Assembly (NCBI GenBank): GCA_965242865.1
Contig: CBDETK010000013.1
Coordinates: 1,984,001-2,048,000 of the forward strand
Direction: 5' to 3'
Length of the DNA: 64,000 bases
Source: Candidatus Latescibacterota bacterium
GTDB taxonomy: Bacteria; Latescibacterota; UBA2968; UBA8231
The notes beneath the pieces are model-generated. The model did not search any database and was not told where the DNA came from. It worked only from the letters and a program-made list of their open reading frames with translations. Of this stretch, positions 1 to 64,000 are shown one piece after another. The number at the start of each line of letters is the position of its first letter. Positions within the stretch are counted from its first letter, which is position 1. A program made the position numbers and the translations under genes.

Positions 1-1
1 A

Positions 2-301
2 GCCGCTGGCGAGGAAACCACCATTTTTCCGAATGATGCCACGCCCGAACCCCTGCGAGAGCTGTTTTCTGAAGCGAGCGGGTTTATCTCCATTTCCCCA
101 GACCGCCGCCGGGTTATCGTCACCTACTCCGCCGAAGGCATCGCCGTTGAAGTTCGGCTCGCCGATGGGGCGGTGCTGGCCGTGTTCACCAATCTACACG
201 ACATATCGCACTTGGATTCGGCCTCCCCCCCAAAAAAGGCTATCGTTGTAATACCGTTGAATTGCGTAAAATACATTAACCGCAAGGGAGTGAGCAGATG
301 A
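2..301 (+). CDS. 5'-truncated CDS, probably the C-terminus of an arylsulfotransferase-like beta-propeller protein
   Basis: Frame 2 is open from the window edge to TGA at 299-301 (...LFSEASGFISISPDRRRVIVTYSAEGIAVEVRLADGAVLAVFTNLHD...). The stop overlaps the next ATG (ATGA). The family guess rests on loose resemblance and the sulfotransferase neighbour. Confidence 0.45.
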   Translation, partial: AAGEETTIFPNDATPEPLRELFSEASGFISISPDRRRVIVTYSAEGIAVEVRLADGAVLAVFTNLHDISHLDSASPPKKAIVVIPLNCVKYINRKGVSR

Positions 302-537
302 TCGTTGAAACGACCACACAAATCATTAGCGGCGTCGTATCTTTGGGCCTCATCGCTGCATATATCGGCCTCGGTTCGGGGTTGGCATCTATCGGCGCCT
401 TGCTGGCGGTCGGCGGAACCGCAATCGTCATGCTCGTCGGCCTCGTCTGGTATCCCATCAAGCAGGTCCTCCGCAAGTGGAGCGCGCGCCGCGCAAACGA
501 GACCCCAGACGATGAGCCGCCAGCGCCGACTGGCTAA
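298..537 (+). CDS. small membrane protein (AYIG.G.G motif)
   Basis: 79 aa with two hydrophobic segments and an AYIGLGSG...WYPIK pattern; GGGAG RBS; tightly coupled to both neighbours. Confidence 0.65.
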   Translation: MIVETTTQIISGVVSLGLIAAYIGLGSGLASIGALLAVGGTAIVMLVGLVWYPIKQVLRKWSARRANETPDDEPPAPTG

Positions 538-539
538 TC

Positions 540-1631
540 GTGCCATTCCAAGATCGCTATTCCAAGCTGGACCGGCTCCTGCACCGCTGGGCCTTTTCCT
601 CCGTTGAAATACAAAAGGCCCTGGCCGATGTTGAGGCCCGCCTCTACGCCCGGCACTTGGCTGGCATTGAAATTGACCGGCCGGTATTTATCACCGCGCT
701 TCCGCGAGCGGGCACCACCCTCTTGCTTGAAACGCTGGGTTCGCTGGCTACATTCGCCACCCATACCTACCGGAACATGCCGTTTTTGCTCATTCCTCTC
801 CTGTGGAACGCCCTTTCGCGCCGCTTTCGCGCACCCGCTGCGGTTGTCGAGCGCGCCCACGGCGACGGCATGACCATCGGCTTTGACAGCCCCGAGGCGT
901 TTGAAGAAGTGGTGTGGCGGGCGTTTTGGCCCGAAAAATACCTCGACGATCGCATCGCTCCGTGGATGGCGACCGACGAGGATGTTCATCGAGAGTTCGG
1001 GCCGTTCATCAAATCCCACCTCGCTAAGATGATCGCCCTAAGAACGGAGAAAAAACCGACGGCGGTTCGCTATCTCTCAAAAAACAATGCCAATATATCC
1101 CGCATTCCCAAAATCATTCAGTTGTTTCCCAATGCCATCGTCCTCGTCCCGTTCCGCAATCCCCGCGACCACGCCGCCGCCCTGTTGCGGCAGCATCTCA
1201 ACTTCCTGAAAATCCACGCGGCCGAGCCTTTTACCCGGCGGTATATGGCGGACATCGGCCATTTCGACTTGGGCGCGAACCTCCGCCCGATTGATTTTGG
1301 GCACTGGTTGAGCCGGGAGGATGCAAAGCCCACCCATACCGCAGACTTTTGGCTCAACTATTGGTGCGCGGCCTACGCGCATATCCTCGCCCAGCCCCAC
1401 CCCAACCTCCTACTCGTCAGCTATGATGCGCTTTGCGCCAATCCCGGCCCAATCCTGCGGCGCGTCGGCGATGCGCTAGGCATGGATAAACCAACGGAGC
1501 TGGTCGCCCTCGGCGGCCGGTTTCGCCGGCCGACCCGCTACGATGCCGATACATTGAACATCGATCCACGCCTGCTCGGCACGGCCTCCGCACTGCACCG
1601 CGAATTACAAAACCGTTCTTATGAGATTTAG
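540..1631 (+). CDS. PAPS-dependent sulfotransferase
   Basis: 5'-PSB loop FITALPRAGTTLL, SKNN, 3'-PB motif FRNPRDHAAAL, and VSYDALCANP. Confidence 0.85.
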   Translation: MPFQDRYSKLDRLLHRWAFSSVEIQKALADVEARLYARHLAGIEIDRPVFITALPRAGTTLLLETLGSLATFATHTYRNMPFLLIPLLWNALSRRFRAPAAVVERAHGDGMTIGFDSPEAFEEVVWRAFWPEKYLDDRIAPWMATDEDVHREFGPFIKSHLAKMIALRTEKKPTAVRYLSKNNANISRIPKIIQLFPNAIVLVPFRNPRDHAAALLRQHLNFLKIHAAEPFTRRYMADIGHFDLGANLRPIDFGHWLSREDAKPTHTADFWLNYWCAAYAHILAQPHPNLLLVSYDALCANPGPILRRVGDALGMDKPTELVALGGRFRRPTRYDADTLNIDPRLLGTASALHRELQNRSYEI

Positions 1632-4000
1632 TAGGCCACGCTGATGATGCGGTGCCGGCTCGCGGCCCCGGCTTGGGCCTCCACCTCCACTCGGCACAGG
1701 TACGAACCGGGGGGCACTACGCGCTCGGCTTGGTCTTGGCCGCCCCACGTGTAGCGGTGGGATTGGTCGGGCTGGCGCTGGCCTTCGAGGGCGCGGACGA
1801 GCCGACCGTCGAGCGTGTAGATCTGCACTTGGACGGGCGCGTCCGTCTTTAGGATGTGGAAGCGGATTTCCGCTGCGTCGCCGATTCCGTCCCCATTGGG
1901 GCTGATGAACGCCTGCACCGAGAGGTTGGCGATTAGCTGATCGGTGTCCGGGACGCTGGGCAGATAGACGGTCGTGGCGGCGCGGCGCACCGGATCAACC
2001 GGCTGCCAGACCCCGAGCTGCCGCTCGTGGCCGACGAAGGCCCGGAAGAGGGCGGCGTTGCGCTCGACAACCGCGCTGAACGCCAGCGCGACTTCCTCGC
2101 GCCGCACCGTGCGATTGAGCTCCACGAGCAGGGAATCGCCGGCAACGCGCACTGCGGCCGGCTCGGCTGGGGCGTCCGCTATGGTCAGGACGAGGGCGGC
2201 GGGATCGACGGGCGAGGGCGTTTGCAGGAGGACGCGGTCAAACCCCGGGTTGAGCCGCTCTAAGGTCGGCGTGATGCGGAACGAGAACCGCTGCGCCACG
2301 CCCGCCTCGGCCGTGCGCGGCAACACCTCGCCGGTGACCTCGGCGAGGAAGGCGTCGGTAAATTCGATTTCCAAGGCGCGCACGGTCGGCGCCGTGGTCG
2401 GGCGGTCGGAGCTGAGGATGAGCTGAACTTGGACAAAGCGACGCGGGCTGGGGGACAGGAACTGCTCGCCGGAGTGCTGGTAAAAGTTGCTCCACTCGCT
2501 CCAGTCCGCGCCAATGCCGATGGTGCTCTGGGTTTCGCCCCGCAGTGCCTTGGGCATCTGGTCGTACTGCTCGGCCGTTACTTCGGTGCCATCCTTGCGG
2601 AAGTAGCGAAAATTTTCTTGCAGCGCGTCGCCCGAGCGCGTCCTCGCCTGAATGCGCGCGCCCGGGGGCAAATCGGCTTCCCAGCGCAGGGATTTGATCA
2701 CCTTGGCCCGGTTGTCGCCGGCGATTTTCCCCAAGTCGATGAAGTCCGAATTCATTTCCACTTGGGCCACGTGGCCCACCGCAAACACCAGCGTCTCGAT
2801 CAAAAAGCCGCTCTGGAACTCAAAGCTGGACTGCGCTCCGCCGCCGCCGACCCATTCGGCCGCGATAAAGCGGACGGGGCGCGGCGCAAAAAGATACGTC
2901 AGTTGGCCGGGGAACTCGGTCGAGGACGCGAGCAAGGCCGCTGCGTCGCCGATGAAGAGTTGGTCGAAATCGACTTCGCCGGTCAGGGTGCGACGCCCAT
3001 TGGAAACGCTCAAGCTATGGGTGCGAATTTGCGGCAGATTGGAGCCGTAGGTCAGGGTGCGGAGGAGAAAGTCCGAAGTGCGCATCACGATCCGGTCCAC
3101 CCAAAACAGCGCCCCCAAGTCCCAGTCCCAAGCGATGGGATCTTGACCGCGCTCCCGCCGTGCGCCCCAATCGGTATTGGCGTTGCCGTCGGCCATGTTG
3201 AAGGCAAATCCCCGGCCCGCGCGCTCCTGAATGGTGCCGCCGCGCGCCAAGGTCTGCAAGGCGACATTTTCGCCGATCGTATGCACTTCTACCTCGGCTA
3301 GGGCGGCGTCCGGCGTCTTGGCATCTACCAAAATCCTAATGTATTGCAGCAGATCATAGGTGGCGTCCGCAACGTCCTCCTCGCGGGTTTCCCACATCCG
3401 CTTGGCCTCCCGCACCAGCGGCTTGACATCGTAGGTCACCACGGTCTCGTCAATGGGCTTGGTCGTGCCGCCTATTAGGTGAAAAGAGAATATGTCTTGG
3501 CGCGTCACGCGGCGGCCCTCAGAGCCGAAAACGCGGAATTCGCGGAAGGGCCGCGCCCCCTCTTGATCCGGGAAGATGAGGCGAATCTCCGTCACCAGTA
3601 CGGCCCGGCCTAGGTTGATCTCGATCCACCAGTCGTCTAAGGGGGCGTCCGGGTCGGGTTGCCAGAAGGTGTGGGCGCGGCCGTCGATAGCCCGGCCGGC
3701 CGTTGCGAGGTTGGAGCCGGCCTTCCACGCGCCTCCGCGCCGCTCTTGGCCGCTCACCAGCTTGTGGGTGAACTCGCCGGCGTTGGCCGCGGCGTTGTGC
3801 CGGCCCTTGAACTCGACCGGGGTCACCGACCCGTCCGGGGAAAACGCGAGCGTGCCGGCCGGAAAGGTCCACTGCTGCCACTCGGCTTTGCGGTCCACTC
3901 GGTACACTGCTAGATCGGCCCGCTGGGTCTGGGCGTATGCCGCCAGCACCAAGGCCGCTAAACCCAAGGCCGCAAATAGGAGGAACGCACCGCGCTGCAT
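1628..4000 (-). CDS. secreted discoidin-like protein with a C-terminal FlgD-Ig/T9SS-like sorting domain
   Basis: Signal peptide; AIDGRAHTFW...WIEINLG discoidin-like segment; C-terminal ISPNGDGIGD...IYTLDGRLVR...WGG...VPPGSY...ISVAY. Confidence 0.75.
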   Translation of the reverse strand: MQRGAFLLFAALGLAALVLAAYAQTQRADLAVYRVDRKAEWQQWTFPAGTLAFSPDGSVTPVEFKGRHNAAANAGEFTHKLVSGQERRGGAWKAGSNLATAGRAIDGRAHTFWQPDPDAPLDDWWIEINLGRAVLVTEIRLIFPDQEGARPFREFRVFGSEGRRVTRQDIFSFHLIGGTTKPIDETVVTYDVKPLVREAKRMWETREEDVADATYDLLQYIRILVDAKTPDAALAEVEVHTIGENVALQTLARGGTIQERAGRGFAFNMADGNANTDWGARRERGQDPIAWDWDLGALFWVDRIVMRTSDFLLRTLTYGSNLPQIRTHSLSVSNGRRTLTGEVDFDQLFIGDAAALLASSTEFPGQLTYLFAPRPVRFIAAEWVGGGGAQSSFEFQSGFLIETLVFAVGHVAQVEMNSDFIDLGKIAGDNRAKVIKSLRWEADLPPGARIQARTRSGDALQENFRYFRKDGTEVTAEQYDQMPKALRGETQSTIGIGADWSEWSNFYQHSGEQFLSPSPRRFVQVQLILSSDRPTTAPTVRALEIEFTDAFLAEVTGEVLPRTAEAGVAQRFSFRITPTLERLNPGFDRVLLQTPSPVDPAALVLTIADAPAEPAAVRVAGDSLLVELNRTVRREEVALAFSAVVERNAALFRAFVGHERQLGVWQPVDPVRRAATTVYLPSVPDTDQLIANLSVQAFISPNGDGIGDAAEIRFHILKTDAPVQVQIYTLDGRLVRALEGQRQPDQSHRYTWGGQDQAERVVPPGSYLCRVEVEAQAGAASRHRIISVAY

Positions 4001-4014
4001 GATCTACTCCTTTT

Positions 4015-5964
4015 TTAGTACGCAACGGCCACCGCGCCGAGGCGCGTGAAACGCTCGCGCTCGGCGTCGGCCGTCACCTCGGCGAGGTACAGCCCCACGG
4101 GAACCGGGGTGCCGCGGTCGTCGCGGCCGTCCCAGTCCCAAACAAAAGAGCCGCTGCCCCGCGCACCGGCAAACAAGGTGCGCACCCGCTGGCCGCCGAT
4201 CGAGAAAATCCGCACGGTTAGCTGGACGGGCTGCTGGAGCTGGACCAAGGTGCAGGAAATGCGGACGCGCTCGTTGACCCCATCGCCATTGGGCGTCACC
4301 GTGGCCGGCTGCACCGCAAAAAACGGGAGCAGATTGCGCACCGAAGCGGCCGTGGTCAACACGCGTAGGTCGTTGGTCAGGACCGCGGGGTTGGCGTCCC
4401 CGGGCAGGACCTGCTGCGGGGCCTCGTCGCTTTGGGTGTCGAAGACTCGGGCGCGAAAGAACGTAGATTGGACGAAGACTTCGGCACTGAAAACCACGCG
4501 CAAGGCACTCGGGGATTGATGGGTCAGCCGTTGACTGGGGAAGAATAGCTTGAGGCTCCGCTCGCCCTCGACGACGCTGTCGGGCGCGGTCGCAACCGGC
4601 GGGTCGCCCGCGAACAGCTCCTCAAATCGCGGCCTAGCCGGCGTGAAAATCTCCAAGGCATCAAAGCCCACGTCCGTCTCGTTTATGTCGGCGCGGATGT
4701 CGTAGGCAAAGGTCGAGAGCGCGCCGGCCGGCACTCGGGGCTTATTGCCCGAAGGGCGGGGGGTTTCCAGCGCGGAGATTTCTCCGATTAGCTGCTGGGC
4801 CAACGGCGGGATGGAGTGCTCAACCGCCAGCGAGTTGACCCGGATGCCGTCGAGGATGGAGTGGCTGGTGAGGACGATTTCGAGCTGGAAGAAGCGACGC
4901 GGACTCGGCAGCTCAATCCGCTGGCCGGACTCCACGAAGGGGGGCGACCACTCGCTCCAGTTGACGGGGTCGTCTTCAACCGGGCCGCGCACGTTCAGGC
5001 CCAGCCGGCCGTAATCGCCTTCCGAGACTTCCCGCACATCGCCGGTGAAAACATTGACGATTTCGTAGAAGACCTGTGGGGTATCGTCGCGGCCCGTGCG
5101 CATGCGAATGGCGACCCGCGCATCGGCCAAGGGCTCGACGTCGATGCGGCCCTCTTCTTGGCGCAAGGGCTCGGCCTGCCACAACAGGCGGCTCAAGTTG
5201 GCCACTTCGCCCAAGTCAATGATCTTGGACCGATAGCGGCCCTCCGGGGGAAAGCCCGCTCCGTACACCTCAAACTCGGCGATCTCAAAGGGATTGGTCG
5301 AAGTGACGTTGAGCTGGATGTAGCGGACGAATTGCAAGGGGAAGGGGATTTGCGCCACGCTTTCCGTGGTGAAATCCACTTGGGTCAGCAGGTTGTACAC
5401 CGGCAGGTTTTCCGGCGTGAAGCGCACGCCGTCGCTGACCTGAATCTTGTAGCCGCGGATGAAGTCGTCGTCAAAGGGCCGCCCGCGGCTGTCAGCCCCG
5501 GCTGGGCGCGGGAAAAACGAGATGCGGTTGACCGGCAAGCGCGTGCCCAAGTCAAAGAAAAAGGCCCGGCCCGCTTGCAGCACCCCAAATTCCTTGAAGC
5601 GGTTTTCGCTGGAGGTCTGCACGTCGCCATCGACGAGCGGGGCATTGGTCTGCTTGAAGGGCACGTTGTCCCACACCCGCGCCTCGGCCGCCTCTTCGAC
5701 GAAATCCAAGGGAAAGCCCTCGGTCCATCTCAACTGCCGGACGATGTTGTCGTTGGGATTAAAACCCACCAATTGAATGGCCCCGGCCGCGTCGAAGCGG
5801 ATGGCCGTGGAGTTTAGCTCGTCGTCCTGCCAAGAGCGGCCCGCACCGCCCAATTCCCACAGCCGCACCTCGCCCGCCGCGACCATGGCCAACCACGCGA
5901 CTCCCACTAGCGCCTTAGCAGCACAAACCAGCAATTTGCACGCAGACAAAAGCAATTCCCTCAC
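4015..5964 (-). CDS. secreted protein with a C-terminal FlgD-Ig/T9SS-like sorting domain (paralog of 1628-4000 and 11806-13893)
   Basis: Signal peptide; SKIIDLG, RTGRDDTP and WSEWS motifs; VTPNGDGVNE...WDGRDDRG...VPVGLY...VAVAY. Confidence 0.75.
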   Translation of the reverse strand: MRELLLSACKLLVCAAKALVGVAWLAMVAAGEVRLWELGGAGRSWQDDELNSTAIRFDAAGAIQLVGFNPNDNIVRQLRWTEGFPLDFVEEAAEARVWDNVPFKQTNAPLVDGDVQTSSENRFKEFGVLQAGRAFFFDLGTRLPVNRISFFPRPAGADSRGRPFDDDFIRGYKIQVSDGVRFTPENLPVYNLLTQVDFTTESVAQIPFPLQFVRYIQLNVTSTNPFEIAEFEVYGAGFPPEGRYRSKIIDLGEVANLSRLLWQAEPLRQEEGRIDVEPLADARVAIRMRTGRDDTPQVFYEIVNVFTGDVREVSEGDYGRLGLNVRGPVEDDPVNWSEWSPPFVESGQRIELPSPRRFFQLEIVLTSHSILDGIRVNSLAVEHSIPPLAQQLIGEISALETPRPSGNKPRVPAGALSTFAYDIRADINETDVGFDALEIFTPARPRFEELFAGDPPVATAPDSVVEGERSLKLFFPSQRLTHQSPSALRVVFSAEVFVQSTFFRARVFDTQSDEAPQQVLPGDANPAVLTNDLRVLTTAASVRNLLPFFAVQPATVTPNGDGVNERVRISCTLVQLQQPVQLTVRIFSIGGQRVRTLFAGARGSGSFVWDWDGRDDRGTPVPVGLYLAEVTADAERERFTRLGAVAVAY

Positions 5965-6000
5965 TTTGTGGCGAAATATAGCCCGTTCTCACCCACCCCT

Positions 6001-7941
6001 TCAACCCCAGAAAATCACGTTGCCGACCATGCCGGTAGCGTGATCGACGAATAGAAAAAGGCCCCCCGGCACGATGTGCCCGGCGATCATGCCCATGAAA
6101 AAGGGGCGCGTCCGGCGGTAGAGCGCCACCCCGCCGTAGCGCAGCACCGCCACCTTAATGAGCCAAGCCAAGAACATGTCAAACCAGAGGTGATCCATGA
6201 TCACGGTCGGGCCGATGGGGTAGCCGAGGGGATGGAGGGGCCACCAGACATAGTACCAGCGCGCCAGCATCAAGAGCAGCATCGCGCCCGCCCCAATCCC
6301 GGTGTTGATCCAACCCCCTAAATGCGGCTCGCTCGGCGTGCGAATCAAGCCGGCCGCGTACTCGTAAAACCCGTGCTGCCCCCCGGGTATTTTCAGGTTG
6401 AGCGCCCCGTAGGAATAGCCCAGTTCCATAACCACCCACATCGACGAAACCATGCCGATGGCCATGGCCAACAGCATCGTCCAGAACAGCGGGCGTTTGG
6501 ACCCGCCTAAGCCCTCGCCCAATTTGAGGCTGTTGGCGGCCGAAGTCATGGCGAAGCTGCGCCCGGTGGTCCAGAAATAGGTCGTCGCCAGCACGACCAA
6601 GCCCTGAGCACCAATGGCCGAAGAGCCAACGGCCGAGACGACGATGGCGGCCGAGCCCACTGGGACCGAACCGTCCGAAAGCCCCCCTTCGGCGATCAGG
6701 CGGGTAAACCCCACAAAGAGCGCGGCCACGGCAAAGAGAAAGGCGAGGGCAATCCAGACCGGCAGGCCGGCCAGCGCGAGCCACGCCACGACCACCGCGC
6801 TGCTGCCCAGCAGAACGAGCGCGGCTGTCCGGTAGGAGAGGATTTCGCCGGAGTCATCGACCTTGGGATCCCCCCACAGCGCCTTGCGCCAGACCGCCCG
6901 CAGGTGCTTGCGAGCCGCGAACAGGCCGAACAGAAACAGGACCAGCATGCCGCCCATCGACTGGTGAACGAGGATCGGGTCGATGATCGAGTGCCCGCCG
7001 CCCAGCATCTCCGAGCTGGTGACGCCGAGGACCGCAAAGGTGGTGCGCAAGGCGTTGGCGAAGAGGTTAAAAAACCACAGGCTGAAGGCGATTTCGGTCT
7101 TGAGAAAGTAGAAAAAGCCGAGGATGTTGAAGCGGAATTTGAATTGCAGTTCGGACAGATTGTCGAAGATGGGTAGGATGAAGTGGATTGGATCTACATT
7201 GGTGGCGATGGGCACGGTTTCTGGAAAGTAGTTGTGCAGCCCGTGCAGCGTGCCCCAGACGGCCGGCACGGCAAAGCCCACCCACATCACTGGGTTTTTG
7301 AAGAATGGGGCCATGCGTTCCCCCCTGGCATCCTGTTCGGCGAGGGCCATGGGCACTTGCACCAGCGGATAGGTCAGCCGCTCGTAGTCGTTCCACTGCT
7401 TGCGCAAGATCGCCATCGCGGCAATCATCGCCAAAAACAAGGCCCACACCAAAGGAGCCCAGCGCAGGAAGATCGGCAGCCAGTCTGCCCACGGAATGGA
7501 CCGGCCCTGCTCCAAGCCCTCGTAAAAAGGCCCCATGACCGCTAGGTCGCGCGGCTGCAACCAGTCTGCTAGATGGGGCTGGATCAGGGTGTGCCAGTCG
7601 TTTTCCGGCGTGGCAAAGTAAAAGGGCGTGAGGATCGTGCCGATGAACCGGCCGGCAAAAAACACCGGCAGGGGCGAGGCCATGACCATCATTATATAAA
7701 TGAGTAGGAGCTCGCCGCGGTTCAGCCCGGCGCGTGGATGGACCCACTTGAGCAGCGGGTTGATCAAGCCGGCGAGGAAGAAGAGCAAGAACAGGGCGCC
7801 GACCGTGCTGGTCCCGAGCGTCATGTACGAGCCGCGCAAATAGAAGACCCCGTAGGAGTCGCCCGCAGCCACGAAAAACGTACACAGGCAGCCGAGGAGC
7901 AGGGCCTTGGGCGTAAAGGCTCCGGCCGCTGGGGCTCGCAA
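6001..7941 (-). CDS. polytopic membrane protein, DUF6785/DUF6784-like (putative transporter)
   Basis: Many transmembrane segments; RKQWNDYERLTYPL and WWPLHPLGY motifs. Confidence 0.75.
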   Translation of the reverse strand: MRAPAAGAFTPKALLLGCLCTFFVAAGDSYGVFYLRGSYMTLGTSTVGALFLLFFLAGLINPLLKWVHPRAGLNRGELLLIYIMMVMASPLPVFFAGRFIGTILTPFYFATPENDWHTLIQPHLADWLQPRDLAVMGPFYEGLEQGRSIPWADWLPIFLRWAPLVWALFLAMIAAMAILRKQWNDYERLTYPLVQVPMALAEQDARGERMAPFFKNPVMWVGFAVPAVWGTLHGLHNYFPETVPIATNVDPIHFILPIFDNLSELQFKFRFNILGFFYFLKTEIAFSLWFFNLFANALRTTFAVLGVTSSEMLGGGHSIIDPILVHQSMGGMLVLFLFGLFAARKHLRAVWRKALWGDPKVDDSGEILSYRTAALVLLGSSAVVVAWLALAGLPVWIALAFLFAVAALFVGFTRLIAEGGLSDGSVPVGSAAIVVSAVGSSAIGAQGLVVLATTYFWTTGRSFAMTSAANSLKLGEGLGGSKRPLFWTMLLAMAIGMVSSMWVVMELGYSYGALNLKIPGGQHGFYEYAAGLIRTPSEPHLGGWINTGIGAGAMLLLMLARWYYVWWPLHPLGYPIGPTVIMDHLWFDMFLAWLIKVAVLRYGGVALYRRTRPFFMGMIAGHIVPGGLFLFVDHATGMVGNVIFWG

Positions 7942-7944
7942 GGA

Positions 7945-10584
7945 CTACACCCCGCCGGTCGCGGCGAAGATGCGGACGAAGACGATCGATTGCTTCTGGG
8001 TCTGCTCGGCGAAAAACTGGCGTTCTAGGAGGAAGCCAGCGTTCATGGTCAGCTCGTACCCTTGATAGGACGACACATTCGTCAGCAGGGCCGAAAAGAC
8101 GAGGCTGCGGAAGTCATCGACGTAGCTCGGCGACGCCTCGGCTGGACGCTCGATTAGGTTCTCAAAGAGGCTGAATTCAACGCCAAAGTCCAATTGCGTC
8201 CTCGGCAGGAGCAAGTACTGGCCGATAAAGAAGAAGCTCTCGGTCAGCTCGTTGGCGGCCAAATCGGCCAACGCGGTGGGCGTTTCTCGCAGGTACATGC
8301 TCTTCCACTTGGGGTGGAGCGCGAGTTGGTCGCTGGGGCGAATGGTGTAATCGGCCTTGTTGATCAGGCCCAAGAACGAGCGGTCGCGCTTTAGGCGGGC
8401 CTGCGCGCCGAGTTGGTTGAAGCGCTCGTACTTGAGCTTGCCCTCGACGTTCAGGTTGGGAATGCGAAAGTAGCGGGCCTGCGCGTACAGCGCGTTGACA
8501 AAGGTGTCTTGGTTGTCGAGCGGATCGTCAAAATCCGTCAGGCCGATGGGGTCGCGCCAGACGATGCGGTCTTCGGGTAGGGTGTCGGCCACGAGCTTGG
8601 CGTGTTCAAAAAGGGCTAGGTCCAGCCCGGGATACGATTTTTCCACGGTCAGCAGCCCGTAGAACGAGCGGCTCGCGCGGTCGCTACTCAGCTGGTGCTC
8701 GGCGAGCCGGCCGACGGTCAGCCGGGTGCTCTCGGTGATTTTTAAGCCGCCGTACGCGTTGTAGCCGCGGTGGTCGCGCTCGTAGGGGTAGTCGGGCAGG
8801 CGGTCGTCCTCAAAGCGGTCGATGATCGTGTTGTTGTTCATGTCCATGCCAAAGAGGAACTCCGGCGGATCGACCTGATAGCGGAGGAACGGCTCGACGT
8901 AATCCGGGCGGCTGTTCTGGTTTTGGTTGAAGTCGGAGATAAAATCGTTGTTCTCGTCCAGCCCGGGAAAAATCTCCGTGTCGCGGCCCAGCGAGCCGCC
9001 CTGCCCGCCAAACCCTTGGCTCTGGCGATAGCGTTGCCAGTCGGTGAAGCGGTCTTGGTCGTCGTTGTCATCGACAAACTCAAAGAGGTTTTGGGTCTCG
9101 CTGGCGTAGTCGATGACCCCGCCTGGGTCCGCGATAAAGGCCGTGGTGCTGTAATCGGGATCGATGGAGAACACCTCGCCGTAGGCAAAGAAGGGGTAGC
9201 GCTGGTACGAGGCCGTGACGTACCCGGCTTCGGCCGTTTCCTTGTACGCCGGCAGCTTGCGAAAGTTTTGGTTGGGGAAGCGGCGGAAGCGGCGATTGAC
9301 GGCCCATTCGGCCCGCAGGTCAAAGTGGGCGAGGTTGATCAGCTCCAGATCCATGCCCACCACCTCGTGCCCGGTCGGCAGGCCGTAGGCAAAGCGCACA
9401 AAGGTCTGATTGGAGCCGTCGGTGATCTCGTCGCGGGCTTGGGCCACCGGCAGGAAAACCTGCTCGCCCCGAGCATTGGTCTGGAGGTTAGAGGCGATCT
9501 CTATGCGGTAGTCGTTGGACACCACCAGCTCGAATTCGAGCTTCTTGGCCTCGCGGAAGGTGCCCACTTTTTCGGTCGGGCTAAAATCGTTGCGAATGTC
9601 GTAGATGAGCTCAATGGCGTCCGAGCCGCGCACCTCCAAAATGCCCTCGCGCCGCACGCCGCCGCGCACCAAGGGCACGATTTCCGGGTGCAGCTCGCCG
9701 TCGATGATCACCTGATCGACGAAAAACGAGGCCCCGGTTTGCTCGGATTCGGGCGAATCGTCCGCGATGCGGATGATGACCCGCTCGACATTGCCCGTGT
9801 TTTGCGGGCCGGTCAGCAGGCCCTTGAGCGAGTTGTCGCCGAGGCTCAGCTCGCTGCTGGTGTTGGACACATTGACCCACGTCAGGCCTAGCTTGGCAAA
9901 GTCGCCCACTTGGGCCACGCCCCGCGCCCCGAGGAGCCGGGTCGTGTTTTCGAGCGTCGAAGAGCCGCCCGCCTCGTTGAGCGCGGTAAATCCCGGCGCG
10001 TTGAGCCGCGAGCCGAGGAGGGTCAGGGCGTACTTGTCGGCGAGAAAATCCCACTGCAACCCGTTGAACGTGGGCTTGGAAAAGGTCAGGGGGGTGAGCG
10101 TCGTGCGGATGGCGTCGCCCACGGTCAGGGAGGTGTGGAACTGGCCGTGGCTGGCCGACGAGATGACGAGGCTGTCGAACCACCGCCCAAAGCGGGTTCC
10201 CTTGAGGAGGGCACTGCCTTGGCGCAGGGGGCTGGTTTCGGTCCAGTCGTAGATGACCCAGCCGCGGTTGATGTACTGGCCGAACAGGTTGTAGTTGCGG
10301 GTGCCTTCGAGCAGGATGTTGACGTAGCGCTCGTAGTTGTCGCGCGCGTAGTTGCTGTATTCCCAGCCGCGCCACTGGTATTCGTAGTACAGGTTCTGCG
10401 GCAAGTACCACTTGCGCCGGTTGGGGGCCAAGGCCCCGGGATGGATGCGCACCCCGCGAATCCCCGGTTGCTCAACCGGGCGAAAGCCGGTTGATAGCTG
10501 AGCAAAAGCCGTGGATTCTGAGAGTACAAACGCGCACCACAACAGCGCGATCGGCCCTCGGCGGTAAAGGGTTGTAAGCCTCAT
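7945..10584 (-). CDS. large exported protein, probably outer-membrane, function unknown
   Basis: AGGAG RBS before ATG 10584; signal peptide ending AFA; Asp/Asn-rich Ca-binding-like loops (DDNDDQD, DENNDFISD, DMNNNTIID); alternating beta-strand pattern at the C-terminus. Confidence 0.65.
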   Translation of the reverse strand: MRLTTLYRRGPIALLWCAFVLSESTAFAQLSTGFRPVEQPGIRGVRIHPGALAPNRRKWYLPQNLYYEYQWRGWEYSNYARDNYERYVNILLEGTRNYNLFGQYINRGWVIYDWTETSPLRQGSALLKGTRFGRWFDSLVISSASHGQFHTSLTVGDAIRTTLTPLTFSKPTFNGLQWDFLADKYALTLLGSRLNAPGFTALNEAGGSSTLENTTRLLGARGVAQVGDFAKLGLTWVNVSNTSSELSLGDNSLKGLLTGPQNTGNVERVIIRIADDSPESEQTGASFFVDQVIIDGELHPEIVPLVRGGVRREGILEVRGSDAIELIYDIRNDFSPTEKVGTFREAKKLEFELVVSNDYRIEIASNLQTNARGEQVFLPVAQARDEITDGSNQTFVRFAYGLPTGHEVVGMDLELINLAHFDLRAEWAVNRRFRRFPNQNFRKLPAYKETAEAGYVTASYQRYPFFAYGEVFSIDPDYSTTAFIADPGGVIDYASETQNLFEFVDDNDDQDRFTDWQRYRQSQGFGGQGGSLGRDTEIFPGLDENNDFISDFNQNQNSRPDYVEPFLRYQVDPPEFLFGMDMNNNTIIDRFEDDRLPDYPYERDHRGYNAYGGLKITESTRLTVGRLAEHQLSSDRASRSFYGLLTVEKSYPGLDLALFEHAKLVADTLPEDRIVWRDPIGLTDFDDPLDNQDTFVNALYAQARYFRIPNLNVEGKLKYERFNQLGAQARLKRDRSFLGLINKADYTIRPSDQLALHPKWKSMYLRETPTALADLAANELTESFFFIGQYLLLPRTQLDFGVEFSLFENLIERPAEASPSYVDDFRSLVFSALLTNVSSYQGYELTMNAGFLLERQFFAEQTQKQSIVFVRIFAATGGV

Positions 10585-10832
10585 GATCCATCTCCTAACG
10601 AGGGAAAGCCCGCCTAGACCAGCGAGCGCAGACAATATACGCCCCGTTCCCACTGCCTACCAAGTCCGCACTTTCTGGCCGCAAACTTGTTTCGCCTATG
10701 TGGACTTTTTTATTATACTGTAAAATCACTTTAGCCGTATCCCCTATCCGAAAGGAGGTTGTGCAGCGTGCTGAACGACCATTCCCACATCCCTTTTTTT
10801 CTTCATCTCTTCCAATCAAGGAGCGTAGCACC

Positions 10833-11744
10833 ATGAGAAAGTTCGGCTTTTTCGCCTTGTCTTGCGGGCTGGCGTACCTGCTGAGCACGGCCGCTTTTGC
10901 CCACGTGGGCGTGACCGTGTTCTATCCCCAAGTGCCCGACCCGGCAGCCATCACCATCGACGGCAATGACGACGACTGGGGTTGGTACGACCCGGCCCTC
11001 GCCCTCAATCAGCCCGATTTCTTCGACCGGGCCAGCGATTTCGTCGAGTTGTCGGACTACGATTTCACCATCCTCAACGGCTGGTCTGCGCCGCCGGACA
11101 ACAAGTGGTACGGCTTTGCGCGCTTCGTCGATGACACCCTCAAGTACGATTCGCCCGTCAAGGAGTGGTGGAAAGACGATTGCTTGCAGATAACCGTGGA
11201 CGCCGATCACCTCGGCGGCAACATCCTCGGTTCCGACCTAGAGCAGATCGCCAATGGCCAGCGCTGGCACGTGCGCATTTTCCCGCCCGCCGGCGAGTCC
11301 CTGCTGCCCAATCAAACCCCCTTCTTCTACAGCCAGCTAGAGTTCATCGACTCCGAAGAGCTGCTCTGGGGAGTCCAGCCGGAGTTTTTTGAGGCAGCGT
11401 GGACCGTCCTGCCAGCCGGCGCCGAAAACCTGACGGTTGGCCCGGTCACGTACACCTACGAGTGGCGGGGTGCTTTGTGGGATATCTGGGGCCTGAGCGA
11501 GAGCGAGAGCGTGCGGCACGTGTTCGCCGAGGACGACGTGATCCACCTCGGCTATCGCCCGCTCGACGCCGACCGCCCCGGCGGTGGGCGCAAGCATTCC
11601 ATGTACATCAACGACGGCAGCCAGTCGCAGGACGTCGACGCTTCGCAGATGCCCGACTTCTGGGCGCTGGCGGCCCCGGAGACCAACGTGGAAAACGAGA
11701 CTTGGGGCCACATCAAAAACAGCATGTCCCAACGCCTCAAGTAG
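10833..11744 (+). CDS. secreted CBM9/DOMON-like protein with a C-terminal TWGxIK motif
   Basis: AAGGAG RBS before ATG 10833; signal peptide AFA|H; ITIDGNDDDW; ends TNVENETWGHIKNSMSQRLK; paralog of 56530-57435. Confidence 0.7.
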   Translation: MRKFGFFALSCGLAYLLSTAAFAHVGVTVFYPQVPDPAAITIDGNDDDWGWYDPALALNQPDFFDRASDFVELSDYDFTILNGWSAPPDNKWYGFARFVDDTLKYDSPVKEWWKDDCLQITVDADHLGGNILGSDLEQIANGQRWHVRIFPPAGESLLPNQTPFFYSQLEFIDSEELLWGVQPEFFEAAWTVLPAGAENLTVGPVTYTYEWRGALWDIWGLSESESVRHVFAEDDVIHLGYRPLDADRPGGGRKHSMYINDGSQSQDVDASQMPDFWALAAPETNVENETWGHIKNSMSQRLK

Positions 11745-11762
11745 GAGTTCGCAGCGCAATCA

Positions 11763-11803
11763 CGAGGGAGGGGGGCCGCGGCCCTTCTCCCTCGTTTCAT
11801 TTT
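11763..11803 (+). terminator. Rho-independent terminator
   Basis: CGAGGGAGGGGGGCC-GC-GGCCCTTCTCCCTCG stem followed by TTTCATTTT. Confidence 0.7.
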
Positions 11804-11805
11804 CT

Positions 11806-13893
11806 ATGAAAAAACGCGATAAAACCCTAGCTGGCGCAGAAAGGGAGAACCGCTTCTACCCACTTTTTTCGCCTCCCCGGCGGTGGATGCGGTGGGCGAT
11901 GTTGGCTTATGTCGCGCTGATGTGCAGCCCTGGGGCGGCGCAAGAGTGGTGGCAGCTCGGTGGGCAGGGCGGCGTCTCGCCGCTGGACGTGGCGGATTTC
12001 AGCCTGATGATAGACGATGCAGCTGCTTCCCAAGCACTCCAGCCCTTTGAGCTCGACCCGCACGAAAACATCTTGCCGCAACTCGGCCCTTGGCAGCGCT
12101 GGCGCTTTCCCACGGACCCGCAATTCCGCCCCGGCCATCCGCGCTTCTGGACGGACATCAACCACAACACCCTATACAAGGCCACGGAAATTTTTCTCTT
12201 CGTCGATGGAGACTCGACCACGTACGTGGAGCGGCGAGATGGGGAGCAGATTTTCTATACCATAGACTTGGGCATCCCAGTGCCGGTAGAGCGCTTTGTC
12301 TTTTTCCCGCCCGAAGGCGTCAGCCCCGAAAGCGACGAGCCTTTCAGGCCCAATTACATCCTCAAGTCCTATAGTCTGACGGCCGACAAAGCCGAGACCG
12401 GCATTCTGCAAGAGGAGATAGAGCGCGGGTTCGTCTGGCGGGGCGACGGGCCGTGCTGTCCGCTGGCCATCCCCCTCGCCTACGAGGAGCGCAACACCGA
12501 CGCGGTGACCGAAATCGCGTTTTCCACCCAATACCTCCGCTTCTTCCGCCTCATCGCCATCCCCGACGGCTTTACCCTGTACGGCGACCCCATCGTCACG
12601 CGCTCGGCCTTTGCCGAGATGGAAATCTACGGCCGGGGTTTTGCTCCGCAGGCCATCTACGAGTCGCAGATCATAGATTTGGGGCGAGAGGTCAATTTTG
12701 GGCAGGTGCGCTTGGGAGTGAGCCAATGGCGCAAGGACGGAGAGCACCTGCTGCCATCCGACGGTCCAACCCGCGCCCAAGTGGAAATCCGCACCGGGCG
12801 CGACGACACCCCAACGGCTTATTTCGGCTTTGACGATCTGGGCGCCCATGTAGAGGTGACCAAGAAGCAGTGGGATCGGCTGATCCCCCTAGAGACGCGC
12901 GGCGCGACCGTAGCGGTCGGCTATCGCGGGCCGGTGGCCGAAGACCTGCAAAACTGGAGCTTCTGGTCCCTGCCGTTGGAGGGCTCGGGCCAGCACCCGC
13001 GCCTGCCGTGGGGTCGGTATTTCCAATTGCGCGTCCAGCTAGCAACGGACGCCCTGTGGGAATTTGCCCGCCTCGATTCCCTGCAAATCGAGATCGCACC
13101 CCTGCTGGCCGACCGGGTCGTCGGCGAGATCGTCCGCGCGGACCAACCCCATCCCCAAGGCGGGCAAGTGCGCGTCCCAGCGGGCGAGAAAACCCCGTTC
13201 ACGTACGACCTAGGCGTGGAATTTGCCCGTGCGGACCGCGTCGGCTGCGACGCCGTGCGCGTCTCGGCACCGGCGGAAGCCACGTTTCGCTATTTGGCGA
13301 TGGGCGACCCGCTCAGCGCGGTAGAGCCAGACAGCCTGCTGCGCGAAGCAAGCGGCTTTGTCGTATTCTTGCCCCGCCCCTTGCACCCAAGCGGCGATCA
13401 GCGGCTGCGCCTCGGCCTCGAAGCCGTGCTGTACGGCGAGGCCGGCGAATTTGGCGGCGAAGTCTTTAACCGCCGCGAGCCGAGCTTGTTGCAGCGCGTC
13501 GAGGGGGGCGACGTCAGCGCGGAGCTAGGCTCCAACCAGTTGCTCGTCGTGGCGTCTGCCGCTTCCAAGAGCGGGGTACTGGGCGATGTCGAGGCGGGTA
13601 GCGGCGCGTTTACCCCCCAAGGCGACGGCGTAAACGACCTGTTACCCATACGATACACCCTCTTCCGGGTGAGGCAGTCGTCCCAAGTGCAAGTCCGAGT
13701 GTACGCCCTCGACGGTCGGCCGGTGTGGCAGACGCAACCGAGTGTGCAGGGCGCGGGACGCCATGCGGTCTATTGGGATGGGCGCGATAGCACCGGCCAA
13801 AGAGTCCCTCCCGGCACCTATTTGGCGCGGGTGGAGGTGGAAACGGATAAGGGACGAGAGGTGCGGATGCGGCCGGTGGCCGTGGCGTACTAA
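11806..13893 (+). CDS. secreted protein with a C-terminal FlgD-Ig/T9SS-like sorting domain
   Basis: Start at ATG 11806 or 11887; signal peptide ...GAA|QEW; SQIIDLG and RTGRDDTP; FTPQGDGVND...WDGRDSTG...VPPGTY...VAVAY. Confidence 0.75.
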   Translation: MKKRDKTLAGAERENRFYPLFSPPRRWMRWAMLAYVALMCSPGAAQEWWQLGGQGGVSPLDVADFSLMIDDAAASQALQPFELDPHENILPQLGPWQRWRFPTDPQFRPGHPRFWTDINHNTLYKATEIFLFVDGDSTTYVERRDGEQIFYTIDLGIPVPVERFVFFPPEGVSPESDEPFRPNYILKSYSLTADKAETGILQEEIERGFVWRGDGPCCPLAIPLAYEERNTDAVTEIAFSTQYLRFFRLIAIPDGFTLYGDPIVTRSAFAEMEIYGRGFAPQAIYESQIIDLGREVNFGQVRLGVSQWRKDGEHLLPSDGPTRAQVEIRTGRDDTPTAYFGFDDLGAHVEVTKKQWDRLIPLETRGATVAVGYRGPVAEDLQNWSFWSLPLEGSGQHPRLPWGRYFQLRVQLATDALWEFARLDSLQIEIAPLLADRVVGEIVRADQPHPQGGQVRVPAGEKTPFTYDLGVEFARADRVGCDAVRVSAPAEATFRYLAMGDPLSAVEPDSLLREASGFVVFLPRPLHPSGDQRLRLGLEAVLYGEAGEFGGEVFNRREPSLLQRVEGGDVSAELGSNQLLVVASAASKSGVLGDVEAGSGAFTPQGDGVNDLLPIRYTLFRVRQSSQVQVRVYALDGRPVWQTQPSVQGAGRHAVYWDGRDSTGQRVPPGTYLARVEVETDKGREVRMRPVAVAY

Positions 13894-13945
13894 CTAGAAG
13901 AGGTCAAAGATTGAGGGAATTATATGCGGCGAGGGCTTGGACCCT

Positions 13946-14290
13946 ATGAATGCCATTGAAGCCCATATCGACAACGCGACCATTGAGGCCATAGCCCAAC
14001 TGATCGTCGAACGCTTTGAGCCGGAACGAGTCATTCTCTTCGGCAGTCATGCCCGCGGAGAGGGGGGATCGCATAGCGATGTGGACCTGCTAGTCGTGCT
14101 CCGCACCGGCACAGAAAAGCTACCGCCCGGCAATCCAATCCGTCGAGCGATTGCCGAGTGTTTCGTCCTGCCCGTTGATGTACTGATCCGCTCGCCGGAA
14201 GTTCTCGCCGAACAGCGCAATGACCCATATTCCTTGATGCACCAAGTCTTGGAAGAAGGGAAGGTATTGTATGAGCGGCACGTTGCCTGA
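13946..14290 (+). CDS. minimal nucleotidyltransferase (MNT) antitoxin
   Basis: VILFGSHARGE...SDVDLLVV (GSX10DXD); C-terminal EEGKVLYE. Confidence 0.85.
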   Translation: MNAIEAHIDNATIEAIAQLIVERFEPERVILFGSHARGEGGSHSDVDLLVVLRTGTEKLPPGNPIRRAIAECFVLPVDVLIRSPEVLAEQRNDPYSLMHQVLEEGKVLYERHVA

Positions 14291-14372
14291 ACGGGACTGG
14301 TTCGATAAGGCAAATCAAGATTTGGAGATGGCGCGTCGGGCGTTGGGTCCGAAAACACCTTCTCATTTATGA
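14271..14372 (+). pseudogene. truncated HEPN toxin (33-aa N-terminal remnant)
   Basis: My translation is MSGTLPERDWFDKANQDLEMARRALGPKTPSHL*. It overlaps the MNT stop, W..KA..DL..A matches the first HEPN helix, and it ends where the AT-rich DNA begins. Confidence 0.7.
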
Positions 14373-14398
14373 CCTAATGAAAATGAAGAGAGGCTGTT

Positions 14399-15319
14399 TT
14401 GCGTAGAATCATACAGATCATCTCGGCAGGCGTCCACAAGGTGGGCGTCTTCCTTGTAGAAGAAGTCCGTACGATCTGGTATATTTTGTTTTTCGCCGCA
14501 GTAATCATAGTTTTCGGGTTTCTTTATACCTATCTGACTCCAATAGGGCACGGTATCGGGCAAAATCTCAAGCCGCTTTCTGACATTACACTTTGCACAG
14601 GCATATACTTCAGTATTGTCACGATCTCCTCGTTAGGGTACGGGGATATGCACCCGATGGGGTTCTCAAAAGCTCTCGCCTGTATAGAAGTCCTCTTAGG
14701 ACTCGTAGTCATAGGTATTATGATAGCTAAAGTTACTTCGCGACGTCCGTCATACCACGTTGAGCGTCTTTTCAGTTCTAATGCTCAAAAGCGACTTGAA
14801 AATTTTGCGACAGAATTTGCGGTATTTCACGGCGATTTTGAAACAATTATTCCGGATCTTCGGGACGCCTATCAGAGAATTCCTGGCCAAAGACCCTCCG
14901 AGGACAAGAGCGAATTGGTCGAACGTTTCCAAGAAATTATCACTGCATTCCAATCACAATGTACTGCGTTGCATACCTACTTTTCGGATGAGACTAGTCG
15001 GGGAAATTACTTCGAGATCGTCCCAGCTACTGCAACGGTGCAGGTAGGTAATGCCGTTTGCAACGCCTTCTTTATCCTTAGTCAACTTCTTGTAATCCTG
15101 CCGCCTCAAGCGGAAACTGAAGCTGAAGTTCTTGATAGACGCAGCAGACAGGGTATTTCAAGGGCAATTAACGCCCAGATAAAGGCATGTGATTTAGTTG
15201 ATCAATATGCGACTGATCAGGGTACACTTGATGTATTCCAGCGCATTCAAGATACTTGTAGGCAGTTGCCAGAAAGTTATTTCGCAGAAGTATCGCAACC
15301 CGACCAACTCCTACAATGA
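14399..15319 (+). CDS. potassium-channel pore-domain protein with a C-terminal soluble domain
   Basis: TM - pore helix IYFSIVTISSLGYGDMHP (GYGD filter) - TM, then about 190 aa of soluble tail; TTG start is uncertain. Confidence 0.8.
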   Translation: MRRIIQIISAGVHKVGVFLVEEVRTIWYILFFAAVIIVFGFLYTYLTPIGHGIGQNLKPLSDITLCTGIYFSIVTISSLGYGDMHPMGFSKALACIEVLLGLVVIGIMIAKVTSRRPSYHVERLFSSNAQKRLENFATEFAVFHGDFETIIPDLRDAYQRIPGQRPSEDKSELVERFQEIITAFQSQCTALHTYFSDETSRGNYFEIVPATATVQVGNAVCNAFFILSQLLVILPPQAETEAEVLDRRSRQGISRAINAQIKACDLVDQYATDQGTLDVFQRIQDTCRQLPESYFAEVSQPDQLLQ

Positions 15320-15355
15320 TCCTGACGAGGCACAATAACTTTAAGGGGGTGTAAG

Positions 15356-15745
15356 ATGAGCGAACAGCTTCTTCACGGGCACGAATTATCGCTAGAGCTG
15401 GAATGGATGAGGTGCTGGGGCGATGTCTGGTGCAAGCTCAACCTTGTAAACCTAAACCACGAGTATTTCGACAAGGATGTCTCTGGCGTCTATATAATTT
15501 GGCACGGAGGGCCAACCCCCAAGGTGGTGTACGTCGGTCAGGGAAATATCAAGGATCGCATAGCCAAACACCGGGAAGATCCAGAGATACAGCGGTATGA
15601 ACATCTGGAGCTTTATGTCACCTGGGCACCAGTACCTGAGGAATCCCAAGACGGTGCAGAAGCGTATTTGGCTGAGCAATGGTCCCCAAAAGTCGGCGAA
15701 CGCAATCCAGACGCCCTGCCCATAAAGGTAAACTCTCCGTGGTAG
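15356..15745 (+). CDS. GIY-YIG nuclease-family protein
   Basis: SGVYIIW...VVYVGQG.NIKDRIAKH...AEAYL...N; AAGGGG RBS. Confidence 0.75.
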   Translation: MSEQLLHGHELSLELEWMRCWGDVWCKLNLVNLNHEYFDKDVSGVYIIWHGGPTPKVVYVGQGNIKDRIAKHREDPEIQRYEHLELYVTWAPVPEESQDGAEAYLAEQWSPKVGERNPDALPIKVNSPW

Positions 15746-15795
15746 CCATTGCGACCCATCCCCCCAGAACAGCACCTCCTAACGAAAGCCTAGCT

Positions 15796-16569
15796 ATGCC
15801 TGCATCGTCTCATCGCCTATTCGCCTTACTATGCGCCGCGCTGCTCGCCGGAGGCTGCGGCCACAAGTTAGGCTATCGCCACTTTGCCGGTCCCATCTTG
15901 CCGGCCGCGAATTTGGCGGCCACGGATTTCGTCGTCCGCGACGACCACAGCATCACCTTCGTCAAAAACCGCTTGGAGGTGAGCTTGTTGCCGCTGACTG
16001 TGGCCATGCTCAATCGGCAGCTCAGCAGCCACTCGCAGCGGCCCGAGGGCTTTCACGACCCCAACCCCTATCTCGCGCCGGTCAATCCCTACACGTACGG
16101 CGACTGGAAACCGGGCTGGGAAGAAGAGCAGCCCACCCGCTTTACGGTCTTTCTGCTCAAGGTCAAAAACTACGCGTACCCCAAGGTGTGGCTCAATCCC
16201 TACGCCATAGAGATCGCCAGCACCAATGGCCGGCGCTACCAAGCCTTCACCCGGCTGGCGTTAGACGAGTACTTCGCCCCGTATGCCATCGGCTATGCCG
16301 GCAACACCTTTCTCCCGTTCCGCGAGCGGCGCGACCTATTGCTCCGCACCTTGTACCCCGAAGACGAAATGATCTTCAGCGGCCAAGAGCGCGAAGGCTT
16401 TGTTGCCTTTGCCCCGCTGGCGCACGATGTCGAATCGTTTGAGGTGCGGGTCGCGGAGCTGGTGCTGCGCTTTGACTACCGAGATCAGCCGATGGAGACC
16501 ATAGACATCGCCTACCCTTTTACGCGCGAAGTGTACTTGGCCAAGCACCGCCGCGCCGAGGAACTCTAA
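15796..16569 (+). CDS. lipoprotein, function unknown
   Basis: MPASSHRLFALLCAALLAGG|C lipobox; first gene of a tightly packed four-gene run. Confidence 0.65.
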   Translation: MPASSHRLFALLCAALLAGGCGHKLGYRHFAGPILPAANLAATDFVVRDDHSITFVKNRLEVSLLPLTVAMLNRQLSSHSQRPEGFHDPNPYLAPVNPYTYGDWKPGWEEEQPTRFTVFLLKVKNYAYPKVWLNPYAIEIASTNGRRYQAFTRLALDEYFAPYAIGYAGNTFLPFRERRDLLLRTLYPEDEMIFSGQEREGFVAFAPLAHDVESFEVRVAELVLRFDYRDQPMETIDIAYPFTREVYLAKHRRAEEL

Positions 16570-16571
16570 CG

Positions 16572-18224
16572 ATGCTCGCTCTGGTCATTGTGGGAGTCTT
16601 CCTCGCGTCGCTGTGGTGGAGCGGCTGCGAGCCGAAAGTCAATAGCGACGTGGTCGCTAGGGTCGGCGACGAGGCGATCATGCTCGCAGACCTGCGCCAG
16701 TTCCGCGAAGAGTCCACCGCCAACTACCGCGACCCCGAACAGGGCCTTGAGGCGTGGCGCTTTTACTTGCAGACGATGATCGACATGAAGCTGATGCTTC
16801 TTGAGGCGCGGGAGCGGCGGCTGGGCCAGACTGTGGAGTTCGTCCGCCAATGGGAGCGAGAACGGCGCAAAAAACTGGTTGACGAGTACGCCGTGCGGAC
16901 CATCCTCGCGGATGTCGATCTCGCCGTAGAAGGGATGCGGCAGGATTTTGCGACGAGTAAGTGGAACCGGATGTTGCGCTTGGCCCACATCCGCACCGCG
17001 AGCGAGGCCGAAGCCCAAAAGGCCATGCGCGACTTGGAGCAAGGGGCAGATTTTGCCGAGGTGGCCCGAGCGCGTTCTATCGCGCCGACCGCCGCCCACG
17101 GCGGGGTGCTCGACCCTTGGTACGGGCGCGGCAACTTGGAGGAGATGGGCCTGCCCCTAGCAGTGGGCGAGCAGGTATTCGACCTACAGGTTGGGGGCTT
17201 GAGCCAGCCCGTAGTCGTGGGGGAACACTACGAGATCTTCAAGGTGCTGTCCCAAGGCCCAGCGCCTACGCACTACCGAGCGTCCTTCTTGCGAGAACAC
17301 TATTGGAAGGAGTTTCGCGCCCGCTGGGATGGGCTGATCGCCCAGCTCAAGGACCGCCTCAACGCCCAGCTCGATGGCGAGGCGATCCGGTTGCTGGTCG
17401 ATAGAATGGCCGATTCCGATGGCCAAGGGATGCTGCTGGGTCCCGAAGAGCAGGACGTGATCCTCTGCCGCTTTGAGGGCGGGCAGGTAACGCTGCTCGA
17501 TTTCGCCGAAACCTATAACGCCTATTGGTTCATCCGCTCGGTCTCCTTCGACAGCAGCGGGATTGCCGAGTTCATCCACCGGGATCTCTTGCCGCGCACC
17601 CTCGTCTATCAAGCGGCATTACAGGAAGGGCTGGACCAGGATTCGACCATAGCTGCTTGGTTGCAGGACAAGAAAAAGTCCCTGCTGCTCGAAGCCCTCC
17701 GCCGGGAAGATGTCGTGCAGCGGGCCGAGGTGGATAGCGCCATGGCCCGCCAGTACTACGACGACCATCCGCAAATGTTCATGGAATTGGAAGAGATTCG
17801 GGTGGCCGAGGTACTGGTGGCGACCCGCGCCGAGGCGGAATCGCTCTTGCGGCGGGTCCGGGCGGGCGAACCCCTAGCAACGCTGGCTGGCCGCCACACG
17901 CTCCGCCCGGATGGAGGGCAATACCACATCCACAACCATCCCTCCGAGCGGCGGGTTTTCGGCGCGCTCTACGACTCCGTGGCGACCGCGCCCGTGGGGG
18001 TGCTGACCGGCCCGGTGGCTCTCGACGAAGGCTACTCGATCTTTGAGGTGCAAGAGCGCGTTCCGCCGCGTCCTACGCCCTTTGCCCAAGCGGTTTCGCG
18101 AGCGCGGTGGTGGGTGCAGAAAGAGCAAGAAAAGGCCCTCTTCGCCGCCTTGTTCACCCGGCTCCGAGCTCAGTACGCCGATAGGGTTGTGGTGTTTGAA
18201 GAGCAGTTGGGCACACTTCACTAG
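16572..18224 (+). CDS. parvulin-type peptidyl-prolyl isomerase (PrsA/SurA-like foldase), lipoprotein
   Basis: Lipobox WSG|C; VVARVGDEAI; two rotamase-like domains (LAHIRT...GADFAEVARARS...GGVL; VAEVLV...). Confidence 0.8.
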   Translation: MLALVIVGVFLASLWWSGCEPKVNSDVVARVGDEAIMLADLRQFREESTANYRDPEQGLEAWRFYLQTMIDMKLMLLEARERRLGQTVEFVRQWERERRKKLVDEYAVRTILADVDLAVEGMRQDFATSKWNRMLRLAHIRTASEAEAQKAMRDLEQGADFAEVARARSIAPTAAHGGVLDPWYGRGNLEEMGLPLAVGEQVFDLQVGGLSQPVVVGEHYEIFKVLSQGPAPTHYRASFLREHYWKEFRARWDGLIAQLKDRLNAQLDGEAIRLLVDRMADSDGQGMLLGPEEQDVILCRFEGGQVTLLDFAETYNAYWFIRSVSFDSSGIAEFIHRDLLPRTLVYQAALQEGLDQDSTIAAWLQDKKKSLLLEALRREDVVQRAEVDSAMARQYYDDHPQMFMELEEIRVAEVLVATRAEAESLLRRVRAGEPLATLAGRHTLRPDGGQYHIHNHPSERRVFGALYDSVATAPVGVLTGPVALDEGYSIFEVQERVPPRPTPFAQAVSRARWWVQKEQEKALFAALFTRLRAQYADRVVVFEEQLGTLH

Positions 18225-18274
18225 CCCATGACGACACCCTTCACTCACCCCAGCTCCTCGGCCTCCTCCTAGTC

Positions 18275-19927
18275 GTGGCCGCAGCGTGGTTTTTGTGGGT
18301 GCTGCTCGTCGCGGGCGGCGCGGGATGCGGGCCAGCAGACCCGGACCCGGCGATCGAACCGGCGTTTGTGGAAGTAGCGCAGGAGGCGGGCATTGCATTC
18401 CACCATCAGAACGGGGCGAGCGGGCGCTACTACTACGTGGAAACGTACGGGTCGGGAGCGGCCTTCCTTGACTACGACAACGACGGCGACCCAGACCTCT
18501 ATGCGGTCAACAGCGCACCGCTGCCGGGGTTTGCCGCCGAGGGCATCCCCACCAACGCGCTCTATCACAACCGGGGCGACGGCACTTTCGCGGATGCGAC
18601 CGCGCAAACGGGAACGGGCCATCCGGGCTATGGCCTGGGAAGCTGCGTCGGGGACATCGACAACGACGGGCACGTGGATCTATACGTGACCAACTTCGGC
18701 CCCAACGTCCTGTATCGCAATCAAGGCGACGGCACCTTTGCCGATCAGACCGCTGACGCCGGGGTCGGCGACCCCCGCCTGAGCACCAGCGCGGCGTTTG
18801 CCGACATCGACAACGACGGCGACCTCGATCTCTATGTGGCCAACAACGTCTCCGTTGACCTAGCCCACGACGAGGGGTGTCGCCAAGGGGCGATCCCGGT
18901 CTATTGCGCCCCCACTGAGTACCAAGGAGAATCCGGTGCCCTCTTCCGCAACGATCGCGGCGGGAAGTTCGCCGACATTACCCGGCCGGCCGGCGTGCAT
19001 AGCCAAGCCGGTCGCCAGTTGGGCGTAGTCTTTGGCGACTACGACCGCGACGGCGACCCAGACCTATATGTAGCCAACGACATGAAGGCCAATTTCCTCT
19101 TCCGCAACGACGGCGCGGCGCGGTTTGCCGAAGTGGGATTGAGCGCGGGGGTGGCACTCAGCGAGAGCGCTCGCCCCGAGGCCGGCATGGGCACGGACTT
19201 TGGCGACTGCGACCGCGACGGCGACTTGGATATCGTGGTCTGCAACTTCCAATGGGAAAGCTGCCGCCTCTATCGCAACGAGGGCGACGGCACCTTTGCC
19301 GACCTGAGCTTTCCGGCGGGACTGGGCGAGCCTACGCTTTCGACCTTGACTTTTGGCACGGATTTTTTCGACTACGACAACGACGGCGACCTAGACCTCT
19401 ACCTGGCCAATGGCCACGTCCATCCCGAGGTGCAGGCGTTCGACCAAGCCGCGTCCTATCCGCAGGCGGACCAGCTCTTTGCCAACGACGGGGCCGGGCG
19501 GTTCGCGCTGGTGCTGGGTACGACCCTGCGCGGAGTGGGCCGGGGCGCGGCCTTTGCCGACTACGACAACGATGGCGACCTAGACGCCTTTGTCTCCAAC
19601 AACAACCAACGAGCGTTTTTGTTGCGCAACGACCGCGGCCAGCGCAACCACTGGGTCGCCTTTAAGACCGTGGGCCGGGTCAGCAACCGAGACGGGATCG
19701 GGGCGGTCATCGAGGTGGTAAGCGGCGACTTGGTGCAGGTCGCGGAGGTGCGCAGCGGCAGCAGCTATCTTTCGCAAAACGACCTGCGGGTGCATTTCGG
19801 CTTGGGCCAGCGGGAACAGGTGGATCGCGTCCAGATCCGCTGGCCCAGCGGAATAGTGCAGACGCTCGTACAAGTGCCCATCAACCAGCTCCACCAAGTG
19901 GAAGAACCGCCTTCCGGCGGCGCATGA
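18275..19927 (+). CDS. CRTAC1-like FG-GAP repeat / ASPIC-UnbV protein
   Basis: Repeated DYDNDGDxDLYVxN motifs; C-terminal SNRDGIGA...SYLSQND..VHFGLG...IRWPSG. Confidence 0.9.
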   Translation: MAAAWFLWVLLVAGGAGCGPADPDPAIEPAFVEVAQEAGIAFHHQNGASGRYYYVETYGSGAAFLDYDNDGDPDLYAVNSAPLPGFAAEGIPTNALYHNRGDGTFADATAQTGTGHPGYGLGSCVGDIDNDGHVDLYVTNFGPNVLYRNQGDGTFADQTADAGVGDPRLSTSAAFADIDNDGDLDLYVANNVSVDLAHDEGCRQGAIPVYCAPTEYQGESGALFRNDRGGKFADITRPAGVHSQAGRQLGVVFGDYDRDGDPDLYVANDMKANFLFRNDGAARFAEVGLSAGVALSESARPEAGMGTDFGDCDRDGDLDIVVCNFQWESCRLYRNEGDGTFADLSFPAGLGEPTLSTLTFGTDFFDYDNDGDLDLYLANGHVHPEVQAFDQAASYPQADQLFANDGAGRFALVLGTTLRGVGRGAAFADYDNDGDLDAFVSNNNQRAFLLRNDRGQRNHWVAFKTVGRVSNRDGIGAVIEVVSGDLVQVAEVRSGSSYLSQNDLRVHFGLGQREQVDRVQIRWPSGIVQTLVQVPINQLHQVEEPPSGGA

Positions 19928-21435
19928 GCAACCCGTGGCAAAGAGCGGTCGCCTGCTTGCTCGCCCTGCTCTGCGGCTGCGCGCCCCCCGAAGAGAGCCT
20001 AGACGAGCGCGAGAGCCGCTATCAGCACCGAATCGCGGAAGACCCGACAGACGCCGAGGGCCAGTACGCACTCGGCCAAGTGTTCCGCGAACAGGCGCGT
20101 TACCCCGAGGCCCTGCAATCCTTTCGCCAAGCACTGGTGCTGGATTCCACCCATACCGGAGCGCAGGTGGGGGTCGGCAACATGCTGTTTCGGAGCGGCG
20201 AATTCGATCGAGCGGCCAACGCATACCAACGGGTCGCGCAGGGATGTGCCGATTGTGCGGACGCGCACCGGGGGCTGGGAGCGGTTTATCTGCGGCAGCG
20301 GCACTTTGCAAAGGCCCGTCGAGCCTACCAGCAAGCCCTTTTAAGCGAGCCAAATCACGCCCCTTCGCACTACAATATCGGCGCGGCCTTTGCCCAAGAA
20401 GGCGCGTATCAAGAGGCCGCGGCCGCGCTGGAACGGGCCATTGCCAGTGATTCTAAATACATCTTGGCGCACACCGCGCTGGGCGATGTGTACTGCCTCA
20501 AGCTGGGGCAGTGCGAAAAGGCCGCCGCGCTCCTCGCGCAGGCCGCGACCTTGCAACCAACGGCGGTCGGCCCCCGGATCGGCTTGGGGCGGGCGTACCT
20601 CCGTCTAGGGCGGTACGAGGAGGCCGCGGCTAGCTTTGAGGCGGCCATTGCAGCGGATTCGACAGCCGCGGCCGCATTTAACTGGTTTGGGGTCGCCCGC
20701 ACCAAGTTGGGGCAGTACGAGCCGGCCGCCCAGGCCCTGCGCCGCGCCATCCATCTCGACATGCTCTACCCACAAGCCTATTACAACCTATCCCAAGCCT
20801 ACCAAAAACAGGGTAAGACCCAGGCGAGTGAACAGGCCCTCCGCGCCTTCAACCGCATCGACCCGTACGCTGGCGACATTCTCCGGTGGAAGACAATACT
20901 GGACGGCAATCCGCACGATGCTATGGCACTCTTTGAACGGGGCCGGATCTATGCGCGATTGGGCGCGGCCAGCCAAGCGGCTGCAGCCTTTGAGCGCGCG
21001 TTGACGATCAATCCCGCTCATGCGCCGGCTTGGCACAATCTGGGCAATGCGTACGCTCGTCTCGACCGCTTGGACGAGGCCATCGCCGCTTTCCACAGGG
21101 CACTGGCGCTGGACGAAGGGTATGCCCTCGCTTGGTATAACCTCGGCAACGCCCATTTTGCAAAGGGGGAACTGGCTCAAGCCCGCAAGGCATTTACTGC
21201 GGCACTCAACCACCGGGCCGGGTACGCGGACGCTTACCACGGACTCGGAGGGGTGGCACTGCGCGAAAGGGAGGCCGAGGAAGCCATTGGCCACTTTCGC
21301 GCGGTTCTAGCGGCTGACTCGAGCTATGCCCGCGCCCATTACGGCTTGGCCTTGGCCTACCGGGCGCTGGGCGACTCCCTGCGTGCGGTGCAGGCACTGG
21401 CGCGTTTTAAGCGGCTGGGCGATCCGCACCATTGA
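19924..21435 (+). CDS. TPR-repeat lipoprotein
   Basis: Lipobox LCG|C; more than ten TPR motifs (AWHNLGNAYA, AWYNLGNAHF and others); ATGA overlap with the upstream gene. Confidence 0.85.
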   Translation: MSNPWQRAVACLLALLCGCAPPEESLDERESRYQHRIAEDPTDAEGQYALGQVFREQARYPEALQSFRQALVLDSTHTGAQVGVGNMLFRSGEFDRAANAYQRVAQGCADCADAHRGLGAVYLRQRHFAKARRAYQQALLSEPNHAPSHYNIGAAFAQEGAYQEAAAALERAIASDSKYILAHTALGDVYCLKLGQCEKAAALLAQAATLQPTAVGPRIGLGRAYLRLGRYEEAAASFEAAIAADSTAAAAFNWFGVARTKLGQYEPAAQALRRAIHLDMLYPQAYYNLSQAYQKQGKTQASEQALRAFNRIDPYAGDILRWKTILDGNPHDAMALFERGRIYARLGAASQAAAAFERALTINPAHAPAWHNLGNAYARLDRLDEAIAAFHRALALDEGYALAWYNLGNAHFAKGELAQARKAFTAALNHRAGYADAYHGLGGVALREREAEEAIGHFRAVLAADSSYARAHYGLALAYRALGDSLRAVQALARFKRLGDPHH

Positions 21436-21447
21436 GCGGCTCCACCT

Positions 21448-22923
21448 TTACCGTGGCCAATCCTTCTCCAGCCGACTCGCCTGTTTTTTGGACAGCCCGC
21501 CCAACGCCTTCATGGCGTCCAACAGCCGCATCCGCGTCAATTCGGACCCCAAGAGCGCGGCGGATTCAAACAGCGGCGGCCCCACCCGCTCGCCAGTCAG
21601 CGCAACAATGAGCGGTACGGTCACGTCGCGGACCGGCCACCCCCAATGCGCGGCCACCCGGCGCACGGCCTTTTCTACGCCATCTTTGTTCCACTCCACC
21701 ACCTCGTCCAAGGCCCACACGGCTGTTTGCAACATCCGCGTCACCTCGGCGGCCTCCCGCTTTTTCGGGATCAGCTCCTCGGGCGTTGGTGCCACCTGCC
21801 GGGCGAAGAAAAACGCCACGCGCGGCACAAAATCCCCCAGCGTCTCTAGCCGCGGCTGCATAAACGGCAGCATCTGCCCGACGTATTCGTCGTTGAGCAG
21901 CCAGCCCTTTAGCTCGGTCAACAGGGCGTCCGGCGTCCAATCCTCGCGCATATAGCGGCCATTGAGCCAGCCCAGCTTGTCTAGGTCAAAAATGGAGCCG
22001 CTCAAGTTGAGCTTGGCCGGGTCAAAGTGCTCTGTTAATTGCTCCACGGTGAACTTTTCTTCCCCGATCGGCGGATGGACCATGAGCGCCAAGTAGTTGA
22101 GCAGGGCTGGCGGCAGGTAGCCGGCGCGGCGATAGTACTCCACCGAGGTCGGGTTCCGCCGCTTCGACATCTTGGAGCCGTCGGGGTTGAGCAACAACGG
22201 CAGGTGCATGTACGTCGGCGGCGTCCAGCCAAAAGCCTCGTAGAGCATGAGGTGCTTCGGCGTGGAGGTGATCCACTCCTCGCCCCGAATCACGTGGCTG
22301 ATCTGCATCAAGTGATCATCTACCACCACGGCTAGGTGGTAGGTCGGAAAGCCATCGGACTTTATCAGCACTTGATCGTCTAGCTGCTCCCACTGCAGGG
22401 CAATTGGCTCGCGGAGCATGTCCTTGACTATACACGCTCCCTCCTGCGGCATCTTCAGCCGGATTACGTGCTCGCATCCCGCCCGCATCTTGGCTGCAAC
22501 CTCGCTGGCAGTTAGCGCTCGGCAATGTCCATCGTAGCCGAGCGGCGCCCGGCGCTGCTGCTGCTCGGCTCGCAACGCAGCCAGCCGCTCGCTCGTGCAA
22601 AAGCAGGGATAGGCATGCCCGCTGGCCACCAACTGCGCGGCGTACTCTGCGTAGATGGACACGCGCTCGCTCTGCCGGTACGGGCCGTAGGGACCGCCCA
22701 CATCCGGGCCTTCGTCCCACGCCAGCCCCAGCCACCGCAGCGACTGCATGAGCTGCTCTTCGTACTTTTTGTGCGACCGCGCTTGGTCGGTATCCTCAAT
22801 CCGCAGCACAAACTGCCCTCTGTTTTTTCGCGCCCACACCCAGTCAAACAGGGCTTGATACGCAGTCCCTACGTGCATGGGGCCGGTCGGCGAAGGGGCG
22901 ATCCGCACTCGCACGTCTGCCAT
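21448..22923 (-). CDS. gltX: glutamate--tRNA ligase
   Basis: RVRIAPSPTG, HVGT (HIGH), LRIEDTD, GPYRQSER, KMSKR; GAGGAGG RBS before ATG 22923. Confidence 0.95.
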   Translation of the reverse strand: MADVRVRIAPSPTGPMHVGTAYQALFDWVWARKNRGQFVLRIEDTDQARSHKKYEEQLMQSLRWLGLAWDEGPDVGGPYGPYRQSERVSIYAEYAAQLVASGHAYPCFCTSERLAALRAEQQQRRAPLGYDGHCRALTASEVAAKMRAGCEHVIRLKMPQEGACIVKDMLREPIALQWEQLDDQVLIKSDGFPTYHLAVVVDDHLMQISHVIRGEEWITSTPKHLMLYEAFGWTPPTYMHLPLLLNPDGSKMSKRRNPTSVEYYRRAGYLPPALLNYLALMVHPPIGEEKFTVEQLTEHFDPAKLNLSGSIFDLDKLGWLNGRYMREDWTPDALLTELKGWLLNDEYVGQMLPFMQPRLETLGDFVPRVAFFFARQVAPTPEELIPKKREAAEVTRMLQTAVWALDEVVEWNKDGVEKAVRRVAAHWGWPVRDVTVPLIVALTGERVGPPLFESAALLGSELTRMRLLDAMKALGGLSKKQASRLEKDWPR

Positions 22924-23095
22924 CTTTACCTCCTCGTCTTTTGGATTGCAAGTTAAGCCCCGTCGCTCTTGCACAACGCGGCCTATTGCACATTTAGCTT
23001 TTTTGCCTAAGTTTATAACTTATAACAACTAACGCGCATTCGCTCGCGTCTCGCCGCCCCTAGCTCCCGCCCTTTCAACCCAATAGACAGGATTT

Positions 23096-24283
23096 ATGCA
23101 GTTTACCGAGCTCGACCTAGCCCCCCACATCCTCAGAGCACTCGACGAGATGGGCTACGAGGACATGACGCCCATCCAAGAACAAACCGTTCCCCACATC
23201 ATCGCCGGCAAAGACGTCATGGGCCTAGCCGAAACCGGCTCGGGCAAGACCGGCGCCTGTGCCATTCCCCTAATCCAAGCCACTGACGTCTCGCTCAACG
23301 CCATCCAAGCCCTCATCTTGGTCCCCACCCGCGAGTTGGCACTCCAGTACGTCCAAGAGGTAGATGAAATCGCCCAGTACTCAGGGGCCGTGCCGTTTGC
23401 CATCTACGGCGGCTTTGACATGGACATCCAAAAGGCCAAGCTCAACCACGGCGTCCACGTCCTCGTGGCTACGCCCGGCCGCCTCATCGACTTTATATGG
23501 AACCACAGCCTCGACCTGACCCGCGTCAGAACCGTGGTCCTCGACGAGGCGGACGAAATGCTCAAGATGGGATTTATCGAAGATGTAGATTTTATCATGT
23601 CCTGCATCATGCAGGACTACCAAACCCTGCTTTTTTCCGCTACCATGCCCTCAGAAATAGAGCGACTGACCCAACAATACCTCAAGTCGCCCGAGCGCGT
23701 TCACCTCAACCGCCACCAGCGGGCACCCCAATCGCTGGCCCATCACTTCCTCCACGTCTCCCGCCGGCGCTGTGACGCCCTCATCCATTACATCGAGGGC
23801 CAAGAGATCCAACAGGGCATCATATTCTGCAACTCGCGCGACAAAGCATCCGTCTTGTTCCGCGACCTACAACGGCGCATCCACTCGGTCGATATCATCC
23901 ACGGCGGGCTAGACCAAGAGCGGCGCACCTCCATCTTCCGCCGCTTCCGCCAGCGGAAAATTCGCTTTATGGTCGCCACGGATGTGGCCGGGCGCGGCCT
24001 CGATTTTTCGCACGTCACCCATGTCATCAACTACGACTTTCCCTTTAACGCCGAAATCTACACTCACCGCACCGGCCGGGCCGGGCGCATGGGGCGAGCC
24101 GGCAAGGCCCTGACCTTGGTCGGCGACCGCGACCTCCGCGACCTCAAGCGCCTGCTCAACGCCAACCGCATCCACGCGCATTGGGAAGGCACTGCGCCCA
24201 ACTTGGACGATGTGCGCGCCAAACGCACCGGCCGAGGACGCCGGCGCAGACCGCGCGGCAAAAAGCCCGCTGCTAAGGGCTAA
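23096..24283 (+). CDS. DEAD-box RNA helicase
   Basis: Q motif, AETGSGKT, PTRELA, TPGR, DEAD, SAT, HRTGRAGR; basic C-terminal tail. Confidence 0.95.
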   Translation: MQFTELDLAPHILRALDEMGYEDMTPIQEQTVPHIIAGKDVMGLAETGSGKTGACAIPLIQATDVSLNAIQALILVPTRELALQYVQEVDEIAQYSGAVPFAIYGGFDMDIQKAKLNHGVHVLVATPGRLIDFIWNHSLDLTRVRTVVLDEADEMLKMGFIEDVDFIMSCIMQDYQTLLFSATMPSEIERLTQQYLKSPERVHLNRHQRAPQSLAHHFLHVSRRRCDALIHYIEGQEIQQGIIFCNSRDKASVLFRDLQRRIHSVDIIHGGLDQERRTSIFRRFRQRKIRFMVATDVAGRGLDFSHVTHVINYDFPFNAEIYTHRTGRAGRMGRAGKALTLVGDRDLRDLKRLLNANRIHAHWEGTAPNLDDVRAKRTGRGRRRRPRGKKPAAKG

Positions 24284-24338
24284 GTAGTTCGAGGCGAAGC
24301 TGGCCCCGAAGTATATAGAAAGGGCTTGATCCGAAAGG

Positions 24339-25040
24339 CTAGCTGATACTGCTCAGGGCGGCGGCGAAGGAAAGCCAAATAATCATTATGAGACCAATCC
24401 CAACGTAGGCTTTGCTGCGATCAAACTGCCCCACAATAGACAGACCGAGACCAGTGACCACAATGCTCCAAACGACAAAGGGATCAATGAGGGACAATAA
24501 GTGCCCACTGAAGCTTCGGAGAGCCTCTTCGGAGAGGAACACCCCCAAGCCTATTTGCACTAGCGGTGTCTCTGTGGCCAATATTAGCAATGTCTTGATA
24601 ATCTGTTGGGGAATAGCGATCAACCCCGCATAGACTACTATGGTTAGGACTTGGCCGTAGGAGAGCAGGCCGCCTAGTAATTTGCCCACCAGTAGGCAAA
24701 GCGCAGAAAAAATAAAAACAAAAGTGAAAAGCACGATAGGTGTAACGATCAGAGTACTAACCCGCATGATGCCTTGGGTTTGGTATTGCTCCACGATCTT
24801 GCGCTCTTCGGCGGACATACCCTGCATCCGTTGCTGCATCCGTTCTTGGTTGAATTCAGTCGTAAAGGGCAGGATAAGTACCGCGGCAATCGTGGCAACT
24901 GCGACGTTCAGAATGGCAGGTACAAGCCAGTCGGCAGCACTGCGCTCGCGGGCGAGATCTTCAAAGGTCTCTCTCGGCGCGTAGAAGAGGCGAATCATGC
25001 GGTTGATAAGGCCGATTTCAGCCTGAGATGTGGGTTCCAT
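24339..25040 (-). CDS. Yip1-domain membrane protein
   Basis: LFYAPRETFEDL, about five TM segments, IDPFVVW..VV.GLGL; AAGGAGG RBS. Confidence 0.75.
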   Translation of the reverse strand: MEPTSQAEIGLINRMIRLFYAPRETFEDLARERSAADWLVPAILNVAVATIAAVLILPFTTEFNQERMQQRMQGMSAEERKIVEQYQTQGIMRVSTLIVTPIVLFTFVFIFSALCLLVGKLLGGLLSYGQVLTIVVYAGLIAIPQQIIKTLLILATETPLVQIGLGVFLSEEALRSFSGHLLSLIDPFVVWSIVVTGLGLSIVGQFDRSKAYVGIGLIMIIWLSFAAALSSIS

Positions 25041-25132
25041 GAAACCTCCTTCTTATGAAAAGAGATGGATTTATATCTATAACATCGTGTTTACTAAGAA
25101 CGTGTTTGATATATAGCTAGCAGATGAACCGA

Positions 25133-25933
25133 TTAGAGCGGCGTTGGAATAAAGGCCGATAGTTCCAGAGCCAAAACCGACATATTGCGTAGAGCATGAT
25201 ACATAATAGAAGGGTAAAGAGAGCGCGTTCCCTGATACAAAAAAAACGAAAGACTCTGTGACATAAACGTAATGATAAATTCCCTTAGATGTTCTCCTGA
25301 AAACGGAGAGTAATGGTGATAGCTGAAGATAAAAGCGGTAATAGTGAAGCCGAGAACGAATCCCAATCGATTCCTTAAAGCAGGGAAAATCAGACCGGTA
25401 AAATATGCCTCCTCTATAATAGGGGCAATCAGTAAAGCACGAACTGAATGTGGAATGATAAGGAGAAATATAGTACGAAATTCGTCCCAGCCGGCTTCCT
25501 CAACCCAAGGTATTAGAATAGGGTTGGGGCTTATTAAGTGGATATCAATTCCCCGGAGCTTCATGTAAAGGAAAAAGACCAATATACTTACTCCGGATAT
25601 TAACAATAAAAAAATAAACGTTAAAACTAATTTTTTTGATTCCCTGGGAATTTGGAGGGACAATCCCAATGTTTGGGTGTTTAGAGCCTGTTTTTCTATC
25701 TTGGAAAATGCCACGACAATTAAAATAAGTAAGGCATAAGGAATAGTACATAATGATATGAAAAGGTAGTCGCTCAAAGCGAATAGATTAAGTATAGTAT
25801 CGACAGTATAGCGAAAGAAAAAGAACATAAAAATGGCGAGTAGAAAGGTAGAAAATATTCTACATCGTATATTTTCAAACTTTCTGGTAAATACGGGATG
25901 AATGTATTGGTCCATTGTGTGGATCTTTTTCAC
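25133..25933 (-). CDS. CPBP (Abi/CAAX) intramembrane glutamic endopeptidase, possible immunity protein
   Basis: APIIEEAYFTG (EExxx), FSYHH, and HALRN motifs; polytopic. Confidence 0.85.
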   Translation of the reverse strand: MKKIHTMDQYIHPVFTRKFENIRCRIFSTFLLAIFMFFFFRYTVDTILNLFALSDYLFISLCTIPYALLILIVVAFSKIEKQALNTQTLGLSLQIPRESKKLVLTFIFLLLISGVSILVFFLYMKLRGIDIHLISPNPILIPWVEEAGWDEFRTIFLLIIPHSVRALLIAPIIEEAYFTGLIFPALRNRLGFVLGFTITAFIFSYHHYSPFSGEHLREFIITFMSQSLSFFLYQGTRSLYPSIMYHALRNMSVLALELSAFIPTPL

Positions 25934-25961
25934 GAGTACCCCTGCTTATTCCATTAGTTGT

Positions 25962-26020
25962 TGGTGAATCTTTTGAGCTACCAGCCTCGACAAGACGACT
26001 GGTAGCTCATCAATTCACCA
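25962..26020 (-). terminator. stem-loop downstream of the precursor gene (terminator or mRNA stabiliser)
   Basis: TGAGCTACCAG (25974-84) / CTGGTAGCTCA (25999-26009) perfect 11-bp stem, extended by TGGTGAAT/ATTCACCA; no U-tract on the minus strand. Confidence 0.6.
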
Positions 26021-26086
26021 TGTAGAGGTTGTGGGTTTCATCTAGGTTGGCTTCTTACAAACTTTGCTCGTTGTTTTTCCGTCTTC

Positions 26087-26359
26087 TTACGGATTGCGAG
26101 CGTACGATGCTTCTCGGTTTTGTCTTGAGGATTCTAGGTTCCCGTAAAGGGCCATCGCAGCAGCAGTGATGGCGGCGTCAGCCGCTAACGCAATGCCTAT
26201 CAGTGCCCAAGGAAGTGCTCCGCCCTTGATATCCTGAGCCTCAGAAGGCGTAATAGGCTTTGAAACGATCTCACTGTTGCTGGGTGCGATACTATAGGCG
26301 CACAAGCCCAAGGCTGTCGCCAGAGCTGTTACACCTTTAGTTTTGATAAGTTTAGTCAT
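26087..26359 (-). CDS. putative bacteriocin/RiPP precursor (Sec-like signal, double-glycine leader, 43-aa core)
   Basis: AAGGAG RBS; ITPSEAQDIKGG matches the LSxxELxxIxGG leader consensus; adjacent to a C39 peptidase; core ALPWALIGIALAADAAITAAAMALYGNLESSRQNREASYARNP. Confidence 0.8.
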   Translation of the reverse strand: MTKLIKTKGVTALATALGLCAYSIAPSNSEIVSKPITPSEAQDIKGGALPWALIGIALAADAAITAAAMALYGNLESSRQNREASYARNP

Positions 26360-26417
26360 GATGTTCTCCTTTCTTTAGGAAGAAGATGACAACCCTTACC
26401 TCCACATGGTGAATATT

Positions 26418-26963
26418 TTATTTTTTTGTCAATATCAAAGTCTCTCCTTTCCATATACGATTGAATGCCCCTTTTCCAATTCTGAGCCTGCCGATGGCTG
26501 GATCCCGCAAGATGACCTCACCGTGTTCGTTGATCTGGTCTAATACCGCAAAGTGGCCATCCTCAACAAAGACTACCGCAGGAAGCGGTTTGCTCTGTAG
26601 GTCATCTATATTTAGCCTCCAAGTTTCAGCATGTACTCCTTGACTTTCAGCGTATTCCATCAACTCGAATAGGGAAGAACCTGTCTCGTCTAATTTAATC
26701 ATGTCTTCAATATCTGTAAGCTCGCGGTTTATACCTAGGCTATCCAAGACCATTTTAAGAGCTACAGGACCACAATTCATCTTACGTGTTTGTAGAATGA
26801 CTCCTTCTGTTCCCTTGTATTCTGCACCTTTCAACCATGCCGCCAAGTTACGGTATATGATTTCACTCGTAATGGATCCGGCGACTAATTGCAAGGTAGC
26901 AGCAAAAAAAATGACTAATACTATTGCTGCTCCAATCGTTAATTTACTTTTCCAAGATGTCAT
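26418..26963 (-). CDS. stand-alone C39-family cysteine peptidase with an N-terminal signal or anchor
   Basis: ILQTRKMNCGPVAL (Gln...Cys), GHFAVL (His), RDPAIG (Asp), F...WKG; no ABC domain. Confidence 0.9.
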   Translation of the reverse strand: MTSWKSKLTIGAAIVLVIFFAATLQLVAGSITSEIIYRNLAAWLKGAEYKGTEGVILQTRKMNCGPVALKMVLDSLGINRELTDIEDMIKLDETGSSLFELMEYAESQGVHAETWRLNIDDLQSKPLPAVVFVEDGHFAVLDQINEHGEVILRDPAIGRLRIGKGAFNRIWKGETLILTKK

Positions 26964-26991
26964 AATTGAAGGTATCTTTTGTGATAGTACA

Positions 26992-29505
26992 CTATAGGGC
27001 TGGTTCTTGAACAGCCTTTATTTTTTTTTCGACTCGGTCAGCGTAGCTATACATATCTATTTCGACGAAAATTTTTGCCGCCATCGTCCACAAGGCGACA
27101 GCTTTTGCTTTTGACTCTTTTTCGGCAGCCACATCTCCCATACCTGTATAGGCAAGTCCCCGTCCCAGTTCGTCTCCGATCCTTTTGCATATAGACAAGG
27201 CTCTACTGTAACAAGATTCGGCTTCACTCCACTGTCCTCTAAGCTGATGTATCTCGCCCAGACTGGAAAGCCCGTAGGCGGTGCCCTTTTCGTCATTCTC
27301 GGCTTCGTATATCCCCAGTGCAGTCTTCTGCTCTTGGTGCGCGTCTTCATATTGTCCGCATTGGATATATACGAGACTTAAAGTAGTTCGGGCTGCTGCA
27401 ATAGTTTGCTGATTAGGCGAGTCTTGAGTGAGACGTAGGTAATTGCATAAGAATTCCTTGGCTTTATCAAATTTTTTACTATGAGCGTACAATTTTCCAA
27501 GCGATAAATAGCACTCAGTCACATCGGACGACATACCTATACGTTCAAATAGACTTATAGAGTGATGCAGGTAGGATTCTGCCAGAGGAAAATCTCCACG
27601 ATAGAAATGTACATTCGCCAGTACCTTATATGAGTACGCTTTTCCCTTTTCATCCGCCAAATTTTGATTAGCCTCTAAGGCAGCTTTGCCGTATTCTAGT
27701 GCTTTTTCCATATTTCCCATTAGAAGGTGTATAGAAGAAGACAATCCATAATGCAATGCCAATCCCCCTTTTCTATCCATCTTTTTATCTATGTCAATAG
27801 CCTGTTCCAGTAAAGTATGTGCTTCGTGGATACGGCCTTGAATTTTTCTTAAATTTGCAAGTGAATTGTACTGGTTAGCAATTCCCTCGGAGTCTCCGAT
27901 TTCTTTGTAAATAGCTAAAGATTCCTCGTAAAGTTTCTCTGCTGAATCCAAGTCGTCTTTTAGAAGATGCACAGTACCCAAGTTGCTGGTAACCAAGGCA
28001 TAATCTTCTCGACAATTTACTTTTTTGTGAAGACTCTGTCCTTTAATATAAAAATCCGCAGCTTCGGCGAGATTTCCTTGTAGCTGCGCGATAAATCCTT
28101 TGCAGGTATATCCTACGGCTAGCTTCCTTGTACTTTCATCATCCTCAGCTTGTGAAAAAATTGATATGGCCTCATCATAACATTGATCTGCCCTGTCTAA
28201 TTCGCCTTTCAGCTCATAAACTTTGCCTTCGGAGATCAGTATGTTAGCCAATCCTGTAGCTGTACTACCCCGAAGACGATTCGCTTCTTTTGCCAATTCG
28301 ATTTGAGATAAGGCGGATTCTAGACGACCGTTCTGCCAGTGCTCGTCAGCAGAGGCTAAAATGATTTCCCATTCTTCGGGATCACCTTGCTGGTCAACTC
28401 GTTCAAATACCTCGCTTTCAGCAGGGCTAAATTTGCAATGAGTAGGAAGCTCGGTATCTAGGTTGAGCTGTGGGAGCACATCCAAGATCTCTTGATACTC
28501 TTTTCTGTCTGCTGCAGAGATGGTTCGGTAGATATGGTCAAATTCAATCAGACTGTCTATAACTGACTCCTCTGGAAGAAAAGGATTAGGCCACAGATGC
28601 GCCCACCAGAAGTGGATCAGACGCACCAAGGGATCGCTATGTTTGCGGGCTATGTACTCAACCGCGGCGTACCGCTTTGTGCTCTCGGCTTTTGCCTTCT
28701 CAGGATCGGAGAAATTATGATGATGGTACAGGTGATAAGAAGAGGCCTGGACACTGATAAATTGTCCACCCGCCGCCCCTAGGCGGTAGCCAAGTTCCCA
28801 CCCTTCACAGAAAGGTATGGCATCATCGAATCCCCCTACTTTTTCTAGCAGCTTTAACGGTATGGCCATATTGTGAGGGTATAATCCAATCCAGCCTAGG
28901 GCCGGTTCTGCGATGGTTTCGTAAAGATCGTGAAATTCCCTCTGCATAGTACGGACTTCTTCAAACGGATAGCCTCCTTCCACTGCTTTTTCGGTAATAC
29001 TCTCGAACTCATTGCACACCATACTCTCTGTGACAATCATCTTATCTCGGTGTAGCTCTAAGCACCGACGCAGTGAATAAGGCAGTGAGGTATCGGCGAG
29101 TGAACCTGTCTGAGGATTTTGGAAATACTCTAGGTCGGGAAGGACATATTGATAGCCACATAATACTGACTTCTGACCATTCTCTTTATAGGCTTCTAAG
29201 TAGCACTGGAGTAGTTCCGGGGCTGGTAATGCATCTCCATCCAAGAAAACGACCAACGAGCCTAGTGCCCGTTCAACCCCTCTATTCCGTGCTCGGCATC
29301 GGCCCTGATTCACTGCAAAACACTCAACTTTGAGGTTATGCATCCTTCGCGATTCGAGCATTGCTCCGGTCCCGTCTGTAGAACCGTCATCAACTACTAC
29401 TATTTCAAAACGATCGCTTGGAATATTCTGATTTTCTAAGCCACTTAACACGAGACGGAGACGGTCTTTCTGGTTATACGTGGCTATGATTACACTTATA
29501 TCCAT
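26992..29505 (-). CDS. GT2 glycosyltransferase fused to a long TPR domain
   Basis: ISVIIATYN, VVDDGSTDGT, ARNRG, FLDGD (DxD), GGFD; about 450 aa of TPR-like repeats; TAATG coupling to the upstream gene gives ATG 29505. Confidence 0.85.
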   Translation of the reverse strand: MDISVIIATYNQKDRLRLVLSGLENQNIPSDRFEIVVVDDGSTDGTGAMLESRRMHNLKVECFAVNQGRCRARNRGVERALGSLVVFLDGDALPAPELLQCYLEAYKENGQKSVLCGYQYVLPDLEYFQNPQTGSLADTSLPYSLRRCLELHRDKMIVTESMVCNEFESITEKAVEGGYPFEEVRTMQREFHDLYETIAEPALGWIGLYPHNMAIPLKLLEKVGGFDDAIPFCEGWELGYRLGAAGGQFISVQASSYHLYHHHNFSDPEKAKAESTKRYAAVEYIARKHSDPLVRLIHFWWAHLWPNPFLPEESVIDSLIEFDHIYRTISAADRKEYQEILDVLPQLNLDTELPTHCKFSPAESEVFERVDQQGDPEEWEIILASADEHWQNGRLESALSQIELAKEANRLRGSTATGLANILISEGKVYELKGELDRADQCYDEAISIFSQAEDDESTRKLAVGYTCKGFIAQLQGNLAEAADFYIKGQSLHKKVNCREDYALVTSNLGTVHLLKDDLDSAEKLYEESLAIYKEIGDSEGIANQYNSLANLRKIQGRIHEAHTLLEQAIDIDKKMDRKGGLALHYGLSSSIHLLMGNMEKALEYGKAALEANQNLADEKGKAYSYKVLANVHFYRGDFPLAESYLHHSISLFERIGMSSDVTECYLSLGKLYAHSKKFDKAKEFLCNYLRLTQDSPNQQTIAAARTTLSLVYIQCGQYEDAHQEQKTALGIYEAENDEKGTAYGLSSLGEIHQLRGQWSEAESCYSRALSICKRIGDELGRGLAYTGMGDVAAEKESKAKAVALWTMAAKIFVEIDMYSYADRVEKKIKAVQEPAL

Positions 29506-31973
29506 TATAGAAACTCCACTCTCAGGTGATATTGGCACTTCAAATTTGAGATATGCTCCCATCCATCCTTACCTTCTATTAGGAAATAAGGTAGCGTCTT
29601 AGCAGAGTTGGAAAACATGAGTCGTTGGTTATCTAAGTGGCCAAAATAGTAGGAATCAAAAGATCGAGTATTTCGCTTTATGTATGTTTTTAGCTTAGGA
29701 TCTTCGACATTGTATTCGGTTATAGAAACTTCGCCGATAGCCATACTGAGGAATTCGACGGGTATCCAGCCCGCTTCTTCTAGATAAATTTCGGCCCACG
29801 TGTGGCCTACTATAGGCTCGTCTATACTTCTGTATTCGTACACCTGTTCAGAAATTGGGAATCCCAACAAGGTTCCACATCTCTCGCGAGCAGGAATACC
29901 GACCATTCTACATAGAGCTATAAAGGTTCTGGCAAAGTGAATACAATTGCCACCGATGTTATTCAGCAAAACAGCCGAACTATCAGCTAGACCCATCGCA
30001 GGTATCTTAGTCTTTCTGAATTTTTTAGTTCTGATTAACTTGCTGTAGAAGGCCCAGGCCAGTTCTTTTTTGTCGCAGGGCGCGGATGCTTCGAGTATCT
30101 CGGAAAGCACTTGCTCCAGTTCTGGCAGTTTGCCTAAAATTTCGTCGGTATATAAATATTTCGATCTCTCCCAGTCCGAAAGGATGTACTCGCCTCTACC
30201 TTTAGCATTATACTCACTGACCTCAAGTTCACAAGTATATGAAAAATTTGCCGAATTTGAGTTTACAGTGAAAGGATATGCATAGAAGAAGCCAAACTTG
30301 CTGCGTAAACAGTGTCTCATATTCTCTGGAAAACAGTCGATTAGACTAACTGCCTTTTGTTCTTTTGTCTCCAAAGGGTATGGCATAAAAACCCTTAACT
30401 GTTGATCTGGTTTTTCAGTAAAATCTATGTCGTAAGAGTAGGTTATTCTGTAACGTTGGGTATGATATTTTGAACGTACGTTGCCTATTTCGTCTATATC
30501 GAAAAAGACACGTCGTCTTTGATCACAGGCCTTGTACTCAGCCTCAAAAAATCGAGCTTCTCTTTCGTAGAGCCAATTCCAAGAGTCTATTTTGTCGAAG
30601 AAGTACTGATTGCCCTGTCGCCAGTGAGGTATCCCTTTTTTAATACCTTGCCGTAGCATTTTATGTAGTGATTCCATTGATAGAGTGGAAGGAGTAGTGC
30701 CATCGAGTTGCTGTAAGAATTCGTTTTCACTTACTAGAAATTTAGGATCGAAACTGAGTGCCGTGTACCGGTTCGTAAAATAATCATCTACCCAGTCTGC
30801 AACGACATCTCTTGCACACCATCGATTCAATAAATTGGCAAGAGCTTCCAATTGAATCTCCATCTTATCCCAGACACCGAGAGTTTTCCTTAGTATTTGT
30901 GTAATATTGTGATAACTAAATCTATCTGGATCTATTTTTAGGCCCAAATTAACCTCTTCGAGTCTATCGAGATGAAGCTCCTGATCTAAAGTGGTTGCTA
31001 TACCGATAGGCAAAACTCCATGAAGCAAAGCACTATATAGGGTCTCTATATCTAAATCTCCAACTATTACATGTATCCTTTCCCATGGCGGCTCTCTATA
31101 GATTCCATTCTCTACATGGCTGTCAGGCCGCTTTACTCCTCTGGTAGATTCTACTAGTAAACGATAAGGGAGTTCCACTCCAGATGCATCCTGTCTCAGT
31201 ATATCTTCTTTTAGGAGATTTTGGGGATCTTTTATATAGATGACAGGGAATGATCCATCCCGTTTGCGAAGCACCTTTCGTTTGCCTCTCTTTTTATCGG
31301 TAGTCGGCAAGAGGGGCCCTATGTAGTGGAACCCGTCAGCACCGAAATCTAGCGTGGGATATAGTTCGGGTATATCGGCGATTAGATAGTACTTATTCTT
31401 CTTCTTGATTTCGCCAGCTTTGTTTTTTAAGTACTCTGCAAACGTGTCTCTTGATGATAGAACAGATAGAGTCTGAAGAGGGATACGATAGCCTAGGCGA
31501 TCGTATCCTTGAATTACTTCAGCTTCGTCAATACCTTCCAAGTGTGCTGCAATTGAAGCAGTTGGTTTCAAGGAATGTATAATTAGATCAGGCTTATACT
31601 CCTCAATCAAAGACCGTTCGGATTCTACGCAAGAGTCGATCCATTCCGTATCACATGCTCTATAGTCCAATAGCTCAATCTGGTCTCTGTGAATCTCTAG
31701 CGGCAGCGTTTTAACACTGCATATTTCTTCTCCTTTTTGGAAACATTGCTCCGCCCAAGGTCCATCTCCTGCCAGCCGAACCTCATAGCCTCGGCGACGT
31801 AATTGTCGGGCAATCTCACAAGCTCGCCTAGTATGAACAGCACTACAACCATGGAACAGGACCATAATAGACAATGCGCTACGGTCTAATATACTGGTTT
31901 CCGATGCTCTTCTGAGGCTACTGCTCCACCACAATAACCTTGACACTAATTTTTCTCTGATAGATGTACGCAA
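29505..31973 (-). CDS. GT-B-fold glycosyltransferase-like domain fused to a transglutaminase-like domain
   Basis: N-terminal HTRRACEIARQLRRRGYEV, YKPDLII, YIGPL, ALLHGV..I....DQ; C-terminal GNCIHFARTFIALCRMVGIPAR...GHTWAEIYLEEAGWIPVE; AGAGG RBS before TTG. Confidence 0.75.
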   Translation of the reverse strand: MRTSIREKLVSRLLWWSSSLRRASETSILDRSALSIMVLFHGCSAVHTRRACEIARQLRRRGYEVRLAGDGPWAEQCFQKGEEICSVKTLPLEIHRDQIELLDYRACDTEWIDSCVESERSLIEEYKPDLIIHSLKPTASIAAHLEGIDEAEVIQGYDRLGYRIPLQTLSVLSSRDTFAEYLKNKAGEIKKKNKYYLIADIPELYPTLDFGADGFHYIGPLLPTTDKKRGKRKVLRKRDGSFPVIYIKDPQNLLKEDILRQDASGVELPYRLLVESTRGVKRPDSHVENGIYREPPWERIHVIVGDLDIETLYSALLHGVLPIGIATTLDQELHLDRLEEVNLGLKIDPDRFSYHNITQILRKTLGVWDKMEIQLEALANLLNRWCARDVVADWVDDYFTNRYTALSFDPKFLVSENEFLQQLDGTTPSTLSMESLHKMLRQGIKKGIPHWRQGNQYFFDKIDSWNWLYEREARFFEAEYKACDQRRRVFFDIDEIGNVRSKYHTQRYRITYSYDIDFTEKPDQQLRVFMPYPLETKEQKAVSLIDCFPENMRHCLRSKFGFFYAYPFTVNSNSANFSYTCELEVSEYNAKGRGEYILSDWERSKYLYTDEILGKLPELEQVLSEILEASAPCDKKELAWAFYSKLIRTKKFRKTKIPAMGLADSSAVLLNNIGGNCIHFARTFIALCRMVGIPARERCGTLLGFPISEQVYEYRSIDEPIVGHTWAEIYLEEAGWIPVEFLSMAIGEVSITEYNVEDPKLKTYIKRNTRSFDSYYFGHLDNQRLMFSNSAKTLPYFLIEGKDGWEHISNLKCQYHLRVEFL

Positions 31974-32097
31974 TTGAAATATACCTCTGGTTGAATGATC
32001 TGGCTAGAAACGGCAGCAACAGCCGGCAATTCTGTTTGCCCCCATGTTTTAGAACCTGCTGATGGTGAAGCACGGCTGAGGCTTCGGCGGGAATAAA

Positions 32098-32114
32098 AGC
32101 GAAAAGCGTGCCGA
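32098..32114 (-). promoter_or_regulatory. sigma-54 (-24/-12) promoter candidate for the precursor operon
   Basis: Minus strand TCGGCACGCTTTTCGCT has GG-N10-GC with a GGCACG core, about 125 nt upstream of the first gene. Confidence 0.55.
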
Positions 32115-32153
32115 AAAGCACGCCAGATAAACTGAGCCATCGGCTGATATTCT

Positions 32154-32180
32154 CTAAGTCCTTGAAATCAGGCGAGTTAG
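32154..32180. promoter_or_regulatory. IHF-like site / imperfect palindrome
   Basis: CTAAGTCCTTGAAATCAGGCGAGTTAG; TAAGTCCTTGAAA is one mismatch from TAANNNNTTGATW. Confidence 0.45.
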
Positions 32181-32308
32181 CTAATTCCGATTTTTTATTG
32201 CCGCCGCTGCCGCCCAACCAGTCAACACGTCAAAGCGTATCCCCTCTGAAACACTACCGTTTCCAAGCGTTACAAAAAGTCGCCGCCTTGGCCCCGGTCG
32301 ATAGTTGA

Positions 32309-32337
32309 TTGACAACTGCATTTATGTTCACTATATT
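32309..32337 (+). promoter_or_regulatory. sigma-70 promoter of parEC
   Basis: TTGACA-N17-TATATT. Confidence 0.7.
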
Positions 32338-32485
32338 AGACAAACGGAGTAAATTAGCAGCCGCACCCAAGAGAGCGAATCCCCTGCTTCTGTTTTCTCC
32401 GCATTTAAGCGTCCCCACTGTCCGCCAGTCGCGTCCTTTCCCCACAGAGCGCGGCGCGTTCTACATTAACCCTTTTATGAAAGCA

Positions 32486-34309
32486 ATGGCTAAAACTGCA
32501 ACCAATGGCCACGCCAACGGCAAGGCCACGTACGACGAAAGCAAGATCAAGACCCTCTCTTCACTCGAGCACATCCGCCTGCGGACCGGCATGTACATCG
32601 GTCGGCTCGGCTCGGGCGACGACCCCGACGACGGCATCTATATATTGCTTAAGGAGGTCATCGACAACGCAGTCGATGAGTTCATCATGGGCTGTGGCAA
32701 GCAGATCGATGTCGAAATCGACGAGGGGCGGGTCAAGGTCCGCGACTATGGCCGCGGCATTCCCCTCGGCAAAGTCGTCGAGTGCGTCTCGGTCATCAAC
32801 ACCGGGGCCAAATACAACGACGATGTCTTCCAATTCAGCGTAGGGCTCAACGGCGTCGGCACCAAGGCCGTCAACGCGCTTTCCGCCCACTTCGTCGTCC
32901 GTTCCTACCGCGACGGCCGGTGCGCCGAAGTGCTCTTTGAGCGCGGCGAGCTAAAAAAGCAAAAGAAGAGCCGAGCACCCAACGCGCCCGACGGCACGTA
33001 CGTCGAGTTTTTGCCCGATCCCGTCATCTTTGGCGAATGCGCCTTCAACCACGAATTCGTCGAGCGCCGGATGTGGAACTACGCCTGCCTCAACCGGGGC
33101 CTGCGCCTGTACTTCAACCGCCAAAAATTTGAATCCAAACGGGGCCTTTTCGACCTCCTCAACAGCGAAGCCGGCGACTCAGTGCTCTACCCGCCCGCTT
33201 ACTACAAGGGCCAGTATCTCGAATTTGCCTTCACGCACGTCGATAGCTACGGCGAGTCCTACCGCTCCTTTGTCAACGGCCAGTACACGGCCGACGGCGG
33301 CACCCACCAGAGCGCGTTCCGCGAGGGGGTGCTCAAGGGCGTCAACGAATTTTACAAGAAAACCTTCAACGGCGTTGATGTCCGCGATGGGGCCTTTGGC
33401 GTCGTCGCCGTCAAGGTCAAGGAGCCGGTTTTTGAGTCGCAGACCAAAAACAAGCTGGGCAATACCGACGTCCGCAGTTGGATCGTCAACCAGACCCGCG
33501 AGGCCATCGTCGATTTCCTCCACAAAAATCGAGAGACCGCGCAAAAGCTCGAAGGGCGCATTATCCACAACGAGAAGCTGCGCAAGGAGCTAAACGCGGT
33601 TAAAAAGGAAGCCAAGGAGGCGGCGCGCCGCATCGAGATCAAGATCCCCCAGCTCAAGGATTGCAAGTTTCACAAAGGCGACGACAAGCGCGGCGAAGAG
33701 TCCATGATCTTCATCGCCGAGGGTCAATCGGCGGCCGGCTCCATCGTCTCCTCGCGCGACCCGGAAACCCAAGCCATCTTCACGCTCAAGGGCAAGCCGC
33801 AAAACCTCTGCGGCAAAACCCGCGCCTCCATCTACAAAAACGAAGAGCTATACAACATGATGATGGCACTGGGCATTGAGGAGGACGTGGAAAATCTGCG
33901 CTACGACCGCGTCGTCTTGGCCACAGACGCCGACGAAGACGGCTTCCACATCCGCACCTTGCTCATGACTTTCTTCCTCACGTACTTTGAGGAGCTGGTC
34001 ACCAGTGGCCACCTCTACATTTTGGAGACCCCGCTCTTCCGGGTCCGCAACAAGCGACAGACCCTCTACTGCTACGACCAGCGCGAGCGCGAGCGCGCCG
34101 AGCACCGGCTCAAGGGCAGCGTCGAGATCACTCGCTTCAAGGGCTTGGGCGAAATCTCCCCCAAAGAATTCGGGCAGTTTATCAACGGCGACATGCGCTT
34201 GGTCAAGGTCGCCGTGCGCTCGCTAGACACCGTGCCGCAGACCCTCTCCTTTTACATGGGCAGAAACACCCCGGAACGCCGCGATTACATCATGGAGCAC
34301 TTAGTCTAA
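32486..34309 (+). CDS. parE: DNA topoisomerase IV subunit B
   Basis: LEHIRLRTGMYIG, EVIDNAVDE, DYGRGIP, GLNGVG, AEGQSA, TDADEDG, RFKGLGE; short form without the GyrB insert; start at ATG 32477 or 32486. Confidence 0.85.
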   Translation: MAKTATNGHANGKATYDESKIKTLSSLEHIRLRTGMYIGRLGSGDDPDDGIYILLKEVIDNAVDEFIMGCGKQIDVEIDEGRVKVRDYGRGIPLGKVVECVSVINTGAKYNDDVFQFSVGLNGVGTKAVNALSAHFVVRSYRDGRCAEVLFERGELKKQKKSRAPNAPDGTYVEFLPDPVIFGECAFNHEFVERRMWNYACLNRGLRLYFNRQKFESKRGLFDLLNSEAGDSVLYPPAYYKGQYLEFAFTHVDSYGESYRSFVNGQYTADGGTHQSAFREGVLKGVNEFYKKTFNGVDVRDGAFGVVAVKVKEPVFESQTKNKLGNTDVRSWIVNQTREAIVDFLHKNRETAQKLEGRIIHNEKLRKELNAVKKEAKEAARRIEIKIPQLKDCKFHKGDDKRGEESMIFIAEGQSAAGSIVSSRDPETQAIFTLKGKPQNLCGKTRASIYKNEELYNMMMALGIEEDVENLRYDRVVLATDADEDGFHIRTLLMTFFLTYFEELVTSGHLYILETPLFRVRNKRQTLYCYDQRERERAEHRLKGSVEITRFKGLGEISPKEFGQFINGDMRLVKVAVRSLDTVPQTLSFYMGRNTPERRDYIMEHLV

Positions 34310-36198
34310 TGGCCTATATCGACCACTTATACGAGAGCTACTTCCTCAAATACGCCTCGTACTACATTAAGGATCGCGCCATCCCACACCTCGACGACGG
34401 GCTTAAGCCCGTCCAGCGGCGCATCCTCTACGCGCTCCAGCAGATTGACGACGGCAAATTCCACAAGGTCGCCAATGTAGTCGGCCAAACCATGCAGTAC
34501 CACCCGCACGGCGACCAGTCGATTTACGGCGCCTTAGTCGTCCTCGCCAACAAGGACCTTTTCATCGAGAAACAGGGCAATTTCGGCAACATCTACACGG
34601 GCGACGAAGCCGCGGCCGCGCGCTATATCGAGTGCCGCCTCACGCCCTTGGCCAAGGAAGCCCTGTTCAACAAATCGCTTACTCCCTACGTCCCTTCGTA
34701 CGACGGGCGCAACGAAGAACCCGTGGTTTTTCCCGCCAAGCTCCCGGTGCTCCTCGCCCAAGGGGCCGAGGGCATTGCCATCGGCATGGCCACCAAAATT
34801 CTGCCGCACAACCTCGTCGAGCTCCTACAAGCCCAAGTCGCATACCTACAAGACCGGCCCTTTGCCATTCACCCGGATTTTCCCACCGGCGGGTTGGCCG
34901 ACCTTTCGGAGTACAACGACGGCAACGGCAAGGTCTTAGTCCGCGCCCGGCTCGACGCTTCCGACCCCAAGCGCATCCTCATCCGCGAGATTCCCTTCGG
35001 CACCACCACCGAACAACTCATCGCTTCCATAGAAGACGCGGCGCGCAAAAACAAGATCAAGATCGGCACCATCAGCGACTACACGGCCGAAGAGGTTGAG
35101 ATCGAAATCAAACTGCCGCGCGGCACGTACACCGAAGAGATCGTGGATGCGCTCTACGCCTTCACGGACTGCGAGACGTCGATTTCGACCCACCTGATGC
35201 TGATCAACCAGCAGGACAAGCCCCAAGTCATGAGCGCGACCGAAGTCTTGCAGCACAACGTCGATCGCCTCGTCGATATCCTCAAGGCCGAGCTGCACCT
35301 CGAATCCGACCAACTCAACGACCGGCTCCACGCCCGGACCTTGGAGCAGATTTTCATTGCCAACCGCGTGTACGAGGCCATTGAGAGCGAAGCCTCCTCC
35401 GAGCAGATCGCCGAGGCCGTACGGGCGGGGCTTGTGCCGTTTGCCGCCCAAATCAAACGCGCCGTCACGGCCGACGACATCGACGCCTTGCTCGCCATAC
35501 CAATCCGCCGCATCTCGCTCTACGACACCAACCGCGCCCAAAAGGAAATGGCCCAGATCCGCGGCCGGCTGCGCGAGATCAAGGGCCATTTAGACGGCAT
35601 CATCCCCTACGCCATTTCCTTTCTCCAAGACCTGATTAGCCGCTACCGCAGCCAGTTCCCGCGCCGCACCAAAATCGTGGAGCTCAAAAGAGTCGACGCT
35701 CGCTCGGCAGCCAACCGCAACCTCAAGCTCCGCTACGACAAAAAGACTGGCTATCTCGGCCATCAAATCAACGGCCCGGCCCTGTTCGACGTATCGCTCT
35801 ACGACAACGTACTCGCCATCCGCAAGGACGGCTCGTACTCGGTCGTCCAAGCGCCGGACAAGCTCTTCGTCGGCAAGGGCTTGCTCCACTGCGGCTTGGT
35901 CGATAAGGACCTAATTTTTAGCATCGTCTATAAGGACAAGGCCGGTGCCTCCTACATCAAGCGCTGCACAATTGACAAATTCATCTTAGGCCGCAGCTAT
36001 GAGCTAGTCCCGGCCGAGTGCAAGGTCCTCAAGCTGACGACCGACTCCGACAAAAAGATCGCCCTCGACTACAAGCCCAAGCCGCGCCTCCGCAAGCTCA
36101 ACGAGGTATTCCCCATCGGCCAATATCCCGTGCGTGGACACCGCGCCGGCGGCATTCGCCTGACGACCAAGGAACTAGCCGGGTGTAAGCTGGTGTGA
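34309..36198 (+). CDS. parC: DNA topoisomerase IV subunit A
   Basis: [30 protein letters not shown] (catalytic Tyr); short CTD with no GyrA box seen; TAATG coupling. Confidence 0.85.
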
Positions 36199-36298
36199 GC
36201 GGCCCTCAGCCGCTGCACTAATTCATATTCTACGCTGTTAGATATTTGGCTATATTACCGGCAGTAGGCTCATTATCAACCCTATTTTTCCTAAGAAA

Positions 36299-36316
36299 TG
36301 ATTTAGGATTGCTATA
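36299..36316. repeat. isolated MITE-type terminal repeat abutting the R-M start codon
   Basis: TGATTTAGGATTGCTATA matches the ends of the element at 43957-44075. Confidence 0.6.
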
Positions 36317-39300
36317 TGGCGACAAGACAGGTCCTTAGAAGCCATCTCCGGGCGTATTACGACAGCTTGAAAACTACCTTTGCGACCAATCAGGCGACTG
36401 AGCACAGCTACCGCTCGGCCCTTGAGACCCTGGTTCAAGGGTTGGACAGCCAACAAGTTCGTGCTCTCAATGAGCCTAAGCGCATCGCTTGCGGTGCGCC
36501 CGATTTTATCGTTGAGCGGGGAGGGGTACCAATCGGCCATATCGAATGCAAGGATATCGGCGAACCCTTAGATCGCATCGAGAAAGACCCGCAACTGAAA
36601 CGCTACCGCGAGAGTCTGCCGAATCTGATCCTGACCGATCATTTAGAATTTCGCTGGTATGCAGAAGGGGAGTTGCGTCTAACAGCGCGGCTTGCACGCA
36701 TCGCCAGTCCAGATCGGATCGCCGTTGACGAGGCCGGAGCTTCCCAAGTTGCCGAATTGTTCACCGCGTTCTTTGCTGCTGACCTGCCATCCATCGGCAG
36801 ACCGCGTGAACTAGCCGAGCGCATGGCGGGCAAGGCGCGGCTACTCCGCGACAGCATTGAGCGCATCTTGGCGCAAGAAGCTGACAGCCCTCTGCACGAC
36901 TTGTTCGCCGGCTACCGCGAGGTGCTGATCGCCGACTTATCAGAACCCGACTTTGCCGACTTGCAGGCGCAGACAGCCGCTTACGGCCTGTTTGCAGCGC
37001 GGTGCCGACACGAACCTGTCAATGGACCTTTTACCCGACAGTCCGCCGCGTTTGCCGAGACCACGCCCTTTTTGCGAGATGTCTTTGGGCGGATTGCCGG
37101 GCCGGGGATGGACGAGCGGATCGCTTGGATCGTCGATGATCTGGCGTACCTGTTAGACCGAGCGGATATGGCGTCTATTCTGTCCGAGTTCGGCAAGAAG
37201 ACCCGGGGAGAAGACCCGGTAGTGCATTTCTACGAGGATTTCTTGGCGGCTTACGATCCGCACCTGCGTGAGATGCGTGGCGTGTACTATACGCCCGAAC
37301 CCGTGGTGTCTTATATCGTGCGGAGCGTGGACCACTTGTTGCGTACTCGGTTTGGCTTAGCCGATGGGCTGGCCGACACGGCGACGGTCGCGTCCCAAAA
37401 TGGGGGATCACCCCATCCACGAGTACTAATTCTCGACCCGGCGGCGGGCACGGGAACCTTCTTGCGCGAAGTGGTCTCCACCATCCGCAAGACCATTGAA
37501 GCGAAGGGATTAGGCGGTGCTTGGCCGAGCTACGTACATGAGCATCTTTTGCCGCGTCTGTTTGGGTTTGAGTTGCTGATGGCCCCTTATTCGATCTGCC
37601 ATCTGAAACTCGCGCTTGAAATTGGCGGGATAGACCGCGGCTTTGCCATGCCCGCCAGCGAGCGGCTCAATGTCTTCCTCACCAACGCCTTAGAAAAGGC
37701 GCACGAAGGGCCTATTCCCTCGCTATTCGTTCACGAAATAGCCCGCGAAGCGACCGGCGCGGATGAGATCAAGCGCGAGAAGCCAGTGATGGTGATCTTG
37801 GGCAACCCTCCCTATTCTGGACACTCGGCTAATAAAGGCGAGTGGATCAACAAATTGTTGAAAGGACGAGATGGAGAGCAAACAACAGGCAACTATTTTG
37901 AGGTGGACGGACAACCACTTGGCGAAAAAAATTCCAAGTGGCTAAACGACGACTATGTAAAATTCATCCGCTTTGCCCAATGGCGTATTGAGCGCACTGG
38001 CGAAGGCGTGCTGGGCTTCGTGACCAACCACAGCTATTTGGACAACCGGACCTTTCGCGGGATGCGCCGTAGCTTGATGAAAACCTTTGATGAGATCTAT
38101 TTGCTCGACCTGCACGGCAACGTGCGGCAAAGAGAGCATACCCCTGATGGCGGCAAAGATGAAAACGTGTTCGACATTCAGCAGGGCGTTTCTATTAGTC
38201 TATTTGTCAAATACAAAGATGTGGGTAGCGAGCCGTGTCGAATGTTTCATGCCGACTTGTGGGGAGAATGTGAGAACGGACCAGCCGGTAAATATGGCTG
38301 GCTCGTCGCCAACGGTGTCGATACCACCAAATGGAAAGAACTGTCGCCAAAATCGCCAGACTATATATTTGTGCCGCGAGACGAGGATCTGTTAGAAGAA
38401 TACAAAACAGGCTGGAAAGTCACGGACATTTTCCCAGACAATTCGACAGGTATTGTAAGCAAAAGAGATAAAATTGCTTTTCACTTTGAACAAAACGACT
38501 TGTACAAAGTGTTAAATGATTTCCACACTCTCGACGAGCATATTCTTAAAGAAAACTATAACTTCAGAGAAAGCAGAGATGGCAAGATAGGCTTTGTTAA
38601 GGAACATATTCAAAGTTATGGAATTAAGGATGAGTACGTAAAGCTTTGTCTATATAGGCCCTTTGATTATAGATGGACATACTACACGGATAAATCAAAA
38701 GGGTTTTTGGGATGGCCTGTGTATGAAGTCATGCGACATCTACTAGCCGGATCGAATCTTGGATTATGCATTGGCCGGGCCGGTCAAGTTACGGGTTCGG
38801 ACTTCTGGGATGTCGCGTTCGTCTCAAAATTTCCATCGGACTTTAATTTATTTCGGCGTGGTGGAAATTGTCTCTTTCCGCTCTATATATATCCAGCCGA
38901 AAAAGAAAAGAAATTCGGCAGTACCCGAACTCCAAACCTCAATCCCAAGTTTATCGAGGCAGTTGAAAAAGCCACTGACCTCAACTTCATCCCCGACGGC
39001 CCCGGCGACCTCAAAACTACCTTCGGCCCAGAGAATGTCTTCCACTACCTCTACGCCGTGCTCCACAGCCCAGAATACCGCCGCCGCTACGCCGACTTTC
39101 TCAAGTCAGATTTTCCCCGCATTCCCGTGACCAACTGCGCGGCACTGTTTGAGTCGCTCGCCGCGCTTGGGAAGCGGCTGACGGCCCTGCACTTAATGGA
39201 GCTCGATGAGGGCGAGGCCCCCGTCTTTCCGGTCGCTGGCGACAATCGAGTAGAAAAGGTGAGCTACGCGCCGTCACAGAAGCGGGTGTGGATCAACGGC

Positions 39301-39603
39301 AAGCAGTATTTTGACGGCATCGCGCAGCAGACTTGGGAATTCACCATTGGTGGCTACCAGCCGGCCGAGAAGTGGCTCAAGAACCGCAAAAATCGCACCC
39401 TCTCATACGACGACATTGGCCATTACTGCCGCCTCTGCGCGGCCTTGGCCGAGACGCCGCGCATCATGGCCAAAATTGACAAAACAATCGACGCCTATGG
39501 CGGTTGGCCGCTAGTTCAGGACGATTACCTGCGTGGCCTCTATCAGACGTTGAGCGAAGAATGGACCTCTCCAGAAGATGAGGAGGCTTGGTGTGCCCTT
39601 TGA
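36316..39603 (+). CDS. single-chain Type IIG/ISP-like restriction-modification enzyme (nuclease, m6A MTase, TRD) with an extra antitoxin-like C-terminal tail
   Basis: N-terminal APDF...IECK (PD-ExK), GVYYTP, ILDPAAGTGTF, GNPPY, YRPFD, FPRIP, GGWP; no helicase motifs. Confidence 0.9.
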   Translation: MATRQVLRSHLRAYYDSLKTTFATNQATEHSYRSALETLVQGLDSQQVRALNEPKRIACGAPDFIVERGGVPIGHIECKDIGEPLDRIEKDPQLKRYRESLPNLILTDHLEFRWYAEGELRLTARLARIASPDRIAVDEAGASQVAELFTAFFAADLPSIGRPRELAERMAGKARLLRDSIERILAQEADSPLHDLFAGYREVLIADLSEPDFADLQAQTAAYGLFAARCRHEPVNGPFTRQSAAFAETTPFLRDVFGRIAGPGMDERIAWIVDDLAYLLDRADMASILSEFGKKTRGEDPVVHFYEDFLAAYDPHLREMRGVYYTPEPVVSYIVRSVDHLLRTRFGLADGLADTATVASQNGGSPHPRVLILDPAAGTGTFLREVVSTIRKTIEAKGLGGAWPSYVHEHLLPRLFGFELLMAPYSICHLKLALEIGGIDRGFAMPASERLNVFLTNALEKAHEGPIPSLFVHEIAREATGADEIKREKPVMVILGNPPYSGHSANKGEWINKLLKGRDGEQTTGNYFEVDGQPLGEKNSKWLNDDYVKFIRFAQWRIERTGEGVLGFVTNHSYLDNRTFRGMRRSLMKTFDEIYLLDLHGNVRQREHTPDGGKDENVFDIQQGVSISLFVKYKDVGSEPCRMFHADLWGECENGPAGKYGWLVANGVDTTKWKELSPKSPDYIFVPRDEDLLEEYKTGWKVTDIFPDNSTGIVSKRDKIAFHFEQNDLYKVLNDFHTLDEHILKENYNFRESRDGKIGFVKEHIQSYGIKDEYVKLCLYRPFDYRWTYYTDKSKGFLGWPVYEVMRHLLAGSNLGLCIGRAGQVTGSDFWDVAFVSKFPSDFNLFRRGGNCLFPLYIYPAEKEKKFGSTRTPNLNPKFIEAVEKATDLNFIPDGPGDLKTTFGPENVFHYLYAVLHSPEYRRRYADFLKSDFPRIPVTNCAALFESLAALGKRLTALHLMELDEGEAPVFPVAGDNRVEKVSYAPSQKRVWINGKQYFDGIAQQTWEFTIGGYQPAEKWLKNRKNRTLSYDDIGHYCRLCAALAETPRIMAKIDKTIDAYGGWPLVQDDYLRGLYQTLSEEWTSPEDEEAWCAL

Positions 39604-39925
39604 TCCGTTCGATGTCGTCGTCGTTCCCTTCCCCTTCGCAGACCTCAGTAAAAAGAAATGCCGCCCAGCACTAGTCGTCTCTTCAGTGAGCTTCAATCAG
39701 GTCCACGCGCAAACAATCCTCGCCATGATTACGAGCACGAAAAACAGATGGCCAAGCGATATAGTCATTGAGGATTGGCGGGAAGCCGGCCTCAATGTAC
39801 CTTGCAAAATCCGCCTCAAGCTCTTCACGCTCGATAATAAATCGGTGATATGCAAAATCGGCAGGCTGTCGAAACGGGACGAGAAATCCATCGTAGCTAC
39901 TCTCGCCGCTTCACTGACGAAGTAG
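39593..39925 (+). CDS. PemK/MazF-family endoribonuclease toxin
   Basis: FDVVVVPFPFAD...KCRPALVVS...LAMITS...AGL..PCKIR; GAGGAGG RBS 6 nt before GTG 39593. Confidence 0.9.
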   Translation: MPFDPFDVVVVPFPFADLSKKKCRPALVVSSVSFNQVHAQTILAMITSTKNRWPSDIVIEDWREAGLNVPCKIRLKLFTLDNKSVICKIGRLSKRDEKSIVATLAASLTK

Positions 39926-39930
39926 CTCCT

Positions 39931-39949
39931 CAGCAAGGAAAACGCCATG
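39931..39949 (+). repeat. 19-bp direct repeat, copy 1 (duplicate of the pepF RBS and ATG)
   Basis: CAGCAAGGAAAACGCCATG is identical to 42113-42131. Confidence 0.85.
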
Positions 39950-39959
39950 GCTGCACTGA

Positions 39960-40310
39960 TTCAAATCCCTTTTTTCTCGTAAGAAATGGAGTAATTCCAG
40001 TCTAGGGCTTGATGGAGAAGGTCTCCAAAGACGTTTTGACCTTACAGACGCCATTATTGATGTAAGTACCCTGATATTGTTTGGCAGTTTGTCAACTAAT
40101 GACTTCTTGCCAGAAGAAGTCGAAGATAAATGTATTATTGGTTCAATGCTCGGCGACAGGCCAAAATTGGAAAAATACATTAAAGAACGATATATTTGGG
40201 TCAGTCGAATTACTGGAGGAGCAACGTCCAATAGGATGGGGTATCTAGCTCAAAATTATGTCAAGGAGCGCTTGATCCAATATCTCCCAAGTTGGAATTT
40301 TTCACAGACT
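39960..40310 (+). pseudogene. internal fragment of a probable Type II restriction endonuclease, in frame with the downstream MTase
   Basis: Startless frame FKSLFSRKKWSN...KCIIGSMLG...YIKERYIWVSRITGGATSNRMGYLAQNYV; the REase assignment is recalled resemblance and unverified. Confidence 0.4.
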
Positions 40311-42071
40311 ATGAAAATGGCCCATAGAAGTGAAAACTGCAAATCTCTAGACATCTCAACAAGGACATTTGCAGATTTGCAAAAATTGTCGTCAAAGTCA
40401 TTGCGTCCAGATGTATGGCTTTTCCATTTGACGACAGAAATTGGTTTCGACGATGAAATTCCTATAGAAACCCTTAATCAGGGATTCGCCGATTTCCTTA
40501 AAAAATTGCCTGAAGAAAGTACAATTTGTTTTTTAGCAAATCCTCGTATAGCTTGCTATGTGGTAGAAGAATTTCAGAACCGCGTCAACTTCAAACTTTG
40601 GATTGCTGTCAAGCGCAAAAAAAATATACTACGATTGAATGCTTTGCCAGATAGCCATATTGCTCTTTTAGTTTTTACCCGTTGCAAAGGTTCTTTAAGA
40701 CACAATAAGACTCAAATAGAATATACGTACTGTCCTGCTTGTAAGAAAACAACAAAGGACTACGGAGGCAAGAAGCATATTTATAGCCCTTATGGGACGC
40801 TTATGTCTGATATTTGGCGAGACATTTCTTATGATAATGACGCAAAACCAAGAGCTATTCTGAACAGACTGAAGGATCTCTTTGGACATGAACCTTATCG
40901 CGAACTGATTTACTGCGATGTTAGGAACTTTCTTACGTGTTCCAACAAGAGAAAATTCCACTCTGCAAACGGAATAATCAATAACCCCGGCGAGAGTCGT
41001 TTACTCAATGGAGATTGTTTAGATGTCCTCAAGAACATTCCTGAAAATTCCGTAGATTTTATTTTTGCTGATCCTCCATATAATATAAAAAAGAAATACG
41101 ATAACTGGAATGATGCCCAAGACATTAGTAATTACTTCTCATGGTGCGACCAATGGATAGCTGAATCAGCTAGAATTTTGAAACCCGGTCGGACTTTTGC
41201 AATTATAAATATTCCTCTCTGGATCGTCAGACACTTTTCGTTCGCACAAAGCATTTTGGATTACCAAGATTGGATAGTTTGGGAGGGCTTGAGCTTGCCC
41301 GTCAGAAAAATTATGCCGGCCCATTACGGAATAATTTGTTTTAGTAAAGGCCATCCAATCGAAATTGCCAATCATCAAAAGAAAGCCCGTAGAGAAACCC
41401 CCCAAGACTTTATGAGCCTCAAACCATGGTATTGTGTTAGGGCTTCTTGTATTAAAAAAAGAAATGCAGCCAAAATTACCGACCGACAGCCGATTGGAAA
41501 TTTATGGTGGGACATTCACAGACTAAAGCACAATTCAAAAAGAGTTGATCATCCATGTCAACTACCCCCATCACTAATGAAGCGACTTATCTACACCTTT
41601 ACCAAAGAAGGAGATCTTGTTTTAGATCCTTTTAACGGCGCGGGTACAACGACCTTAACATCAAAGATGCTTGGCAGAAAATTCATTGGAATTGAATTGT
41701 CGGCTAAATATCATGCAATTGCCGAACAGAGACATTTAGAGCTGCAAAAAGGGAGAGACCCGTTTGCAAAAAATGGCACTACTCCAAAAGCAAAGAATAG
41801 TCGAGTTGCAAGACTACAAAAACAGAAGTATGAAGTGCCAAAAAAAACACTCCAGATCGAAGTCAAGGAGATTGCTATCAAACTGGGACGCCGGCCCGAT
41901 AGAGAAGATATTATTAGACTCAGCAAATACCCAATTCGTTATTTTGACGAATACTTCATCGACTGGGGAGAAGTGTGTAGTGCCGTTGGCGACAAAGGAA
42001 TGACTGAAAATTTCTCTCAATCCATTAGCACTCGACCCGACGATCAACAAATGGAACTCTCTTTTGGATAG
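40311..42071 (+). CDS. beta-class DNA methyltransferase (N4-C/N6-A) with an N-terminal degenerate MTase-like region and a C-terminal extension
   Basis: GDCLDVL...FADPPYN, HPCQLP, VLDPFNGAGTT, GIELS; tail KLGRRP...YF...WGEVCSAVG resembles a homing-endonuclease-associated repeat; start uncertain (40077 TTG or 40311 ATG). Confidence 0.85.
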   Translation: MKMAHRSENCKSLDISTRTFADLQKLSSKSLRPDVWLFHLTTEIGFDDEIPIETLNQGFADFLKKLPEESTICFLANPRIACYVVEEFQNRVNFKLWIAVKRKKNILRLNALPDSHIALLVFTRCKGSLRHNKTQIEYTYCPACKKTTKDYGGKKHIYSPYGTLMSDIWRDISYDNDAKPRAILNRLKDLFGHEPYRELIYCDVRNFLTCSNKRKFHSANGIINNPGESRLLNGDCLDVLKNIPENSVDFIFADPPYNIKKKYDNWNDAQDISNYFSWCDQWIAESARILKPGRTFAIINIPLWIVRHFSFAQSILDYQDWIVWEGLSLPVRKIMPAHYGIICFSKGHPIEIANHQKKARRETPQDFMSLKPWYCVRASCIKKRNAAKITDRQPIGNLWWDIHRLKHNSKRVDHPCQLPPSLMKRLIYTFTKEGDLVLDPFNGAGTTTLTSKMLGRKFIGIELSAKYHAIAEQRHLELQKGRDPFAKNGTTPKAKNSRVARLQKQKYEVPKKTLQIEVKEIAIKLGRRPDREDIIRLSKYPIRYFDEYFIDWGEVCSAVGDKGMTENFSQSISTRPDDQQMELSFG

Positions 42072-42112
42072 AATTTGCCTTTGTGCCAGAGGGGACTGTT
42101 CTTTTAGCCACA

Positions 42113-42131
42113 CAGCAAGGAAAACGCCATG
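42113..42131 (+). repeat. 19-bp direct repeat, copy 2 (native pepF RBS and ATG)
   Basis: Identical to 39931-39949. Confidence 0.85.
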
Positions 42132-43952
42132 ACCGCTACCTCACCCGCTATGGACTGGGACCTGACGAGCTATTTCGCTGAATTTGACGGCCCGGCCATG
42201 CGGCAATTCAAAGAAGCCCTGCAAAGGGATATGGCGGCGGCACGCCAGCAAGCCGCTGCCCTAGCCCCGCTTGCCGCGGACAATGCCGACGCTTGGGAAG
42301 CCATATTCCTCTTGGCGGAGGGCCTGATCGACCGCCTCTCCCATCTAGGTTCCTACCTCGGCTGTCTCACGGCAGCGGACGCCCGCAATGAGGACTACGC
42401 CCGCGAGGAAGCCGCCTTTGCCCTGCTGGCGGCCGAGAGCGAAAAACTCGATGTCGAACTCTTGCGGGCACTCAAGGACGCGGCGGACGAAACTTTTGCC
42501 GAGTTCGCCCAACGGCCCGCCTTGGCCGACTGCCGCCACTTCCTCGGCCGCCAGCGCGAAGACGCGCAACGCACCATGAGCCCGGAGCAGGAGATGCTCT
42601 CGGCCGACCTCGGGGTTGACGGTCTCCACGCTTGGGGCCGCCTCTACGACTCAATCGCCGGCAAGCTCGAATTCGACATCGCATTTCCCGATGGCCGCAC
42701 CGAACGACGCCCTATGGCGCAACGCCGCGCCCTGATGGAAGACCCAGACCGCCGGGTCCGCCAAGCGGCCTTTGACGGGGGCAATCGGGCTTGGGCAAGC
42801 ATGGAAGACGTAGCCTGCGCCGCGCTCAACGCCATCTCGGGGACGCGGCTGACCCTCAATCAGCACCGCGGCGTCAACCACTTTCTCGATGTCGCCCTCT
42901 TCGCGGCCTCAATTTCGCCCCAGACCCTCGACGCGATGTTCGCGGCTATCGCCGATCAAATCGAGCTGCCCCGGCGCATCCTCGCCCTCAAGGCGCGATT
43001 GATGGGCACCGAGGGCGTGGCCTGGTACGATCTGGGTGCCCCGCTGCCGCTGCCCGATCAAGGGCCGATCTCTTGGGAAGAGGGCACAGCCCTGGTCGCC
43101 CGCTCCTTTGCGACCGCTTACCCGCGCTTGGGGGAATTTCTCGGCCAAGTCTGCGACCGCAAATGGATTGAGTACGCGCCCCGCCCGGGCAAACGGCCCG
43201 GGGCCTTTTGCACCGGCTCGCTGTTGACCCGCGAGTCCCGCATCTATATGACCTACAACGACACCCTCGGCGATGTGCTCACGCTCGCCCACGAGGTCGG
43301 GCACGCCTTCCACAGCTACATCATGCGCGATGTGCGTACTTACGCCCACTCCTACCCGATGACGCTGGCCGAATCGGCCTCGACCTTCGGGGAGATGATC
43401 CTCACCGAGGGCATCCTCGCCGACCCCTCCTTCAGCCCGGCCCAAAAGGCCAGCGCACTCCATCAAGAGATGGGCCACGGCGCGATCTTCCTGCTGGACA
43501 TCCCCGTGCGCTACCAGTTCGAGAAAAAGCTCTACGAAGAGCGCGCCAACGGCGAACTCACCGTCAGCCGCCTCAAGGAACTCATGGTCGAAACCCAGCG
43601 CGGAGTCTTCGGCGACGCGCTCGCACCGGGGGGCGAAGACCCTTACTTCTGGGCCTCAAAGCTCCACTTCTACATCACCGGCGTGACCTTCTACAATTTC
43701 CCGTACACCTTTGGCTTCCTGCTCAGCCGCGGCCTGTATTCAATGTTTAAGCAAGAGGGGAGCGACTTTCTGCCGCGCTACGAGCAATTCCTCCGTCTCA
43801 CCGGCAGCGACACCGCCGAGGGCGTGGCCCGCCGGGCCTTGGGCCGCGACCTCGAAGACCCCCAGTTCTGGACCGAGGCCATCCAGACTTTGGAAGCTCC
43901 ACTGGCCGAGCTGGAGAAACTGTTACCCGAGGTTTTACCTGAGCATTCTTAG
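42129..43952 (+). CDS. pepF: M3B oligoendopeptidase F
   Basis: WDL, GKRPGAFC, TLAHEVGHAFH (HExxH), TLAESAS, FYNFPYTFG. Confidence 0.9.
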   Translation: MTATSPAMDWDLTSYFAEFDGPAMRQFKEALQRDMAAARQQAAALAPLAADNADAWEAIFLLAEGLIDRLSHLGSYLGCLTAADARNEDYAREEAAFALLAAESEKLDVELLRALKDAADETFAEFAQRPALADCRHFLGRQREDAQRTMSPEQEMLSADLGVDGLHAWGRLYDSIAGKLEFDIAFPDGRTERRPMAQRRALMEDPDRRVRQAAFDGGNRAWASMEDVACAALNAISGTRLTLNQHRGVNHFLDVALFAASISPQTLDAMFAAIADQIELPRRILALKARLMGTEGVAWYDLGAPLPLPDQGPISWEEGTALVARSFATAYPRLGEFLGQVCDRKWIEYAPRPGKRPGAFCTGSLLTRESRIYMTYNDTLGDVLTLAHEVGHAFHSYIMRDVRTYAHSYPMTLAESASTFGEMILTEGILADPSFSPAQKASALHQEMGHGAIFLLDIPVRYQFEKKLYEERANGELTVSRLKELMVETQRGVFGDALAPGGEDPYFWASKLHFYITGVTFYNFPYTFGFLLSRGLYSMFKQEGSDFLPRYEQFLRLTGSDTAEGVARRALGRDLEDPQFWTEAIQTLEAPLAELEKLLPEVLPEHS

Positions 43953-43956
43953 CTGA

Positions 43957-44075
43957 TATAGCAATCCTATATCATTCAAGACTGGATTCCCGCTTTCGCG
44001 GGAATGACTTCTCGTAGGCAGAAAAGACGATGCCGATCAACATTCCATGCTTTCGAATCATTTAGGACGGCTATA
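43957..44075. mobile_element. MITE-like element containing a dRS3/REP-like palindrome
   Basis: Imperfect TIRs TATAGCAATCCTATATCA / TCATTTAGGACGGCTATA; internal ATTCCC-N8-GGGAAT (43986-44005); partial copies at 60608-60683 and 36299-36316. Confidence 0.7.
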
Positions 44076-44095
44076 ATACAACCGCAAGGACTCCC

Positions 44096-44851
44096 ATGTT
44101 GCGCGTACTCCTAGTCTTCTTCTTGTGCATCGGCCCGGCCCACGCCGCCGACAACCCCCCCGCTCCCGGCTTCAATGCGGCCGATTCCGACCCCAAAGCC
44201 ATCGCCCTAGCCGACGAAGTTATGGCCGCGCTGGGGGGGCGCGCCAACTGGGACGCCACTCGCTACATCACTTGGCGCTTTTTCGGTTTCCGCTTACACG
44301 TGTGGGACAAGTGGACGGGGGATATCCGCTTTGAGGAAGGCGATCTGACGGTGCTGATGAACATTCACAGCAAACAGGGCCGCGCCTTTGCCAGCGGTGC
44401 GGCAATCAGCGACCCCGACACCCTCGCGACCAAACTCGACCACGCCTACCGCGCTTGGATCAACGACTCGTACTGGCTGGTCATGCCCTACAAGCTCAAG
44501 GACACCGGTGTCACCCTGCGCTATCGGGGCCTTGAAGCCACCCAAGACGGCCGCCCGGCCCAAGTGCTGGAACTCACGTTCAAAGACGTCGGCGTCACCC
44601 CGCAGAACAAATACGCGGTCTGGATCGACCGAGAATCGCGGCTGGTTACTCAATGGGCTTTCTACCGCGACGCGGCCGACGCCGAACCGCGCTTTACCGG
44701 CCCGTGGACGAACTGGCAACGCCACGGAGCCATTTTGCTCTCCGACGGGCGCGGCGAGCGCGAGCACACGGATGTGGGGGTCTTCGACGAATTGCCGCGC
44801 TCGGTCTTTACGAGTCCAGAACCTGTCGCTTGCCCTTGTTCAAGTAGGTAG
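44096..44851 (+). CDS. secreted protein of unknown function
   Basis: Signal peptide AHA|A; ALGGRANW, WINDSYWLVMPYKL.D.GV and GVTP motifs; AAGGA RBS. Confidence 0.7.
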   Translation: MLRVLLVFFLCIGPAHAADNPPAPGFNAADSDPKAIALADEVMAALGGRANWDATRYITWRFFGFRLHVWDKWTGDIRFEEGDLTVLMNIHSKQGRAFASGAAISDPDTLATKLDHAYRAWINDSYWLVMPYKLKDTGVTLRYRGLEATQDGRPAQVLELTFKDVGVTPQNKYAVWIDRESRLVTQWAFYRDAADAEPRFTGPWTNWQRHGAILLSDGRGEREHTDVGVFDELPRSVFTSPEPVACPCSSR

Positions 44852-44858
44852 TGCTCGC

Positions 44859-45704
44859 TCAGTTGCGCGAAAACTCGACCAACTGCCCTCCGCACTCGTC
44901 TCTCATTTTTTGCAACGCCCGGTTCCGCAACTGCCGGACGCGCTCGCGGGTGACGCCCATGGACTCGCCGATTTCTTCCAAGGTCTTGGGCGCACCGTCG
45001 TTGAGGCCAAAGTAAGCGCGGACGATGTGGGACTCGCGGGCATCGAGCACCTTTAGACAATCGGCTACAGCCGCGCGCATTTCCCCATCGATGAAGCGAT
45101 CGTGCGAGCTGGGCTCGGCCGAGACAAACGTCTGGGCAAACGTCACCTCGCCATCGGCAAAAGCAGGGGCGTCCAAGGGCAGGTCCGGCTGCCCCATCTC
45201 AAAGGCGTTGCGGATGCGCTCGGCCGAGAAATCGATGGCGGCGGCGATCTCCTCCGCCGTCGGGGCGCGCCCCAACTGCTGAGAGAGGACCGCGGCCTCC
45301 TTTTCGACCTTCTGCCGGTCGCTGACCCGGCTCAGGGGCGGGCGGGCAATTTTGCCGTGTTCGGCCAAGGCCCGGAGAATCGCTTGGCGAATCCACCACA
45401 CCGCATAGGTGATGAACTTAAAGCCGCGCGTCTCGTCAAACCGCTGGACCGCTTCGAGCAACCCGAGGTTGCCCTCGGAAATCAGCTCGATTAGGGAGAG
45501 ACCGCAGTCGTGGTACTCGCGGGCGACGCGCACCACAAAGCGCAGATTGGCCTGCACCAACGCCTGACGCGCCTTTTCGTCTCCTGCCTTGGCGCGCTTA
45601 AAAAGGGCTATCTCTTCCTCGCGGCTGAGCGGCTCGGAGTCTTTTATATCGCGCCAGTAGAGGTCGGTGGCCGAGTACATGGTCTCTTTTTTGAGGGCGT
45701 CCAT
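44859..45704 (-). CDS. sigma-70 family RNA polymerase sigma factor (regions 1.2-4, lacking 1.1)
   Basis: LSREEE, ANLRFVV, EGNLGL, FDETRGFKFITYAVWWIRQAI, TLEEIG...VTRERVRQ. Confidence 0.9.
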   Translation of the reverse strand: MDALKKETMYSATDLYWRDIKDSEPLSREEEIALFKRAKAGDEKARQALVQANLRFVVRVAREYHDCGLSLIELISEGNLGLLEAVQRFDETRGFKFITYAVWWIRQAILRALAEHGKIARPPLSRVSDRQKVEKEAAVLSQQLGRAPTAEEIAAAIDFSAERIRNAFEMGQPDLPLDAPAFADGEVTFAQTFVSAEPSSHDRFIDGEMRAAVADCLKVLDARESHIVRAYFGLNDGAPKTLEEIGESMGVTRERVRQLRNRALQKMRDECGGQLVEFSRN

Positions 45705-54839: not shown

Positions 54840-55134
54840 ATGGGCAGTGCTTTCGTCTTTTTTTAGGTCTTATACTACCGATAACCTTGATTATAGGGAC
54901 TACCCCTTGGCGGCACTTTTCGTCATCCTCTCGTCCCGCCCGCCGTAAGCGGCAAACACGGCTTCAAGCAAGAGCACGGCTTGGCCAAAGTAGCGGCCCC
55001 GACGCCACGCCGATTTCGCGCTCAAAGGCCACGCCGCGCACCTCTACGGTCTTGAGCGCACCGCTCGTTAGTATGAGATGTAGGGGTGCTTCCTGAAGAT
55101 GCCTTTTAGACAGGCCCCAGGGCTAGCTGGCATC

Positions 55135-56262
55135 CTAACGGCCTATCGGCAGCATCATTTGCGGGACTTCGCCGACCGTGCAGTCCGCGGATAACAATTC
55201 ATCGACCATGCCGTTTGGTTTCTCGTTGTACTGAGTCACCAGCGTCGTGCCGGCGCCCTCGTCGTCAATTCCCGTAACCTCGTTTAACAACAAGTCCTGT
55301 TCCTGAGCCGTCATTACCGGAAATCCGTAGTGGCGGTTTGCGTATTTTAACGGGCCGCTCTCGGCTGTGCGCGCAGCCGCCCACTCTTCGTGCCGAGCCA
55401 GCCGAGCGCGGTTGTACTTGTTGGCAACCGGAGGCGTGGAGCACAGCAAGTTTTGCGCGACCGTCACCAACGCCTCGTCAATCTCCATGCCGACAGAATT
55501 TCTTCCCGCTGTTAGGGCGGCCGCCAGCGTCGTTCCCGTTCCCGCAAACGGATCGAGCACCACATCTTCCTTGACGGAAAACATACAGATGAGCCGGTAG
55601 GCCAACTCAAAAGGAAAGGCCGCGCTGCGCTCGCGGGTCGGCGCATCCACAAGCCCTTGCGAAGTTCCCTTTACGTCTAACCACACGTCCGAGAACCACA
55701 CGTTGCGCTCCTCCCAGAAGAAGGCACTCTCGCGGCGGTTGGCTTTCTCAGCGGCCGTTGTGAATGTTCGCCGCCGCCCTTTTCTAAGGACGAGAATGTA
55801 CTCGTGCTCGTAGGTTATGTATGCTCCTACGGGCAGCATCCCAGACCCCATGAATTTGTTGGGAGCGTTGGTCTGCTTGCGCCAGAGTATATCGGGCAAA
55901 GCGGCAAAACCTTTGTCGAGAAAATAGCTGAGGATGCGGGAGTGATTGGAATAGAGCTGGAAATCGCCATCTATGGTGCGGGTGGCGTCGCCAATGTTGA
56001 TACAGGCAATGGCCCCCGGCTTCATCACGCGGCTGCACTCCATCCACACTTCATCGAGCAGCTCGTGCATGAGCGCGAAAGCAGCCCGTCCATTGCCGCC
56101 CGCCAGTTGCTCCCCAATGCGACCGTCTTGGAACGCGAAAATCTCGTCCCACATTTCCACCATCGGATAAGGCGGCGAGGTGACGATCAAATCGACCGAC
56201 TCATCTGCGATTCCCGCCATGGACTGGGCCGGGCCGCATATCAACTTAGCGGTGGTCTGCAT
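55135..56262 (-). CDS. orphan beta-class DNA methyltransferase (probably N4-cytosine)
   Basis: VTSPPY, AAFPFEL, VLDPFAGTGTT, GMEID; no adjacent REase. Confidence 0.9.
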   Translation of the reverse strand: MQTTAKLICGPAQSMAGIADESVDLIVTSPPYPMVEMWDEIFAFQDGRIGEQLAGGNGRAAFALMHELLDEVWMECSRVMKPGAIACINIGDATRTIDGDFQLYSNHSRILSYFLDKGFAALPDILWRKQTNAPNKFMGSGMLPVGAYITYEHEYILVLRKGRRRTFTTAAEKANRRESAFFWEERNVWFSDVWLDVKGTSQGLVDAPTRERSAAFPFELAYRLICMFSVKEDVVLDPFAGTGTTLAAALTAGRNSVGMEIDEALVTVAQNLLCSTPPVANKYNRARLARHEEWAAARTAESGPLKYANRHYGFPVMTAQEQDLLLNEVTGIDDEGAGTTLVTQYNEKPNGMVDELLSADCTVGEVPQMMLPIGR

Positions 56263-56310
56263 TGGTTCTATCTTTCTGTCTGTAATGCTGAGTGTACTCC
56301 GTTCTGACGC

Positions 56311-56455
56311 TTAGAAGCTGTCTTGAAAACACCCATCTTGGGGCGTGTTGGACAAGCAGTGGAGCCGGTCGTTTCCCTCCCGCGAAAGAACGTCACCCCG
56401 TGCCCCGACACGGGGCGAGCATCCAGTCAAACACCGTCTTTAGGACAGTTTCTAA
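56311..56455. mobile_element. degenerate MITE-like element
   Basis: Imperfect TIRs TTAGAAGCTGTCTTGAAAAC / GTCTTTAGGACAGTTTCTAA; internal decayed REP-like GTCACCCCGTG..CACGGGG..ATCCAG. Confidence 0.45.
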
Positions 56456-56491
56456 AAAAATAAGGCGATGAGCTAGCCAAGCCCATCGCCT
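56454..56491 (-). terminator. Rho-independent terminator
   Basis: Minus strand AGGCGATGGGCT...AGCTCATCGCCT followed by TATTTTTTT. Confidence 0.75.
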
Positions 56492-56529
56492 GTACATCTA
56501 AACCGAATGCCGAGTCGAGCCAGCAGGAC

Positions 56530-57435
56530 CTAGTGGTTGAACTCGGTCTTGATGCGGCCCCAAGTGCTCGATTCAACGGAGGTGGTGGGAGCGGCGCCCC
56601 AGTCGATGGCGTCGTCGAGCTCGTTCATCACCATGTCGTTGTCGGCGCGGCAGCAGCCATTGGGCGAAATTGACCAGAAGCCCTGATAGTCTTCGAGGGC
56701 GGCTCCGCCGGGAATGTCGAAGTCGCCGAAGGTCCAGCTAATGGCGATGATCTGGCCTTCTTCGAGGTCGGTCTCTTCGGCCGCCTCGCGGTCGCCATCG
56801 TCGGGAATGAAGTCGAAGGGGCGAATCCACGCCTCGTAGAAATACGTGCTCTCCCCGAACTCTTCGCCTTCAAACGTGTACGCGAACTTCCAAGCGTCGT
56901 TGTTGTCCGGGTCGAGGACCCAGTCAAACGGAGGGTTGTACCCGCCCCACGCGCCGGCTGTCGGCGGCATGGACCAGTTGTACCCCACCTTGAGGATGCC
57001 TCCTTCCGATCCGGGGGCATGACCACCGCCACCCTCGACCTCGGGGTGAGTCGGCGACACATAGACTTCCCAAGCGTCGTCGGACCACCACGCATTCGGC
57101 TCTTCGGCGTCGCGGGTGTGGATGTTGTCGAAGACCTCGGCCATGAAGTAGAGCAGGTTGGTATTGTCGTTCCAGCCGACAATTTGCCGCACGCTCAGGT
57201 CGCTCACGTCGATCTCGCCGCGCGCCTTGCTGTACACCGAGTCCGAATACTTGTCGTTGCCGACTTCGTACGGGATTTGGGGCACGGCCGCCCAATCGGC
57301 GTGGTCGCCGTCGATGACCGGGATGTTTTCGTCGGGGAACTGCACCGCGAAAAGGAGTTCGCCGGGCGGAAAGTGAGCCAGAGCCGGTAGCGCGACCACC
57401 GCGGCAAGTAGGGCACTTACTAGCATTTTGTGCAT
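56530..57435 (-). CDS. secreted CBM9/DOMON-like protein with a C-terminal TWGxIK motif
   Basis: AAGGAG RBS; signal peptide ALA|H; PVIDGDHADW; ends TTSVESSTWGRIKTEFNH. Confidence 0.75.
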   Translation of the reverse strand: MHKMLVSALLAAVVALPALAHFPPGELLFAVQFPDENIPVIDGDHADWAAVPQIPYEVGNDKYSDSVYSKARGEIDVSDLSVRQIVGWNDNTNLLYFMAEVFDNIHTRDAEEPNAWWSDDAWEVYVSPTHPEVEGGGGHAPGSEGGILKVGYNWSMPPTAGAWGGYNPPFDWVLDPDNNDAWKFAYTFEGEEFGESTYFYEAWIRPFDFIPDDGDREAAEETDLEEGQIIAISWTFGDFDIPGGAALEDYQGFWSISPNGCCRADNDMVMNELDDAIDWGAAPTTSVESSTWGRIKTEFNH

Positions 57436-57484
57436 CGCCATCTCCTTGATAAGTTGGCGTGAATAAGGGTGTATGTCGCGCCTC

Positions 57485-57513
57485 AAGGTACTCCCAACAA
57501 CATGCAAAGTCAA
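57485..57513 (-). promoter_or_regulatory. sigma-70 promoter
   Basis: Minus strand TTGACT-N17-TACCTT, the same -10 hexamer as the rpsR promoter. Confidence 0.6.
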
Positions 57514-57586
57514 GCATCTTTTTCCCCGTACCGCCGCGCTCGCCGCCGCTGTTGTCTAAGTAGGTAATTCCTTGTTATCAAAGGCT

Positions 57587-59320
57587 TTACCTACTCTCGT
57601 CCAAAGCCCGGCGAATGCGTGCGGCCTCGCGGTGCGCTGGGTCGAGGCGCAGCAAGGTCGTCCACGCCGCGGCCATTTCCGCCCAGCGCTGCTGACCGCG
57701 GTACAGCTCGCCCAAGCGGTAATGCGCCTTAGCGGCCTTGGGGTCGAGTGCCACCAGCGCGGTGTAGTGCCGGATGGCGTCCGCTGAGCGGCCGACGCGC
57801 TCGTAGGCGCGGCCGACATTGTAGTAGGTCTTCAGATGATGTGGAGCTAGACGCAACACCGCGCCATAGTGCTGTATAGCCTCCTCGTAGCGACCGGCTT
57901 TCTGGTAAGTCAGGCCGAGATTGAAACGCGCTTCAACGTGCGTGGGATGCAGGGCCAGCGCGGTCTCAAAGGACGCGATGGCCGCTTCGTAGCGTTGCGC
58001 CGCCCGGTGCAGTACGCCGAGGTTGAAGTGTGCTCGCAGCCGGGTCGGCTGAATGGCCACCGCTCGCTGATAGTGATGGAGCGCGCGAGCGTATTGCCCT
58101 TGGCTGTAGTACGCAAACGCTAAATTGTCGTGGGCGCGGGCGTTGTCTGGATAGTGCTGCAAGACGGCGGCAAACAAGCGAGCGTCGCTGTGCCAGTCGC
58201 GGTTGCGGGCGATGGTACGCACACTGCCCAGCAGGACCGCGCCCAGCATCACCGCCCCAACGAGGCGGTGCCGGCCCGGGCTTTTCCGCAGGCACCACTG
58301 CCCAGCCCACCCACAGGTCAGGGCCACCGGGATCATGGCGAGGTGCAAATAGCGCTCGGCCATGCCGCTGGGCGCGAGGAAGAGCAAATTGGCCACCGGC
58401 AGCAGGCACACACCAAAGAACGCGCTGGCAAACGCGAGAAAGTGCGAGCGCACCACCCAAGGCAGCGCGACCAACGCGGCACCCAAGCCTAAGCCAGCGA
58501 TAAACCACAAGTCCCAAGGCGACGTCACCGGCGGGATGGACGCATGCGAATAATCCGCCGACAGGTGCAGGGGCGCGGCGATCAGCAGCAAATAGCGCGG
58601 CAGAATGGCCACCGCCGTGCCGAACCGCTGCCACGGGCCGAGGTCGGCCAAAAAATTGGTCGAAACCGGCCCGGCCGGGGCATCGGCCAACGCCAGCCAA
58701 CGCACAGCCAAGACGCCCAGCAGGGCCGCCCCGTAGCCCCAGTGCCGCTTGCTCCAAGCCGCCAACCCTTCCCGCGAGTCCGCCCAAACCAGCGCGGCCG
58801 GCAACACCATGGCCGTCTCCTTTGACAGGCAGGCCCCCGCGTACAGCACATAGGCGAGCGGGTGCCGCTGGCGATGGGCTAGAAACGCACTCAAGAACAA
58901 CAGGCTGGCCAGCAAGTCGCCCCGCGCCGAGACCCAAGCCACCACTTCGGTCTGGAGGGGATGGCTCGCGTACAGCAAGGCGGCCCACAGCGCGGCGCGT
59001 TCTTGGCCGAGCAGGTCGCGGGCCAATGCGTACAGGAGCAGGCTATTGACCGCATGCAATAGGACGTTGGTTAGGTGATAGCCCCAAGGTGCTTCCCCGA
59101 AGAGCTGGAAATCGAGCCCCAGTGAGAGCAAGGTGAGAGGCCGATACCACGCCAGCCCCATCCAGCTCGCGCCAAAAAGCTCGCCGAGGGCCAGCGTGCG
59201 CACCGCGTCGCTGGCGAGGTACGCCGAGTCGTCGAACACAAAGCCGTTGCCCAGCGTATTGGCGTAACACGCCAGGGCTAGGGCCGCTATGTACATGGGG
59301 GGCGAGGTCGGGAGCCGCAT
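57587..59320 (-). CDS. TMTC-like GT-C membrane glycosyltransferase with C-terminal TPRs
   Basis: YANTLGNGFVFDD, YRPL, YHLTNVLLH, HPLQTEVVAW, LSKE, LSADY, AERYL, RNRDW, TPR tail. Confidence 0.8.
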   Translation of the reverse strand: MRLPTSPPMYIAALALACYANTLGNGFVFDDSAYLASDAVRTLALGELFGASWMGLAWYRPLTLLSLGLDFQLFGEAPWGYHLTNVLLHAVNSLLLYALARDLLGQERAALWAALLYASHPLQTEVVAWVSARGDLLASLLFLSAFLAHRQRHPLAYVLYAGACLSKETAMVLPAALVWADSREGLAAWSKRHWGYGAALLGVLAVRWLALADAPAGPVSTNFLADLGPWQRFGTAVAILPRYLLLIAAPLHLSADYSHASIPPVTSPWDLWFIAGLGLGAALVALPWVVRSHFLAFASAFFGVCLLPVANLLFLAPSGMAERYLHLAMIPVALTCGWAGQWCLRKSPGRHRLVGAVMLGAVLLGSVRTIARNRDWHSDARLFAAVLQHYPDNARAHDNLAFAYYSQGQYARALHHYQRAVAIQPTRLRAHFNLGVLHRAAQRYEAAIASFETALALHPTHVEARFNLGLTYQKAGRYEEAIQHYGAVLRLAPHHLKTYYNVGRAYERVGRSADAIRHYTALVALDPKAAKAHYRLGELYRGQQRWAEMAAAWTTLLRLDPAHREAARIRRALDESR

Positions 59321-59478
59321 GAGGGCATTTCTCGAGGAAGCAACTAAGTTATGGGCTTGACTGAACGTATTATCGGGCACGATCTTTCAGAAAATCCGCG
59401 CTCCCTTACAAAAATGGTTTCTCGCCATCGGCTTGCGAGTCAATGCCAAAAAGAGCTTATCGTGCGATCTGCAAACAG

Positions 59479-60600
59479 ATGAAAATACGCGACATCGACA
59501 CCATTTTGATCAACTCGCCGGGCCGCAAGTGGACGATAGTGCGGGTCTTTACAGACGAAGGACTCGTCGGCTTAGGCGAAGCCACATACTCCAACAAGGA
59601 GCCGGTGGTCGTCGCCGCAGTTGAGCACCTCAAACAGGAGTTGATCGGCGAAGACCCGGCGCGCATCGAGTACTTGTGGCACAAGCTCTATCGGCGCTCC
59701 TCCCTAAGCGGCATCTGGCGCATGGCGGGTCCCGTGTGGATGAGCGCCCTGAGCGGCATTGACCAAGCCCTGTGGGACATCAAGGGCAAGGTGGCGAACC
59801 TGCCCGTAGTTGAGTTGTTGGGCGGCAAGTTCCGCGACCGGGTCGAGGTCTATACGCACTTTGGCGGAGCCACGCCCGAAGATGCGGCGCAAATGGCGCG
59901 AGAAAAGGTAGCAGAGGGATACACCGCGCTCAAAGGCGGAGCGCGGTCGCGGAGTGGGTACAGCTTCGATCAGTATGCGGACGACGGTCATCCGGCCGAG
60001 ACAGCAGAGCACTTTGCCGCAGTGCGAGAAGCGGTCGGGCCGGATGTCAAGCTGTTGATCGATTGCCATGGCCGCTTCACGGTGGCCCAGTGCATCCGCT
60101 TGGCTCGTGCGATAGAGCCGTCCGACCTCTACGTGTTTGAAGACCCCGTGCCGCCGGAAGACCTCCACGCCTATCCAAAAGTGCGGCGGGAAATCTCCAT
60201 TCCGGTCATGGGCAGCGAGCGGCTCAACACCAAAAGCCACTACCGCCAACTGTTGGATCTAGACGGCATTGACGTGGCCCAACCCGACCTGATGTACGCC
60301 GGCGGGATCACCGAGGTCCGCAAAATCGCGGCCATTGCCGACACCTTTCACGTCCCCATATCGCCACATAACACCAAAGGCCCGGTCGGCATCATCGCGG
60401 CCGCTCATTTGATGGCTTCCATACCAAATGTGGCCCCCATGGAGTTCGTCACCGGCATTGCGTGGCGCGACGAGATCATCACCGAGCCGTTGCGGGTGGA
60501 GGACAGTTGCATCATGCTGCCGGAAGGGCCGGGTTTGGGAGTTGAACTGGACATGGAAGGGGTGGAAAAGCACCGCTGGCGAGTGGGCGATCCACACTGA
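59479..60600 (+). CDS. mandelate racemase/enolase-superfamily dehydratase (DgoD-like)
   Basis: TDEGLVGLGE, SGIDQALWDIKGK, IDCHGR, FEDP, SE, QPDL, PHN, PGLG. Confidence 0.9.
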   Translation: MKIRDIDTILINSPGRKWTIVRVFTDEGLVGLGEATYSNKEPVVVAAVEHLKQELIGEDPARIEYLWHKLYRRSSLSGIWRMAGPVWMSALSGIDQALWDIKGKVANLPVVELLGGKFRDRVEVYTHFGGATPEDAAQMAREKVAEGYTALKGGARSRSGYSFDQYADDGHPAETAEHFAAVREAVGPDVKLLIDCHGRFTVAQCIRLARAIEPSDLYVFEDPVPPEDLHAYPKVRREISIPVMGSERLNTKSHYRQLLDLDGIDVAQPDLMYAGGITEVRKIAAIADTFHVPISPHNTKGPVGIIAAAHLMASIPNVAPMEFVTGIAWRDEIITEPLRVEDSCIMLPEGPGLGVELDMEGVEKHRWRVGDPH

Positions 60601-60607
60601 GATGGCA

Positions 60608-60683
60608 TATAGCCGTCCTAAATGACTTGAAAGCATGTTTGCCTACGAGGCGTCATTCCCGCGAACGCGGGAATCCAGTCTTG
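60608..60683. mobile_element. partial copy of the MITE-like/dRS3-like element
   Basis: TATAGCCGTCCTAAATGA...GTCATTCCCGCGAACGCGGGAATCCAGTCTTG, an inverted match to 43977-44075. Confidence 0.7.
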
Positions 60684-60684
60684 T

Positions 60685-62517
60685 TCATGCTTGATAGCGC
60701 TCGGCCTGCATCCTGAAAAACTTGGCGTAAATGCCGTCGAGTTGGATCAGTTCCTCGTGACTACCTTCCTCGCACAAACGGCCTTCATCGAGTACTAAGA
60801 CGCGGTTGGCGGCTCGGACGGTCGATAGCCGGTGCGATACCAAAATGGTGGTCTGGCTGCCGGCGATGTCCAGCAGCAGATTGTACAATTCGTACTCGGC
60901 TTCTGGGTCCATGGCGGCGGTTGGCTCGTCCAAGATGAGCACTTCGGCATCGGCCTTGTGCAGACAACGCGCCAAGGCCACGTGCTGCCACTGCCCAACC
61001 GACAAATCCGTGCCGTCTAGGGAACGCCCCAACGAGGTTTGTAGGCCGTCGGGCAACCCGGTGAGAACGCGGTCTAAACGGGCGGCACGGGCGACGGCCT
61101 CTGTGTCCGGTCTATCCACATCGCCGAGGCGAATGTTGTCTTCGACGGTTTGCTCGTACTGGGCAAAGTCCTGAAAGACTGCCGAGGTTGCCTCACGCAA
61201 GGCATTGGGGCTGTCGGCATGCACCACTTGACCGCGAAACAACACGGTTCCTTCGGTCGGTTCTAACAAGCCACATAGCAGCTTGGCCAACGTGGTCTTG
61301 CCCGCGCCGTTTCGACCCACGAGGGCTATCGTCTCAGAGTCGTAGAGGTCAAACGAGACATTGTGAAGTGCGTGACCGCGTTCTCCCGGGTACTGAAAGC
61401 TGACGTTCCTAAAACTAATCATCGGCTCGCGTACAGCCGGCGTCTCTGGTCGCACGGGCGGGGGTTGAGCCGTGGCATTTTTGTTGTCTTCGGGAAGGTT
61501 CATGAACTCAAAGTAGTCCGAGACGAATAAACCGCATCGGAACAACTGGGCAATGCCATTGGCCACGAGAGTTGTCGCTTGGCTAAACTGGACCGTGGCA
61601 GCCAATCCCATGGCCAAATCGCCCAGACTGATGCTGCCTTGACTGGCTCGCAGGAGGATGAAGGTATATATCGCCGCGGCGGCAGCGATTCTTGGGAACC
61701 CCGCGATGAGTACCACCTTGTTTCGTGCGAGGAATAGGACGCGATTTTCTCGGTAGCACTTCTCCCAAAGGGCTTTGTAGTTAGCCAACCAGTGTTGGGC
61801 GAACCCAAAGAGCCGCACCTCTTTTGCATAGGCGCGATCACACAGCACCTTTGCCTGATATTCAAGACGACGGCGATCCAAGCCCTGATAGTGGAAGAGT
61901 TCGTGGCCATCGAGTATGTAGCGAAGTTGTGCTAAAAAATAGGGGATTGCGGCGGCGATAACAAGGAGCGAAAGCCAACCACTAAACAGCGAGAGAAGAC
62001 CTGCAATCGAGACGATGCTTACAATGTTAGATATTGCTTGAAAGAGGAACATTGCTATGTATTCAAGCCAGACTTTTCCCTTTTCTGCCGCTTCTATCCT
62101 GTTATAAAAGGTAGGGTCCTCATAGTACCGATATGGAACCCTACTAGCCTTTGTGGCTAGATCGATCTGAGCCACATAATTGGCCCTTGTACCCAAAATC
62201 GAACGCATTGGACGCCACAGAACCTCCGTTGTCAATGCGGCGGTCCACACCGCGATTTGTCCTCCTATCAGTAGTCCGAGCGTTGTGTAATCTATCGGCT
62301 CATTGGCCTGATGAGCAACCCAGAGCAACTCGGCTTCATCAATCAATAATTTTGTAAGGTAGATAGAAATAGAAACCGCCACGCCGTCGTAGATCGTCAA
62401 CAGCACAGAAAAGATGAAATAGGCCCAACCGGCCCGTCTATATAAATTCATTAGCTGAGGAATGAGGGTTGAAAAACGCCATAAGCCAGACGCAACCTCA
62501 CGGAGTTTATATCCCAT
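60685..62517 (-). CDS. ABC exporter, fused permease and ATPase
   Basis: TM domain with AKEVRLFG; GRNGAGKTT, VFQDF, LSVGQWQ, ILDEPTA, SHRLST. Confidence 0.9.
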   Translation of the reverse strand: MGYKLREVASGLWRFSTLIPQLMNLYRRAGWAYFIFSVLLTIYDGVAVSISIYLTKLLIDEAELLWVAHQANEPIDYTTLGLLIGGQIAVWTAALTTEVLWRPMRSILGTRANYVAQIDLATKASRVPYRYYEDPTFYNRIEAAEKGKVWLEYIAMFLFQAISNIVSIVSIAGLLSLFSGWLSLLVIAAAIPYFLAQLRYILDGHELFHYQGLDRRRLEYQAKVLCDRAYAKEVRLFGFAQHWLANYKALWEKCYRENRVLFLARNKVVLIAGFPRIAAAAAIYTFILLRASQGSISLGDLAMGLAATVQFSQATTLVANGIAQLFRCGLFVSDYFEFMNLPEDNKNATAQPPPVRPETPAVREPMISFRNVSFQYPGERGHALHNVSFDLYDSETIALVGRNGAGKTTLAKLLCGLLEPTEGTVLFRGQVVHADSPNALREATSAVFQDFAQYEQTVEDNIRLGDVDRPDTEAVARAARLDRVLTGLPDGLQTSLGRSLDGTDLSVGQWQHVALARCLHKADAEVLILDEPTAAMDPEAEYELYNLLLDIAGSQTTILVSHRLSTVRAANRVLVLDEGRLCEEGSHEELIQLDGIYAKFFRMQAERYQA

Positions 62518-62620
62518 AATGACACCTATTCATTTACAGTGGATTCGTTTTCGTCTGCTAAACCGGCGGGGAAACTCTATATTTCCAATAACCGAAGCAA
62601 GAGAAAAATTGAGGATTGCC

Positions 62621-64000
62621 ATGAAGAGCATTGCGATTGGGATCTCAACCCTGCTGACGGCAGCGGCGGCGTGGGGCCAAGCGTACCAACTCGACGACAA
62701 CGGGTTGAACGTCGCTGCCGAGCACTGGCCGGCGTGGAACTTCCCGGCGGGCAGTTTGGACTTCAGCGCCGAGGGCGTCCGGCCCGCCTTTGTCCGCGAG
62801 CAGGTCAACGCCGCCTTGGACGCCAGCGCATTCATATATGCAGACGGGCAGGGCGGCATCCGCAGCGCTGGAACCAACCTCGCGGGAGCCGCCAACATCC
62901 TAGATGGCCGGGAGGACACCTTCTGGGAACCGGATTTGGCGGACGCGCTCGACCAGTGGTGGGTCGAAATCGACTTGGGCCGGCTGGTGTGGGCGCAGAA
63001 GGTGGTCGTGAAATTCGCCGCGGAAGGCGCGGGCGATCCATTCCTCCAGTTCAAGGTGCTCACCGCCAACGGCGATCCCGCCTTCCTGCAAAGCGAGTCC
63101 TTCAACTACCTGCCCGCCGGCCACAGCGAGGGATTAAACAAATCCCAGCGCGTCTATGAGTTCGAGTTGCAACCGACCCGCACAGTGGACCCGGGGCTTA
63201 CCGGCCGTCTGATTCAGTTTCTCCAAGTGGTGGCGACGGCCAGCGACTTGGGCCGAGCCGAGCAAATCAGTGCCGCACGCTGGAACAGTCTGCCAGAGCA
63301 AGAACGCGGCGATGTGCTCTACTTTCGCCGCGAGTCTTCCGGCGTTTTGCGGCCCATAGATCGAGCGGCTTATGAAGCCATTGAGGCGCGATGGCAAGGC
63401 CCGGTCCAATACTATCGCCGAGAGAAGCCGCGGCTGACCGAAGTCGAGGTGTGGACCGTGGGCGATAACATTAGCTTGGGCGCGCTGGAACGCGGCGGAG
63501 AGATTATCGGCTACGGCAACTTGGGCGCGGAAAAGCTAACCGTAGATGGCGAATGGGGATCCTTTTGGAGCGTGGAAGTGGGCTTTAGCGGCAACGATCC
63601 AGCGGTTGTATTTCAGGATCCGCATCGCAACATTTATTTCGACTTGGGAACTTGGTACTGGGTCAACCGCGCCGCCATCGTCTTTGGCGATAGGTATAGC
63701 CGAGCGTTCCCCAATTACGGGATCGCGCTTTCCGATGGCCGCCGAGCACCGGACGGCAGCTTGAGCTACGTCGCATTGACCGGGCGCGGCCCAGAAGATG
63801 CGATCGAGCATCGCAGCCTGCTCTTTCAGGACAATGTATTTCCGCTGACCAAGGCGCGTTACTTCAGGATGAATTATACCTTGGTCGAGCAGTCGGCCCG
63901 CCCGGCCATCCGCGAAATACAGCTATACGGCCGCGGCTTCCTCCCCGAAGTGTCGCTCGCGTCTGAGCCGATTGAATTGGGGCGCACGCCCCGCATTCTG
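62621..64000 (+). CDS. 3'-truncated secreted discoidin-like protein, paralog of 1628-4000
   Basis: GAGGA RBS; MKSIAIGISTLLTAAAAWG|Q...WPAWNFPAG...LDGREDTFWEPD...WWVEIDLGR; read as open to the window edge; absent from the ORF track because it has no stop. Confidence 0.8.
   Translation, partial: MKSIAIGISTLLTAAAAWGQAYQLDDNGLNVAAEHWPAWNFPAGSLDFSAEGVRPAFVREQVNAALDASAFIYADGQGGIRSAGTNLAGAANILDGREDTFWEPDLADALDQWWVEIDLGRLVWAQKVVVKFAAEGAGDPFLQFKVLTANGDPAFLQSESFNYLPAGHSEGLNKSQRVYEFELQPTRTVDPGLTGRLIQFLQVVATASDLGRAEQISAARWNSLPEQERGDVLYFRRESSGVLRPIDRAAYEAIEARWQGPVQYYRREKPRLTEVEVWTVGDNISLGALERGGEIIGYGNLGAEKLTVDGEWGSFWSVEVGFSGNDPAVVFQDPHRNIYFDLGTWYWVNRAAIVFGDRYSRAFPNYGIALSDGRRAPDGSLSYVALTGRGPEDAIEHRSLLFQDNVFPLTKARYFRMNYTLVEQSARPAIREIQLYGRGFLPEVSLASEPIELGRTPRIL

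Follow-up and report, generated by a model that had tools for sequence, protein, structure and literature searches.

A putative peptide-tailoring island with a stand-alone C39 peptidase in a sponge-associated Latescibacterota bacterium

Genes of the island and their chromosomal setting

There are six co-oriented minus-strand genes that form an island (24339-31973) in the window, the whole stretch of 64,000 nucleotides of a Candidatus Latescibacterota bacterium that was analysed. These genes encode for a GT1-like/transglutaminase-like fusion protein, a GT2-TPR protein, a stand-alone membrane-anchored C39 peptidase, a 90-aa peptide, a CPBP protein and a Yip1 protein (Table 1). On one side of them is a DEAD-box helicase gene and on the other a pair of topoisomerase IV genes. 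The helicase was confirmed as a DEAD-box RNA helicase and the topoisomerase IV A subunit was identified at 879.7 bits (cut-off 644), while its neighbor was matched as a type IIA topoisomerase B subunit with a score below the curated cut-offs. The host is a sponge-associated bacterium and belongs to a sponge symbiont lineage that is not yet culturable.

Table 1. Features of the island, with positions in the window.
Feature	Position	Strand	Details and basis
GT1-like/transglutaminase-like fusion	29505..31973	-	822 aa, cytoplasmic; ORF call, Pfam, family profile
GT2-TPR	26992..29505	-	837 aa, cytoplasmic; start overlaps upstream stop (TAATG); Pfam
Stand-alone C39 cysteine peptidase	26418..26963	-	181 aa; Peptidase_C39 1.8e-27
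Inverted repeat, upstream arm	26384..26414	.	between C39 stop and peptide ribosome-binding site
Prepropeptide	26087..26359	-	90 aa; ORF and ribosome-binding site; 13 homologs aligned
Signal-like residues 1-23 of peptide	26291-26359	-	predicted
Double-glycine-type leader, residues 24-47 of peptide	26219-26290	-	leader pattern
Core, residues 48-90 of peptide	26090-26218	-	43 aa; after G47
Peptide gene stop codon	26087-26089	-	
Inverted repeat, downstream arm	26013..26043	.	31 nt; brackets peptide ORF
Strong stem-loop just 3' of peptide gene, without U tail	25975..26008	-	folding against shuffles
CPBP (Abi/Rce1-like) intramembrane glutamic protease	25133..25933	-	266 aa; Rce1-like 6.2e-13
Yip1/YknW-family multi-pass membrane protein	24339..25040	-	233 aa; Yip1 1.4e-17

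An earlier sequence-only reading had described six co-oriented, AT-rich genes in this place, and all six open reading frames and the contrast in GC content were confirmed. The island has a GC content of approximately 36-49%, against approximately 57-64% in the housekeeping flanks. In 500-nt windows, the values were 0.36-0.49 across 25000-32000 and 0.52 at the end with the Yip1 gene (24500-24999). The domains claimed for the genes were found by Pfam, including those of CPBP and Yip1, and the GT-B domain by matching a family profile to GT1 structures. The first two genes are coupled by a TAATG overlap, as had been read (TAA at 29507-29505 and ATG at 29505-29503), and the later genes are separated by 28, 58, 153, and 92 nt. 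The upstream end had to be corrected, as position 32180 overshoots the TTG start codon of the first gene (31973) by 207 nt. A later start for this gene was rejected since its N-terminal 36 residues are conserved in paralogs. A 99-aa open reading frame at 31918-32217 was considered as a conserved precursor upstream of the fusion gene and was also rejected, as it is broken or frame-shifted in the orthologous loci.

A tRNA scan of the window was empty, so there is no tRNA-linked integration site. Direct repeats flanking the island did not go beyond chance-like matches of 14-25 nt. The numbers of predicted promoters (13 against 13.8 expected) and terminators (13 against 8.5 +/- 3.6 expected) were not above background. 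A PADLOC search returned no defence family except generic TPR matches, and a search of a plasmid collection gave no match by DNA or protein.

The chromosomal slot of the island holds a streptolysin-S-like TOMM cluster in most of the sister genomes. A SagD/YcaO gene lies 5-8 kb from the helicase gene in 21 of 30 other genomes of the genus and is missing from the slot in all three genomes that carry this island. The four SagD slots that were inspected contain SagC-like, SagB, SagD, ABC-2, CPBP, and ABC ATPase genes. Streptolysin-S-like TOMM clusters are like the island in slot, AT-richness, a small peptide and a CPBP protein. They differ from it in their SagBCD heterocyclisation and ABC transporter and in having no glycosyltransferases or C39. 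The CPBP protein of the TOMM slot is 23% identical to that of the island over 162 residues.

The peptide, its peptidase and the membrane proteins

An AGGAG ribosome-binding site precedes the start codon of the peptide gene by 7 nt. Double-glycine leaders have conserved residues at about -4, -7/-8, and -12, and the peptide has I36 (-12), E40 (-8), A41 (-7), I44 (-4), G46, and G47, with G46 in the context D-I-K-G-G. It fits the double-glycine pattern in both its spacing and its GG/GA/GS ending, and residue -1 is G, A, or S among the 14 sequences (13 homologs aligned). Conservation of the peptide is strongest ahead of G-G. P35, E40, A41, and G46 are invariant, all within the 15 residues preceding the cut site. 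The description of a dual-leader precursor, with a signal followed by a double-glycine leader, holds up in this respect, as the N-terminus is also signal-like. The description of the core as amphipathic does not. Residues 48-90 form a hydrophobic Ala-rich helix (Kyte-Doolittle approximately 1.9) with a low hydrophobic moment, a polar tail and a net charge of 0. Within the helix, D61 is nearly invariant across the aligned homologs.

There is no Cys in residues 48-90 of the peptide. The sole Cys, C20, is in the signal-like part, and a lipoprotein reading of it was rejected on the grounds that the preceding residue is Leu and that the homologs in genomes without the glycosyltransferases lack a Cys there. 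The peptide matched no family in Pfam or NCBIfam. The ESM Atlas returned weak leads, the best at 0.87, with a "putative bacteriocin" cluster at 0.77. A C-terminal N-P ending is common to the peptides that are linked to glycosyltransferases and is missing from the three that are not.

The C39 protein is the sole C39 match in the 6.0-Mb assembly. It aligns with the peptidase domains of LahT150 and PCAT1 (6mpz and 7n87), and Q58, C63, H137, and D153 match the catalytic positions in this alignment. Cleavage after G47 is predicted from these intact catalytic residues together with the leader pattern. No ABC domains were found in the 181-aa protein by Pfam. It has a single N-terminal hydrophobic segment at residues 4-33 by hydropathy, which supports the earlier proposal of an exported C39 enzyme beside a double-glycine precursor, and its catalytic domain is predicted to face the periplasm. 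Maturation of the peptide outside the cytoplasm, which had also been proposed, is consistent with the predicted export of both proteins.

The EExxF, FxxxH, and HxxxN motifs of CPBP proteins can be read in the sequence of the island protein. The Yip1 protein scored 71.8 bits against YknW_fam, below the cut-off of 110. Yip1 is present in all three same-genus copies of the island (this one, L033, and L034); this count leaves out L035 and L118, whose contigs end inside the CPBP gene. Two non-coding elements surround the peptide gene. A stem of 13-15 bp is found at the same place after the gene in five of five orthologous loci, and here it folds with a z-score of -4.7, with none of 200 shuffles folding as well. 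A double change was seen in only 1 of 20 pairs, in an automatic alignment with two sequence groups out of register, so that covariation was not found for this hairpin. The arms of the inverted repeat are 81% complementary and 340 nt apart, and their pairing also recurs in five of five orthologs.

The C39, peptide, and CPBP genes are adjacent in all eight C39-peptide loci examined, with CPBP following the peptide in each. Five of these loci (this island, L033, L034, L035, and L118) have the GT-B/TGase-GT2-TPR trio and three (G111, G112, and G115) do not. In the last three, which are related genomes, the C39-peptide-CPBP genes are at native GC. The family profile found no GT-B/TGase fusion in their assemblies, where matches were either absent or limited to 43-49 residues of the transglutaminase core. 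Thus, the peptide system itself can do without the glycosyltransferases. Another genome, G144, has an intact CPBP gene, with a product 71% identical to that of the island, which lies next to a truncated peptide gene where the GC content is low. No C39 or glycosyltransferase genes were found near it in the 19.9-kb stretch examined, as is typical of an orphan immunity gene.

The glycosyltransferase proteins and their relatives

The first gene of the island encodes a protein for which a 100%-identical 822-aa entry is present in the protein collection. Its N-terminal half is a GT1-like GT-B region and its C-terminal half (approximately 400 aa) is transglutaminase-like. The GT-B assignment comes from the family profile, which matches the GT1 structures YjiC, OleD, and CalG/CalG2 at E values from 1e-21 to 1e-15. 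The C-terminal half matches Transglut_core at 4.4e-13, and the profile also matches the periplasmic domain of TgpA (6g49) at 3e-5. The triad C677, H724, and E740 is kept across 25 sequences, with E740 replaced by Asp in some orthologs. No hydrophobic segment was found by hydropathy, and an ESM Atlas search with the protein gave no usable match.

A second glycosyltransferase fused to a transglutaminase-like domain had been proposed for this gene. Both domains are present, but in the clade of this island the GT-B half has other residues in place of the donor-binding loops. The canonical GT1 H-G-G...E donor motif is absent family-wide in the alignment to GT1 structures, while D-Q-E is retained. 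Opposite H-G-G-M-N-S-T-M-E of YjiC, the family consensus is G-i-l-G-i-G-t-i-y and this clade has G-D-L-D-I-E-T-L-Y. Likewise, the Gly-rich loops C-G-S-S-G and G-I-V-G-I-G of paralogs have become K-D-P-Q-N-L and G-D-L-D-I-E. Divergence from the paralogs is greatest in the GT-B C-domain, with 24% identity against 34-42% elsewhere, and the stem branch of this clade is very long in the tree (1.39 changes per site). Within the clade, the same domain is still conserved, with 49% identity in deep pairs, which is similar to other regions. The role of the GT-B half may be binding rather than catalysis, as its donor-binding loops are replaced.

The GT2-TPR protein has a GT2 (GT-A) domain at approximately residues 1-346 (Glycos_transf_2 1e-24) and a long TPR_12-type array at approximately 416-820 (TPR_12 4.8e-52). 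A DxD is present. The motifs DDG, LDxDALP, EGW, and HLYHxH are retained in at least 95% of 40 family members, and no hydrophobic segment was found by hydropathy. The protein had been likened to SunS. It does have the GT2 and TPR domains, but no link to glycocin transferases could be detected by sequence, as no chain of these enzymes was among the 58 PDB sequence matches of the GT2 domain (E <= 1e-3). Structures of SunS are presumably among the PDB entries. Prediction of a complex between the GT2-TPR protein and the prepropeptide scored 0.00 in two runs without controls, and it counts neither way.

The GT2 gene comes after the fusion gene in all 41 loci that extend far enough. These comprise 18 fetched genome loci, 19 metagenome loci and the 4 copies that this genome carries, and 5 of the 41 are near-identical duplicates. 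It had been expected that homologs of the glycosyltransferases co-occur with precursor and C39 genes. This was the case in the orthologous clade (56-100% identity), in which the C39, peptide, and CPBP genes are directly downstream in five of five loci, but neither C39 nor this peptide was found in any of the 36 paralogous trio loci extending far enough. Of 48 trio loci, 38 contain a small peptide that has a signal-like N-terminus and belongs to one of four families. In seven of the 10 without one, the contig is short or fewer than 200 nt are available upstream. In each clade the trio is accompanied by its own family of small signal-bearing peptides, with three families beyond that of this island. 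A peptide of family F1 immediately precedes the fusion gene in 17 loci (14 distinct), and one F1-type locus that was examined contains only regulators, the peptide and the trio, with no protease or exporter. Families F2 and F4 are not adjacent to the trio in many loci and lie 1-6 kb from it.

When the four peptide families were mapped onto a tree of 39 distinct fusion proteins, only three label changes were required, the minimum possible. This does not prove a functional tie, as kinship alone shares neighbors among related loci, and co-location in one transferred island could alone explain the linkage in the five type-A loci. The presence of the trio beside small signal-bearing peptides favors a peptide-directed role.

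Possible function and relation to known systems

The best explanation of the island, with a probability of roughly 0.4, is that it is an AT-rich island on the TOMM slot that makes a bacteriocin-like peptide, exported and cut after G47, and that the trio tailors this peptide before export. As part of this explanation, the slot would alternate between two unrelated peptide-toxin clusters in sister species, and the foreign-looking island would have been acquired horizontally and would join two older modules. The product of the island is most likely a membrane peptide that is exported and trimmed by a protease. The trio may plausibly tailor it before export, and glycosylation, cross-linking, or deamidation of the peptide is pure conjecture.

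The 90-aa prepropeptide could be held by the TPR array while the GT2 domain adds a sugar. The transglutaminase-like Cys-His-Glu domain could perform a further acyl-transfer or hydrolytic step, and the GT-B half could serve as a binding module. The prepropeptide would then leave by the Sec route, directed by the signal-like residues 1-23. The membrane-anchored periplasmic C39 is predicted to recognise the leader I36-T-P-S-E-A-Q-D-I-K-G-G47 and to cut after G47. The product would be a peptide of 43 residues that consists of a hydrophobic, Ala-rich helix, with a conserved Asp midway along it, and a short polar tail. This peptide may act in membranes like a class II bacteriocin. CPBP, and probably Yip1, may shield the producer or finish the processing, judging from the roles of these families in other bacteriocin loci. 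Against this reading, no outer-membrane route is encoded in the island, and a Sec-exported peptide with a hydrophobic stretch of 25 residues might remain in the inner membrane of the producer.

A somewhat less probable explanation is that the C39-peptide-CPBP-Yip1 genes form a plain, unmodified system and that the GT-B/TGase-GT2-TPR cassette merely travels with it and has another substrate. The three genomes with the peptide module and no fusion fit this explanation, as do the 36 trio loci without C39 or this peptide and the replaced GT-B donor loops, and the long stem branch would fit capture from elsewhere. It is less easily reconciled with the close spacing of trio and C39, which are 28 nt apart here, overlap in L035 (by ORF coordinates) and have 2 nt between matches in L118. 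The six genes stand in the same order in two genera whose proteins are 56-57% identical, and the GT-B C-domain is conserved within the clade. In all other clades, small peptides with signal-like N-termini also accompany the trio, and the N-P ending goes with the GT-linked peptides.

It is rather unlikely that the peptide is not a toxin and is instead a tiny membrane-anchored or sorted protein. Its G-G, helix, and tail would then be a C-terminal sorting signal, cut by C39 and/or CPBP, of a protein whose functional product, perhaps glycosylated, would be the conserved N-terminal piece of 24 residues rich in Ser, Thr and Pro. A motif followed by a helix and a charged tail would resemble CTERM-type sorting signals, the stretch before G-G is the best conserved, and CPBP proteases are the sorting enzymes of Synerg-CTERM and JDVT-CTERM systems. 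The matches of the island CPBP to MrtS (31.6 bits, cut-off 130) and MrtJ (22.2 bits, cut-off 75) are weak, and the peptide matches no CTERM-type model in NCBIfam. In addition, the conserved stretch has the spacing of the double-glycine leaders that C39 enzymes recognise, the nearly invariant mid-helix Asp is unusual for a mere anchor, and the alternative cargo of the slot is a TOMM toxin cluster.

Least probable is that the glycosyltransferases build a glycolipid or surface glycan that the membrane proteins of the island handle, with the small open reading frame incidental or regulatory: surface-glycan loci are typically AT-rich islands rich in glycosyltransferases and the GT2 domain scores best against exopolysaccharide glycosyltransferase models (such as EpsD, 136.5 bits, far below the cut-off of 370), but genes for a flippase, a polymerase, sugar-nucleotide synthesis, or a lipid carrier are absent from the island, a good ribosome-binding site precedes the peptide gene, which is conserved in 14 sequences with a leader-like pattern, and the constant companion of the trio elsewhere is a small peptide and not glycan genes.

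The reading of a tailored, exported peptide can be compared with known systems. Glycocins have a PCAT exporter, thiol-disulfide oxidoreductases, a paired-Cys core and a Cys/Ser/Thr glycosylation loop. Sublancin (with SunS), glycocin F, enterocin F4-9, and pallidocin share with the island a GT2 with a helical repeat extension, a double-glycine peptide and C39 activity. The island differs in that its C39 is an exported stand-alone enzyme and not the head of an ABC exporter, and its precursor has a Sec-type signal ahead of the GG leader. Without Cys, its core has no disulfide-stapled hairpin and no S-glycosylation site. It also lacks a thiol-disulfide oxidoreductase and has the extra GT1-like/TGase protein. 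The earlier statement that PCAT, thiol-disulfide oxidoreductase, and core Cys are absent is correct within the six genes.

CPBP/Abi proteins act as immunity proteins in class II bacteriocin systems. Class II double-glycine bacteriocins are like the island in the GG leader, the intact C39 site, the small hydrophobic unmodified-looking core and the CPBP that follows the peptide. The island has no dedicated ABC exporter or accessory protein; Sec export and periplasmic cleavage are predicted in a presumed diderm, and two large cytoplasmic glycosyltransferase proteins share the operon. HMW1C/NGT and TibC-type heptosyltransferases are soluble cytoplasmic glycosyltransferases that modify signal-peptide substrates before Sec export, the same logic as is proposed here. 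They differ in their large adhesin substrates and glycosyltransferase families and have no TGase-like domain or TPR array.

Bufferins are RiPP precursors with Sec signal peptides that are modified before export (PMC11626156). Their enzymes, MNIO and DUF2063, are unrelated to those of the island, and their cores are Cys-rich and copper-binding, with no C39 step. FapD is a periplasmic C39 protease, and enzymes of the FapD/FilB type have a signal or anchor and act in the periplasm on Sec-exported substrates (PMC5557850). These enzymes are parts of secretion systems for amyloids or pili that include outer-membrane channels, whereas the substrate of the island has a canonical GG leader. The island C39 scored below the curated NCBIfam cut-offs for both FapD (34.3 bits against 330) and FilB (31.1 against 475). 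No description of this gene combination was found in the literature, as judged by titles and the openings of abstracts.

A broader proposal is doubtful. The trio may define an undescribed class of ribosomal-peptide tailoring, confined so far to one sponge-associated Latescibacterota family, in which at least four unrelated families of Sec-signal peptides would be glycosylated in the cytoplasm before Sec export and perhaps trimmed or cross-linked by the Cys-His-Asp/Glu domain. Here the trio would have been captured by the C39/double-glycine/CPBP module, the island displacing a streptolysin-S-like cluster at a peptide-toxin hot spot.

The island is a natural experiment, as the glycosyltransferase cassette accompanies the peptide module in some genomes and is absent beside it in others. 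A periplasmic stand-alone C39 with a canonical GG-leader substrate could be a tractable model for the exported C39 class, which is yet to be characterised according to the FapD paper (PMC5557850). If the trio tailors peptides, it would be a new RiPP enzyme set of GT-A, GT1-like/TGase fusion, and TPR, and would follow bufferins as a second case of RiPPs that leave by the general Sec pathway and not by a dedicated exporter. Small signal-bearing peptides would then become visible to genome mining. Single polypeptides that join GT2, a TGase-like module, and GT1 exist elsewhere, for example P0070.

The island and its genes

Positions 24339-31973 of the window are filled by six minus-strand ORFs, which are listed with the other features in the table. 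The genes for the GT-B/transglutaminase-like (TGase-like) fusion and the GT2-TPR protein overlap as TAATG, and the subsequent intergenic gaps are 28, 58, 153, and 92 nt. The 90-aa protein has no family match in Pfam or NCBIfam. GC content is 0.36-0.49 over 25000-32000, 0.52 at the end of the Yip1 gene, and about 0.57-0.64 in the flanks. The neighbours are a DEAD-box RNA helicase gene and genes for two topoisomerase subunits, a type IIA B subunit and a topoisomerase IV A subunit. The sequence-only reading had extended this six-gene system to 32180. The six ORFs are present, but that end lies within an ORF of 99 aa that includes a signal-like stretch. This ORF overlaps the start of the fusion gene, is not conserved in orthologous loci, and is probably not a gene.

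The assembly containing the window is 6.0 Mb in 13 contigs. The nearest public relative, labelled Candidatus Latescibacterota, has the same six genes, the first protein being 89% identical. At least half of the island's sampled words are present in seven sequencing runs from two studies, one labelled sponge metagenome; the best-matching run may be the source sample itself. The window also carries a gene for a Type ISP restriction-modification-like protein, which is partly low in GC (0.42-0.48 at 38000-39000). Another low-GC pair lies beyond the topoisomerase genes in a relative (L002).

Features of the island and of the compared loci (aa, amino acids; G, genome; L, fetched locus)
Feature	Location	Strand	Size	Evidence or description
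Fusion protein	island	minus	822 aa	transglutaminase core 4.4e-13; GT-B signal weak (Pfam, NCBIfam)
GT2-TPR protein	island	minus	837 aa	Glycos_transf_2 1e-24, then long TPR_12 array 4.8e-52 (Pfam, NCBIfam)
Peptidase_C39 protein	island	minus	181 aa	1.8e-27 (Pfam, NCBIfam)
Peptide	island	minus	90 aa	
CPBP/Rce1-like protease	island	minus		6.2e-13 (Pfam, NCBIfam)
Yip1/YknW-like membrane protein	island	minus		1.4e-17 (Pfam, NCBIfam)
Stem-loop	25975-26008			after peptide stop
Inverted repeat	26013-26043 / 26384-26414		31 nt	encloses entire peptide ORF
Rejected ORF	31918-32217	minus	99 aa	probably not a gene
Type ISP-like protein	36316-39603	plus	1095 aa	N6_Mtase + Type_ISP_C, 3.7e-82
Extra GT-B/TGase + GT2 pairs, outside window	G000 (window's own genome) C13: 1592-5139; 3168585-3172107; 379921-383522			native GC; one fusion gene split in two
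Peptide family F1	L041 8513-8758; L133 7629-7874; 15 further loci		70-83 aa	acidic; signal-like N-terminus; final residue always Glu in P-x-P-E-type end; 17 loci (14 distinct); directly upstream of fusion gene
Peptide family F2	1-6 kb from trio			Cys-rich signal-bearing peptides; 11 loci
Peptide family F3	downstream of C39, itself after trio			window's GG-leader peptide; 5 loci
Peptide family F4	adjoins trio in G0p2, G0p3, L047, L136; about 2.3 kb upstream in L044		95-110 aa	Cys-rich, anchored; 5 loci
Single-chain protein P0070			1204 aa	GT2 + TGase-like + GT1
TOMM island	L117, equivalent to window 24300-32300			SagC-like, two SagB-type dehydrogenases, SagD/YcaO 211.5 bits, ABC-2 permease, CPBP, ABC ATPase
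Restriction pair	L002 2937-5727			BanI-like restriction enzyme + DNA methylase
CPBP outside the slot	G144, L083 9000-12600			intact; small low-GC patch

A candidate exported and tailored peptide

The peptide ORF is preceded by AGGAG 7 nt upstream. Residues 1-23 resemble a Sec signal, with a basic start, a hydrophobic stretch, and A-Y-S, and residues 24-47 end in D-I-K-G-G. C39 peptidases read a double-glycine leader pattern, and the spacing of I36, E40, A41, I44, and G46-G47 matches it, in agreement with the double-glycine precursor earlier proposed to lie beside the C39 gene. The core had been described as amphipathic. It is instead hydrophobic, since residues 48-72 are an Ala-rich hydrophobic stretch (Kyte-Doolittle about 1.9) of low moment. 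Residues 73-90 are polar, and residues 48-90 have a net charge of 0. In an alignment of 14 homologs, M1, A12, P35, E40, A41, and G46 are invariant and the mid-helix D61 is nearly so. The stem-loop is strong (z -4.7), and both it and the pairing of the inverted repeat recur in 5/5 orthologs. In an automatic alignment that puts the two sequence groups out of register, 1 of 20 pairs in the stem-loop has a double change. These features suggest that the peptide transcript may be separately stabilised or processed.

The C39 protein can be aligned to the peptidase domains of LahT150 and PCAT1, and its Gln, Cys, His, and Asp match theirs in position. It has one N-terminal hydrophobic segment preceded by Lys residues, and the N-termini of more distant homologs are still more basic; thus the catalytic domain should face the periplasm. 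FapD is a precedent for a periplasmic C39 protease, and a passage of the FapD paper describes such peptidases as yet to be characterised (PMC5557850). The genome of the window has no second C39 match.

The fusion, the GT2 domain, and the TPR array are referred to here as the trio. At least 95% of 40 sequences, the window's included, retain the GT2 motifs DDG, LDxDALP, EGW, and HLYHxH. All 25 aligned sequences have C677 and H724 in the TGase-like half, and residue 740 is acidic (Glu in the window, Asp in some orthologs). The GT-B half, described earlier as a second glycosyltransferase fused to this domain, is GT1-like in its matches (YjiC 1.1e-21; OleD/CalG2 about 1e-15), but its donor loops are replaced in the window's clade. 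The YjiC loop H-G-G-M-N-S-T-M-E aligns with the family consensus G-i-l-G-i-G-t-i-y, where the clade has G-D-L-D-I-E-T-L-Y, and a second Gly-rich loop reads C-G-S-S-G in paralogs versus K-D-P-Q-N-L in the clade. No other region differs as much from the paralogs as the GT-B C-domain does (24% identity versus 34-42% elsewhere). Thus, donor binding may be changed or lost. Within the clade, which has a stem of 1.39 changes per site in the tree, this domain is still conserved (49% in deep pairs). Neither large protein has hydrophobic segments, so both should be cytoplasmic.

The preferred reading, with a probability of about 0.4, is that of a bacteriocin-like peptide. The trio would tailor the prepropeptide in the cytoplasm, adding whatever chemical modification it may carry, Sec would then export it, and the periplasmic C39 would cleave after G47. 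CPBP and Yip1 would serve in processing or in protection of the producer, a putative immunity role. Bufferins are a precedent for Sec-exported RiPPs (PMC11626156).

Judging from its genes, the island is not a glycocin cluster, because it has no core Cys, PCAT, or oxidoreductase, three absences already pointed out in the sequence-only reading. Its GT2 domain also shows no sequence tie to known glycocin transferases, none of which is among its 58 PDB sequence matches at E <= 1e-3. In part, it resembles class II bacteriocin systems. It is like them in leader, protease, and CPBP, but differs in having a predicted signal peptide and periplasmic protease in place of an ABC exporter. No description of the trio or of this gene combination was found in the literature at the level of titles and abstract openings.

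Two modules and the peptides near the trio

The island is two modules, not one. By tblastn, the fusion and GT2 genes have four copies in the window's genome, one of them split, while the C39, peptide, and CPBP genes are single copy, apart from an extra, very weak CPBP match at E 6.7e-4. Among 168 genomes of the phylum, 39 have matches to the fusion protein, as many as five each; nearly all of the 39 come from a single family. Trio loci were compared from 20 fetched genome loci, 24 metagenome loci, and the four copies in the window's genome; five of the sequences are duplicates (98% identity or higher). GT2 is directly downstream of the fusion gene in all loci that extend far enough (18/18 fetched genome, 4/4 own-genome, and 19/19 metagenome), the remaining seven being cut by contig ends. 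In most, a TPR array comes next, as a fused domain or its own gene.

The main rival holds that the peptide is unmodified and that the trio, carried along as a passenger, acts on something else. It is a serious alternative, if a rather unlikely one, and two sets of loci bear on it. Only in the orthologous clade does the trio have C39, peptide, and CPBP beside it, in 5/5 loci at 56-100% identity (window, L033, L034, L035, L118). In three sister-genus genomes (G111, G112, G115), the order is CPBP, C39, peptide, CPBP; GC there is native (0.55-0.64), GT genes are absent from the surroundings, and the cut sites read G-A or G-S. The family profile did not find the fusion protein in these assemblies, which are 94%, 84%, and 73% complete; it gave 43-49-residue TGase-core hits within roughly 1000-aa ORFs, or nothing. 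Of two lesser rivals, it is quite improbable that the 90-aa product is a sorted small surface peptide, and very unlikely that the island serves a glycan pathway.

The three extra pairs in the window's genome have as neighbours Cys-rich small signal-bearing peptides, ABC-2 permeases, and DUF1573 or FG-GAP/T9SS-tail proteins. In the 48 trio loci, ORFs of 40-140 aa were sought that had both a ribosome-binding site and a signal-like N-terminus; with HMM searches added, this gave four peptide families (F1 to F4). F1, F2, and F4 have no Pfam family match. Ten of the 48 loci are without any family peptide, seven of these having less than 200 nt upstream or short contigs.

A quick IQ-TREE tree with SH-aLRT support was made for 39 distinct fusion proteins, leaving out the five duplicates and four loci with a match of 600 aa or less. 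F3 and F4 are one clade each (support 100), F1 is one clade (support 92), and F2 is two; the family labels need three changes, the minimum possible. Since kin share neighbours, this shows clade-wise association of the trio with peptides, not co-evolution. One F1-type locus (L133) was examined. There, two sigma-54 activators whose sensor propellers are of the Reg_prop/Y_Y_Y type precede the peptide, and the locus also encodes a response regulator and the trio; an unrelated PEP carboxylase gene comes after. No protease or exporter was found there, and thus the minimal unit is peptide plus trio. It is conceivable, though doubtful, that the trio is the mark of a class of tailored peptides, exported by Sec, that has yet to be described.

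The wider family comprises 260 proteins at E <= 1e-30 in a profile search of 1.84 billion representatives. Full-length fusions number only about ten among the best 150, and many (about 700-750 aa) have the C-terminal 400 residues alone in common. Ten proteins were scanned: one is GT2, TGase-like, and GT1 in a single chain, two are GT2 and TGase-like, and one is methyltransferase and TGase-like. In P0073, P0080, and P0084, the 400-residue TGase-like module is fused to GT2 alone or to a methyltransferase. By these fusions, the three activities are linked to a single pathway.

Alternative cargo between the helicase and topoisomerase genes

The site between the helicase gene and the topoisomerase IV gene pair is occupied in sister species by a different AT-rich island, about 8 kb long. 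In four loci (L114, L115, L116, and L117), this is a streptolysin-S-like TOMM cluster; L117, the one scanned, also has a small ORF with a C-C-C run. Of the 30 other genomes in the genus, 21 have a SagD/YcaO gene at a distance of 5-8 kb from that for the helicase, and there is none by the helicase in 3/3 genomes with the GT/C39 island. The remaining six that lack a match are, for the most part, fragmented or less closely related. In G133 and G137, the YcaO match comes in two pieces. A single hot spot for peptide-toxin clusters thus carries the GT/C39 and TOMM islands as alternatives. From the genomic context, this alternation is the best reason to regard the window's island, too, as a peptide-toxin or RiPP-like unit.

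One genome (G144) has a CPBP, 71% identical to the window's, outside this site. Beside it lie the peptide core in truncated form, Yip1, and two proteins named from their sequences only, one membrane-fusion-like and the other an FtsX/MacB-like permease; with Yip1, these two make up a YknWXYZ-like set. In this single case, the CPBP looks like an orphan immunity gene.

Follow-up and report, generated by a model that had tools for sequence, protein, structure and literature searches.

Introduction

Among the closest described systems to the locus reported here are the MazEF/PemIK toxin–antitoxin pairs with AbrB-fold antitoxins, with which it shares a PemK/MazF-fold toxin, an acidic C-terminal antitoxin segment encoded directly upstream, overlapping stop and start codons, and a ribosome binding site (RBS) within the antitoxin's last codons. 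Unlike those pairs, the fused locus has no AbrB DNA-binding and dimerisation domain—a 1066-residue restriction-modification (RM) enzyme or its remnant is present instead—so neither AbrB autoregulation nor the 2:4 heterohexamer arrangement is expected.

A 23-aa C-terminal MazE peptide is described as inhibiting MazF, and a 35-aa fragment as working when fused (PMC3281143); the short Phd-C element is described as needing fusion to a SUMO carrier to neutralise Doc (PMC10440598). In the PanA/Panacea antitoxins, SUMO–Phd-C and the MazF–MazE-peptide 'zymoxin', as these sources present them (PMC10440598, PMC3281143), a short neutralising element sits on an unrelated carrier, as it would here; the element is carried there by a dedicated antitoxin domain or by laboratory tags, whereas here the carrier is a natural defence enzyme, trimmed by a natural deletion series to 114 aa.

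PrrC–EcoprrI, presented as the textbook case for the idea of immunity–suicide coupling, likewise links an RNA-cleaving toxin genetically to an RM enzyme, its proposed silencer (PMC1484252; PMC3632139). PrrC is, however, an ABC-ATPase/anticodon nuclease in a Type I hsd locus, and its silencing, which the T4 Stp peptide lifts, needs the whole multi-subunit Type I (Ic) complex; here the toxin is a PemK/MazF, the enzyme is a single-chain Type IIG that bears the predicted antitoxin peptide as a covalent graft, and its enzymatic part can be dispensed with. One published source describes immunity loci as apparently without recognisable antitoxins, and a search of the main texts of the literature found no description of an RM enzyme fused to an antitoxin tail.

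The restriction-modification gene

The window—the whole stretch of 64,000 nucleotides of Candidatus Latescibacterota DNA that was analysed—contains an intact open reading frame (orf) at 36316..39603 (+) encoding a 1095-aa Type IIG RM enzyme, in which nuclease, methyltransferase and specificity domains are all in a single chain (PADLOC, Pfam, motifs). The protein matches the PADLOC model REase_MTase_IIG (PDLC03610) over its full length (E 1.7e-283) and the Pfam family Type_ISP_C over residues 704–1051 (E 3.7e-82), and N6_Mtase is also matched. Near-invariant columns of a 57-row alignment include a PD...ECK motif (P62-D63, E77-C78-K79; 36499..36552, +), methyltransferase motif I DPAAGTGTF (SAM binding; 37435..37461, +) and motif IV NPPY (37804..37815, +). 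The first of these is a putative PD-(D/E)xK nuclease site, a role that we take from the type of motif as established knowledge; by its motifs and open 1095-codon frame, the window's protein is a putative cleavage and methylation enzyme. A variable low-GC stretch (GC 0.39–0.44) at 38411..38727 (+) in the specificity domain, bounded by blastn gaps at 38410–38728, has no DNA homology to the other fused loci by blastn. A scan of 36000–40200 for promoters and terminators gave the same counts as in shuffled sequence.

An antitoxin-like tail on the RM enzyme

The body of the enzyme, residues 1–1066 (36316..39513, +), ends with ...AYGGWPL, as judged by Pfam, PADLOC and the ends of its homologues. The frame then continues into a 29-residue tail, VQDDYLRGLYQTLSEEWTSPEDEEAWCAL (39514..39600, +), which appears by HMM, BLASTP and dN/dS to be an antitoxin-derived, in-frame fusion to the RM enzyme, and is followed by a TGA stop at 39601–39603. 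The tail aligns with positions 48–75 of a 75-position antitoxin HMM, positions 1–47 being unmatched, and is identical at 18/28 residues to a free antitoxin from the same genus (BLASTP, pairwise E 8e-11). The AbrB DNA-binding domain is absent from the window's RM protein, both by Pfam and by the unmatched HMM positions 1–47. Pfam gave no family for the tail alone or the last 60 aa even at E 10, and so does not model this segment. By these alignments the tail is truly homologous to the acidic C-termini of the AbrB/MazE-type antitoxins of this MazF subfamily.

The ends of the RM homologues were counted among the best 120 matches listed. In 94 of these the protein stops no more than about 12 residues past GGWP; 24, each at least 83% identical, have the tail in full, one has it broken and one ends at GGWPLV. 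The window's enzyme thus resembles Type IIG enzymes with a Type ISP-like C-terminal specificity domain in its PD...ExK motif, gamma-type N6 methyltransferase motifs and Type_ISP_C domain, and differs from them in 29 extra C-terminal residues of apparent antitoxin origin, absent from those 94 of the 120 homologues listed. An earlier note on this DNA had the 1095-aa protein running past GGWPL into the tail, and stated that related RM proteins end near GGWP and that the tail matches the acidic AbrB/MazE C-terminus; the orf and tail are as it described, and both statements agree with the homologue ends and the alignments above.

The mazF gene and its overlap with the tail

The tail is followed by a mazF/pemK toxin gene of 110 aa (39593..39925, +; Pfam, alignment, dN/dS). 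A GAGGAGG Shine-Dalgarno sequence at 39580..39586 (+), identical in 8/8 fused loci, lies inside the tail codons, and the GTG at 39593 begins 6 nt past it. An ATG at 39578 is an alternative start, but all 22 of the aligned MazF homologues begin at the position of the GTG, which is therefore the likely start; the overlap of the mazF and RM frames is 11 nt from the GTG and would be 26 nt from the ATG. The earlier note's observations that the tail overlaps the toxin start and holds the GAGGAGG are borne out.

The window's MazF matches Pfam PemK_toxin (PF02452; E 5.8e-14) over 3–108 of 109 profile positions. A single-sequence phmmer search of it against the PDB gave no match; the MazF family profile matches the solved MazF6, EndoA and MazF9 structures at E 3e-4 to 2e-3. 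Two invariant residues, R24 (in CRP here, RRP in relatives) and T47 (in ITS), align with the KRRP and VITS of MazF6; they are the putative counterparts of the catalytic Arg and Thr of the E. coli and B. subtilis enzymes. The residue preceding the invariant Arg is a Cys in the window's protein and an Arg in 20/22 relatives. We infer toxin activity from the conserved residues only.

No gene lies between the RM gene and mazF, and homology to relatives ends at 39920. When a tail-only HMM was run against all 128,207 open frames of the window's genome, which is 93.6% complete, it found the RM C-terminus (E 6.5e-8), with a next best match at 4.2, and no second copy of the tail. The window's mazF thus has no other cognate antitoxin in the genome, and its description in the earlier note as intact and without a separate antitoxin nearby stands.

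The tail and MazF are both under purifying selection across eight species-level genomes, with dN/dS values of 0.18 for the tail (0.12 outside the mazF overlap), 0.23 for MazF and 0.22 for the RM C-domain. Contigs with about 90% identity to the window occur in two metatranscriptome libraries, both from one study; one contig, of 1125 nt, spans 38986–39920 and so covers the RM end, the tail and mazF, which is a hint only, as RNA libraries may hold DNA and a contig does not prove one transcript.

Free-standing relatives

The nearest free-standing MazF relatives (L006, L024–26) are 57–62% identical and have upstream of them free AbrB-type antitoxins of 74–77 aa that end RDDYLQGLSEVMSEWASPEDEEAWRDL. 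In the free operons, as in the fused loci, the stop of the antitoxin frame and the GTG of mazF overlap (...TGGCGTGACCTTTGA), and in L024 the Shine-Dalgarno sequence likewise lies inside the antitoxin's last codons. The free antitoxins match TIGR01439 AbrB (E 1.2e-11); the free antitoxin searched against the PDB gave weak AbrB/SpoVT matches only. Free members of this MazEF subfamily are also present in the genus that carries the fusion.

Distribution of the fusion

The RM–tail fusion is found in 10 species-level genomes of one Latescibacterota genus and in 24 protein clusters, and the RM–tail–mazF module is located in variable defence hotspots. Among 114 MazF-subfamily loci, scored with an antitoxin HMM trained on 87 of the same frames, there was no independent fusion: the upstream frames matching the tail only are exactly the seven fused loci of this genus. 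An exhaustive profile search of 1.84 billion representatives returned 14 matches at E <=1e-3—three from the fused clade, 10 tail-only-matching proteins of 31–101 aa, and P0256—although this is weak evidence, because a 50%-identity cluster with a tail-less representative may still contain a tailed member. P0256 (97 aa) matches the RM-derived profile positions 1–16, in three stretches, and not the tail. A search with a free antitoxin for longer matches gave four, none of them a tail-only fusion to another protein: three retain the antitoxin's N-terminal AbrB-domain sequence together with the tail, behind extra N-terminal residues, and P0129 has AbrB-domain sequence and no tail.

By these searches, all of the occurrences trace to a single fusion event. 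The earlier note had proposed a search for independent RM–tail–mazF loci; the arrangement proved to be no single occurrence, being present in the 10 species-level genomes, but all of these derive from one fusion.

Natural alleles within the genus

All eight genomes with mazF have an open tail-bearing frame, a pattern drawn from related and non-independent genomes, since every case goes back to one fusion within a single genus. In three of these eight the RM body has been gutted, twice by in-frame deletion and once by an IS insertion. In G134 and G140, RM codons ~9–690 are deleted in frame and the RM start codon and its AGGAG are retained; in the third genome the RM gene is split by a DDE-transposase IS and the tail frame is still open. 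Other short tail-bearing proteins in the wider database are of 114, 315, 410 and 418 aa. RM activity is evidently not needed to hold the toxin, because alleles with neither nuclease nor methyltransferase keep both tail and mazF. The RM C-domain of the gutted alleles is nevertheless still constrained (dN/dS 0.13; 45 synonymous and 22 non-synonymous differences), which a role as 'mere carrier' does not obviously explain.

In two of the 10 fused-clade genomes mazF is deleted. In one of these, G141, the first codon of the tail has changed from CAG to TAG, which puts a stop precisely at the junction; the other, G118, has an intact tail, which counts against the RM protein being a chimeric antitoxin. 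So does G146, where an extra free mazEF copy could neutralise in trans; the start codon of the C-terminal RM fragment in that genome is uncertain. Faster evolution of the tail after mazF loss was considered and is not apparent from the amino-acid changes, which number two and four in the two mazF-less genomes and, against the consensus, three in the window's tail; only the G141 stop shows it.

Discussion

The locus is probably a type II MazEF-like toxin–antitoxin pair with a chimeric antitoxin. That the RM polypeptide acts as the antitoxin, as the earlier note had proposed, is the best reading because the tail is homologous to antitoxins, the related RM proteins are tail-less, no other cognate antitoxin is present, and the arrangement recurs in multiple genomes (10 in all); most likely the RM enzyme itself keeps MazF in check. 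We infer that the tail binds MazF physically and neutralises it.

One ancestral deletion would have fused the 3' end of the RM gene, just past GGWPL, to a neighbouring AbrB-type mazE gene at about its codon 47; the stop codon of the RM gene and the DNA-binding domain of the antitoxin would have been removed, and the ~28-residue acidic toxin-binding tail spared together with the native mazF overlap. AbrB-mediated autoregulation would have been lost in the fusion. The RM polypeptide or its remnant would then serve as a stable carrier for the tail, which may wrap the MazF dimer and block the RNase as the MazE C-terminus does. MazF would be translated from the RBS in the tail codons and, with its start 8 nt ahead of the RM stop, toxin synthesis would be tied to the RM transcript. 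The cell would be addicted to an open, translated frame ending in the tail, and the RM body itself would be free to decay. An accidental in-frame deletion, given in the earlier note as the alternative to a functional antitoxin, is the likely origin, but its product appears to have been kept by selection afterwards: the best reading is of a chimeric antitoxin that arose by accident and was then locked in by addiction.

A further function, the guard role that the earlier note had proposed, could be added to the chimeric antitoxin, rather than replace it, if MazF were released whenever a phage inhibits (for instance through an anti-restriction protein), degrades or halts synthesis of the RM enzyme, so that failed restriction would lead to dormancy or suicide. 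The Type IIG enzyme would physically hold MazF through the grafted tail and, under phage attack, the labile tail would be lost and MazF would halt the cell. There is precedent in PrrC–EcoprrI, which is described as an RM-silenced toxin activated by a phage anti-restriction factor (PMC1484252), and the immunity–suicide coupling hypothesis, as it is set out in PMC3632139, predicts immunity components that act as antitoxins; the location in variable defence hotspots, the intact window enzyme with all its motifs, and the exchange of its specificity region, as expected for an enzyme in use, are in keeping with such a role. Three of the eight mazF genomes and several database proteins have, however, dispensed with the nuclease and methyltransferase parts and kept tail and mazF, so that RM function is not needed for persistence of the pair, and no sequence feature suggests that the tail would become exposed when the RM enzyme changes conformation or is inhibited. 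We consider this coupling unlikely, if conceivable.

It is quite improbable that translation begins within the RM frame, at a codon such as Met1051 (...RIMAKID...), and yields the tail as a small peptide of its own; the protein-level fusion would then be only apparent. There is an in-frame ATG 16 codons upstream of the tail, and tail-bearing gene calls in the database go down to 114 aa, but RM homologues with no tail conserve Met1051 and the residues around it just as well, and so it is not a new start, and no clear RBS precedes it. The in-frame deletion of G134 and G140 leaves the RM start codon and AGGAG in place, which would be expected were translation from that start important, and a short isolated element may be unstable, to go by the account in PMC10440598. 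Slightly less probable still is a neutral accident with a functionless tail and a MazF that is inactive or held by an antitoxin in trans: the single origin of the fusion, the Cys of the window's MazF, the free mazEF of G146 and the tail kept without mazF in G118 would fit it, but purifying selection acts on MazF and tail in the eight species-level genomes, the invariant MazF residues are present, the frame stayed open through two independent RM-destroying events, and the window's genome, at 93.6% completeness, has no other tail copy.

As a chimeric antitoxin, the fusion would mean that the ~28-residue toxin-binding tail is a portable module in nature, able to be transferred onto an unrelated enzyme of 1066 residues and kept there by selection—a natural counterpart of the laboratory carrier fusions. 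The natural deletion series (carriers of 1095, 418, 410, ~365, 315 and 114 aa, all ending in the tail) would be a ready map of the minimal antitoxin, and an illustration of how addiction to a toxin can fix the 3' end of a gene that is otherwise in decay. Should the coupling to phage attack hold true, one operon would provide restriction first and abortive infection as a back-up, a working example of immunity–suicide coupling. For 'orphan' toxins, the antitoxin may be concealed at the 3' end of a large neighbouring gene, in its last few dozen codons.

A restriction-modification enzyme with an antitoxin-derived tail

The Type IIG restriction-modification (RM) gene occupies positions 36316–39603 of the forward strand, an open frame of 1095 codons. 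Its product matches the PADLOC Type IIG REase-MTase model PDLC03610 from end to end (E 1.7e-283), residues 704–1051 correspond to a Type ISP-like C-terminal specificity domain (Pfam, E 3.7e-82), an N6 methyltransferase domain is also matched in Pfam, and the PD...ECK, DPAAGTGTF and NPPY motifs are all found; from its sequence the enzyme looks intact. About 320 bp within the specificity domain (38411–38727) have no DNA-level counterpart in the remaining fused loci and show a GC content of 0.39–0.44 versus about 0.58 around them, which suggests an exchanged target-recognition segment.

Past ...AYGGWPL the frame continues for 29 codons, encoding VQDDYLRGLYQTLSEEWTSPEDEEAWCAL (39514–39600, +), with the stop codon at 39601–39603. 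Directly downstream is a PemK/MazF gene (Pfam, E 5.8e-14) whose Shine-Dalgarno sequence, GAGGAGG (39580–39586, +), lies within the tail codons. In all 22 aligned homologues the start codon falls where the GTG at 39593 lies, so that mazF (39593–39925) and the RM frame share 11 nt. The layout described in the earlier note was confirmed in each of its elements: a 1095-residue RM protein (36316–39603) that runs beyond GGWPL into a tail, which holds GAGGAGG and overlaps the toxin start. The window's MazF retains the invariant Arg (in RP) and Thr (in ITS) of the family alignment, which we take to be the catalytic residues. Residue 23 (39659–39661), just before the invariant Arg-Pro, is Cys; this position is nearly invariantly Arg in the alignment and is Arg in all seven of the other fused loci.

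Two metatranscriptome libraries from a single study contain contigs about 90% identical to the window; one such contig extends from the RM end through the tail into mazF, although this is no proof of transcription. Promoter-scan counts across 36000–40200 did not differ from those in shuffled sequence. Contigs 95–99% alike to positions 38900–39950 occur in public sequencing runs labelled sponge metagenome (X5 and X7), and 20 rows from nine studies hold at least part of this stretch.

Relationship of the tail to free antitoxins

The nearest MazF relatives not beside this RM enzyme (loci L006 and L024–L026, about 57–62% identical, the latter three from the window's genus) are each preceded by a free protein of 74–77 residues. 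The N-terminal half of the free antitoxin is an AbrB-family domain (TIGR01439, E 1.2e-11) and its C-terminal sequence is RDDYLQGLSEVMSEWASPEDEEAWRDL. When the last 60 RM residues are compared with the free antitoxin by BLASTP, 18 of 28 positions are identical (pairwise E 8e-11), and the antitoxin-family HMM matches the fused proteins over positions 48/49–75 of 75 only, bearing out the earlier note's identification of the tail as the acidic C-terminus of AbrB/MazE-type antitoxins. The free operons share the 3' architecture, with ...TGG CGT GAC CTT TGA overlapping the mazF GTG start. From these matches and the shared junction it follows that the fusion has kept the antitoxin C-terminal segment and the native join to mazF, and has lost the DNA-binding domain.

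A tail-only HMM run over the 128,207 open frames of the window's genome matched the RM C-terminus at E 6.5e-8, with the next best match at 4.2. There is thus no second copy of the tail in this genome (93.6% complete), where other AbrB-domain proteins are present, in keeping with the earlier observation that no separate antitoxin lies nearby.

Two viral contigs (L134 and L135, about 4100–4490) encode distant MazF relatives, 28% identical, each behind a 129-codon frame. This frame has no AbrB-like motif by simple pattern match and no antitoxin-HMM match; its C-terminus, ...AWDTPEDDAAWADL, is similarly acidic and contains Trp, though joined to a different N-terminal part. In locus L039 (194–1468) a 425-codon open frame terminates in an AbrB-plus-tail antitoxin; this may be simply an open upstream frame or an N-terminally extended antitoxin.

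Distribution and origin of the fusion

RM residues 900–1095 as query gave 788 proteins at E ≤1e-5 among 1047 candidates. Within the best 120, a full tail is present in 24 (83–97% identical in this region), the tail is broken in one, another terminates at GGWPLV, and 94 end no more than about 12 residues past GGWP, as the earlier note had said of related enzymes. Since only 24 of these 120 have the complete tail, it is an addition limited to one close clade. Five more RM matches in the window's genome (30–44% identical, open frames of about 1065–1142 codons) all lack it; one of them, at 2055362–2057248 of the same contig, is separated from the copy in the window by about 32 kb and lies just past the window's end.

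MazF at least 85% identical is found in eight of the 168 genomes of the phylum surveyed, the window's included, and all eight belong to a single genus, represented by 31 genomes; five are recorded publicly as Candidatus Latescibacterota MAGs. A tail-bearing frame directly precedes mazF in all eight, and searching with the RM protein revealed two more genomes with the tail and without mazF, for a total of ten.

The wider MazF subfamily was surveyed in 114 loci (30 from genomes, 80 metagenomic and four from viral contigs), using an HMM trained on 87 of those same frames. A complete AbrB-plus-tail antitoxin lies upstream in 96, a tail-only match in seven—exactly the fused loci of the window's genus—and neither form in 11, where the antitoxin is of a different type or the contig ends. 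When 1.84 billion cluster representatives were searched exhaustively with a profile, 14 matched at E ≤1e-3: three are in the fused clade, ten are proteins of 31–101 residues matching the tail only, and the last, P0256 (97 residues), matches the RM-derived positions 1–16 in three stretches with the tail unmatched. Because neither the survey nor this search shows an independent RM-tail-mazF locus, the fusion appears to have arisen once without recurrence, with the caveat that clustering at 50% identity could conceal tailed members. The earlier note held that a single occurrence would reduce the fusion to an accident; the tail is in fact held by ten genomes, but all are of one genus and, it seems, of one origin. 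Most simply, the fusion would have arisen by an in-frame deletion that began immediately ahead of the RM stop codon and ended near codon 47 of a neighbouring mazE, although the ancestral arrangement behind it was not found.

Insertion sites

Seven genomes with mazF (G142, G145, G137, G133, G134, G140 and G146) have the module after folD, and in the mazF-less G118 and G141 the higBA portion of this site is present. Where examined, a block there lies between direct repeats of the 3' end of folD, at 1716–1746 and 6181–6211 of locus L002, around RM-tail, mazF and higA-higB, and at 1857–2007, 5300–5363 and 6227–6377 of L046. A third partial folD-end copy in G141 sits exactly at the mazF deletion. 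The end of folD seems to have served repeatedly as a site of integration or recombination.

In the window the module is located elsewhere, with a topoisomerase IV-like gene pair on one side and an M3 peptidase gene on the other; its two genes have therefore moved together. Across the genus the gap between these flanks (36199–42128) is a variable hotspot, ranging from 51 bp in G144 to 5929 bp in the window's genome, with about 0.8 kb in several genomes and 3.7–4.0 kb in G139, G130, G141 and G145. A 32-nt direct repeat, 84% identical (39923–39954 and 42105–42136), brackets a cassette at 39955–42104; the first copy begins at the mazF stop codon, and the second is just before the M3 peptidase gene and includes its start. 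The cassette is low in GC (about 0.38–0.43), and its 664-residue frame brings together part of a BanI-like restriction enzyme (profile positions 152–237 of 338), an N6/N4 DNA methyltransferase and an HNH-repeat. The cassette resembles a later insertion in which an orphan methyltransferase accompanies the remnant of a dead nuclease.

Natural variants and selection on the tail

A full-length RM frame with tail and mazF is found in the window's genome, G142, G145, G137 and G133. G134 and G140 have in common a clean in-frame deletion of RM codons ~9–690 that spares the start codon and its AGGAG, leaving a 418-residue protein of C-domain plus tail, one such allele lying at 3770–5023 of locus L001; the protein database holds a 418-residue cluster of 10 member sequences, together with tail-bearing proteins of 114, 315 and 410 residues and three with broken tails. 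In G146 the RM gene is interrupted at about codon 770 by an insertion sequence (IS) with a DDE transposase and its halves are about 175 kb apart, yet both mazF and a 365-codon C-terminal frame that includes the tail remain intact. A 354-residue DDE transposase frame (PF13737, PF01609) adjoins both halves (L004, 2916–3980, −; L050, 4574–5638, −), which suggests that the IS inserted first and that a rearrangement of about 175 kb came afterwards. mazF is gone after about six codons in G118, where the tail is kept with two substitutions, and after about 17 codons in G141, where the first tail codon is changed from CAG to TAG and there are four further substitutions. The tail frame is thus open in 8/8 loci with mazF, whatever the fate of the enzyme, versus 1/2 without it, a pattern rather than a statistic as the genomes are kin.

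Mean dN/dS over the 28 pairs of the eight genomes with mazF is 0.18 for all 29 tail codons and 0.12 for the 21 outside the mazF overlap (dS 0.26), compared with 0.22 for the RM C-domain and 0.23 for MazF. With values low even outside the overlap, the tail is conserved at the protein level and not merely as a ribosome-binding site. The C-domain remains constrained between the two deletion alleles, G134 and G140 (dN/dS 0.13, from 45 synonymous and 22 non-synonymous differences); a requirement for a stable, folded carrier may account for this in part.

The RM protein as the probable antitoxin

That the RM enzyme is itself the antitoxin, as the earlier note proposed, is well supported by the homology of the tail, its retention and the lack of any other copy, and on these sequence grounds we consider it likely. 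No report of an antitoxin tail fused to an RM enzyme was found in the literature searched.

An added guard function, in which phage attack on the enzyme would release MazF, is made attractive by the PrrC-EcoprrI precedent (PMC1484252) and by the immunity-suicide coupling hypothesis (PMC3632139), as well as by the window's seemingly intact enzyme with its exchanged low-GC specificity segment. Judging by the RM-less alleles, however, holding the toxin does not depend on the enzyme's activities, and nothing in the present sequences ties phage attack to toxin release; we regard such a function as improbable.

For the antitoxin reading itself, precedents come from two papers: a 23-residue C-terminal MazE peptide suffices for toxin inhibition and a 35-residue fragment works when fused to other sequence (PMC3281143), and a short neutralising element can require a carrier, Phd-C being active on SUMO and not alone (PMC10440598). 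Drawing on these, we propose that the RM polypeptide carries a MazE-type inhibitory tail and would serve as the sole cognate antitoxin of the window's MazF. The RM transcript would express both the tailed enzyme and mazF, and AbrB-based autoregulation would have been lost. Mutations that end translation ahead of the tail should free the toxin, which would account for an open frame persisting even as the enzyme decays.
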